DNA of 61,122 nt, filler included, from Platydemus manokwari (taxonomy: Eukaryota): assembly GCA_037951405.1 (NCBI GenBank). It is 5 parts of 5 records of this genome, joined end to end, with 100 filler letters (N's around TTAATTAATTAA, not from the genome) between each part and the next. Parts side by side here need not be neighbours in the genome. Positions count along the whole stretch, not along the records: positions 44,569 to 61,122 come from JBBMOY011164768.1; 4 more parts are not named here. The stretch is one strand, 5' to 3'. The notes under the pieces were generated by a model. The model was not told the origin of the DNA. It made no database searches and worked only from the letters and a program-made list of their open reading frames with translations. Shown piece after piece: positions 1 to 61,122 of the stretch; positions within the stretch are counted from its first letter, which is position 1, and every line of letters begins with the position of its first letter. The position numbers and the translations under genes are program-made.

Positions 1-599
1 TAATAAATAGAATTACAATTGAATCATTGCTGCCTATCATACTATCTCCATATAGTATTGATAGTGAGGTGAAACAGAAAGAAGTAAATAACTAAAAGGG
101 TCTAATCGTACCTAAGGGGTTGGTCAGAGCTCACCGAGACTGATAAAGACAGGATTGATTCACAGATAGAGTGTAAAAGATTGAGACTGATAACAAAATA
201 TTATTGATTAAATAAAAAAGCAACCCCAAAACGCATCAAGTGTACAAAGTTTATAAATATTAAACTTACGCTTCTCGACAATATAAGACAAAGACCCCAC
301 CGGATTCATCAACAAAATATCGAACCATATGTCTGAACAATAAAATTGACAAATTCGTACAATACCTACAATTCATTAAAAATTATAAAGATACCATACA
401 ATCAATTGTACGAGGGATCGTGAAATAGTTAGAAATCAAATGGTTATTGCTTTAACCAATCCGCGCACGTGGAATCCACTTCTGATTGCTGAAAAAATAG
501 CCATTCATCAATTACTAATGATATAAAATTGGAAAAAATTATAAAACGGTACCGAGACCAAATGGTACTTGAAACCACCAGTAACTTATTATCAAACTA

Positions 600-945
600 C
601 AGTCACTGAAAAGTCGCTATTCCTATAATATCACGTATTATTTCGGTAAACTTATTCAAGGCTTCAGTAAAATTATTTCAAGTGATGGTGTCTCACGTGT
701 AAGGCGTGCCAATACAAGGAAATACCGGGAACAGGAATAAAGTATCTCAACCTATAGCCGTTCCCACTTCTAACATGGAGATCACTACGAATATTCCATT
801 TGACGAAGATAGAAAATAAATATATGAAATCCAATAACCTGAGATGGCCATAGTCGCAAGAGTCTCTGTAGAAGAAATAGTTTACCGATATGGGATCTCG
901 ATAAAGTTTCTCAGTGACAGAGGAAGAGTATTTCTATCTAAGAAT
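600..945 (+). mobile_element. Degenerate Gypsy-type LTR retrotransposon integrase fragment
   Basis: Broken frames give TCKACQY (Zn-finger CxxC), QPIAV and AIVARVSVEEIVYRYGISIKFLSDRGRVFLSK (integrase core SDRGxxF motif). Stops and frameshifts are present. Confidence 0.65.
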
Positions 946-969
946 TTTCTCAGATTAAATCTAATATAC

Positions 970-1400
970 AGAGAAATATTCTCTGATTAAATTTAATCGA
1001 TTGGATAGTTTATTCAGTGATTGTATTTATTATGCTCGATAATAAATGGTAATTTATTTGTCGATGTTATGATCGATAATATTGTTGTTATTTTATAAAT
1101 TAATTTATTATTTAGGGAATTTTAATGGATTTGTTCTAAGTGGGTTTTACTAATATTATTATATTACATATTCATAGATAATAATTATTATAAATACTAA
1201 TATTTTTGAGCTGATTTCACTCAAGCTGTTAAGATATAAAAAATACATACTGATTAAATAAAAATTAATAATATACATGTCATACGCATTGTCATGCATA
1301 AAAATATGATTGTTATAAAAATTGTTAAATAATGTTGCAAAGTTTTAGTCTGAATTAATGATTTGGCCAAAACTCCAACATGTGTACAAAAATTTATGAT
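970..1400 (+). repeat. Unclassified dispersed repeat, copy 1 (copy 2 at ~59290-59730)
   Basis: Colinear shared blocks, e.g. ctctgattaaatttaat, taatttattatttagggaatt, catagat.ataattattataaatact and catgcataaaaata. Confidence 0.7.
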
Positions 1401-2768
1401 TATTTATTATCTGCTTAGGCCATTATTATTTCTTGAATACCATGACTAAAAAAAATAATTAGTGAAGAACAAGGATGAAGATATTTTTACAATTAGTGAA
1501 TTTATATTTGGGATTAAATCAATAGTAATCAAATTTACCATAGCTCAAACTTTAAATACTAACAATTTGATGCTCACATTTTAGATAATCTTCTTTGTTT
1601 TGTTGTTCTGAGTTAGTTAAGTTTGCATCGAAGACAGCATCAAGTCTCGAAATATAATTTAAAATTTGATCTTTAACTTGTTAAATTCGACTAAGCTTAC
1701 TAAATTGATTGCTAATAGATTAATTACTGATAAATTGCTCCATTTCAAACTTATTAAAAATCACAGAAGAATTAAATCATAAGCTTAATATTCCAATAAA
1801 CTAAATACATCAAAATGCACACCAAAAACCAATGACAACAGTAATAACGACATTTACAAGAGTGAGAATAGAATATATCACATTACAATAGCATTGTAAT
1901 ATATAATCACGACATTAAAAACAATGTATTGTAATTAAAACTGGCAATTGATGTACGTAAATAAAATGATAATTTTGAATAGTATCTAAAGAATAACGAA
2001 GTATAGAATTAACATTTTGATCTCATAATTTCCAAATGAAATTAATTTTCCTTCAGGCTAATTAATTCATTTGAAGATATTGACTGTATCACTATTACCA
2101 ATTTGCCATTTAATAAAAACATCAAACATCCCACTCAAAGTATGATAATGTTAAATGCAATAATTTGATATTAACTTATTTAATAATTCATGAGTTTTGC
2201 AAATGCCTGTAACGAAAATAAATCATTCGCATACTTTCAATTAGAAACTTTGCTGGAATAAATCATTAGCACTTAAACTAAAATAAGAAATAATTTTCAA
2301 AAACAGCAACAAAATTTTAATGAAACAAATTTAAATTCAAAACAAACTCAGTATAAAAAATGGAACACTAAAATTTATTTAACACAGTAACGATAAAACT
2401 AAGTTCAGTCCATTAGTATTTACCTAAAATAAAATAATAATTTAAAATATTGTTAAATATAAAAAATTGTTGCTCTAAACATGCACATCATATAAACTAC
2501 TTAATACACATTACTAATTAATTTACTTGAAAATTCTTTTTTAAAAGTAGTATGATGGCATCTTCAATTTTAAATTTTTCTAATTTTCAATCCTTAAACG
2601 TTCTTTCTCAAATAAGCTTATAATTTCTTTAATTTCAGATTTTCTATATTCTTTAAAATAAGTTTTCTTATCTTCTTTCAACCTTCAAAATAAAATTATA
2701 AATAACAAAGAAATTTTACTATTGTACTTAGACATCTAATCTTTAATTAAAAAATAAAATTAGGGAAT

Positions 2769-3638
2769 TTAGTAACCATTACGTCTGGTATAGGTCCTTG
2801 AACGAGATCTAGCATAAGGGCTTCTTGAACGATATCTTCGTCTATCATCAGGAGATCGTCGACTATAAGGATCTCTATCATCATAACTACCATAACCATA
2901 ACCCCCACGTCTGGTTGATCTAAATACAATTTTTAAATAAATAGATAAGGTTAGCTATACTTTTTTCCCAAATAAACTCCAGGTGTGGGCGTATGAGCTT
3001 TCCTAGTAATACTATAGTCGATTCTAACTACTCTCCCATCAATCTCAATTCCATGAGCACTATCTTTTGCATTTTTAGCAGATTCAACGGCTTCATAATA
3101 GATAAATCCAAATCCTCTAGATCGTCCTTCGTGAACATATTCAGATTGAGTAAAAAGGAATTCTATTTACCGGTATAATTATCCAAAACAAGCTGTACAT
3201 CCTTAATTTCACCATATTTCTGAAAAACACGATACAAATCTTTTTCATCGGTCTTTAAAGATAAACCAAAAACACCAATGCATGTGGAAGGCTTTGGGTT
3301 ATCACGATCCCCGGAATATCTGCGTCTATATCGATTTGGTGATCTTGAAACTGACCTTCTATAGCGCGAACTATATATGTAGATATCAGTTTTATGTTTT
3401 GAAACACCAATAACTGAAAAACCTTCTGCTATAACTTTTAGAAAAACTTCTTGAGTAACTTCTGTTCATACGTCTCGGTGTTCTAGATCTACTACGACTT
3501 CTTGGGGAATAAGTCAAACTTCTGGAACGTGATCTAGATACAAACCGGTGCCTGTTTGGGGAACTATAACTTCTAGATCGTCTCTACATTTTAAAAATTT
3601 ACTTAAAATTCCAAACTTTTTAATCTTACTGGACTCAT
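2769..3638 (-). CDS. tra-2: Transformer-2-like splicing factor, paralogue A (~228 aa). Exons 3638-3630, 3583-3423, 3370-3171, 3126-2961, 2919-2769
   Basis: The spliced frame is open (687 nt) across four GT-AG introns of 41-52 nt. It encodes an RS domain, an RRM (GDRDNPKPSTCIGVFGLS...GRSRGFGFIYY...IDGRVVRIDYSITRKAHTPTPGVYLG, the Tra2 signature) and a second RS domain. The last few codons could be spliced differently. Confidence 0.93.
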
Positions 3639-3945
3639 AAATATGGCTTCTTAAAAAATGACAGAATAAAAATAATGCATTTAAACAAAAAAAAATTTCA
3701 ATAAGAATTTTATAATTTACTATTTAAAACTACGCAAAATAAGATAAGAAACCATATTTCAAATATATTTTAATTCACTCGAATTTTTCTAATAAAAAGT
3801 CTTCAAAATCTTTCTCATTAAATTTGTTTTTTCATTTCTTATTTTCTTTATTTTCTTATATCAAAACGTAACCAATATCTTCTATAACATGATAAAATTG
3901 ACATCAACAATTCATCAGAACTTTAAACATTTATTTTCTTTTAAT

Positions 3946-4938
3946 TCATCGATCACGCTTAGGATAACTTCCATAGCTTCTTGAACTGGATCTTCGATAA
4001 GGAGTTCTACTTCTAGAGCGGGGACGCCTGCGATCAGAATACTCGCGCCTACCATAACTATCTCTATGATCTCTATCATCATAATCTTTTTCGTCATATC
4101 GCCCACGGCGTCTAGAACTTATAAATTACATTATTTTAAATCCGGTTATTAAGAATTTACGATTTTTTGCCAAGATATACACCGGGTGTGGGAGTATGAG
4201 CTTTTCTAGTTATACTATAATCAATTCTAACAACTTTCCCATCAATTTCCATCCCATTTCCTTCAACTTTAGCTTTGGTAGCTGACTCGATTTCATCGTA
4301 ATAAATAAAACCAAACCCTTGGGACATACCTTAATGAAAAACATTAATATATAAATAAATAAAATATTCAATTACGAGTATATTTATCCATTACTAACTG
4401 GATACTTTTTATGTGTCCGTACCTTTCAAAAATAGACCATAATTGCCGGTCTTCTGTTCTTTTTGATAATCCAAAAACACCAATGCAACTAGAAGGTGTC
4501 GGATGTTCCCTGTCTCCGTGAATTTTACGTCTTATCCTAGGTGGTGACCTTGACCTTGAATATGACCTCCTTTGTCTACGTCTATAGTCGTGTGACGCAC
4601 TTCGCGAATAACTTCGGTTGGTCTTCCGCGGTCTTCTCGGAGAGCGTCTTGGTGACAATCTTCTCGGAGACCTACTGAGTGATCTCCTAGGTGACCGACT
4701 ATAAAATGATCTTCTTGATGACCTGCTAATTGGCGACCGACGTAGTAACCTATTTCGAATAGGAGATCTTGACATAGATCGAGATTTTGAATATTTTTTA
4801 AATCCGTTTTGTCTATTTGGAGATCTCGAATGAGAACCAAATCTATTTCTGATAATGCTATTAGTTGGTGGTGAATTATTCTAGATTTATATATAAAGAT
4901 AGATAAAATAAAAAAACAAAATGCAGTACTCGACTCAT
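3946..4938 (-). CDS. tra-2: Transformer-2-like splicing factor, paralogue B (~284 aa). Exons 4938-4930, 4880-4376, 4329-4161, 4117-3946
   Basis: The spliced frame is open (855 nt) across three GT-AG introns of 43-49 nt. It encodes a long RS1 domain, GDREHPTPSSCIGVFGLS, QGFGFIYY, IDGKVVRIDYSITRKAHTPTPGVYLG and an RS2 domain ending PKRDR*. Confidence 0.93.
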
Positions 4939-5949
4939 TAAATAAAATTTTAAATAGTTTAAATATTTAAACAATTATTACTTAAACAAAATTAGCTTGA
5001 AACTTCACTAATAAATTTAAATTACATATTATTAAAGTAGTGTCGTAGTTCAATAAAAAAACTTAGTAAATACGCGTTAATTTTCAGTAGAAATGAATTT
5101 AAAAGATTTATTACATTAATTTACACGGTATTCATAAAATTTCGTGGTTTAACTAAATTGAATAAAATCGATCGTGCTCCGAAATCCAATAGTATTTCGA
5201 AGCAAGGAATTTTTAAAATATAAGTGTTCATATTAATAATGATATCAACATTGGATCGCCAAGTAAAGATATATCAGAAGTAGCCCTCTCTCCAGATCTT
5301 ATCCGAAAATCCAGACGGCAAAGATATGCGTTGGAAAAGAATAAATAAAAAATATCAGAGACTTCTTAATAAAATGTTTCTTGCTATGAAAACTATGATA
5401 ATCAATAAAAATACAATCACAGAATTTGTTTATATTATACTATGTACACAAAAAACTGCAGACAATTGAATTTATGGAAAGTTTTGATTAATAAGCTTCA
5501 TAAAGGAGAAAATAAAATACATACTTATCTATGATTTTATTTGATCATCTTGGTAATTCTTTTAAACCTTATAGATTTTATAGGTTTAATCCATTAGATT
5601 ACTTTATTTTGTATTTGATTTGACGTTTTAACACAAAAGATTATTGGTCGGCTTTTTATTATTTAGTTTTTGTAAATAAACAAAGGTATTGTTGGTATGT
5701 GAGTATATGTGAATTTGTTCAAAACAGATTTTGTCGTTGCATAAATTTTTAATTCAAATAGCCAAATAATTTTAATTGTAAATTTGTTAACTTTTGATTA
5801 AATCACTTTAACTTCTCACTAATTAAACCTATTCAATTTAAAACTATAGTTTGGAAAAACGTCGAAGATTAAGAAATAATGTGAAGTATCTAAATTAATA
5901 CTGGGATAGCACATTAGTACAATTAAAAATATACAACTGGCGGTGCCAT

Positions 5950-8700
5950 TGGGGTTATATACGAGGTTTACTACACTTCAATCTCTATATGGATGAGCAT
6001 AAGAACGGTGCATCCTCAATGCCCCTACTCTTCTTTCGAAGATATCTAATAAAACCCAGAAGACATCACCACCCAATGATTATCTAGTCCAGTCATTGAG
6101 GCATTCTTCATTTCTGGGATTCTGTGCCCCACCGAACAGATCTTTAGAAAGCCCCAACCCACGAATACCATCCTTAAACATGATTGCAAAACATTCTATC
6201 ACTCTTTTCTGTCAGATCACCTCGCCGCCTGGAAAGTTGGTTTTTGGTTAATTAATTGAAATAACCAGCATTAGAATCTTTATCTAGTCGATACCACCAA
6301 ATCGGTGTCATTTTTCGTTGACACTACCACTTTTTTCTTATGTGAGACCCAGTAAACTTTATGGAGCATCCTAGATTTACTCTTTCAGAACCTCGATGCC
6401 ATTAAGTCAAATATTTTCATTACACAATAAATTATACCAGATCTCCCAAAACAACTAAAATACAAAGTATGACCTTTTCGTCATTCAGCACATCTTGGAC
6501 TATTCCACCCAATCTGAAATCTTCCATTCTTCGCCCAGCCAGATCTTGGGAGTGAAATTAATAAGACCGTTTCAAACATTATCCATTTGCGAAAATCACA
6601 TAAAAATATTACGCCATCATATATAATCCACCCTATACTAAATAATGCCTGAAATTGCTTGAATTAGACTCCCTAAATATTTCTGATATACTTGCAATGT
6701 TTTTTAAGGCAATTACCGCACCAGAACCCACACGCTTAAATACTAAGAAATCAACAAAATCATCAGTCTTGCATCTCACTACTTCCGAATGTTCCGAATT
6801 TAAGCTCCTCCAACAATACAAGCTTCAGCCCAAAAAACTGTTCAGCCACTGCTACCGTCTTCGGCCCCACTATCACTTCCATTCATAGACACTATTATAG
6901 CTCATTTTACTGTACCGCTCCCCCTACGACAAATTCCAACAAACTTTAACCTATTCTCCGGCGGCTTTAAATTAACCTTTAGCCGATCACACTAGATTAA
7001 ATTACATATTGCTTTAAAGGTCTTTCAAACCTAGCTCCTGGTAGTGATAGCAAAATATATGCTTATTTGATAACTATAGGTCCCCAACAAACCTTTCTTC
7101 TCGCCCTATTTATCAAAATTTTATTAACCAAAGTTATCATAAATCAATAAACAACCTGTAACCTCTTTTTGAAACCCGGTAAAAATTCGACCTCACACAT
7201 TGTCACATCTTGGCACCCAATAGCTCTGATTAAGGCCTCCTATAGACTATTCGCCACCATCCCCAAGAATAGGCTTTTGAATAGAATCATCGCTGGCAAA
7301 CCTCTCCCCGATAACCAAAAATCAATTATTACCTCAGATGTTTGTGCTGAGCACAACGCTTACCTCTTTTCACTTTCCCAATTTGCAGCTCACAACAACT
7401 CGAACTTATACATTTATTGGATTGATTTACGCGGGATCTTCTCCAGACTTCCATACGAACTCATTTGGGTGCAAATCTCACTATATAGCTATGATATTAT
7501 CACGTTATAAGGATTCCCATATGATTTACACCTGTCATAATTTAAATATCCCCTTTATCCCTATTCACAGTGAAGTTAAACAAAGTTGCCTCACTAAAGA
7601 CTTTTTGCTGACATCATCCGCTGCCCTCAAAATCCCTCTCATAGTTCACTCCAAACCCCTATCTACACAACCTATACGTTGATGAAATAGCTATAGTTGC
7701 AAACTCCGGTGAAAACCTTGAACTTAGATTAAATCACATTTATCAAGTAGCTTCCACAATCTTAAATGCAGTACCAAAAAATATGGATATTTCACCAACA
7801 ATCCCTTTAATAGGACTTCAGGCTCAAAAATTAATCTATTCCCATAGTCGATAATCAAAACCTTTATACATATCTCGGAGTAACTTTTGGCCTTCCTAAA
7901 CGTACCCCTATGACTGACATTCTTCAGAATGTCTTGGCTGAATTTGAGACAATTGCCAAGTCCAGTCTCCAGCCATACCAAAAATTTCAGGGATATAATA
8001 CTTTTTCGCCTTTTATTCCATTTCCGGATCCAACAAATTGAAACCACTCAATTACATTCTCGTACTTTGATTCATTATGACGAAGACTCCAAAACTCAGG
8101 CCTTTCATAGAAGAATTCATTTTATTGCCCATAACAATTTAGTGCTACTCAATTACTCTCATACTTCATTAAGCTCAACAAATTCCTCCTTTGCCAGATG
8201 TAACTGTCAGCTCGAAACTGCTGCCCATGTATTTGTTCACTGACTAGCTACCTCAAGAAAAGCAGCAAAAAATCCTAAACATCATGGGCACGTATCTCCA
8301 ATATCTTGGCATTGGCACTGATATTGATTCGGCTCCCGTTGAGATAGATACTAGCTTCGACCCGACTTAATTATCGGATACCATGGGAAATAAACATACA
8401 TTTTAATAGACCTTAAAATTCCATAAGGCAAAGGCACAAATTTAACTCTGTACCGTGCTTTAAACTATGAAAAATACAAATCCCTCCCTTAAAAATCGCA
8501 ACCACCACAAAACAACAAACAACACTAGATGTCCTTAATAAAAGAGTTTTAGGATCATGGGACCCACATAATGATAAAATACTTAAGCTATTGGGGTTAA
8601 ATAATGAGCACTTAAATTTTCTATTTTCAGTAATTATCCTCACACTTGTAAGGAATGCCCACGTTACATATAATGCTCACATAAGTTAAGATAGACCTAA
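5950..8700 (+). mobile_element. Decayed non-LTR retrotransposon with reverse transcriptase and restriction-like endonuclease (NeSL/Utopia/R5-like)
   Basis: Motifs occur in the expected order across broken frames: APGSD, LKPGK..SWHPIALIKASYRLFATI, NQK..DVCAEH, WIDL, VKQSC, YVDEIA (YADD equivalent), RCNCQLETAAHVFVH (CCHC), LRPDLI, ILIDLKIP and VLGSWDPHNDKILKLLG. The boundaries are approximate. Confidence 0.8.
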
Positions 8701-10297
8701 ATTAACTCGCCCCTTGACACAATAAGCTATTTTTCTCTTCTAATTAACTTAACTCAAATTTTAATTTTTTTCACGACATATTCCGCGTTCAATATCTTCT
8801 CCGATCAATATGCTCATGCCAACAGTGACAGTACTTAACATTCCCAAAATGCCTACTTTGTTCAATCAATCCTTGCTAAATTTAAGCAATGGAACCCGCA
8901 TTCTCCTTCTGCTTCTCCAGATCCTCAAGACTGACCGATCAGTTTGTCACCGGAGGTCCATGCACCACTGGTATATTTAATTAAGTTATCTATGCCCGGA
9001 AGACTTTTTATTCAACGAACTTCAGATTCAACACTCAACATTCAATACTCAACAGATGACAATCAATATATGATGTCCCACAAACACAAACTAGATCACA
9101 GATCCTGATAATAGTTTCCTCAAATTGACAATAACAATGAATTCCTCCAAAATATTCACGACCTAACTTCTCATCTACATCTGAAAAAAGCCAAAAAATA
9201 GAAAAAATTACTGGGAAGCTCAAAAATTTGCTGCTCTTGTTATTCGAACCCCGTTATAGCTACGGGCTCATACCAAGAAGATACAACCATAAAAAAACAT
9301 ATTATATATTTCAAAGCCGACGTGAGGGATTTTCCCTACGCGTCGTGAAGAACATTTTTATTTGAATTAAATATTAGTTTTCTCAAGAATACACAATTGG
9401 AATGTGTTTACTGAAATATTTGAAGGTTTATTGTTATACCATTATACTATTATTATTATTACAATTATATGATGGAGTATAACGCTTTGCTAATCGTCGA
9501 ACTAAATTAAAATTAAATTATTAATTGGATAATGTATTTCAAACAACTGTCATTTATATTCAAGATAAAGCTAAATGTGTACAAAATTGCTTATAGAAAT
9601 TATAAAAAATATATAAGTAATTATCAAGAACAATTGAAACAAACAAAAGTGTTTTTCAATATCCATTGTGCCACAAAAGTGAGTTAAAGAGAATCCGAAA
9701 GCGGATGGAGAAGAGAGTTGAAGAGAATTTTTAAGAACTGACATAAATTATTAAATAGATTATTTAATATTTTCAAATTATGATCATATAAGTTTAAAAT
9801 TATTAATTGATATGATGATCAAATTGAAAATAATAATATCAAATGAACCTTATTCCGCTCAGTGTATAGGAACTAAATTTCTTAAAATAATCACAATAGT
9901 TTTGTCTCCAAATAGATAGTAAAAATGATCAATATCTTTGATTAATTATAACTGTGCTATTGATTTTGTGTTTTTTGATTTAATGTGATTCTCCGCGACA
10001 GTCTCGATCAATTCTCGAAATGAAGATAAGTTGAAAATTTGTTGTGGTTTAACTCGAAAAGTGCTTTTCGTAATTGTATTAAATGTGAAGTGTTTAAGTG
10101 TGTTTCGATCGGTCACTTTAATTAATGAATTTTTCACATTATATTATTTTATTTTCGCATTATGTATTTTTAATTAAATATCTTTATTATCTATTTTTAT
10201 ATGTTATCAATTTATTATTCTTTATCAGTGCTATTTATCTCCTTTCTCTCTTCTCTTCTATAAATAATAATTAAATAATTATAATTTAATAACTATA

Positions 10298-10397
10298 NNN
10301 NNNNNNNNNNNNNNNNNNNNNNNNNNNNNNNNNNNNNNNNNTTAATTAATTAANNNNNNNNNNNNNNNNNNNNNNNNNNNNNNNNNNNNNNNNNNNN
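10298..10397. other. Assembly gap with artificial TTAATTAATTAA linker (same at 20385-20484, 33646-33745, 44469-44568; plain N gap at 23911-24054)
   Basis: An identical N44-TTAATTAATTAA-N44 construct occurs four times. The linker encodes stops in all six frames. Confidence 0.95.
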
Positions 10398-10561
10398 CAT
10401 AGGGCTATCTAATAAGATGTTTGATCAGTACTCTCATAATTTCTAGAAATAATCAAAAGAGATTTTCCTTTATTTTAATTATCACATATTTAAAAGTTAA
10501 CAATACTCTATTTATTTAACTTGTTCTCATTTTTTATTCATTTCAAAGATATTTATATCTC

Positions 10562-12094
10562 TTAATAATCATACTTGCTGAGATTACAATCCAAAATTTC
10601 CATTGATCCATGTTTTATTTCAGTCTGAAGAGAAATTTAGAAATTAAATTAACTGTATTGGAAGAAAAATTGACAAACCATAAATAATTGTTGCCTTTCT
10701 TTTTTCCTAATACCTAATTTTTGTCTTTGATAATTAATAGCCATTCTTTCATAGTGATAACCGCCTTCCATCAGAATACCTTTTTGTAGATACATTCTTA
10801 CTCGACAAAACAATCCGAATTGCGATTCAAATTGTAAAGTTGACGAAAATCCCAATTCAAATTTTCTAGCACTTGACATTTCTTTTAGTTGGCAAAATCT
10901 TTTTAGTCTCTTTCGTCTCTCATCTTTTAACCAAACTGGAAGTAAACCTTTCATAGTTCGGTTTCGACTAGCATATTTTATCATAACAAGAGGATCTATA
11001 TATTTATACGTTGAAATCGGTATGGCACAGTATAAAACCTTATCGCAAGGAGCGGAATAATATTTAATATAATTATTAAAATCCGCAGATTGCGTTGCTC
11101 TGGAGGTTTTCAACCATACTTGATCTAAGCTGATGTGAATCATATCAAACTTAAAAAGTAATAAATCTTGTTTGTATTTTATCAACACAGTTCCACGATT
11201 TCTATGGCTGCTTTCACTTGCATCACTACCACCCTTGCTTTCTTCGTCAAAAGGGTGCCTCATGTTTTCTATCACTAAAGAAGGTGGATGACTAACGAAC
11301 ATGACTGAATTGTATCGTAAATACAAACAACTTTTGATCTTAAATTTTTTCATTTTGCTAATTTCAGTACTTTGTTTTGGAACTTTCACTTCATTTTTAA
11401 TCGATCGAGTGCGAATTTCTTCAGATTTCGAATTGGCTTCACATGATTTATTATCGATTATTAATACATGGGTCTTCTTTGTTAGCATGTACCTATCAGA
11501 AAGTCTATCCATATAGTTACTATAATGATAATATGATTTTGGTTGGACAAATTTTTCGCAGATTTCATCCGTCATTCGTCTTTCAGAATGGCGAATGAAT
11601 ACCATTTTTACATTGGCTGTCCAAAACCGTAATCGAAATTGATATTTATTTTGATAAATACAATACAATGAACTCTGACTAATTGATCGCAAATCTTCTT
11701 TATTTTTCCAATAAGCGTCTTTTATTCGGGCATTCATATTTGTTTGTGAATTAACATTGCTGTCCAAAGCATCGCGCATGTCGTCGAGATCAAAACTAGG
11801 CGAATCACTTCGTTTGCAAATCGCGTTGACCGGCGAAATAGACAGTTCTTCTAATGTCGGAAATTTTACCCGTTGCACTGTATCGTCTTGGATTTCATCT
11901 TCTTCGGTGTCAGAAATATCAATAAAAAATTCGGATTTATTGTGATCTGGGTCATCTTCGACTGATGGATTTGGTTTTTGATTAACAATTATATAATCAC
12001 CATTTTGCAAGTCGACTTTTTTTAGACTTTCGTTTTCTGAAAATTCATTACAATGTCTATTGCATATTAATGATTTAACTTTTGATAAATCCAT
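10562..12094 (-). CDS. Uncharacterised ~490-aa protein with a partial ubiquitin-like N-terminus and a SIM-like motif. Main exon 12094-10679, probable terminal exon 10624-10562
   Basis: A 481-codon ORF in very AT-rich DNA. A 54-nt GTTTGT...TCTTCAG intron (10678-10625) would skip the ORF stop and add TEIKHGSMEILDCNLSKYDY*. No family was recognised. Confidence 0.75.
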
Positions 12095-12390
12095 TTATCG
12101 AATATTTTATTAATTTTTTATAGATACATAATGAATATTGATAATACGGCCCAGTCAAAGCAAAATAATACCAGCAGTATTTAGAATAATTTTATTGAAA
12201 AATGTCAAATAAATCTGTAAATATTTAATTGAATTATCGTTTTAAGCATTCTTCCTTTCACATTAATTAGATAGGAAATTTTAACCATGTAATTTTAATA
12301 ACTCATCTTTAAATTAATCAAATACATTACTAGGTTGGTGTTGGCCTGCGGGAATATTAAAGCTGAAATATTCTAAATATTAAAACACTC

Positions 12391-12956
12391 GGCTTAAGTT
12401 AAGAAAAAGGGTCCTTTAACCTACTTTTGTTAAAATTTATTTTCTCACACGAGATAATTTTATCACTCAATTTTGTATATAATTGCGATGTTTGATTTAT
12501 TCATATAATTCAGTTAATATCTCATTTTTTAAGATGTTTAATAGCGACAAAATATAGTTATAAAGCCAAGTTCTTATTCTAATCACAACACTTCTATATG
12601 ATTATTTGAATTTTTAAATTTAAATTTTCTTAATTATAAATCGAGTTAGTTAATTACAGATATGCTTAATAATATTATGCTCTCAATTTGCTTCTAATGT
12701 TAAAAGGGCCATGACTAATTTTCAATAAATTTCAACTTGACCTACATTTTCCATATTTCAAATAATCAAATTTTAGGAAATTTTGAAGCTCTAATGTATT
12801 TAATATTTGATTTCAAACAACTACAATTCTTCTGAAATACTTAAATAAAAAATTCGAAATGTTTTAAAAGAATATAATTAAATAAACTATATAGAATTTT
12901 GCAATGCACTTAACAAATTTAAAATTTCATTTTAGGACCCTTTTTTAACTTTAGCC
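12391..12956 (+). mobile_element. MITE family A, complete copy (GG-terminal TIRs, possibly Merlin-like)
   Basis: TIRs ggcttaagttaagaaaaagggtcct ... aggacccttttttaactttagcc. The imperfect flanking repeat aaaacactc/aaaactct may be a decayed 8-9 bp TSD. Four more copies lie in the window. Confidence 0.85.
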
Positions 12957-13727
12957 AAAACTCTTCTAATTTTTCATTTAAATATTTCTGTAGTTATATT
13001 TTTAGGAAACATCTCGATACGGTTACTGTGTAACTTTGATACAATTTATTGTTACGTACGATATTGTAAGGCAACAAGAAATTTTTAATCACTTTCGACA
13101 AATGTGATTCGAATTAAATAGCATATAATATACTTTGATGTTACAAATTAAATCTTTCAAATTTCTCTGCAATTATAAAGTTGGCTTAAAATCATCCCAT
13201 TCAACAAATTAAAAATTTCTTACCGTGCACTTAAAATTAAGCGATTTCATTTAGTGGTTATATATGTATAATAGTTGTTAAATTATAAATGCAAAATTTT
13301 AGACTTGATTCTCAATTTACTTTTGAATCGTTTAAAATAATTTATCTGATTAGAAATTATAGAATAAAATTATTTCTAAATACTTATTTCAATAGCAAGT
13401 ATTGAAATATATTGTTTTCCATAAATTGCCTACTTTCTATTTAAAGTAGACAAATGTTATAAAAGTAAATTTAATTATATAATTTTTAATATATATATAT
13501 TGAAAATTAATAGATATTTTAGAAAATTAATAGAATATTATTGTGTGCTCTAATATTTCTGTGCATTTAAATGTTTCGTCTTTGATTCTAAAGAAAGATT
13601 GGGCAGAGTTTAATAGATAATTTAAGTTAGGGTTGAGACAAATAAATTTGTACTATTATAATTTATTTCCTTTGTCATTATATTATCACTATAATTACAT
13701 GCCCGCACATAAAGATTAACTGATTTT

Positions 13728-13823
13728 AATTTTTGATGATAAAGATCATACAAATCGACAATTGAAACCACAGTCGCGACTTCATTTTGTGATTAACAAC
13801 TAAAATTTTTATCATCAAAAATT
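13728..13823. repeat. 96-bp element bounded by a perfect 16-bp inverted repeat
   Basis: aatttttgatgataaa (13728-13743) pairs with tttatcatcaaaaatt (13808-13823), with a central palindrome agtcgcgact. Confidence 0.5.
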
Positions 13824-16087
13824 TACAACAAAAATAATAATTAATCTCTTCTATTTTAGCCAACTATTAAATAAAATTAATTAACGTTGTGTAAAATAAC
13901 AATAAAATTCTTTCAATAATAGTTATCAAATGTCCATCCCTGGATATTCTTAAATTCTAACTTAAATGTGACATATTTATGTTTATAAGTTTGATTTAAT
14001 TAAAATTTTTAACTAATTATATTAACTAAGATTATTAAAAATTAAAATGTCTTATTATTTGAATAAAGTTAAATTCAGCTAATAAAATAATAATTATAAT
14101 CCAAATGCCAATAACTTTGAAAAGCACGCTATTTAATTTTTAACAAATGAAATATTATAACAAGCAATATATTAATTCCACTTATATCAAATTAGAATTC
14201 AAAAAATTAGAATTAATAATAAAGTTGACGATAATAATAAATATGATCATATTTAACTAAAATATTTGATTTGAAATTTCAATTAGTTTTTAAAAGAACT
14301 TACTCTGAAAATGTAAATTAAGTTAAATAACTTTTTAAAACTTGTAATTTCTAGACATTTTAATATCCTAAATATGGACAAATAGGCTTCTAGAATTTAC
14401 TATTAATGCCAATATCTCTTAGCAACGAGCTGCTTTAATATTATTGTAGATTATAATGAGTGCATTTCTGTTTGCAACATAGTTACTACATTTAGAATAT
14501 TTGGCAAACTATAAACACGTGGGTGTACATATTTTCTGCTAAACGTGGGTTGATTAATTAGAAAATAGTAAACACTCCATATTATCATCGTTACGATTTT
14601 TCGTACAACACATGTCAGAATACTAGCATCATAAAATTTTAATGACAGTTTGAGGTGTTTTCGATATTTGTTCATGATTCAGGTCAATCGGCAAGAAAAA
14701 GGCGTTGATTTCAATTGGAAAAACATTGCGTTTGACAGAATTGTTCCGGAATTAATTAAACAGATTTAATTTCTGTTTGCAACTAATTAAAACCAAAAAC
14801 CCGATTAATAATGTTTCTAAATAAAGAAATTCAATTTATTTAATAAACGTTCTTGTTGGATTTAAGTTTAGCTGACACTTGATTGTATTTGATTTTTTTT
14901 ATTTTAATTTTCTATGAGATCATTGATTGAACAAATATGTGTCATTTGAAGAAATTAAGTTCGACAGGAAAAAATTATTTTGTCAAAAAATTAAATGTGA
15001 TTTTCATTTTGGTCAAATAAGAGAGATCTGTAATGTCAACAAAATTCCTTTTGTAATGGAAATGATTTCCTGATATGTGATATTTTCTATCCGGATAATT
15101 GATATCCCTTGCAAATATGGCCATTTTTCGAAATCATATAATCCGAACAGTTGTACCGTCTACTTCATTAATTTTAATTTTCAAATTATCGTGCTTATGA
15201 AAACAAAATCAACTGGATATCAAACAAACAATCTGAACATCAAAATTGGTTTTAATTAGACAATTTGATTATAATACGAATTTCCCAAATCTTTGTGATA
15301 TTTATCCACGGCCACAATTACCATTCCTTATGTTGTTAATGATCATTTATGCTTTCACAAAAAATAATAATGGAAAAATCATACAAATTTATTATTATTT
15401 ACCCTACCCAAATCATTTAGGTTATAAAAATAATTATTTATAATGTTTTAGTTATTTTAATCGCTCATTTGTTTCTAAATATGAATTTCTACATTGTTTA
15501 ATAACAAATTCAGTACAGTTTTCAACAATTAGATGTTTGATTTGTGATGAATAAGCTTTTTTCAATTCTACAAATAAGATTTGATTTCAATATTTTCATA
15601 ATTTTAAACATCTATTGGCTAAATGATCATTTCCAATTGATCATATGTGTATTAGTAACTAAATAGTTATTTTAATTAATAAATCCGATTCTCAATCCTA
15701 TTTCAATCAATCGCAACATATCATTTGTTTCTCTGCATTAGCGATGATTTGTTGAAGTTTCGAAATTGAAATTTAGAACATATATGAAAAATACTATTGA
15801 TGGGAAATACTAATAATCATTTCGGATTTTCAATCGGTAATTAACAATACATTAGAATAACTGACGCAGTTAAGTTCTTTAAAAAGCATTTTATTTTTAA
15901 AATAATAACAGCCAATGTACTTTATTTAAACACATTGAAGTGAATAAAGAGAATAAAAAACTTACATTTAAATAACTATAATCATCAAATCATCAAATTA
16001 ATAATAGATCGTTATAAAATCAATAAGAATTTGCTTATTATATTTTCAGCCTATAAATAATCTTCGCATATTTTATTAAAAGAAATA

Positions 16088-16471
16088 CAGAGTGGCTCTA
16101 AAGTAGTTTTACAGTTAATAAACTACCTTTTATATGATTGGAATTACTTGATTAGTAATACCAATATAAAACATTCCTCGAAGTATAAACAAGGTTTATG
16201 AGAAGAAACCCAAAACAATAAATGATTTAAAATTTTACATTCATCTCCCATTCACAGAAAGTGATGGAGATCGGAATTTATGCAGAAATGTGTGTTAGAA
16301 TGTCCTGGAGAGATTTAAAGAATGTTGCAATGTTGAAGGAGGATATTTTGACCATCTGAGAAATTAAATTGTTTATGTTAACCGGTACAACAAATTTCTC
16401 GCTGTTCTAGTGTCGAATTTGCCAATAAATAGTCTACGTGATCACTGTAAACCAACTTTTTGGCCAACTTG
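16088..16471 (+). mobile_element. Tc1/mariner internal-deletion derivative
   Basis: TA-flanked imperfect TIRs (cagagtggctctaaagtagtttacagt / actgtaaaccaactttttggccaacttg). The interior encodes a transposase C-terminus, KVYEKKPKTINDLK...NVLERFKECCNVEGGYFDHL. Confidence 0.8.
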
Positions 16472-17880
16472 TATTAAGATGAATGTATATTGAAAAGCGT
16501 TATGAAACTAATAGGTTGGTGTTTATGGAGAAAATATAAATTACTCGAACGCAATGTTGAACCAAAATTCCAATATGATACTTTATTTATCAAAGCATAC
16601 AAAAATTAAAACATTGTGTTGGAATTTTGGTTTTGATTAACATAAATAAATAAATAAAATATTTTAAACCAAAATCAATTCGAATAAAATTTTTAATTTT
16701 TAATAAAATAAATAAATAATTAAAATATATTTTGATAGTCTTCTTTTTTATTTATTGATTTTACAAGCTATAAATGTCTATGGTTATCTGAAATCATTTC
16801 TATCATCACTCTATTTTAATAAACTTTTTTAATATTAATTAATAATAATATTTTTTGAATTTCAATTATTAGAGCAATGGCATATTTGAAATGATTTATT
16901 AATAATTATTTATCGCTTTAATACATTCCAACGAATTGTGATAAAATTTATTTTTAAATTCACCAAAACAAGTTGTCAAAACGAAATTAAATTAATAAAG
17001 AATTTGGATTACAAAATCAATCTGTTGAACACAGAAACAATTTTATAATCAAAACCAACCAACCAAATCAACCATGGTAATTTTTGATAATATTATTTCG
17101 CGAGTCATTCCGAATTGGCAGCAATGTGCTGATTGAAATCCCTGACCAGTATAAACTAAAGCAATAAATATTTATAGACTCGTTCATGATTTTCCATTCT
17201 GTCTCCATCCACATAGCTGTGCTGGATTTGATGATGTGATGAGAAATTATTCATATTTTCATTTATCTGGACTTTACCTTCATAAGAAAAAAACAGGATA
17301 TCTGAAAACATAAACTCGAATAAGATATTTATCATTGTGTTTATCGATGTATTCTTTCTTCATTTCACCAAACCAAAAGCTTTCTAAAATATATTTTCTA
17401 ATTTAAAAAGATGTATTTAAATTTATATAATTGGTTAAAATTATTCACATTATTATTATTGATAACTTTAAGCACTTAATGAAATCAAATTAAGATAAAA
17501 ATTATCCGGAAAAATAAATATTTAACACCAAACAAATACATGAAATATTTATGAATAATAAACTGTGCCTGATGAGTATCTACTTAAGCACTCAATATAG
17601 CACAACAAAAGAATCACATCTCTTGTAAGTCGCTACTAATTTATAATGCACGCGTTGGAAATGAACTGAAAAGCCACAAAATGATTTTTAATTTTAATTG
17701 TTTAAACAGATCGATATATAAAATCGGATTATAAAATCTTTTAAATTCATATTTTAGAAACTGTCATTATCATTTTGAAATCCTCACATAAATGACCAAT
17801 ATGAAAAAATTACATATAATATTTTAGTGCTATTCATAATATTTTATAAGCACTTATATGTATACGGTTAATTATATTAT

Positions 17881-18718
17881 TGTTATACTAAATTGTGATC
17901 ACCAGTCAAAATAGTTCCATCTTCCAATAAACTCATTACATAAATGAGCTGAGATCTTATAATATCCTTTAATTAATTATATCCTTTACTGACTCATTTG
18001 TTTTAAATGAATAGCTAAAAATTCCTCAATTTTGTCTCAGTGCCGCGATGCTGATGAAAAGCGAAGTAGAATTGTTGAAGGTACTTTTGCCTTTTTATTT
18101 AATATTTAATTACATTTTATTTTCAAAGAGTAATTTATTGTTTCATTTTTTATTCATTTTTAATATCATCATTATAAATAATAATAATGTCATGACTTAT
18201 TGTAATTATCATTGTCAGAAATATGCTGATATGTTTACAACATGCAGTCATGGTGGGTGTCCACTACTAAATATTAAGTTACTAATAAGTTAAATAATAG
18301 ATGGTTTGAATCTACGTACGAACAAACAATGAATTGTCAGATTCGAGCTTATTCTCGACACTGATAATTAGTCGATTAGTGTACTAACAGTTGGAATAAT
18401 CCTTTTGTAATTGTTAATAATTATGATATTATTAATATTATTATTAATGTTATTATCATTGATGTAATAATTATTATCGTTATTATTATGTCAAAATAAT
18501 AATGACCAATTATAAATTATATAATGAGAATTCAATGAACGATCTTTATGATTATAATAATCCTTGATACTAGTATACCTGGTGATATGAAAAATCAGTT
18601 TATAATCTAATTGTTGGACAGAGATATCTGCCAAATTATTTCTGAAAATTGCGTCTTAAAATTAATTGATAATGTGGACCGTTTTCTGATCACTATATTA
18701 TGTTAGAATATTATAACA
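17881..18718. mobile_element. Candidate solo LTR
   Basis: Termini TGTTAT...ATAACA with a near-TSD attat/aatat. The interior shares gtttgaatc.ac and ttcgag..t.tt.tcg.cactg blocks with ~41255-41350. Confidence 0.4.
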
Positions 18719-20829
18719 AATATACAATATATTCGGAAATTCGAACTAATATAAATATCATAGAATTGATTGAAATATTGTGTAATAGATCTCTCTAAAT
18801 AATCGAATCTCATTGGCTATTTTCCAATATTCTATTTTTAGAAACATTTAAAAAACTATCCAAGCAATAAATGTGAAAAATTGCAAACTAAATCAACAAA
18901 CCCTTTGATAAAGTACAAGAATTGGTTTAATTTCTCATTGAATTCAAGACAAACAAAACTATCTATTGTTATTATGGCTTGGTTAAAGAGTGAATGAACA
19001 TTATGGAATTAATTGGTCTGGTTCGATACAAATAATAATGTTTCATAAATTAATATTTATTTTCAATCAATAAAGTTCGGAAACTAATCTGAAAATTCTT
19101 CCGTTGAGAATTCTTATTCAATTATCTTTGGGATAATTGACAAACCTTTCCCTTCTCGATGTATCTTAACTCTCATAGCATCACAATAATATATTATGTT
19201 ATCCATTTTCACTGGTTTACTCAAATATTATATTATTATATAAGCAATCGAATATAAATATATCACGAGTACTAAATTTTAAGATGTAAAATTATTTAAA
19301 TCTTAATGTAGATAAAATGCTGAACTACTGTTTGAGATTAACCAACGATAGAACTAGCACAACCAACTCTACTGAAAGATAGCTAGCAAACTCAATCAAC
19401 AATTGTATGTGCGATACAATATATTTTCATTGACCAAATGAGTCACTGGAGATTTACAAATTATCTGATAGCCAAAATTTAATGATTATTGTTACCAAAA
19501 GTACATCTGTACGACTATTGTATGTTAGATCATTATAGTCTATGTCCTCACTCAAATATCTCTGTCATTATGATATTAACCTTAATATTGGTTACTCACA
19601 CCATAGAGTCACTGGCTCATAATTGAAACCATATAAAGGTAAAAATAAAAACTAAACATTGGGATATTACAAGCAATTATAAATAACGTGAGAGTTTCAA
19701 TAAAAATATTTATATTTAGTTTCTGTCTACAATTATATTATCACGTTTTAACCACATCAGTATTAATATTTGGTTTCAATTAACTAAAAAAAACGTTTGA
19801 TTATGTTTGAAAAAAGCGTCATTTCAGTATTTTACTAATCATAATATCAGTTCGATTGTCTATTGGGATAAAGATCGCTTCATCATAAACTACTAACAAA
19901 ATTATTGGTAATAGATATCATCAACAAATTATGAGATCACTAATAGTTATAGTATTGATAGCAGCAGTACAAGTGAATGTTAGTGCTTATATGAGATAAA
20001 ATTGAAATATTCTGGGTTCTGTTTAAATCATGAACTCAGCTGAGACGATTATATAATGGAGATGACAAATTGAGCCATCTCAATTGTATACGTAGATATA
20101 ACTTCAATAAAACTGTAGAACTTATATCTCCGCACACGAGACGATAATTCCACCAAATCGATAAGCAGTAAACGTCTTTGATCAAGATAATCGCTTTATA
20201 ATCAGATAAATATTAGCTGACATTTTAAAAAGAAAAATGCTATTTGCAAAACAATTCAGTTCTGAATTTGGCACATCACAAATAATGGCCTTTGTTTCTA
20301 TTTGTTACAGAATTTATTTATTCATCTTTCACATTAATATTTCAATAAATAAGCCAAACATCAAATATAGTCGAAGGAGACACGNNNNNNNNNNNNNNNN
20401 NNNNNNNNNNNNNNNNNNNNNNNNNNNNTTAATTAATTAANNNNNNNNNNNNNNNNNNNNNNNNNNNNNNNNNNNNNNNNNNNNTTTTTACATTGATTTG
20501 ATTTACGGATGATAAAGATAATATTTAATAACTATGTTGTCAAGTAGAAATGTTTTAGATGATCACAAAAGAATCATATAATCAGGAACTAGTCATATAA
20601 TGTTTGTGAGAATTTTAAATTGAATGAAATTTTTGAAATATTTAATTTGATAGAAAATTGTATTAATTTCTTTATCTAATTGTATTTTAATCCATAATTT
20701 GGTATTGTGTCTTTTCATCTAGTTTTCGATACGTGTTTTATCAAATTAATTAATTTATTTGGGATCTGGAATCATCGTTTGAATTTAGAATTCTTAGATT
20801 GCAGTATCCTGAATTCGAATTTTTTATTG

Positions 20830-21100
20830 ACCTCGAACGTCCAAATCCACGCTCCAGCTTTTCTTTACCAATTCCTTTTCTTCTCTTCCGAGCACTTTTT
20901 CAGACTGAGCCACTGCCGCCAGGTGATATGGATCCCAACTGGGCTTTTAAATTCCTTAGATGCTAGACTGTGTTTCTCTGCCGGTGTTTTCGTATTGATA
21001 TTGAATCTGTTCGTTTTGTGTGTTTCTGTCTCGCCGTTTCTATTTTGGCAATTATCTTCTTCCATGCACTATAGAAGTGGTGATGGATAATTTTTTCATT
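20830..21100 (-). pseudogene. Degenerate coding fragment of an unknown repeat or gene family (homologous to ~60280-60530)
   Basis: A shifted frame reads WDPYHLAAVAQSEKVLGREEKELVKKSWSVDLD, matching KDPIHMITVVQSEKELRNA*KDL..KSWWVDLD at 60.3 kb. Both copies are disrupted. Confidence 0.55.
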
Positions 21101-23356
21101 CTCACTCTCCTCATTATTTAAGTAAAGCGTTAGCCGGTTTATGGTTTCTCAACAAGTTGAAAGTTGAATTCCAGATTGTACTAAATAGAAAATTGAATTC
21201 AAGACTGAAGGTCTTGTTTTTATAAAATTATCTAAGTTTATTAGAAATTTGTCAAAAATTAGAAATGGAAGGAATGCATTTCGTTGTTGAAAATAATAAT
21301 AATAATAATTATTATTATTTAGTGCTATCATGATATATTTTTATTGTTTATTTTTATTAAAAATTATTGTAGAAATAAAATAAATCTCTATATAAAAATT
21401 ATTTTATTGATAATGACAGACATATTAGAAAAATCTCAAAAAATGTTAATCGAAAATGTTATTTTTTTATTAATAAATGGGCTTCTTGTTATTTGATGAA
21501 TTATTGAGTTATCTTTATTTCAATCTACAAAGAGACAAACTACCGAGAGGTATTAATCTGATCGAACCACAGTATTTAACAAGTTAAGACTAGCTTTATG
21601 GAGCCAATGTATATGGATCTCTTTCTTGTTAAATATTGATAAAATGCACAATAAAAGTAAGGCAGTCTTGATCCGTTCTGGGTGCATTAATGTGAATAAC
21701 TTCCAATAGTTTATAGAATATCTAGTGAATTTTACCAATGACAGCAAATGCATTTATTGATTATTATGTTTAATTATGATTGACTTTTTAGTAATGTCGA
21801 TCTACAGAAATGAATTTTTGAAAGTTATGCCTTCAGAAAATTTTTGAACGTAAAAGTCTGAATTACAAAACAATAATCATCATAATAAGTTAAAATAAAA
21901 AAAAATCAAGAATATTAAAAGAAATAATTGTTTTATTTTAATATTTGATTCATCAATTGGATAAATTTATCAACTGAGTTCAAACCGCGAAAATCGCTGA
22001 TAACAACTATCAATGACCATTTTTAAAATAAATTAAAATTCAAGTTTTCATAGCAAATATATATGGTTAGTCAAAATTAATGAAAGGCTGAAAATTTTGA
22101 AATTTAAAATGTCAACCTGACTAGGATAATGCGGCCATGTTTATAATTAAACCCACTATGTGTCATTCTGAGAGGACATAGTGCAGCACAAGTCAATATC
22201 TACGTTATTCACAAATACGTATACTATCAGATTATTTGGTATCCATAAGGGCCGCCTATGTACTTCAATCCATTTTTTCTTCTAAAGAGAATATCAGAAT
22301 ATTAGCAAAGCATCTGTCGACGTCAAAAATTCTATACTCCGCATAAATCTGGAACCATCATCAATGTGTTCAATATATCGGTGATACAGGTGATCATATA
22401 TATTGTTCATAATCTTTTACATTTCAGAAAACAATGTCAACAATACAAGCAATCATTTTATTGTTCCATTTTTGATTTCTCTAAAATTTCACATGTATTC
22501 TTGTAAGTGAATAATAAAGTAATAACAAATCTAGACAATGAGGTTTTATAAACCAAATAGATCTTAAAGACCAGCATAGATGTTAGTTTTAAAAATGCAA
22601 CTAGCTTAACCAAAAAACAAGAATCATAAAAAATATTTTCGAAGATATTTTATACTTCACGTCTTAAGTTAACCCGTAAAGGTTTTACCTTGTGTTAGAT
22701 AGCAGCGTTGTAATGAAATCTCAAAGTAACTTCGTGAATTAAGTGTGTACCGCTGATAAACAGCAGTGCAATTGTTAGTGCGGCAAGGAATGAATTTTGC
22801 AGCAATATGACAGAAATATGTAGAAGCATAATTAGAGAGTAAGGGGAAGTCAAGAAATGAACTTGAATTTTTAATCTTTTTGTATAGACATTTTTAGTTG
22901 ATTATGAAGTTATTCCATGTCGAATATTTGCATTGTGGACGTGTTTCCTTTTGAATTTTCAGTGTTGTGACCAAAATAAATATTAATGATTTTCATTTCA
23001 TAAATATTTTTCAAGCAGTAGTCTTCTCTAGCCCGCAGGAGATTGAGAGCTATAGTTTGGAATATTTTAAATCAATGTTTACAAAGCCGTGATTTATTAT
23101 TGTTTACATGCACACACACATGTACTTATGTGTGTGTGTTCTTGTGTGTGTGAGGTTTGCGTTTAATTTTTAAAACTACGATAATTTTAATTTTAAAGAA
23201 TTGTTCAATAAAAATAATATTTGGATAAAATTATATTATACACATGATATCTTACATTATATTATCCACACTTTACTTGAGTGGGTCAGATTTTTAGTCA
23301 GATAAAAGAAATTTCTTTTATAATTTAAAAACTTTATTATAAAATTTAAAATCTCA

Positions 23357-23398
<42 letters not shown>

Positions 23399-23406
23399 TA
23401 TTATTA
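23357..23406. repeat. (ATT)n microsatellite
   Basis: Direct reading. Similar tracts occur at ~37730-37756 and 44569-44645. Confidence 0.9.
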
Positions 23407-26002
23407 AATAGTTCATTTCTTTTATACAAAGTAAATTTACAATTTCGTTTTAACAATAACCAAATTTTGCCCTCTGACATTAATCCAGATTATTTCTGGG
23501 AGAATGTAAAATCTTTTGTTGAACGATAAATGAGTAATTGACAGATTGACGTGGCCATCAATATTTTCTTAAACTGAAAATCTCCAGGGAACAATTATTC
23601 GAGAAATTACGATATATTTATCTCCAATTCCTCAAAACGTCAAAGTTAAATTTGTCGAAAATGAATAATTGGAAATGAGAATTATTCGCTCACAGTAGTA
23701 GAATGATTTAATTTTCATTCTCATTCCAATCATTTCAATCATATATCTCTTATATGGATATTTGACTTAACGAGGTCATTATCAGAGATCTTTCATCATC
23801 AAAATGGGAAATGATTCTAAATACATTGTTGAGCTTTACTTGGCAAATCCCTTATTTTCCTCTCCAAAATGCCTCAATCATGACACTCCTTATTTCAGTA
23901 ATATTTCAGTNNNNNNNNNNNNNNNNNNNNNNNNNNNNNNNNNNNNNNNNNNNNNNNNNNNNNNNNNNNNNNNNNNNNNNNNNNNNNNNNNNNNNNNNNN
24001 NNNNNNNNNNNNNNNNNNNNNNNNNNNNNNNNNNNNNNNNNNNNNNNNNNNNNNAAACTTTAAAAATTATTTTACTTTTAGTTTTCTTTTGTTAAATGAA
24101 TAAAACAGTCCAACTGAAGTATCAACAGCAGAGCTTATGGAAAAACAATTGAAAGACAATGTGAGAAAGAATTGTTATCTCAAATTAATCGCCACAAAAC
24201 AAACAATCATTAAACCTGTGATGATAACAAATTTATCTCGATTAATTCTCTTGAGTAGATAAACAAATTTGGAATGACACGAGCTGATTAGTATCAATGG
24301 CAAAAACCAAACTATTTCAACCTTTTTCTTTAATAGAAAGATTTTGAAAAAATCAAACGAAACATATCAGTAAAATTGAAATCAGTTTTTGTATAAATTC
24401 GAGTTCATTGCTTGTGCTTCTCGTTGTTTTTCTCTACTTGAAGATGTGTGTGTGCGTGTGTCAAGGATTGTTTGGGTTTTCAATGGAGCTTATATAATCA
24501 AGTTTTTCATTTATTGTGAAGTATTTACTTTTCCATTTACAGAGACACTATTTTCAAATATTATCATGAAAAACTGATTCAGGCTCCTAGAATATCTATA
24601 TTAATATAAGATTGATTTGATAGGAATCAATAATTTCACAAATTATTCGATTTCATCACAACTCTAAGTCGTTAGTGTGCGTGTGTGTATGTCTGTGCTT
24701 GAAGGGGTTTTGAGGTATATTATCGAATGAGCGATTTCATTTCCCCTTATACTGATCGGGATATGGCAGGAATCCGAATCCATAATTAGAACCCATACCG
24801 ACTTCACTAATATTCACATGCAACTTAACACTTGGCTGCAGTTAAATTACATTTTGCTTATCTATCAGCAAATTCATCACAATTTTTCATTTACCAGACT
24901 TCGAGGATGAAGATTATTTTTGTTACCTTGGTAACATTAATCTTGAATCTTGGTATTTATGGTTTCAAGGTGTTAGTATTTTCATGCATTTTGAGTTTTA
25001 GAATAAGAAAAATATGATATTGGTTTCATGTAATCCAGTGTCAAAGACTATTAAAACGGATTGAAGTATTCTCAAATCTGGAATCAAAAGATTTTTAAAA
25101 TGACGTCCCAAAGATTTTTAAGAAAAACACGCATCGAATTCTCAGCTGATGAGATTGTAAGAAATTTAAAATAGAAAGTAAATAATTATTCCAGCAAATC
25201 TTCGCTCATTTATTGCTGATAACCGATGATTTATTGGATTAGATATAAAAAAAAGAAAAGTATGCTCGAAAACATATCCCTAATCTTTTACTGCACCAAC
25301 GAAAGTTTATCCTTTATTAGCTTTTTGTGCCGTGTCTTCCAGAATTATTTCATTTATATTTTCATTTTAGTTTGTTAAATGGACGAGGAGTCTCTTGAAA
25401 TTGGAAACTTTCTTTCACTTTGACCAAGTATTACTTTAATTATTGTTGAGGTATTTCTGAATTGTTCCAAGTATTTTGTCCTTTAATTAGTCTTTTTGTA
25501 TCCGAAGAATTTCTTTTTTCTTTTAATCGTTTTCGACATTTATTAATATCTCCCGATTCTTATATTTTTAAACTCAACGAAAATTAATAAATCTAATCGA
25601 TCCAACACATATCATGATCATTAATTCAACAACAGTCTATTTGTAATTTATTTCCTAGATTAGTGTTCTACAAAACTGGTTTAAAAATATATCCATTTCT
25701 CAACAAAATCAGAGCTAAAACACTGTTAATGTTTTGGATTTTAAATTTAGATTTTATTCTTTTAAATTTCAATTTCTATAATCAACACAACTAATCATTT
25801 CTAAAACGACAATTTGAAACTTTTGATAGGAAGTAAGTAAATTATTTTAAAAATCACGCTTGATGAATTTTATTTTGCGTTACATGATCAATATATTAAA
25901 TAATTTTTGTTTAATTTAAAATTATAAAACAAGTTTTACATCAAATATCAATGTTGTATAATATTTATTCACTACCAACATTGCATCGATTATGTTTCAC
26001 TT

Positions 26003-26543
26003 ATATTGCAAAAATCTATATAGTTTATTTAATTACATTCTTTAAAAACATTTTGAATTTTTTATTTAATAGCTTAAGAAGAATTTTAGTTGTTTGAAAT
26101 CAAATATTAAATACAGTAAAGCTTCTAAATCTTGTAAAATTTGATTATTTCAAAACCGGATCAAAATAAATAGAATTTGAATTTATTGAAAATTAGCGAG
26201 GACCCATTTGTCAACATTAGAAACAAATTGAGAGATATTTTCAATTTTTACAATTATTTTATAAAAATAAGCAATGATATTATTAAACATATCTGTAATT
26301 AACTAACTCGATTTATAATTATAAAAAATTTAAATTTAAAAACTCAAATAATCACTTAGAAGTGTTGTGATTAGAATAGGAACTTGGTTTAAAAACTATT
26401 TTCTGTGGCTATTCGACATCCAAAATTATAGAAATAAATCGAACATCGCAATTATATATAAAATTAAGTTATAAAATCATCTCATGACCGAGAACTCATC
26501 ATTACGAAAGTAGGTCAAATGACCCCTTTTCTTAACTTAAGCC
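26003..26543 (-). mobile_element. MITE family A copy (one TIR retained)
   Basis: Reverse-complement match to 12391-12956, ending gaccccttttcttaacttaagcc. Confidence 0.8.
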
Positions 26544-29500
26544 AAATCTCAACATTGAAAATCAAAAATATAAAATATTATAATAAGAGTAATTTATTGA
26601 TATATTTGCAATATATTTTTATTTTCGTACTTGTTTTCACCACCAACTCACTAATTTTGGTGCAAATGTCAATTTTCAAATTATCTCTTGCAATACAACT
26701 CAACAGTAAAATCAATGAAATAGAAAATTTTATTTAATAAAAAAAACATTCTCAGTAAATTGTCTACCACGACAGATAGAATAAATCAATCGATAAATAC
26801 AATGAGTAATAACAATTCAAATAGACCGTTTTGGGAAAAAAGTAAACATACGACAATCAATACATTTCATTCGATATCAAATCATTTTTCTAAAAAAAAT
26901 TTTAAAAAATGGAAAAAAAATAAGTAAAAAATGTTAGCAATTTTTCAATATACAGTTTAAGAGCTATAAAATGCGAAAGAAAACAATTCGAAATCGTTTT
27001 GTCTTCTTATAAAGCCACTTGAAAGTTTGGATGAGTGGTTTGTGGAGAAGACTTCTACGTGAAATCATGAGAAAAGCACAATTGCTCATTCCATTTTTCG
27101 TGTTTCTTGGATTGATAATAAAAGGATTATTTTAACAATCTAACTATAATTTCCAATCAAATATCAGTTATTCATATTTTATCGGGTTGATTAATGCCAG
27201 TAAAATGGATTTCTTTAAGAATCAGCATCACTGATAACCGATCAATAAGTTTTATCATTGAATGTGAAAATGTCTTGAATAAACCGTTAAGACTGTCTAT
27301 TGGTAGTCCTATTTTGAAGTTCGTTTGTAATTCCCTTCTTGATGTATTCGTAAATGCGGCCATCTCGAATACATTGGTTATCAGTTACCACATGACTTGT
27401 AGGCACCATTTTCAATTAGATTTTAGTTTTTAGCTTAGAATATCTGGCTCGAGATTTATTGTGAGATTTTTTAAATATCTTACAAATAATAATATTTTAC
27501 TCGACGTACACGCAGAGCTACTTTTCTAGTTTTTGTTAGTTTATTTTGAATTATTATCTATAATGAAATTCCACAAATTGTCAATTCATATATAGATTAT
27601 CGTTCCTGTTATATGAAGGAATATTTTTGACAACGATTATTGCCTTACTTGGGGGGTTCATATAGAATTAATATTTTTGAAATAATTAGGACATTATCAT
27701 TTGACACAATACTCCTTGCAGATTGTCTAATTCTTGAAATTATGGATACTGCTGAAAAGATTTATGAAAGCATTAAAATACTTTTCATTCGAATTAGCTG
27801 ATAGAATATCAGTGAGGGGATTTTAAAATCAATGAATATTTAAATTATCATTTTAAATAAATAATATATTTACATTAAAATAAACATAAACGATCAAAAT
27901 AATTTATTTGAATATTTTTTATTAAATAAATTTTTTGTTGAACTTCTCTAATCGTTTGAAATATGGATTGAATGAAATAGTATCTTTTAATAGTGAACAT
28001 CAATTAAAATTTCCATTTAATCGAAATTTGATATGCCATATTTATCTTTTTTATCTCGAATTTACTTATTATAACATTTATGGTTTTCAATTCTGATATT
28101 GATTATTCGATTTAATTATATTTAATCTATCTCATTTTATTTAAATAATTATATAGATTGGATTTCATTGAACATTAACTACGAATTTTAAAATGAAATA
28201 CATTACAAGAAACAATATACCGAAAAAATTCTGATTTCGTCATGTTCGTCTGATATATACAACACCTGAGTCGTTGGAATTGAAAATTGTGAAATTTCCT
28301 GTCTCCTGAACGGTGTCGCATCATATTGGATTTCTCATCTAACAATCACGATGGTTGAATATCACGGCTAGATTCAACAACAATAATATGTTTAATGCAA
28401 TAATAGAGACAAATAAAAGAAAATTTTCTCATTTTATTTTCCTAACCAAACAAATCAAATTCTCGATGAATTAAAGTGACTATGAAAATCTTTGATTTCA
28501 ATGAAACTCTTTTAATTGAAAAAGATCTTTCAGATTTGATTAAAATAAAACTTTGTAATGACTTGATGACAAATGGGAAATTTAATTGAATTTTCTGAAC
28601 AAGATGTAATTAGGCATTTGATCAAGGATCTAACCATAGACAACTATTGTTGGTACAACTAATACGACTATTATAATATTATTAAGGTGAAGTATATATA
28701 TATATGCTGTTTAAAAACTATCGATTAATAATGGTGAATGTAAATGAAACTACCGAGAATTCCCAATCACCAATTAGTGAATGATCAAAATGTCTATTTA
28801 GGATACCATTCGGTACCAAACACTTTTTATCTTCTCACGTGAAATTATTCTAAACTTTTTATTTAGTGTTATTATAATATCCCATTAATCTTTTACGATC
28901 TTAAGTGGCCTTTAATTTTATCCACTTCGGAAAGCCAGACGATGTTTTGAATACAAGTTCTTTAAATCTCTATTGTGGAGAAACAATTAAAAATTCTAAA
29001 TATATAAATATTGAAAAATACGAATAAAAACTAAAATTCAAAATAATATAAATGTATTCAAAAAAAATATTTAAAGGTTTAAATGTTGAGTGATATTTTA
29101 CACTCGTGTAATCAGTAGGATTCACCAAATAACATAGATATAATTAAGCTTGATTCACAACTAGTACTCGTACTACTCAAAACGTTACCACTATGTGTAA
29201 AGTTTTCTGGTTATGCTTCTTCTCTAACTATCTAACTCTGCTGTGATTGGCTGATTGACATGACTGTATGGTTGTGAAGGCATGCGAATGTTCAAAGTGC
29301 TAAAAAATGGTTCCTAGATTTCATCTTACACAATACAGACATGATAACCAACCAATCAGAGAAGACATAATTTAAAGATTTATATTTCCACAAATTGAAT
29401 CTTTATCGAATTAATTTCTAAGTTAAGTGGGATTGGTCTATTTAATATTTTGTATTATTTGATGTCGTTTCACCCAACAGATGTCGTTTCACCCTATCAC

Positions 29501-29694
29501 ACTAACAACCTAACAAAAAATCAATAGAAAAGAATATGAATTATATCACAGATCCATTGGAACTAATCTAAGAACAAACATTAAAAAATCAATAAAATTT
29601 ATTCTTAATTATTTTATCACAAATATCATTGCTTAATTAAAAACATAAATCACATTAAAAATATTTTGTAATTTATTCATTTTGTTGACGATTT

Positions 29695-31155
29695 TCAATA
29701 ATCTTCACTGAAACAATGTTGTAGTTTCCTTATCGATCGGTATATTTCGGTGCAATGTTTATTATCTTCATTGATATCTGTATTGAATGATAATATTTTA
29801 CACGAGAACTTTCGATAATTTCCATGAAATCTTGTCACAACTATATGAGACGAATCATCTTGGTTTTCTCTGGTAGCTAATCTTTCGTAAGAAGTCAGAA
29901 TCGATTTGCAGTCAATGAAAACATTATTGATTCTATTAATAGACTGCATCACTGCACCGATAAACCTAACAACAGATGGATTTTTCAAATTCGTTTTCAT
30001 TTTTCGGAGAAAATAATCGAATTTCTCTGTTTCCAATATGTAAATATCATGTTCATATTTGTACTTGTTGGATTTATATTCGTTTTCAATATCATTTAAT
30101 GTCTCATCACAGTCACCTAAATCCCCTATTGGGTTCTTACTAAAATTTGGAAAATGATTCTGAATCTGTAAAATCCGTTCAATTGCAGTCTCGAAACCGT
30201 TTGCCATGAGTTTATTGAACATAGTTGTTGCAATTCTCTGATAATCACGAGATAAATATGTTGATACCAATTCGGAATTGTCAGACATTTTTAAATTGGA
30301 CAGTTCTTCCATGTGAAATGGACAGCTGCCATGCATTATCAGAAATGTATCAATGCAGTCTAAGCAAATTTTATGTTCACACTGTGAAAAGCTAGAGGAA
30401 ATTCTACCATCGATCAATGAACAACATATCAAGCATTTCTCAATCTCAATATGATTAAAATCTGGTCTTGCTAATCGATAAATATCATAATTATTAGTCA
30501 AAAATGAGATAGCCAATCCGGTAAAAAATGCTAATTTGTTCTTGACGTAATCGAATAATTTCTCTCTGTTTCTGTAATCGCCCTTATTAAATACGACACG
30601 GTATAATTTGCGTTCCTTTGATGAAGAAATCTCCGTGAACAATATGAAATCATTGGAAATATTGTTCAAAAATGGTTTCGTTTCATTCGGTTGATAGTTG
30701 GAAATGCGACTTTTGAAATCACGTAAATGCATTGTGATTTTGATCGAAATTAAGCTGGAAAAGTTTTTAATTTTAAAGTCTAAGATTTTAGCGAAATTAT
30801 TCATATCTGAACAAGAATTTGTGGTTTGCACTTTTTGGCTATATGTAGTCAGATTATCAATGAGTAGGTTTACGATTTCGATCTGGGATCCAATAAGCTT
30901 AGACCAGTATTTTTCAATGACCGCTTTTTCTATTCCGTTATTATAATAGTAATCCAAAATAAATTGTTGGGTTGTTATCGATTTATTTTCATAGTAAATG
31001 TTTTCTATTGGTTTCATATCAATCGGGCAGCAGACTTTATCAGTTAGTATTGAATTCGTACAATCTTTGCAGAATTTATGATCACATTGATATATTAAAC
31101 AATCTTTTATAGTTAATTCTTCATAACAAACACAACATGAAATATTGTTATCCAT
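29695..31155 (-). CDS. Single-exon protein with two RING fingers, putative E3 ubiquitin ligase (486 aa)
   Basis: RING1 CCVC-x13-CDHKFCKDC-x10-CPID at the N-terminus and RING2 CLIC..CEHKICLDC..CPFH in mid-protein. The ORF is uninterrupted. Confidence 0.88.
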   Translation of the reverse strand: MDNNISCCVCYEELTIKDCLIYQCDHKFCKDCTNSILTDKVCCPIDMKPIENIYYENKSITTQQFILDYYYNNGIEKAVIEKYWSKLIGSQIEIVNLLIDNLTTYSQKVQTTNSCSDMNNFAKILDFKIKNFSSLISIKITMHLRDFKSRISNYQPNETKPFLNNISNDFILFTEISSSKERKLYRVVFNKGDYRNREKLFDYVKNKLAFFTGLAISFLTNNYDIYRLARPDFNHIEIEKCLICCSLIDGRISSSFSQCEHKICLDCIDTFLIMHGSCPFHMEELSNLKMSDNSELVSTYLSRDYQRIATTMFNKLMANGFETAIERILQIQNHFPNFSKNPIGDLGDCDETLNDIENEYKSNKYKYEHDIYILETEKFDYFLRKMKTNLKNPSVVRFIGAVMQSINRINNVFIDCKSILTSYERLATRENQDDSSHIVVTRFHGNYRKFSCKILSFNTDINEDNKHCTEIYRSIRKLQHCFSEDY

Positions 31156-32229
31156 TTTGAAATTATATTTAAATTATTTATTTAATATTAATTAAACAAT
31201 TTTTTGTAAGTTTAAATTTATTTTATTATAAAAATGTGTTTATTATGTCAAAATTATTTAATTAAAATTCATTTTTAAAAATATTCCGTAAAATTAATTA
31301 AAAATTTTCGGAAATTTTAAATTTTTTAATTTAAAATCTTGAAATATATTTTTAAAACAAACCTAAATCTTATATATTAATTTTAATTTACATTTAATCA
31401 AAGAAACATTATTATTCGAATAAATCATCACTTCTAATTAAAATATCGATATATGTTCAACAACAAAAGAAATTAAATTTTAATTTAATTTAATTTAATT
31501 AAAAGAATATAATCTATATTGAAAGTTTCATATTCAATTTTTAACTACATTGTGAAATGTAAAATACTTTTTTTCTAAATTTTTAAAATTAACAGAAAAT
31601 TTATAAATCAATAGATTAATTTTAAATTTACGTACTGTTTTAATTATTTTGAAAATAATGTGTTAAAACTGATTCATATGAACTTTAGAATAGCAATGGT
31701 AAACAGTTAAAATTATTATTTAAATTAAATTAATTTAATATATGCTATATAATATTAAAATGAATAATTGTCGAACCTATGAATATCATTATGGTTTAAA
31801 TTAAAACTCCCTATTTATTTTTATAATAGAAAATTAATTTTCCTGTATAATCCCAAGCTTTAAATGATTATCTAATAACGTAACACGATATTCCCAGAAC
31901 CAGAGACATTAAAATATAATAATGTGAGAGACAATATTATATTTAATACTTTATAAGATTAATGCAAAAGTAAGCGACGGCATTTTTGAAATATTTCATT
32001 TTTATTTATAGACATTACGGATTATTTTAAAATTAATTGAAGAGGTTGATTGTGCCATTCACCCATCAAAGTTTGAGAGCAATAATCTGAAATCACTGAT
32101 CGAAATTAATAACTATCCCTTTATAATTTATTGGAAGAATGCATTTTTAATGATAACTTTATAAGAATAAGAATACGATATGAAAACATCTGCATTTTAT
32201 GAATAGAAATTTAATTAAAACAAGATCCA

Positions 32230-33645
32230 TTAGGCACTGACTCTGAGCTATTCGACACGGATAATGAGGACGAGAACATTGTGAACACGCGTCGGAGACG
32301 AAAAAGAATGATATTGTTCCCCAGTTCCGAAGATGAATGTGAAGAAAACGATCAGAATATTGACACTTCAGTTGATGGAACTGTTTTTCAAAAAATTCAC
32401 TAAGGTTCAGGACTTGGATGATCTCCGCTTCATGCAATTTTCAGAGAAATATTAAGACCAACGGGATATGCGAAGCGCAATATTATGAAGGACAAAGTAA
32501 GGAGTGTATTTTCGTTGATACTTAACCATGGAATTATGAATCATATGAAAATGTGCACAGAATCAAAAGCACGTCGAGTTTTAGGATCCGAATGGAGTGT
32601 AACTTTAGAAGAGTTAGATGCTCTCATTGCAATTTTATAAGCACGTGGTGCATATGAAACTAGAAACTTGAACGTTTCATATTTATGGAATAAGAAATGG
32701 GGTCCTGCATTTTTTTCACGAACAATGAACAGAAATCATTTCACAGAAATTATGCGATTTATTTGTTTTGATAGAAGAAGCGAGTGGAGCCAGCGCCTAC
32801 ACACTGACAAATTTGCTCTCATCTCCAAGGTATGGGCATTTATAGAAAATAGTCAAAACTGCTACAAACCAGGTGCAAATATTACTGCTGATGAAAAATC
32901 AAGATGCCGATTTACGCAATATTTGCCCAATAAGACCGATTAGTTTGAAATCAAGTTCTTGTTGGCATCGGACATTGAAAGTAAATATATTGGGAATGGA
33001 TTTCTGTATTCTAACAATTTACAAAACTAAACCGAACAAAAAGTTTTCCTTACTAAGTTCGAAGCATAAATATGTAAAAATTGAAGAAACAGGTAAATGT
33101 ATACCTGAAACGATTGCTTTTTATAATAACACCAAATTTGTCGTGGATATGACGGATCAAATGGCTAGAAAGTACAGCACAAAATCTAAATATAATAGAT
33201 GGCCTGTCCAGGTATTTTTCAACATTCTGGATTTAGCTGCTATAAATGCTTGAATTTTATATAAGTAAACAATTGGAGAAAGGATATCGCGACAAGAGTT
33301 TTTATTTCATTAGGCAGAGGAACTTGCCACCAAAAACGCGATATACATGAACAAGAAAAAATGGAAAGTATAGCGAAAACTTCAGCATATTCCACTACAA
33401 TTTCTGAAAGACGAAAAACGTATCAAATTAGATATTGCAAAAAAATAAAACCATAAACATTTGTTTTACATGTAAAAAATATGTTTGTGGAAAATATTTA
33501 CGAGAGACCCGTCATCTGTAAAAAGTGCGACAACGAATAAATTTTATTTTAGTTTGAATAAGGATATGCAGTTATAGACTGAAGTAACATAATTTTTCAG
33601 TTTCGAGCCTTCTTTCTAAAAATGTAGTCCTAAAGACCGAATAAT
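32230..33645 (+). mobile_element. Decayed piggyBac transposon (PGBD-type transposase pseudogene)
   Basis: MNRNHFTEIMRFICFD, ITADE, QYLPNKTD, FYNNTKFVVDMTDQM, RWPVQVFFNILDLAAINA and a C-terminal Cys-rich tail (CKKYVCGK, CKKC). It has multiple stops and deletions, and the right end runs into a gap. Confidence 0.9.
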
Positions 33646-33745
33646 NNNNNNNNNNNNNNNNNNNNNNNNNNNNNNNNNNNNNNNNNNNNTTAATTAATTA
33701 ANNNNNNNNNNNNNNNNNNNNNNNNNNNNNNNNNNNNNNNNNNNN

Positions 33746-33870
33746 ACCAAGTTCCTATTCTAATCACAACACTTCTATATGATTATTTGAGTTTTTAAAT
33801 TTAAATTTTTATAATTATAAACGAGTTAGTTAATTACAGAAATGTTTAATAATATCATTGGTTATTTTTA
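33746..33870 (+). mobile_element. MITE family A fragment
   Basis: ccaagttcctattctaatcacaacacttctatatgattatttga matches the interior of 12391-12956. Confidence 0.75.
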
Positions 33871-35934
33871 TCAATTTTGTTACTAAAATATCAAAATAAG
33901 GTCAAGGATTTTTCCGAAGTTGTGAACCTTATAAATTTAAATCTCAATAAGTTATTGTGTAATCAAAACACCTTGCTTTTTGATTTTATTAATAATTTAA
34001 CTCCTTAGGTTCTGTAAAAATCAAATTTAGGCATTTACAAAACCTTGACAAATCAATAAAATTTTTATCATTCCGGAGCAGATTTGGACCAGATATTTGA
34101 TGGGTGCGAAATCATCACTTTGATTTCACTATGATCAATAAACTAACATATAAGGTTTGGGAAGAATGCTGAATTCACTTTCAGATCACCATTTATCTGA
34201 TTGGTCGGTTGGTGCCATAAGTGAGGTTTGTATGTTGAGAAAAGTCAATCAACCAATCAATAATATTATTCATTTCACAAACACAGATCACAGTAACATT
34301 GCACTCCAGTGACTGCCAAACGGTATAAAAATTTGAAGCCACATTTCCTTCGCACGAAGAAAAATTTCCGCAACTCATTGTATCGAATAAATTTTTTTGG
34401 TGTTTGAAAAAATACGAATTTTCGTAGGTTTGATTATGAATTATTTATTGTGAGCAGTAACTCTTGCCAAGACCATAAGCTGAATTGAAGCCACTCCAAC
34501 ATTTCTCATAGGTCAAAAACTCAAATTCAATAACAAAATCAAACGAATGTTGACAATTATTTTTAATAAGTTCCTGAAGTGAAGTGATTAACAAACGGTC
34601 AGTAACAATTTATACATTGACCTTTATTAAAATCGATTATATTATTCTATCACGCAAACCTGTATAGCACTGGGGTTGGAAAAACTATGTATGCCTATTG
34701 TAGTTGGTAATAAAAGGAATTTCTAGTAAAAAACAAAAAAACCAATTTCAGTGTAAGAGTAATTGTGTTGTAACAACTTTTTTATCATCATTGGTGATTA
34801 AAGAGACTTTGTTGAGCTCACATTTGAATTTAAAGCACTTGTATTATCGTAACTGTAAATAAAAGTATTAAATCTTTTGAAAAGATAACTAATCTTACGA
34901 CTTCGATTATATACAGCAATGTAACTCGATCTTAAAATACTAAAGTATCGAAAAGTCATAAATATCAATATTGTATCTCACTGCAATTTAATAAAGGGAT
35001 TTTGACATGTATCTAAAAAATTATTAGTCGGTGCTAAGTAAAAATAAGTCTCCTGAGATGTGAAACAGGGTTAGGATGATACATAAAACATAATTTCCGA
35101 TATAAATAATAATAAAAAATGAGAACACTGAAGGTGTATGCTTTAATTATCAATTGAGTCATTGTATCTCAGCACAAGGATCAATTTTGTATTAATAGGT
35201 CGAAATAATAATAGGGGGATTTATTTTAGGGTTAATCTTTTATAAAGATTAGGAACCTTCGACTAAGAAATTATGTAAGACAAATCGATTATAATTAGAA
35301 TCACCTCAGGAATCAATTAAGCCAACAATTCTGTTTAATCAGTACATTAAACTACGTCATTGAAGAGTTCTGTTTAGCTTTCAACAGGAAATAATTTATA
35401 TTGGTTGATGTATTTAAAATCAAAGAACACCAGAAGAATGTCGATTTATTTTTGTAATTGTTATCGATTATTTTTGGGTGTTTATTATCTAATATATTGC
35501 TCTCAATATATATCATCTTAAAAATGGATAATATCGAGAAATAATCTGTGAACGACAAGTTTTCTGGAATAGTTTAATTATACCTTATCACAAACTTTGC
35601 ATTTTCATAAGGCGATTTTTTATTCACTGCAGTCAGAAGAATATTTCCTGTCTATCTCTTTAAGGAAGATCTAAAATGACAAAAGAATAAAAGAAGTGGT
35701 CTTCTCAGTTTTCGATTTATTTTTTTTGAAAGTAGACTTTTTGAAATTTTACGATAATAAAATTGATTCTAATAAAATTGAAACTCGTTGAATACATAAT
35801 TTATGAAATCGATCAACGGCACATATTATCAATAGAAACATTTGGGTGGATTTCAATGAAAGGATATTCATTTTATTTTAATATACATGAAATATATATT
35901 GTTCAATATTTCGAAATGGGAAGCATTTTCCACT

Positions 35935-36138
35935 TTAGCCCAATCTCATGAGCTTGACCGCACGTTTCGCTGGAACAAATCGCTTTCCCAGTCGCATAAG
36001 TCGAACGGCTCTCTTTTCCCATGGGGATAAACTGTACTGCTCTAAATCATTGGCGTAATCTGAGCTGTCTTCGTCGTAGTTATTGGTTTCGGATTGGATT
36101 CCACAAACCATATAGATAAACACTAAAACCCAATACAT
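35935..36138 (-). CDS. mpl: Myomodulin-like neuropeptide prohormone (flatworm mpl / npp-6 type) yielding AVRLMRLamide and AVKLMRLamide
   Basis: Signal peptide MYWVLVFIYMVCGIQS, an acidic spacer, then KR-AVRLMRL-G-KR and KR-AVKLMRL-G-stop. LMRLamide is the myomodulin-family C-terminus. The paralogue number was not assigned. Confidence 0.9.
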   Translation of the reverse strand: MYWVLVFIYMVCGIQSETNNYDEDSSDYANDLEQYSLSPWEKRAVRLMRLGKRFVPAKRAVKLMRLG

Positions 36139-39100
36139 ATATTACTTACAGTTAAATATATATAAAGCTACTTTTTTAACGAATCATACTAACCTCGAAA
36201 TTATTTCACCTAAGCATATCATAAACTGGAAATACAAAGAGTTCCCATGATAGAATAAAACATAATATTTTTTTGAACAACACAGAAAAAGGATTAAATT
36301 CCGGTTTCCTTTATTATTTTACATTGCTATTCGGTTTCTATTATCGATTAGCTGCATTAGAATTTTTCTTTTGTGTTTTCCCACGTATTTATTTTGTGTC
36401 ACAATCAATGGAGAAGAATAATACATATATTTTCCATTCGGGGTAGATTTAGGAGAAATTATATTTTTAATACAGCCTTAAGAAAATGCCCCAATCCCAC
36501 TCTTCTACCTTGAATAACCAAAGGAAAATACTATTACAAAACGATACAGAAATGATTTAAAAATACAAGTGGTGAAGTATTTCATACTTTATTAATATTT
36601 AAAACTCCTGAACTAATTCGGAGCTAAAATTAAGAATTATAGAATACTTTTCATTTATTCAATTTCTTTTATGAATATAAACTTAAGAAAGGCATTATAA
36701 AATTATATTTATAGTTGATAATGATAATATAATTAGTTATATACTCTCCAGTAATATAAGAGGATTTTTTATATTATTTTGCAGATCATTTATTCTATTT
36801 CATTTATCTATTCCGTGAATATTGTTTATCTAAGCTGACATCTTAAACAGTAAATAATTTATATCCCACATTATATGTATGACTTATTTCCTATTTCCTA
36901 TCAACCTATCATAGGTGGATATCTCGTTTATTAAAATCAACTTCATATCGAGATAGATCGATTAAATATATCGTTAAAATTAATCGATAGATCAATAATA
37001 AAATAAAATACAATTTATGATATTCAAAAAGAAAGTTTACCTAAGAAAATGAACAACTGAAGCTTCTTTGGAATCATTTTATTTGTTCGTCTATTCTGAA
37101 AAAATGAGATTTTATAACACTTCATCGGATTGCAATTGGACGGAACAAAACAAATGCTAGTATAGCAATGTCAAATAGCATTTTGATATTTTCTTAAGTG
37201 GTTAAACGTCAATGACGAGCCTTTCTGATAGGAATAACAATGAAAACTGTGACATTTGTATAGATCCACTTCCTCTGTGAACTGTGATCGAAGAAGGCAA
37301 TCCATAATTATATTATGGCAGACGATGGAGCTTTTCTCCAGACAGAGGAAATTTGAATTCAATTCATCATTATTTTTTGTCGATTCCCATTAAAATAGAT
37401 CTGCTGTGAATTTTCATTGTGATCTCGTGGGGTTATGAGTTATCTTTAACAATTCAATCAACAGCCTATGGTTTTAATTTATTCTTCGGTTTCAAGTCGA
37501 AGTGATATTGGTAAAGGGGAAATCTTGTATTGTTCGCTTGAGACAATTTTATTTCTGTAATTTAATATAATTTTGATTAATTTGAAATGCAAGCCTGAAT
37601 GATTCGTGATTTTGTTCGTCAAAATATTTTCATGAATGACCTTTCAAATTGGGAGAGTACAGAATAAACAATAAGTTCATACATAAGATATATGTGGGTT
37701 GGATATTTCTATCGATCATTTACTAGTATATTATTATTATTATTATTATTATTATTCAATAACTGAATTATAATATTCTTATTTATTATTAAATATGGGC
37801 TGGTGAGGGGTCCACTATTGCAAGGATCAGATATATGTTTATTCTGATAAAATCTATAGCAATAAATATTAATCCTAATGTATAGATATCTTATTTTGTT
37901 GTTTTATTTTATCTTACAAAATATTGGAACGATTTTTGCCTATAAAATGGTTTAGGATTAGATCGCTTCATTAAAACAAAAATAATAATGTTGTATATTA
38001 ATGTCTTTGAATTGATGTATTGGATTAAAATGAAGTGAATAATTCTTCATTTATTCTTCTGATATTGTCTTGATGTGAATATCTATTTCATTCGATATAA
38101 TCTCACTGGGATCTGGATAACAATTCAGCCTTTATTATCAGTCGACAGTAGAACGTTATATTTTAAGCAAAAGATTTTTATCGTTATAGGGCAATAAATA
38201 GAATTTTATAAATTTAAAATAAAAGCCTGCTTAAATGTCGGTTTGTAGATGAATTTCTGTCCCATCTTATCCATATCGAACCTTTGCCGATATTGATTGC
38301 AATAAACATTTTCATTCATCAAATGCAAAGGTGATTTTCATCAAAAAGTTGGCTACAATAATCACCGAAATGAAATCAATTAATTAAAACAAAAAAAGAT
38401 TGACTTGAGTTTTCAATCTTTCAACAACTGTTATAAATGTCACCACTCCACTTTGGATCCATCACAACATTATCGTGAATTATTTCATTTTATCTTTTAT
38501 ATTCTCCTGGTTTCCAAAAATTAATAATAAAAATGTGATTTAGATTCTTATGTTTATGAAACCGCGCTATGAAATCAATATGAGTCGAAAGGTCATTTCA
38601 ATCATTATAAGCGTTTTGTTTAAATAAATATGATTGAATGAAAGTGTCAGAACTCGTCACAGATTTTTAATTCTACACACATTGATATGTGTGAATCATT
38701 TATATTATTCTATTGTTAGAAAATAAATTGATAACATTAAATCGCACCGCACAAAGTGCATAGAAATCGATAAAGAACGATTATTAATAAATTATTAAAA
38801 AATGATAATTGTAATAATAATTATAATTTTAATAATAATAATAATTTTAATGATAATGACAATTATAATTATAATGTTTAAAATAATAGTAATAAAATTA
38901 AAAACAAAGTTTATCGATTTTTCCAATCGTGGTGAAGTCCATTCTAGAAATGAAATGAAGGAGAAATGATAAAGTTTCCTTACTTAATCAATAATATTAG
39001 TGAATCTCACGTTATCAAATAAAAAGTATTCATCTTGGAAGACCTTTTAGTCGGTAGAATCTAATTCGTACAGAGATCATATCGTCGTTTTGACTAATAA

Positions 39101-40633
39101 ATACTTGGGGCTTGACACTTTGTAGGTATCTGACAGTGTACATTATTATTATAAAAATATAATTCTTAAACTAAGAACCGACTCCATCCGTGTGAACCAA
39201 ATTACTAAAATGAGTCAGACCTAATGTATCAGCCGAGTTTGGTGTAAACTCAAAATTAAAAATAATAATAATATTGGCAATGATAAATATTTGTGAGCAG
39301 ATAATGATGACTCGTTATTTAATGTTTGATATGATGATCTTATAATTTAATAAATAATTCACTCAATATTTAATATTTTAAATCGATTTGATGGAAAAAT
39401 CAATGGTACGAGAGATGTAAGGAAAATCTCAAGTAAATCGATCCACGAAAAAATTCAGCAAATGGAAAAAGAAGATTCTCGACATCAAGCAGACACCCCC
39501 GCAGGGTCTATAGAAGAGGTTTAACTCCTTGGACTTCTGCCAGTCCTTTTTGGTCGATAACTCCAGGGCTTAGCTTATGTGTGATTTTAGTAATCAGTCT
39601 TTTTGATTACTTTTAATTCTGTTTTTGAAAGTCTGGCACTGATCCCGTCTTGAATGATTTTCTTTGTGAATTGCGTAATATTTTAGTAAATACAAATTTT
39701 CAGATCTAAATTGTTGATTGATAACCAGACAGTATTAATAAGTGATGAAAAAATTTAAACATCAAAAAAATATTTCTTCATTCAGTGACAAGTCCTAAAA
39801 CAAAAGTCCTCATTAACTTTTGTTGGGAATATAGAAGAATATGGATACAATATACAGTCATTAAAATACGATAATATACAGCCCTCACATCCCAGCTCGC
39901 ACATCCCAGCCCACACATTACTAATTTCCATAAATTCAAAATTAATAAATCACATCGCCTTTGAGGTATTAAATCACCATGGTAAATATTAAGGATTAAA
40001 AGAATGGTCATGACTACGGCATAAAAAACTACCACACATGCACACGGGGAAAATTATTATATATAAACAAAGGCCAATAATGAAAAAGGGCCAAAAAAAT
40101 TCTAACAAACGCACAGTTTGCTTCGATTCACAAACCAATTGAAATTATTATCGCTTATCGGAAAATTGCGTTCATTCATTATCGACATTCACCTCGGAAT
40201 TTTAAGCAAGTCATCAACTGTGATTCGATTCGGCTTGTCATAGATATCGCTCAGAGGAACTCCATTGCGAACTCTCAGAAGGAAACTTATCGAACTCGTA
40301 CCGATGTATGATGTACGTGGTAAATTTAATTATTGTTCATCAGCGCTAAATATGAAGTCGCAAGAGTTTGTACGCAGTGCCTTCACGTAAACTTAATCGT
40401 TATTTCCATTAATACTGAGGCATAAAGGAAAAAGCATTTGTATTCCAGTGCCGTTATTCTGCAAAGCCGCAAGGGTTTGTGACACTTAAATTCAAAGTAA
40501 TTAAAATTAAATCTTCGTTAGTTTTTCGTCCGAAGTAAGGCGGCACTTAGTTCCTTACGTTGGTTTGTTTCAAAAACTCGTCAGGGTATAACACTTCCTT
40601 CTGTTAATTATATCTCATCACACATTCGTTGAT

Positions 40634-41450
40634 TGTTATTATAATAAACTTATCCATATTATTCTTCATTATTCTATCACCTTGTCAGTATTACATTATC
40701 CGAATTACATGCAACCTAATGACTGATTGAAGTCGGATTATTAGTGGAATCATCACTATTCTGATTATAATCATCATGTGATGCATCCATGGGTAATTCA
40801 CCGAAATTATACTAGCTGAATTATCTCATATAAACAATAACCAAACACTATTTAGCACAGTCTAGTAGGATTCCATCACTTACGTTTTACTTTACGAACT
40901 TTATCGAACTTCAGTGTATAATTTATAGTAGAATTATTGCATGTAGTTGGATACAGCACATGTATGCATTAGTGAGGCCAGCGTCTGCTCGGTAGTAGAA
41001 TTGATTGGGATATTGATCCAAAATTAACTGTTCTTTCATTGATTTTTCTTGGGAGTGAACCAAATATGTATCAGATAATTATAGCTGAGTTAGGATCAAA
41101 TAATTAAGAACCAAATAATAATAAAAATAATTATGTTATTAATGATTAAAAATAATGAGTGTAATAGTATAGTATTTTTTCAAGAAATGATGACATTACA
41201 AAGGATAGCCACTGTCAGCTAGTCAGAGATGGAGCGAAGATGAGTGAAATTGTAGTGAGTTTGAATCCACCAAATCCAGTAAATCGTTAAACAGAGAGTT
41301 CGAGTATTTATTCGTCACTGGTGAGAACCAAAGCGTAGAGCTAGTATTTAAAAATTTTGGGTAATAATAATTTTATAGTAATTATTATAATTAATATCGA
41401 TTATATCAATAATATCACTCAATGATCCCGGTATATCAAAAATTAATTAT
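40634..41450. mobile_element. Candidate LTR-like remnant related to 17881-18718
   Basis: Starts with TGTTAT and shows weak colinear similarity to the 18.3-18.6 kb segment. The right end is not resolved. Confidence 0.25.
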
Positions 41451-41748
41451 TTAATTGCTCAATTAAATATTTTGTTTATATAAAACATCTATCACATTTA
41501 ATAAAAATATAAAAGTTTCCTGTGAAAATATTTTCTCAAGTTGACAAGGAAACTTGTTTGTTTTCTTGATAATATTTCTGTCACGATCAGACACTGTAAA
41601 GAAGCCGACTCAAGAAGTCATTCAAGTTTTGGTTCGGTGTTTATATTATCTGAAATTTTTGGAATTTATCTGATAATTACATAGAATGTGGACTTTGACT
41701 CAAACAACACTTGATTGCTTCGGACATTTCATGTGCTAGTCTCAATTC

Positions 41749-42319
41749 ATGGCTATGTTTTGCTTGATTGTTGTGCTCATGATTTTCTTTGACAAAAGCA
41801 AGTTACTTGAACTGGATAATTGACATGAACTGTGATTAATTATATTAGGATCAGTCTGTGGAATGGATTATTCTGACAAAGAAGGACTTTCCTCATCGCC
41901 ACATCATGAAACAACAGACAGGATTCGATTGCAAGACAAAAAAATAATTTTGGATGACAAGGAGAAAATATTTGAATCCGAACATTACAATGAACCTTCA
42001 TATGTTGCATTTATAACTTTCGTCCCACGGTCAAGTGTGGAGTGCTACTACTACAAAGCTATGAATGATTTCATTGTCGAGTATCAGGTTTGTTGGATAA
42101 ATGAATTTAGTGTGTTAAAGATCATAAAATTTGCTATTAATACCCTTCTATTGTTAATAATATTATTAATATAATTATATATAAATTTTCATTGTCGATC
42201 TTTATATAAAATTTTGAACAGGTATTACGAGGAGGTAGGCGAGACATCGGAATATTTATAAGTGACCCATTCGAAAACATTGTTTTTCAATCTCCACCAC
42301 ATGAAAGAAACTATTTCAG
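41749..42319 (+). CDS. p24/TMED (emp24/gp25L) GOLD-domain protein, 5' exons only: 41749-41797, 41849-42087, 42222-42319
   Basis: Signal peptide MAMFCLIVVLMIFFDKRSVCG, then FITFVPRSSVECYYYK...VEYQ|VLRGGRRDIGIFISDP, matching the GOLD pattern ECFY...EYQVxxGGxxDI. Downstream exons were not securely identified. Confidence 0.75.
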
Positions 42320-43118
42320 GTGACATAATTCTATTCCATTTATGAGCTTTATCTTGTGATATTAAAACATCATTTAGTGAGATTTATGGTATCAATGTTT
42401 CGGCTAATATCCACTTCGGATACACATCTCCACTAGGGTTTTATTTACGATTTATAAAATATGTAAAATTATTATTTTATCACAACGATTATAAAATTTT
42501 ATTTGGATTGAAATCGAAATTAAATTTTCAGAATTTTCGTTCTATTTTAATTGTAAGTCGACTTATCAAATTCTTGGACTTTTGAATAAAATTTTTGGAT
42601 CATTTCTTCACTTTATTCCCGAGATAAAATAAGGAATCACTGGTAATTTACGGAGCTAATTCTTTTCGGATACTTGAACGGGAAAATCAAAATGTTATTA
42701 ATGAAGATAACTAATGGAACTGAGTAGATTTTTGACAAACAGTCGAGAATTTAAGAACAGATTTTCTTAAATTTAGCCTGTGCAAACATTTCTGGTTAAG
42801 GATATTATCTGTTGTAATTGTTACAATCGGATACCGTGTGAGCCCCGTGGACACTATTGTGGTTTAATTCATCTAAAATAAGTCTATTAGTGGGTGACTT
42901 GGTATCTAATATATAATGACAATAGATAATATCCTTAACCAATTTAAGAAAAGCTGCCGTAAAATAAAATTTTAAAATTCTTTTCACAACCATATATAAT
43001 ACGATTAATTATCTTCGTCAGAACATTTCGAATTCTCTTTTTAAGTATTTCAAAATAGATAGCTAAATAAATTGGAGAGGACAAGTCCTTTATAATAAAG
43101 TGAAGTGATATTCAAAAG

Positions 43119-43702
43119 GGCTAAAGTTAAAAAAGGGTCCTAAAATGAAATTTTAAATTTGTTGAGTGTATTGCAAAGTTCTATATAGTTTATTTAATTA
43201 TATTCTTTAAAAACATTTTCAATTTTTTATTTGAGTACTTAAGAATATTTTTAGTTGTTTGATATCAAATATTAAATGGATTAGAGCTTGAAAATCTCTT
43301 AAAATTTGATTATTTGAAAAAATGAAAAAAGTAGGTCGAATTCCAATTCATTAAAAATTAACGAGGACCCCTTTTTCAGCATATGAAGCAAATTGATAGA
43401 TATTCTCAATTTTTACAATTATTTTATAAAAATAACCAATGATATTATTAAACATGTCTGTAATTAACTAACTCGATTTATAATTATAAAAAAATATAAA
43501 TTTAAAAATTCAAATAATCATATAGAAGTGTTTTGATTAGAATAGGAACTTGGTTTTGAAAACAATGTTTTGTCACTATTAGACATCTTAAAAATGGGAT
43601 ATTAACTGAATTGTACGAATAAATCAAACATCGCAATTATATATAAAATTAAGTTATGAAATTAATATACGCGTGAAAATTCATCATTACCAAAGTAGGT
43701 CA
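43119..43702 (-). mobile_element. MITE family A, near-complete copy
   Basis: Begins ggctaaagttaaaaaagggtcctaaaatg and is a colinear reverse complement of 12391-12956. The other TIR is missing. Confidence 0.85.
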
Positions 43703-44248
43703 CAATATTCTACTAATATTTAAAGCTGTGATACTGTTTTCTTATTGATGTTGCTATTAACATCGACACCAATTTTTAGCCAATCAAATTATTTTCCACT
43801 GATTAATTTAACGAAAGATGTTGTGATTCGATTAATGATCTTGACAGCTCATATGAATAAAATATCGCAAAAAAATAAAGTTAGAATTTCAATGGTAAAT
43901 CCAGTGATGTGTTTCAAAATATTTTCCGTTATATAAATTGATCTATAAATGCACACTTGCCTATTTTATATAAAATGGATATTTAAAAAGCTTTGGGAAA
44001 ATTTCTAACATTATATATCTATTGTTCTGAATCATCAATAGCGATTCATGAAATATCATCAGATTTTTATCACTTTAGTTCTAAAATTTATCAAAAATAT
44101 ATTATCCGAATGATCTCCAACACCTCTGTACATCAGACACTTAACTTATGAATTAAATTCCACAAAAATCCATCTCATTCCGAATACATACAATCCGAAT
44201 TTTAAACAATTTCTCTATTTAAAATAAATCATAGACATTAAGTATTAT

Positions 44249-44468
44249 GGTTTAATTTAAGAAAACGGGTCCTTTGATCTACTTTCGTAATAATTAATTT
44301 TCGCGCACTAGATAATTTTATAGCTTAATTTTATATATAATTGCGATGTTTGATTTATTCGTATAATTCAGTTAATATCTCATTTTTAAGATGTCTAATA
44401 GTGACAAAACATTGTTTTGAAATCAACTTACCATTCTAATCGCACCACTTCTATATGATTTATATAAT
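44249..44468 (+). mobile_element. MITE family A, left part truncated by a gap
   Basis: ggtttaatttaagaaaacgggtcctttgatctactttc matches the left TIR of 12391. Confidence 0.8.
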
Positions 44469-44568
44469 NNNNNNNNNNNNNNNNNNNNNNNNNNNNNNNN
44501 NNNNNNNNNNNNTTAATTAATTAANNNNNNNNNNNNNNNNNNNNNNNNNNNNNNNNNNNNNNNNNNNN

Positions 44569-44607
<39 letters not shown>

Positions 44608-44723
44608 TAATAATAATAATAATAATAATAATAATAGTAATAATATGGAATAATCCAATGCAAATGAATTGTTAAATTTAACGTTGGAGAGAAAATTAAA
44701 TGAAAATCTAATTTATATTCGTA

Positions 44724-45169
44724 ATGCTCAAGAACAATACAAGAAAACGCATTGACAAAGCATCATTTATATCAAATATTTGTTCTCACCAAACAATAAA
44801 AGGTATTTCTGGTGTTTGATATTAATTCCGTGATATAAATCCATTAGTAAAACAATGATTTTTTAGGCAAAGATTTATGTTTGAAAGGTTATTGTTTATC
44901 GTGTTATTATTGTTATCTTATAAAAGCTGAAACGGATTTTACAAAACGACAATCTTTTTGTTATGACATTCATACAATTGAGAAGTATATAAATCGCTTT
45001 CAAGTACCTGATAATGAACAGTATATTGATGTTTCTCATTATATTATTATTATCATTATTATTATTTCTTTCTGACGAGATCAAATCTAATTCTCCGCAT
45101 TCAAGTCATAAAACAACTGTAGTGGAGAATGTCAGTGCATTAGATGACTTGTTTGTTTCGAAGAATTAA
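44724..45169 (+). CDS. Putative small Cys-rich protein (~101 aa). Exons 44724-44802, 44867-45003, 45080-45169
   Basis: A GT-AG intron at 44803-44866 joins MLKNN...ICSHQTIK to GKDLCLKGYCLSCYYCYL in frame. The third exon relies on a weaker GAG acceptor. Confidence 0.4.
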
Positions 45170-47510
45170 TATCTTCATAATTGACAATGTATTTTGATAC
45201 AGCAGTTGATCTTTCCTTTCAGTTATATCCAGTGATTAGGAATTCTATTAACATAATATTCATAGATTTTTATGATTATTATCTGAGGTCCTGCTAATGG
45301 GGATGTACAGAATTACATTCTCCAGGAAGATTATCCAGTACGGAGTAATCTCAAATATAATAACCAGTAAATTCTATTTCCCCTTTAATCTGGAAGTGTC
45401 CTTGACACGAAAACAAAACATAATAAATACAAATAACCTTTGATGAGAGATACAAAACAATATCAGAATTTATCAACTCCAACCGCAGCCGCTGTGTGAA
45501 CTCGAATTTCAAATAGGATTTTTTTTCACCACGATAAATTAAATTTCTCGCCTTGATGTCTCAAAAATTGATTACATCTTTCTTCAATTATATATGGCCG
45601 ACAGAATGTCTGTCAACAGGCGGGATAACAATTTCCAATTACGTTGACTAATTTTAATATACTGATAAATGAATTAATTAATTTCTCGACGTTTTCCTCA
45701 TGATAAACTTCGTATCAGGCAAAAAAACAAGAAAATCCACACAAAAAGAAACAACAGACCTTATCCGTTTGGTTTTTGGTCTATTCGAATGGTGAATTGT
45801 TCATGAAATTACGCGATCATAAAAGTATTTATTAACATAATAATTTATCATTAATTCTTGAAGAATACTTTGTTTTCAATATTGTTTCTGTTTCTCTGTA
45901 GATATTATTATTATTATTTGATTCATTTGTGATGAAGGCATACACAAGCTTTGTTTGCAATGGGAAATATTGATTGGGAAGAAATGTTCTCATCAAAAAC
46001 TATTTGATGGTGGTGTTGAAAACGATTGCAAATATTTGATTTTGTTTCTTTTCTATTTTGTGAAAACATATTTTTATTTTGTTTTTCAAATTTAGATTTT
46101 GGTTTAATTTTAAATATTTTAAATTTCATTTTATTTATTATTATTTTTTTAAATTTTTTCTTTTTTATTTTTACTCTGTACATTGTTTATTGTCTTTAAT
46201 TTGACTTTATAGTAATTTTTCTTACCACATTTTACTTTAATTATTTGTGTTTTGAGAATTTGTCTCATATATTTTATTTATAGTATTTGTTTTTTAAGTT
46301 TTTTTAATTTTTTTTAATTTTTTTTAATTTTTTTAAATTTATTCCTCTATTATTCTTTTATAATTATTCTATTATTATTAAATTATAATATTCATATTCA
46401 TAATTTATTATTTTATATTTATTATTAACGCTATTTTTTACAAATTTTAATTAATTTTCATAATTTTTTATCAATAATATTAATATTTTAATCAATGTAA
46501 ATCGATAATAATTTAAATAATTAAATCAATAAATCCCCAGCAAAATCCACACCCACATCAAATCATTTTTCATACAACAAACAAAATATCATTAAATATT
46601 TACAGAATAAATTAAAATGATATCTCGAGGGTAAACAAATCGAATTATTTTTATATGCTTCCATTGATGTTTTTTTTCTGTGTTTTCAATACTAGTGAAA
46701 CAACTGATTTTCACAGTGCTACATACATATACATATATATTCATTTTCATTTTGAAAAAACACATTCAATATATTTATAATTTCTGTTTGGAATTTTTAT
46801 CGCCATGTCAAAACTGTCTATTTATTTATTCTCTATCGATTTCATTCGATAGATAAATGTATAATCGATAATGAATAAAATAGAAACTTTTTTCGGTCAC
46901 AATAAATGTATTCATTTAAACAATTATCTTATCGCACTGGAAACACTCTTTGTGAATTGAAAATCGCAATTAAATACGAGAAAACGATTGAGAATTGATA
47001 ACAGAATCGCTTAAAAATGGTCAATCGATTACAACCCAGTGTAGTTTAGAGGAGTTTCCTGTCAGCTCATCTATAATTAAGAATTATTTTAAAATATTTG
47101 ATATTAATAACGTGATACTGATTTATTTATATCAGTAGTTTTCAACCAGGATTCCCCGGAGCCTTCAAATTCCTATCCTGAGGAGTTGGTTAAATGTTTG
47201 TTGTATAGCATTTTATCACAAAACATTACCAAAGAAAAGCCCATAAAATCCAATCCTAATGTGACTAATATGAAAACCAATTTCAGCTTAATATTATTAT
47301 AAAATCGCCTTTGTCTATTGTAAGGTGCTAATTTCTCCTTAATCTTTATTAATTATGGGAGAAATTATTCGTTACGCGGATTATCTCTGGCATTTCATAA
47401 TTCGGCTTATAAGCAATAGATTTATTCGAAAAACATATTAATGAAACAAAAACAAATCGATATTTTTTAATTTGATAATCGTGCTTGAAATAACCCTAAA
47501 ATGGTGATAT

Positions 47511-50027
47511 CTATTTCGAACAGTATTTCTGTTCTATTGCCTTTTCCATTTTTAGTATAGAATTTTTCATTGATTTCAGTTCGATTTTTCTCTCATAATC
47601 CTCATCTTCTTTGGTCGAAACCAGTTTATGCCGACGATCTTTCAAAGCCAAAGCCTGCAAAACTATGAATGACGTTGATGGGCCGATTTTGGTTTTATTT
47701 TTATCGTTGTCCGTTTGATCATCGTTTTCTTCATCGATTTCCACTGTGATTTGTTTCTTCCGAAGACGAATAATCAATTCAGCAATGATTTCGAAAATAT
47801 TCAAAGGTGGAGGAAGCATTGATCGATCGTAATATTCTTTGATGTCTTTATATCGATTTAATTTCCAGGATTCAGAGGATTTTTGAATGATGGCCGTAAC
47901 TGTATAACTAAATAAAGCAATCAACAAATTCAGGAGCATTATGTTGACAACGATCATAAAAATGATTAACAAAAAAAAAGTTGCTATATTGCCTTGACTG
48001 TTGACGAAATACGGTGTTTCTTGGTGTTCCATTTCTTCCAGAGCGTAATGAGTATGGAAAATCGTGTATGTGGTTCTTTTGAAAATATGACCAATGATCG
48101 ATGGGACGGGGATTCTTTCAAAGCTTTGACTGTAATTCAGACCGTAGAAACTATTGGGATAAAGTAAAGCTTGAAAAGTTATTCCAAACGATATAATGAA
48201 AACGACAAAGATAAATATCAATGGCATCAAATTTCTACCGATCATTATACTGATCATTTTCAATTTTGGTCCCAACTGTTCGAAAATCGATCCAAAATAG
48301 ATAATTCTCATATAGAATAAGATCAAAGACAAACACAAGATCAATCTTATAACAAATAAATAAATACTCTGACTTTCCTTATACAGTCCTTGATCACCTT
48401 CTTGAGAATAGTCCGGCGAGCTTAGGCTCATTCTTAAAATAAATCCAATCAACATAAACCCCAAAGAACCGATATCAACGTAATTTGTGGCATCTTTGAG
48501 ATAGGATTTGAGAAAATCTGTCTCTTGATAAACGTAAATTTGACGAGATTCTTCCAGAAAATATCCCAATCCATAAATATAGCAAAGAATTTCCATTGAG
48601 GATATTTTGGAATAAAAATTATTCACTAAGAAGTAAGAAAACAATAAGAGAAAAATACAATGTACAAACGAATGAAGATAGAATTTAATTGCTGGACATT
48701 TCCTAGTCTTTTTGTACCAAAGTCTAGTTAAAGCCGCTTGACAAGATGGTAAGCTGAGAAATTTCGAACATTTTCCCAAATATGCGATATCGAGAATCCG
48801 TTGTCCGGCTAAAATGTTAGGCTTATTTAAAAAGTTCGAAACGAGCCTCTTCGTTGGTGTAAAATCCCGATAGACTGCCCGACTCATCACTGCCATGGAA
48901 TACGTCTCACAAAATGTTTTCAACTTCTTAATACTTTCTAACACCTGATCAGGAAATTCCGGCACCATCAACAAATTTTGACAAATCAGACATACCAATA
49001 GCCCGTACGAAATGATGTCGAACTGGCAGCAGGCTAACAGTGTCGAGGCCAATTCAAATCGGCCGGTAATTAAAGCCAGGAACAATGATGACCTATAAAA
49101 TTGTACATCATTTTCGTCTTCATAAATTTCGTTATCTTTTATTTTCAAACCTGTCAATTCCGTGAATAGTTTCTCTTGGGCCATGATGGGATATTTTTTG
49201 CAATATTTATTTTTAATATAAGTCAGAATTCCTTGACCGTTCTCATGACAGTTGGAAATGATGTAAGTGAAATCGGCTTGGTTGATGTAGTATTTTTCAC
49301 TAAATTTCGGATCCTTTTTGATATAATTTATGAGTCTGTATTTATTATTCTTCTGTAGCAAACTCAACCAAACTCTTCCGGTGGTAAGTTTATTATTGAA
49401 ACTGAAATCCTCCGTAGCCAACAATCCACGGGATATCTTATCAACATGGATAAGCAATTCATACAAGTTGACTGATTTGTGTCGTTTTATGTCTTTCAGT
49501 TTCATTTTGTTGGTACATGCCAGTTCCAAAGGCGTAACTTCATCATATGATAGGTCAAGGAGTTGATGAGATTCCTTTATTAGGACTTCTAATTCTCCTT
49601 CAACATAAGTTTCTTTCTGACATGCAAGATGTAAAGCCGTATGTTTATTGATATCAGTTGTACCCACATCGATTTCCAATTCGTTCAGCAAAAATTCCAA
49701 GATATCTTTACTTCTGTTGTTCTCAACAGCAACATGGAGCCATGTCTTCTCTTCAGAATCTTTTAAATAATTTTGAACATAAAATTCTAAATTTTTCTTT
49801 ATAAACGTAATCGAATCGATCTTGGTGACTTTGGTGAATATTCTATGCAATAAATAAACATTCTCATCATGACACCATCGCACAGCATTTTCCTTTTCTT
49901 TCTCATTTAATAAGTCCGTGAAAGCAGTGATGTTTAAAGGTAGAAGACCGATGTTTGATTTGAAATTCTCAGAATCGTTAGATTCCACATATTTCTTTAG
50001 TTGCAGTATTGCAAGAATTTCTGCCAT
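47511..50027 (-). CDS. Single-exon TRPM-like cation channel with N-terminal ankyrin repeats (838 aa)
   Basis: Ankyrin motifs TWLHVAVEN, TALHLAC and TPLELAC. MHR4-like LFLALITGRFELA and ILDIAY..FLSLPSCQAALTRLW, then PAIKFY, six hydrophobic segments, QLGPKLKMI and NIMLLNLLIALFSYT. TRP box WKLNRY..IKEY..RSMLPPPL, followed by a C-terminal coiled-coil-like tail. Confidence 0.9.
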   Translation of the reverse strand: MAEILAILQLKKYVESNDSENFKSNIGLLPLNITAFTDLLNEKEKENAVRWCHDENVYLLHRIFTKVTKIDSITFIKKNLEFYVQNYLKDSEEKTWLHVAVENNRSKDILEFLLNELEIDVGTTDINKHTALHLACQKETYVEGELEVLIKESHQLLDLSYDEVTPLELACTNKMKLKDIKRHKSVNLYELLIHVDKISRGLLATEDFSFNNKLTTGRVWLSLLQKNNKYRLINYIKKDPKFSEKYYINQADFTYIISNCHENGQGILTYIKNKYCKKYPIMAQEKLFTELTGLKIKDNEIYEDENDVQFYRSSLFLALITGRFELASTLLACCQFDIISYGLLVCLICQNLLMVPEFPDQVLESIKKLKTFCETYSMAVMSRAVYRDFTPTKRLVSNFLNKPNILAGQRILDIAYLGKCSKFLSLPSCQAALTRLWYKKTRKCPAIKFYLHSFVHCIFLLLFSYFLVNNFYSKISSMEILCYIYGLGYFLEESRQIYVYQETDFLKSYLKDATNYVDIGSLGFMLIGFILRMSLSSPDYSQEGDQGLYKESQSIYLFVIRLILCLSLILFYMRIIYFGSIFEQLGPKLKMISIMIGRNLMPLIFIFVVFIISFGITFQALLYPNSFYGLNYSQSFERIPVPSIIGHIFKRTTYTIFHTHYALEEMEHQETPYFVNSQGNIATFFLLIIFMIVVNIMLLNLLIALFSYTVTAIIQKSSESWKLNRYKDIKEYYDRSMLPPPLNIFEIIAELIIRLRKKQITVEIDEENDDQTDNDKNKTKIGPSTSFIVLQALALKDRRHKLVSTKEDEDYERKIELKSMKNSILKMEKAIEQKYCSK

Positions 50028-52119
50028 ATTAGAAGTGAATCATCTCATTTAAAATTTTTCAAATATATATTTATATACATAATTGATATCTAACACCAAA
50101 ATTTCACACACTACTACAATAACACACAATCTTAATGCCAATCAATACGTTTTTTATCACTGCATCCATAATATGAATCTTTGAGAATGATTTCATCAAT
50201 CACCAGCTAACTAAATGTCCATTTATTAAATTCAGTGATTTTATTCGTTACCGATAATGGTGTTCTTTGAATGCAACGCGATATGAGAAACCTATTTATT
50301 TAAACAACTCATTGTATAATTCTCGAAGATATTATCTAAATTAATACCAAACTAGTAGATAAAATATGATATTGATTTGAGTATAAGAATTTTATATCCC
50401 AGAAGTATCATTAGAAAGAGTTAGACTTTGAAATCGTGCAATTCTATGGTGAGGAATTTTACTTCATGAAGCATAGAATAATGATGAATATTAAACTTTT
50501 TCGTTAGAAAATGAGACCTGGATTATAGTTAGGCCAAAATGAAAATGTTTCTTCAACAACAAGAATAAAATAATTAAATTTCCTTGGTATTCCACATATA
50601 TACGGAAAACAAGTCTATAAGTTGTTAAGATTGTTGTCAGCATTTTTTATAGAAGAACACTAGTAGTATTATGCTGAATTATCGTCGTGATCTTGAACTG
50701 AAATTTAATGATAGGAGATATTTCCACATATATTTTATAATTACCGTATTATATTTATGAAATCAGTATCGATAAAATCTCGAGACCATATTACCTCGAA
50801 TATTATAAATTACTCCAATGCACCGGCTTCAATAACTGTGGTCTCCATGATCTTACTCTTTTGTGCGCACTATTATTGAATGAATGAAGCTTTCACATAA
50901 CAATAATAATAACTGAGAAGATTGGAGAAAGTTTTGTCTAAAATCAATAACTCTTATCATACAGCAATGTATTAGATCAGAAAATAAAGTGATGAACATG
51001 GAAGATGTGTTATTGATTGCCTTTATAACTCAATTTAAGTTCTCTGTCAAATACCAATTGTCATTTCCAACAGAAACTTTTGTCGCACGAGAAATCTGAC
51101 GAAACGAAATCCAAAATTGTGTTTGATTCTTTTCATTTGAACTTTGTATAAGTTTTTATAAAGATCAAATTTGATTGAAAAATCAAGGCAATTTAATACT
51201 TCATGAGTATCAAGCAGTTCTACTGTGGTTTGTGTTTTATTTCAGTTTTCATTCAACATTGAATGGTCTTGTCAATTCAGTCATCGCATCACCTCCATTA
51301 TCTAGAATGAAGATGTCATTTGTATAGAAAAACATTGACAATTAAAACAAATAAATAGTATTGATTGAATGAATCAATTATTTATGAGTTAAAAATAGAA
51401 CAAATCAATAAGTTCATTAAAATTTATTAATAGTTGGAGATTAATATTATTTGATAAATAAATAAATCTTATATTAATAAAAAAATAATCTGATCAACAA
51501 TTTTGTGCCTTTTTGAACTCTAGCTGGTTTGTATTATGAGCTATAATTTACATATAATATGGGTTCTTTGTTGTAGAAGACCAAGCATGAAAAGGAATAA
51601 AAAATGTACAATTTCAGTGGCAAAACTAAGGATGAGTTTCAAAACTAGTACAAAATACCATAAAGTTTGAAAGTCTTGACGATACAATAGAAGAGATCAA
51701 AATAAATGTTGTCATGGTTGATAGGCAAGTATAAAAAATAAGTTCTTATAACGCAACATCGCTAAATAATATAATAGCGTTTAAAATTTTTCAGTTGGAT
51801 AAAGTTAAGAAAATACGAATCTGTACAATTCCTCAAAAAGTCACTGAACTTGTTCAATATATAATAATATATCAATGATACAATAGCAAGTGTGGCGATA
51901 GGAAAACATCAAGGTTGGGACTAGATGTACAGAATCTAGTCCAGAAAGAAGAAGCAGATAGGTGAATTATTTCCTGAAAGATGTGGATAATTATCCAGTG
52001 ATGGTTTCTAACATACATTTAAAGTAAACATCATTATTATCGTCCAAATCATTTTTATCATTATCAAGCTGGAAGAACTTTGATTGGGAAAGAATAATAA
52101 AACAAATAAAAAAAACAAT

Positions 52120-52300
52120 CATAACCATGGAAAGCTATAAGGTGGACCGCATAAGCTCTTTCGTAAAGAGAGATCCAGAAGATCCTGATAACTTAGTGTA
52201 TACGCCAGAATTCTTGGAAGAGTGGGCCAAGTAACTGGACTATTCGTCCGAAAAAAATAAATAAAAGTATTTGTACAAAAGTTTAATTGGTGGTATGTGT
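52120..52300 (+). mobile_element. Possible retrotransposon gag remnant
   Basis: Disrupted frame MESYKVDRISSFVKRDPEDPDNLVYTPEFLEEWAK*LDY...KYLYKSLIGG loosely resembles Gypsy gag N-termini. Confidence 0.25.
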
Positions 52301-55300
52301 GAAACTGTTTTACAAATAGATATTTTAACTACAAATAGTATAAAATGAATATAAAAAATTGTATCTGTAAATCTGTATAAGTATAAACAGAAAAAATTGA
52401 TCTTCATTTTATCATATAATTATCTTACGATAAGAAATACAAAAAAGATTTTTTTATTATAAGAAAAAATTAAGAAATGCTAGACTGTCTACATCAATTC
52501 GGAAACTAAAATAGAACTTAAAAATCACGATCAACTAGTCTTTTAACGAACCAAAATTAGTCAGTGTCGATTCGTGAAATAGTTTGCTCCAGGCAGAAGA
52601 AACCACAAAATTCAAATTAACGTCTGCTAGCAAATTACGAAGGTAAATATTGTACATGGCAATCAGAAATTGAACGCTTCTGAGGTGTAATATTTTAAAA
52701 TCAAATTAAAGTAAGATTTGTTAATCATATGTGGTCAATCTGATAGATGTGTTGTCGACATTTCATAAAGTCTTTTGTCTGAGATAAAATTCTTGATGAT
52801 TTTTAAAGAGGTTGATTGTCAGTTAATAATTTCTTTTTAGTGATGAAAAAATTAAGAAAATAATATTTATTATTAAATTGAGCTGAATTTTCCCATTACC
52901 ACCATCATACGAGGACTGAATAAGAAAGACCCGAATATATACTGCTGGAGTACTCAGCATCGATCACTTTGAATTTAGAATAAATAAATTTAACATTTCT
53001 ACATGTGTCCTCATATAATATTTTATAAATATTTGTAGTAGTCTGAGATTAATGTATTATTTAATAAACATGTCTATATTGTGCTTGTAAACAAGATATA
53101 AAGTAGAATTATTATTTAATTAGACTGTAAAATAAAAAATTTTGCGTGTACATAGGATGTTAAAGTTTTTATACTGTATAATTATTCATTATAAGAACCC
53201 AGAAATACTTCACAATGAAATACAATCTCTAAAGATGACTTATTTATAAAAATCGGAATGTTAACACAACCCGTTATACATGTTTTCAAATATTTCCTAA
53301 AGAATCTAAATATATTGGACAAATAATCATTTATTATAAAACTGTATCGAATGTAATTTTACTATAAATAATTTTTATGATCCAATAGTATATTTTTTAT
53401 AAATTTTTGTTTTAAATATCGTTTAATAATATTGATTTTTTTGCTTTATAATGTAGTTTTTATTGCAGTAATAATTTCTTCATACATTTGTTAAAAAATG
53501 TTGATTTTCAAAATTAAAATTCTAGATATATAGATGCATAAAAACTGAAAACAGATCGATTCAACTTTATTAAAATACTTATATTTCAGAAAATATGAAC
53601 AAAAATCGATAGGTATTGTAACCCTTTTAAAGGAGAATCGATATTTCGTAGATCGAAAGAGTTTTTAAATGATTATTCTCTTACCCATTTGGAGTGTCTG
53701 GTCTGACTTAAAATATAGATTCGTTGTTTTTCTCAATTTGAATTTATCTTATTGAGTTTTTGATTTCTTTTCGATTAATGATTTTGAAAAATCATGCAAA
53801 AAAAAGAATAATAGTTGTAAAACGTGCACTAACTAAATCCTACTCATTAAGATTAATTTATTCATAACTTTTTGGATCAATATTTGTAAACTGACATTTG
53901 ATTTTTATGCGGTAATTTTCATCCAAATAATTTTATAACTACTGTAATGTGCTGGGAGTCGAATTACAGATATAAAAAATATGATATTTAACATTGTGAA
54001 GGGAATGGTGAGAAGATATTTATTTAAGAGAGTTATAGGCTTAACTAGTACATATATTACCGATTTATTGAAATTAAATACATTCACACTAATAAATAAA
54101 TAGAGAAAAGATTGTTTAAAATAAAATTATTTCTCTCACTGTTAGAAGTGCTTCACTTGAATATATTAGTCACAAGTGGTCTTGACAGGCATTTAAATTC
54201 GTTAATTAATTCCGATTTCAAAATATTTACCAAATTATAAGCTTCAAATTAATAAAATATAAATTTCTTGCAGAATTTTCATTAAATAATAATTTATTTT
54301 TAATTGCACCAAATATTGAAGAAAAACAAAACTAAAAATATCATCAATATAGAAAACGGTTTTGTTTTGAAGCATAGTTATTAAATTAAAGGCTATGATT
54401 AAAGATAATTGAAAAACATAATTAATCAAATATTATTGCCTACTAAATGGCCAGTTAATTTATGATAAAGAAAAACTTTTGCTACTTCGAAAATCTTGTA
54501 AATAGAGGGACTAACACAAGATAATGATTGAAATTCGAACTGAGAGTACCCCTGATTAAATTTCTAGAAAAAGACTAATATGAATTTTGTTATAAATAGT
54601 GCAAAATTTCGCCTGCACAAAACTAAAGATTAACAAGTAGAAGCAGTTTTTTAATGAATGCCGGGGAAAAAAATTACGAAAAAAAGTAACATTACATGTA
54701 TGCATCAGAGCAAAATATTTTAAAATGCTGAATAACCTTCTGTCTAAGTCAAAGTGTTTTGTATCTTTAATTTTGTAACTTTCTGAGTTGATTAATGTAT
54801 ATATTAATGATTAATGTATATCTAATCATTACGGCCAATGGAGTCAGATTACTAGATTTGGTTATATACCGATGTATCAATAATTAACGGGGTTTTGTAA
54901 GTTTTTAATTAATTTATTGATTTCTTTAGAATTGGAGGCCAAATTGAATCACTTCACTTTTAACATACGACAAGTACAAAACTATAAAAGTAGTCGAATA
55001 GTACTAATATTAAAACTTCTCATTGTTAACGAGCAAACTAGTATTCATAGCACGACAATTTTTAGTATAAACGCATAATCCTCCTTAAAACACGAATCAC
55101 TTCACTTTGAAACAATTTGGTTAATTTTTCTGTCAACGCTAAGTAATATTGTTGCCGAAAATTAATAAAATGTACAGAAAACATTGAAAACAATATTCAA
55201 TGATTAATTAAAATACTTTTACATATTTTCTCTTTTATTGTAATCAACTGGTATTTTAAATGTGTTTTATTTATTTTCACTTTCAATTAATCATTATATT

Positions 55301-56254
55301 AATTTTCTTATACAGTATTCCTCTACCCAACCGTCAATTCCAAATGGATGATACAAAAATAAAAAGTTCATTTGATTGTTTTTTATTATTTTTCTTATAA
55401 AAAAATTCCCCTTAACCGCCACAATTTTCCAATTCCCAAAAAGTAGCAGCTAGGAGGAGTACGGCAATATTAGAACTCAGTTGTCGACCTTATTGTCAAC
55501 AGTGAGCAATTATCAAACCACTCAAACTCAACAATTCAAATCAAATGTATATTAATATTTCTTGAAAATGAAATTGGTCACACATGATTGCCAATTTATC
55601 TTGTCAAACAATTTATGCTTTCAAGCTCCTCTAATATTTGATCCTCTGATTAATACAAACAACAATTTGTCTTATAATTCACTAATTAATTAATCCATTA
55701 AATGCAAAATTCCACATCGTGGCACATTTATATGGCTTAGAAATGACAACCTATTTGGCCATTATCCTAGAATAATGACGTTGCTTCCAATCACAAATAT
55801 AATCAAGCTAAAATTAAACCTTTCTAATAACTGTATAAATTGTGTGGAAATAAATATTTTTTCAAAAATAAACTCCATCTTTTATAGCACCTGACTGAAC
55901 ATGGATAAAAATAAGAAATAATCAATGAAAAACGCTAATGTCAATATTCGGTGATCATATTCCATCATGATGAGTAAATGCTATGAAAGTGACATCAAAA
56001 CCAGTCATGCGGAACAACAATTTCCATCCAATCAATACCTTTAAATCAACGAATTATCGAATAATTCAAAAACAACCTTTGCTATAACTTATCCAATAAT
56101 CAATACCAGATTTCTAAACCCGATATTTAGAAATTTTCATTGAAAAAAAAAATTCAAAACCAAGTCAACTAGGCTAATATAGAATATTTGAAAATCAACT
56201 CCAAGCACGATTATCGCATACATATATATATATCGATAATCTGACATCATTTTT

Positions 56255-57392
56255 TTATGGCTTATACTCATTCAACAGATGATTCGAGAATTGTGTTACC
56301 TTATCAACGCCTCGAACCTCATATTCCAATAAAGGCATCTTTATAACGTGCATATCATCATACAAATCTTCGATTTCTGACAGATATTTGTTTTGGATCT
56401 TTGTTCGAGAGGCACACATCGAACAGTGGGAATTTTTGTCGGGAAACAATAATTGGTTCACCACAACATGGTTGACATGGATATTCTGAACATGGAGCTC
56501 TTGTACCAATCGTTCCGTTTCATAAAGACTCAAAAATTCCGGAATACAAACACACACAAAAGTCGTTTGGTGAGGATTTTTGAATTGGTCGGTGATCTTT
56601 TTTACCAGGGGCATTTTTTCTTCCAACAAACGTGTGGCTTCATTTTTCTGATCTCCAAGACCGAGCCAACCACAGAGTTGGTTCAATATCGGTCCGAACT
56701 GTGCAAAAAGTATTTTAAAAAGTATATTCAAATTGAAATAGTCGAAAAACTATTATTTAAAAGAGAAAAGATTAGAAGAAAATTCCAACCTGATTCTTTA
56801 AACCGAGAACTTTACCAAGGCTTTTTTCCATCATTTCGGGAAATGCTAACAATCGTAAAGTATGGCCAGTGGGTGCAGTGTCAAAAACAACGACAGAATA
56901 ATCCATACTATCAACTAATCGAAACACTTCTGTATATGATGTGTATTCGTCCATTCCGGGAAAATTATTCAGCAATTCTCCTATTAATTTGCGAAAATTA
57001 GCAGCTTCTGCTTGTTCGTTTTCACCTAAGCAATTCAATTCCAATTCAGTTAAATTTACAGTTGGATCTATCTCCATAGCATAGAGATTATTGAACCCCT
57101 AACAATTTCATTATGGTTTAAATAATTTAATTTAAAAAGTAATTTAATTTACCTTTATTAAAGTAGGAATTTTACCAACTTTCTGATCGAATGCAGCGGA
57201 AACATTATGAGCTGGATCTGTACTGATTAATAAAACTCGTTCTCTACATTTTGATAACTGAATAGCTAAACTACAACTACAAGTTGTCTTTCCAACACCA
57301 CCTTTCCCACCAACAAATATCCATTTGAGAGACTTTTTGTTTAATAACTCTTCAATGTTAGGAGACATTAAATCATCAGATGTAAATGACAT
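56255..57392 (-). CDS. GET3: GET3/ASNA1 (TRC40) ATPase, 330 aa. Exons 57392-57153, 57098-56790, 56698-56255
   Basis: [64 protein letters not shown] and CxxC. Two phase-0 GT-AG introns give an open 993-nt frame. Confidence 0.97.
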
Positions 57393-59289
57393 GATTATAA
57401 TACGTACACTAAGTAATTTAAAGAAATAATCGAATTAATTACACAAATAATTACATAATAGAATAAACAAACAAAAACTATTTGTTTGAAAATTTTATAT
57501 AACGATAACATTTTAATTTACATTTTAAATTATGAAAGTAACAGTTAGGAATCGCAAATTATGAAAAAAGAGTACTAGGTAAAAAAAATTAAAAGTCTTA
57601 ATTTCAAAACCAAGATAAATTAAAGTGATAGTTGATTTTCAAATAATTTTAGAGAATAAAAAACGGTTAACTTTTTGAAATAATTTTTTTCAATTTCGAC
57701 TAATGTTTTGGAAATCTACAACAAAATATAGTACAAATTTATGAAATTATCATGTATTTATTATTCGAATGATCAAATTGATATGAAATAAGATTTTTGT
57801 ATAAGAGATATTCAAATTCTATAACAAATAAGCTTTACCGAAGATATATTTTATCCTTAATCTTCAAAATAGAAAGAGGAAATTTTCGAGGTAATTCAGA
57901 AATTTTCAAATATCATTAATTACGTGGATGAGATTTGTGCAACACTATCAAAAAGAAAATGATTTCAAAGATTACAAAATATCAGTCAATTAACAAGCAG
58001 CCGTTAAAAAGAAAATCTAGTCAAATAACATTGAAGCTATGAATCTATTAGTAATTATTTTTATTAAAAGTGTTCTTAGATCACAAGATTTATTACATTT
58101 AAAGAGTGAAAAAATTAGTGACAGCACTGAACCCATATCACAAAATATGGTTTAAATATATCATTTTAAACTTTGTACAATACTGTGTAATCCAGGAGAA
58201 AGCGAAGAATATTTGCTTTTTAATCTTTGCAATTCAATAAAAATTATAAAATAATATTATTGTTCTTATTATGTTTGAAACAAAATTAAACCCAATAGAG
58301 ATTATTATAATAGTCGATAAACTATTAGATAAATTTAAACAATTTTTAAAATAAAACATAATTATTTGTATAATTTTCCTATGTAAACCTACAAAGAGTA
58401 TACGTTATCGACTTAAATGATACAAATGATATATTCTATAAGTTTATTGTGCAATTACCGTTTGTTATTAATAAAAATTTTAGTCAATTTACTACAAACA
58501 AAGTAAAGCTTCAAAATGAGTACTTTAGAAAGCTAGTTAGTAAAGTATGGCTCAGGTAGATAACTTCCTTTTTGCTGACATTTTATATAATATAGATTTT
58601 GAATTAATATTATTACAAATTGAATTTCTCTCTTTTACGTTTTAGTCATTTTCGTGATATTTTTACAGTCATAGTTATACACCTTATTTAAATTCCTAAA
58701 GTCACTAACACCAATGACAATGAGCAATGATTTGTGATCTGTATTTAATCAGTCACTAAGGCTTGTCACTATAAATATTTATTATTAAATAACCGTGACA
58801 CAAATTGGCAATAAAATAAGTTAAAAATTGCAGGTTAAATTTAATATTGTATCGAATTTCAAAGCGGACCTTAACGGTTCCTGTATTAAGAATGACGGTT
58901 TATAAGCACCTTCTCGTAAAGCAAAACCAGCAACCTTTCAATACGTTTGAATTAAACTATGTGATAAGAAATAGACGATATAATATTGATCAGTTTTTAT
59001 CCAAATGTATCTTACTGTAGGATCTTCCAGTAAAATACTGGGCATATATGGACTTCTCATCTCCGACACTGAATTATCTTCTTGTGCTATTATTTATTTG
59101 AAAAAATATGTTCTATCCTCGTGTATAACGATTGTGCCTTAACTTACTCTGTGAATTGAGTCTCTAATAATGTGTCCAATATTTTGTCAGTGGTAATAGT
59201 GACTGCTGCGATGAGTCACTCGTAGATATTTCCTATAATTAAATTTAATGTCATGCATTTATCGCTTTTACACGAGAATTTATTTATTG

Positions 59290-59730
59290 CAAAGAGAAAT
59301 TCTCTCTGATTAAATTTAATAGACTGAATATATTATTCACTGCCTTGATTTCTTATGCCCTATAATATGTGTCACTTTATTTGTCAGTGTTATTGCACGA
59401 TAATATATTACATGTTGTTATTTTATGAACTAATTTATTATTTAGGGAATTAAGTATGTTATGGCTAAATGGATTTTACTGATAATATTATTTTAGATAC
59501 TCATAGATTATAATTATTATAAATACTCAATATTATATTTTATAAGTATCATTTCAAACTAATTTTACTAAAGCTTTCTAACAATTGTCAAATCATGAAA
59601 AAACTGATTAAATACAAAATTATTAAATGTGTAATAGGTATTACCATGCATAAAAATACAATTGTCATAAAAATGAGCATACAAAGTTTAGTTTGATTTA
59701 GTTGTTTTGCCAAAACTATACATTTATGAT
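59290..59730 (+). repeat. Unclassified dispersed repeat, copy 2 (of ~970-1400)
   Basis: Colinear diverged match to 970-1400. Confidence 0.7.
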
Positions 59731-59785
59731 TTTTAGATGTCAATTATGTTTTTAAATATTGGTTGCCAGATTTCTTCATTTTTAA

Positions 59786-59856
59786 CACGTTGACGGACAC
59801 TTGCGTCTATAACCGTTAATTTCGAACTTCATTTGTTTCTACTGTCCGTCAATGCG
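59786..59856. mobile_element. 71-bp piggyBac-type MITE
   Basis: TTAA on both sides (59782-59785, 59857-59860) and TIRs cacgttgacggaca / tgtccgtcaatgcg (12 of 14 paired). Confidence 0.75.
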
Positions 59857-60279
59857 TTAATATTCAAATCGAAAGTCATCAAATCAACAGAACAAAAAAT
59901 CTATTCGTCAATACATCAATTTCCAAGCAAATTTTAAATATTAAATTTAAATTTATTTGTAAACAATCCTTAAATTATATAAATTTAAAATTTTCATTTA
60001 TTATCAATTTATTCCCTCTGTTTTCCTTATTTTATTTATTTTTATCTCTTGTTCATTGATTTAATTCTTGTAAATAATAAAATGTGTTTTATAGATTGAT
60101 CTGATTTATAAATAATCACAAGATTGGCAGTTAATCACAAATGGTGCAATGAAATAAATAAATAAAGAAAAAAGTCAAATAATCAAATAATGAGTCTCAC
60201 ATAATAATCACAAAATCAGAATTGTTATTTGAGATTCGAAGTAATTTACTATTTGGCTGGGATATGAAATTCAAAGATT

Positions 60280-60530
60280 TGGATGTTGCTGATCTCAGGT
60301 GTCTAAATCCACCCACCAGCTTTTCTCTTCTCAGGTCTTTCTATGCATTTCTCAGCTCTTTTTCAGACTGGACCACTGTTATCATGTGTATTGGGTCCTT
60401 ATAAGTTCCTGATTTTATATTTGTCAAACTTAGCTTAGTCAGATGTTTTATTGTTTCTGTTTTGGCATTTTTTATCCATTCACAACATGAGCTAATGGTG
60501 ATGGGTATTTTCTCATCTTCGTTTTTCTCA
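60280..60530 (-). pseudogene. Degenerate coding fragment homologous to ~20830-21100
   Basis: Shared nucleotide blocks aaatccac..ccagcttttct, ttttcagactg..ccactg and ttttggca. It has an internal TAG and a frameshift. Confidence 0.55.
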
Positions 60531-61122
60531 TTATCTGAGTGGAACACTCACCAAACCATGATTTTCCAACGATTATTTTAAAATAATAATTTAAATAACA
60601 ATCGTCAATTTAAAAAATTTTCACATATTTGTCAGATAAAATAAATATAAGAATCATTTACAGAATTATTAAACAAGAAATATCATATCAGTTGGAAACA
60701 TTAATAACAAAAATAATGCAAATTCAAATGTTGGGATCATTTATAATAGAAATGTCAATTTAAATATCCATATCCACATCACATGTGGTTCAATTATGTA
60801 ATATGGATTTGAAAGAGTTTGGTTTAGACTGTCGATCTGATCGTTTGGGTCGACTTTGATTTGAATATATTGGTTTGCAAACCGTAACATCATTCACATT
60901 TAGAGAACTCAAAAAATTGATCAATAAAGATACACGGTTTAATATCCTGTTCTTAAAGCTGAGGAAAAGTTAAAATTAATACAATCATTAACCTGAGGTG
61001 AATACAACAAACAATCGTTTACAAATAGCAAAATCATGTGAGAAGAGAAAAGAAATAGTTATGAAAATAATAATTAACGTGATAAAAATTAAGGCCGATG
61101 CCAAAATTTTGGTATTGTAAAT

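Follow-up and report, generated by a model that had tools for sequence, protein, structure and literature searches.

A compact, uninterrupted channel gene of the flatworm TRPM-like group in Platydemus manokwari

A single open reading frame (ORF) in the genome of Platydemus manokwari (GCA_037951405.1) joins ankyrin repeats to a TRPM-type channel, which raises the question of whether it represents a new kind of TRP channel or a member of a known group. The window analyzed here is a stretch of 61,122 nucleotides made up of five joined parts, and the ORF lies in the piece covering positions 44569 to 61122 (JBBMOY011164768.1). An earlier note on this DNA took the gene for a novel, retro-derived or domain-shuffled TRP subfamily. 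However, the same architecture has been published for TRPM_MCLZ (Smp_333650), the meclonazepam target of Schistosoma mansoni, which lacks SLOG and is described as a "TRPM-like" channel with ankyrin repeats at its N terminus, and for the TRPM-like clade as a whole (Park et al. 2023, PMC10788528; Sprague et al. 2024, PMC11731825; Rohr et al. 2026, PMC12861061). The 838-codon gene is a new, shortened member of this flatworm group, and its architecture has already been described. The gene and its predicted parts are as follows (window positions; residues of the 838-aa protein).

47511..50027, minus strand: coding sequence, 838 codons plus TAG stop, uninterrupted (ORF call and translation)
50040..50042, minus strand: in-frame TGA five codons 5' of the ATG, closing the frame (the stop-to-stop frame ends at 50039)
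47421..47426, minus strand: AATAAA, a possible polyadenylation signal 85 nt past the stop codon (weak, in AT-rich DNA)
49443..50027, minus strand: ankyrin-repeat domain, residues 1-195, about five helix pairs (Pfam, AF2 model, Foldseek)
48708..49418, minus strand: MHR3/4-like helical region, residues 204-440, stopping just ahead of S1 (structure and homologues)
47910..48695, minus strand: S1-S6 channel domain, residues 445-706 (PDB sequence match, alignment, AlphaFold model)
within 47910..48695, minus strand: pore helix, residues 641-657, and filter region F657-H658-T659-H660
47748..47900, minus strand: TRP helix (WKLNRY, E731, Y732, R735, S736), LPPP, and re-entrant helix, residues 710-760
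47520..47681, minus strand: C-terminal helices, residues 783-803 and 806-836, matching the TRPM rib and pole (coiled coil) in the model

The ORF is continuous, as the earlier note had reported, and at the local base composition 838 stop-free codons would arise by chance with a probability of ~1e-28. Third-codon-position GC is 37% in the ORF versus 26% in its flanks. Over its full length, the protein is 50% identical to the relative P0001 (826 aa) with zero frame breaks, and its start methionine is conserved in four homologues, including P0001, P0002, and an internal position of P0003, in which 20 further in-frame residues precede the aligned Met. Judged from its sequence, the 838-codon ORF is an intact, conserved gene, and its predicted structure is the intron-poor layout in which one exon carries the entire channel. 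No second channel copy was found in the 16.5-kb piece (44569-61122). Upstream SLOG exons, which the earlier note had named as evidence against its reading, were not found either: no SLOG, ankyrin, MHR, or NUDIX signal was identified in 50028-61122 or 44569-47510 (tblastn E >0.08; HMM E >0.2; six frames). A GET3 gene, recognized from searches with its individual exons, is located on the same strand at a distance of 6.2 kb upstream and has two short introns.

In canonical TRPMs, the position occupied here by the ankyrin repeats is that of SLOG/MHR1-2. The Pfam domain Ank_2 was matched by residues 97 to 174 (E 1.4e-10; 42 bits, cut-off 27.3), residues 1 to 190 are folded in the AF2 model of the N terminus (pLDDT 85-95), and the top Foldseek matches of this model were without exception ankyrin-repeat proteins (DARPins, ankyrin-R, Shank3, and others). 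The ankyrin assignment of the earlier note was thus borne out by the Pfam and AlphaFold analyses that it had called for. Its count of about three ankyrin motifs agrees with the two to three recognized by Pfam, whereas the structure has about five. The N terminus is short, as proposed, but not ~300 aa long, since the MHR3/4-like part begins close to residue 204. Pfam identified neither LSDAT/SLOG nor a NUDIX or kinase domain in the 838-aa protein, and the combination of ankyrin repeats and a TRPM-type channel without SLOG or NUDT9H is therefore upheld.

The remainder of the protein is of the TRPM type, confirming the family assignment made earlier from the S4-S5 linker and the TRP box with LPPP. 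In the PDB sequence search, the best 60 matches were all TRPMs, with zebrafish TRPM5 at the top (E 1e-26; residues 425 to 762), and the LGPK S4-S5 linker, the WK..RY TRP box, and the LPPP motif are visible in the TRPM5 alignment. The AlphaFold model of the whole protein (mean pLDDT 80.5) was superposed with its residues 204 to 838 on TRPM4 404-1168 and TRPM7 417-1217 (Z 19-20; ~20 on TRPM4). The MHR3/4-like region forms the N-terminal end of the superposed range, and at the C-terminal end residue 838 is aligned in the model to TRPM4 residue 1168. The MHR3/4 assignment rests on structure and homologues, because the Pfam TRPM2-like domain PF25508, which matches longer relatives, stayed below threshold on the 838-aa protein; by tblastn, the region matches residues 435 to 705 of the Schistocephalus orthologue, and a weak stretch was aligned by HMMER to TRPM5 504-632. 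The protein thus shares with the canonical TRPM2, TRPM4, TRPM5, and TRPM8 the MHR3/4 fold, S1-S6, LGPK, WK..RY, LPPP, the rib and pole helices of the C-terminal coiled coil, and five Ca2+-site residues. However, SLOG (MHR1-2) was detected neither by Pfam nor in the six-frame scans of the piece, NUDT9H and kinase domains are absent, ankyrin repeats stand in front, the Gly-Gln/Gly-Glu filter motif is lacking, and the pre-S1 link is shorter.

In TRPC, TRPV, TRPA, and TRPN, too, ankyrin repeats precede a six-helix TRP channel. A language-model look-alike search returned generic ankyrin TRP clusters (TRPC, painless, TRPA, and TRPN) without family resolution, but membership in these families was ruled out by the channel domain, the TRP box (WKLNRY, versus EWKFAR in TRPC), and the C terminus, all of which are of the TRPM type. 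The top Foldseek matches were TRPMs, and TRPV6 appeared solely at an rmsd of 19 Å. The TRPS channels (soromelastatin, ced-11-like) are, like the protein studied here, TRPM relatives with a divergent TRP domain; they contain SLOG and Nudix domains and have no detectable ankyrin repeats (Himmel et al. 2020, PMC7306681). The 838-aa protein shows the reverse domain content, with ankyrin repeats present and SLOG and Nudix absent, and so does not belong with TRPS.

The closest described counterpart is TRPM_MCLZ. Both proteins have ankyrin repeats in place of SLOG/MHR1-2, a TRPM-type channel, a TRP helix, and C-terminal helices, and both have the S1 HxxxH, S2 Tyr/Glu, S4 Arg, and TRP-helix Tyr/Arg residues at the same spacing. 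Both genes are intron-poor, and they fall on the same side of the tree (100/98). There are also clear differences: (i) the protein studied here has 838 aa, versus about 1300 to 1400 in TRPM_MCLZ and its orthologues, of which it lacks ~260 N-terminal and ~140 pre-S1 residues; (ii) the key S4 position is Tyr and not His; (iii) the two pore-loop cysteines of the TRPM_MCLZ orthologues are absent, and His658 replaces their Glu; and (iv) the gene is a single ORF, whereas that of TRPM_MCLZ has three exons.

All named close relatives are flatworm proteins. The profile search returned first the full-length short relatives P0001 and P0002 and then ankyrin-repeat proteins without SLOG from Opisthorchis, Schistocephalus, Dicrocoelium, Fasciolopsis, Protopolystoma, and Macrostomum, most of them with an Ion_trans match and many with the C-terminal half of the Pfam TRPM2-like domain. 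Among lower-scoring matches, SLOG was present in five of the six scanned with Pfam. In a word-index search with the whole protein, P0001 was the only relative among the matches listed. Identity to the 838-aa protein is 73.5% for P0005, 50% for P0001 and P0003, and 41% for P0002. In the maximum-likelihood tree of 59 channel domains (ultrafast bootstrap/SH-aLRT support), which is unrooted and contains no TRPS, TRPC, or TRPN outgroup, an ankyrin side was separated from a SLOG side at 100/98. The 838-aa protein is on the ankyrin side and hence groups with the TRPM-like clade, a described ankyrin-bearing TRPM clade of the kind that the earlier note had named as evidence against novelty. It forms a group with P0001 and P0002 (100/100), outside both the eight TRPM_MCLZ orthologues (100/99) and their union with P0006/P0009 (99/93). 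This union and the branch of the 838-aa protein make up a 13-row group (80/94), and by tree path length the TRPM_MCLZ orthologues are its nearest named sequences.

These orthologues were recognized from the residues, the spacing, and the exon structure given for TRPM_MCLZ in the literature. From S1 through S4, the pocket residues of P0008 (Dicrocoelium) are numbered 18 higher than their published Sm.TRPM_MCLZ counterparts, the cestode sequences show precisely the natural variants reported before (L826F, I892L, D893E, H946F, R1120K, and T1121S; PMC12861061), and the Plagiorchiida sequences have Tyr at 946. The Opisthorchis models contain two channel units each, which matches the description of alternative exons 3a and 3b (PMC12861061).

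In the 838-aa protein, the predicted ligand pocket of the VSLD comprises L451, H452, H456, Y489, E493, V517, D518, R574, and Y577. Nine of the 12 pocket positions named in the literature are kept, with identical spacing from S1 through S3. The pocket signature (S1 His-x3-His, S2 Tyr-x3-Glu, S4 Arg, and TRP-helix Tyr) is present as H452, H456, Y489, E493, R574, and Y732, with spacings of 4, 33, 4, and 24 as in PMC12861061. According to Rohr et al. (PMC12861061), the S1 HxxxH pair occurs in no other schistosome TRPM; in our alignment, it is present across most of the ankyrin-bearing clade. The substitution H946Y lowers the potency on TRPM_MCLZ ~15-fold (PMC12861061, Table 1). Since Tyr577 occupies the H946-equivalent S4 position, the channel is predicted to have low sensitivity to meclonazepam.

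A putative Ca2+ site is formed by E493, Q496, N515, D518, and E731, which are aligned to zebrafish TRPM5 E768, Q771, N794, D797, and E994; four of these residues lie in the S1-S6 domain and E731 lies in the TRP helix. All five residues of the TRPM transmembrane Ca2+ site are thus kept in the alignment, and PDB entries with calcium-site titles carry mutations at TRPM5 Q771 and D797. The residues at these five positions bind Ca2+ in TRPM5 and also in TRPM2, TRPM4, and TRPM8. The filter region is weakly conserved, and the HMMER and MAFFT alignments disagree there; the pore would differ from that of the orthologues and so gives no basis for inferring ion selectivity.

Taken together, the gene is intact and probably codes for one subunit of a non-selective cation channel that is a TRPM-type tetramer and belongs to the TRPM-like clade, in a short-form branch that is sister to the TRPM_MCLZ-orthologue group. 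Four subunits would assemble via the C-terminal helix, with the ankyrin domain as the bottom cytosolic layer in place of SLOG. A ligand or physical cue at the S1-S4/TRP cavity may drive gating, which intracellular Ca2+ at E493/Q496/N515/D518/E731 could permit or potentiate, and Tyr577 would keep the response to meclonazepam low. The short-form sequences (818 to 838 aa) come from at least four lineages at 41% to 55% identity; their ankyrin domain is truncated, their pore loop lacks the cysteines, and their filter residue varies (His, as in the 838-aa protein, Asp, or Asn instead of Glu). We tentatively suggest that the gene and P0001, P0002, P0003, and P0005 could be an undescribed paralogous branch of the TRPM-like clade, defined by a truncated ankyrin layer, a pre-S1 gap, a filter residue that varies, and a pore loop without the disulfide. 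It seems unlikely that the protein is instead the species' own TRPM_MCLZ orthologue, merely shortened and fast-evolving, although the nine retained pocket residues (S1 HxxxH included), the path lengths to the orthologues, and the single channel copy in the piece would fit such an origin. At least four lineages at this level of identity fit a small gene family better, the branch is outside the 99/93 group of all neodermatan orthologues and P0006/P0009, and the Phe that Gyrodactylus has at the TRP-helix Tyr (PMC12861061) is absent from every short form.

A previously unknown, retro-derived or freshly domain-shuffled subfamily with novel gating is improbable, since the ankyrin-for-SLOG architecture is published and common to the ankyrin-bearing flatworm side of the tree. 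What speaks for it is the intronless ORF near an intron-containing GET3, an N terminus far shorter than that of the orthologues, and the unusual pore loop and filter. No A-run was seen by eye 3' of the AATAAA, and no poly(A) remnant downstream; old retroposition events are no longer expected to leave traces. The layout of P0001, P0002, and P0003 is the same as that of the 838-aa protein, and any shortening is therefore old. TRPM_MCLZ genes have three exons, one of which carries the whole channel (PMC12861061), so that losing no more than two introns would give an intronless copy without any need for retroposition. Intron poverty is common to the clade and is therefore not evidence of retroposition; the absent introns probably reflect the intron-poor structure of the whole clade. 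Quite improbable, too, is an incomplete gene model with upstream exons that add ankyrin repeats or SLOG: the orthologues are ~260 residues longer N-terminally, the CAG immediately 3' of the ATG could be a splice acceptor, and P0003 has its 20 extra in-frame residues, but the frame is closed by a TGA five codons 5' of the ATG, four homologues conserve the start Met, no domain signal was identified in any frame of 50028-61122 or 44569-47510, and the same-strand GET3 is 6.2 kb upstream. That the copy is unexpressed or recently silenced is very improbable, given the intact frame (~1e-28), the retention of all functional motifs, and a relative at 73.5% identity.

As a member of the TRPM-like clade, the gene is related to a validated anthelmintic target, TRPM_MCLZ; TRPM_PZQ, a relative of TRPM_MCLZ, is the target of praziquantel. 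Since neither the architecture nor the intron-poor gene structure is new to the literature, the discovery is modest. It adds a compact relative in which the scaffold of the drug pocket and the Ca2+ site are retained but the pore differs and the cytosolic part is minimal, and the channel could suit structural work and questions about the role of an ankyrin layer in place of SLOG. The short-form features, if real, could alter permeation, pH or metal sensitivity, and ligand profile relative to TRPM_MCLZ. The TRPM/TRPS ancestor has been argued to be ankyrin-free (Himmel et al. 2020, PMC7306681), and the clean ankyrin/SLOG split bears on this question but alone is not decisive.

Scans for tRNAs and Rfam families gave zero matches, and a tandem-repeat scan identified AT-rich simple repeats only.

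The piece at positions 44569 to 61122 contains a single long ORF, of 838 codons with an ATG start, at 47511 to 50027. This coding region was recognized in the earlier note, and its strand is corrected here to minus. A run of 838 stop-free codons has a computed chance of ~1e-28 at the local base composition, and third-position GC is 37% in the ORF versus 26% in the flanks. The start Met occupies the same alignment column in the related proteins P0001 and P0002 and also inside the fragment P0003. Neither tblastn with the N termini of 17 relatives (E >0.08) nor HMMs for SLOG, ankyrin, MHR3/4, and the channel domain run against the six frames (E >0.2) revealed hidden exons outside the ORF in this piece, and a NUDIX-bearing C terminus used as a query had no match in it. 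The features around the ORF are the following:

In-frame TGA, minus strand, 5 codons 5′ of the ATG
AATAAA, minus strand, 85 nt 3′ of the stop codon
56258 to 57392, minus strand, GET3/ASNA1 (ArsA_ATPase) gene, matched by the Pfam profile in three colinear pieces
57147 to 57392, minus strand, GET3 piece 1, Pfam profile positions 1 to 61
56775 to 57077, minus strand, GET3 piece 2, Pfam profile positions 65 to 163
56258 to 56731, minus strand, GET3 piece 3, Pfam profile positions 160 to 304

GET3/ASNA1 lies ~6.2 kb upstream of the channel gene on the same strand, and its exons were searched singly, not as a joined protein. Judged from sequence, the gaps of ~66 and ~40 nt between its pieces look like very short introns. 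Being split in three, this gene agrees with the earlier observation that neighboring genes are interrupted by introns whereas the channel ORF is not, and it bounds the channel gene on its 5′ side. AT-rich simple and short tandem repeats occur in the intergenic DNA (44569 to 44645, 46117 to 46532, 51442 to 51491, and 59487 to 59545), and tRNA and Rfam scans of the piece gave no match.

The predicted combination of ankyrin repeats and a TRPM channel in one ORF was confirmed by Pfam, PDB matches, and structure models, with no outlying exons in the piece. Pfam identified Ank_2 at residues 97 to 174 (E 1.4e-10, exceeding the curated cut-off) and no SLOG (LSDAT), NUDIX, or kinase domain, as expected from the earlier reading that SLOG and NUDT9H are absent. 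The best 60 PDB matches in phmmer were TRPM channels only, led by zebrafish TRPM5 (E 1e-26, residues 425 to 762), and a weak second stretch (residues 314 to 449) corresponded to the MHR4 part of TRPM5. The AlphaFold model (48 homologues; mean pLDDT, 80.5; pTM, 0.75) had TRPM channels without exception as its best Foldseek matches. Its residues 204 to 838, spanning MHR3/4, S1 to S6, the TRP helix, and the C-terminal rib and pole helices, superpose on TRPM4 (404 to 1168), TRPM7 (417 to 1217), and TRPM3 (434 to 1217) with Z values of 19 to 20 (VIA-align). A separate model of residues 1 to 310, the N-terminal region singled out earlier for such checking, reached pLDDT 85 to 95 over residues 1 to 190; its best structural matches were ankyrin-repeat proteins only (150 to 190 aligned columns, equivalent to about five repeats). 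The ankyrin repeats are thus N-terminal to MHR3/4 and occupy the place of SLOG/MHR1-2. The order of ankyrin and MHR regions proposed earlier stands, but the MHR-like part begins near residue 204 and not ~300.

A word-index search yielded a single full-length relative, P0001 (826 aa, 50% identity), and an exhaustive profile search added P0002 (818 aa, 41%) and the fragments P0003 (50%) and P0005 (73.5%), followed by a graded series of longer proteins. In Pfam, the best-scoring long matches have ankyrin repeats, usually Ion_trans, and no SLOG, and many contain the C-terminal half of the "TRPM2-like" (MHR3/4) domain; five of six lower-scoring matches scanned carry LSDAT_euk and are canonical TRPMs. 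Ankyrin-type matches bearing an animal's name come from flatworms only (Opisthorchis, Schistocephalus, Dicrocoelium, Fasciolopsis, Protopolystoma, and many Macrostomum paralogues).

Sm.TRPM_MCLZ (Smp_333650) is activated by meclonazepam and has three exons and a long N-terminal ankyrin-like repeat domain (Park et al. 2023, PMC10788528), with ankyrin-repeat modules instead of MHR1/2/SLOG (Sprague et al. 2024, PMC11731825). Rohr et al. 2026 (PMC12861061) refer to the group as "TRPM-like" on account of these repeats and catalogue 63 orthologues; in their description the channel domain is encoded entirely by exon 3, which exists as two alternative copies in Opisthorchis, Clonorchis, and Paragonimus. 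In an earlier survey, neither TRPM nor TRPS was found to have ankyrin repeats (Himmel et al. 2020, PMC7306681). Several features identify the Dicrocoelium, cestode, Plagiorchiida, and Opisthorchis matches as TRPM_MCLZ orthologues. In P0008 from Dicrocoelium, each pocket residue between S1 and S4 (L844, H845, H849, Y882, E886, I910, D911, R961, and Y964) is numbered 18 higher than its published Sm counterpart. Cestode sequences carry the exact published natural variants L826F, I892L, D893E, H946F, R1120K, and T1121S, and Plagiorchiida sequences have Tyr at 946. Finally, the Opisthorchis viverrini models P0004 and P0151 each have a tandem pair of complete channel units; these models are likely mis-joined annotations that seem to run across the alternative exons 3a and 3b of Rohr et al. 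2026.

The channel phylogeny called for in the earlier note separated ankyrin-bearing proteins from SLOG TRPMs, in trees that are unrooted and comprise no TRPS, TRPC, or TRPN rows. In a quick maximum likelihood tree of 128 channel domains, the window protein, P0001, and P0002 fell inside a 31-row group of solely ankyrin-bearing proteins or fragments, with SLOG proteins on the opposite side except for a long-branched rotifer sequence (P0109). In a careful tree (59 rows, LG+C20+F+G4; ultrafast bootstrap/SH-aLRT), support was 100/98 for the ankyrin side versus the SLOG side, 100/100 for the trio of window protein, P0001, and P0002, 100/99 for eight TRPM_MCLZ orthologues, 99/93 for these plus P0006/P0009, and 80/94 for all of these together with the window branch. 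The channel gene is real and intact and belongs to a flatworm TRPM-like clade described before it, so its architecture was already known. No more than two introns need to have been lost to leave it intronless; this state does not count as evidence of retroposition, and the retro-derived origin once proposed from intron absence is not supported.

The short-form branch (the window protein, P0001, P0002, P0003, and P0005) comprises at least four lineages and, from sequence comparison, may be an undescribed paralogous subfamily; alternatively, the window protein may be a fast-evolving orthologue of TRPM_MCLZ. Compared with the Schistocephalus orthologue, the window protein is shorter by ~260 residues at the N terminus and by ~140 between its MHR-like region and S1. 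Nine of 12 published pocket positions are unchanged in it (L451, H452, H456, Y489, E493, D518, R574, Y732, and R735), and V517, Y577, and S736 replace Ile, His, and Thr, respectively. Y577 occupies the position of Sm His946, where H946Y lowers meclonazepam potency ~15-fold (PMC12861061, Table 1). E493, Q496, N515, D518, and E731 correspond one-to-one to zebrafish TRPM5 E768, Q771, N794, D797, and E994, which form the transmembrane Ca2+ site; PDB entry titles name Q771A and D797A/N as calcium-site mutants. P0002 no longer has the Gln, Asn, and Asp at this putative site. Both pore-loop cysteines, present in TRPM_MCLZ orthologues, Macrostomum, and canonical TRPMs, are missing from the short-form branch. 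After the pore helix, the window protein has Phe-His-Thr-His versus Phe-Glu-Val-Ser in TRPM_MCLZ orthologues, with Asp in P0001 and Asn in P0002 at the position of His658; the filter assignment is tentative because HMMER and MAFFT disagree on how this stretch aligns.

Macrostomum lignano, a free-living flatworm, shows a strong expansion of the ankyrin-bearing TRPM-like group (P0010 to P0025, P0060, and P0111 to P0116), with at least two deep groups; in one of these, ankyrin repeats are far more numerous and proteins reach 1967 aa. This expansion is unmentioned in Park 2023, Sprague 2024, and Rohr 2026, all on parasitic flatworms. The sole exception to flatworm labelling is P0093/P0195, which at 1537 aa combines many ankyrin repeats with a TRPM-like channel and is encoded on a 5.1-kb contig labelled "Kangiellaceae bacterium" MAG; the trees group it with Macrostomum P0060 and P0116, and the contig is probably eukaryotic DNA that ended up in a bacterial bin. 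In P0082 (1781 aa), Pfam found Ank_2 (133 to 219), LSDAT_euk/SLOG (279 to 539), and then a TRPM2-like domain and Ion_trans; either the gene model is a fusion, or this is a TRPM that has both ankyrin repeats and SLOG.
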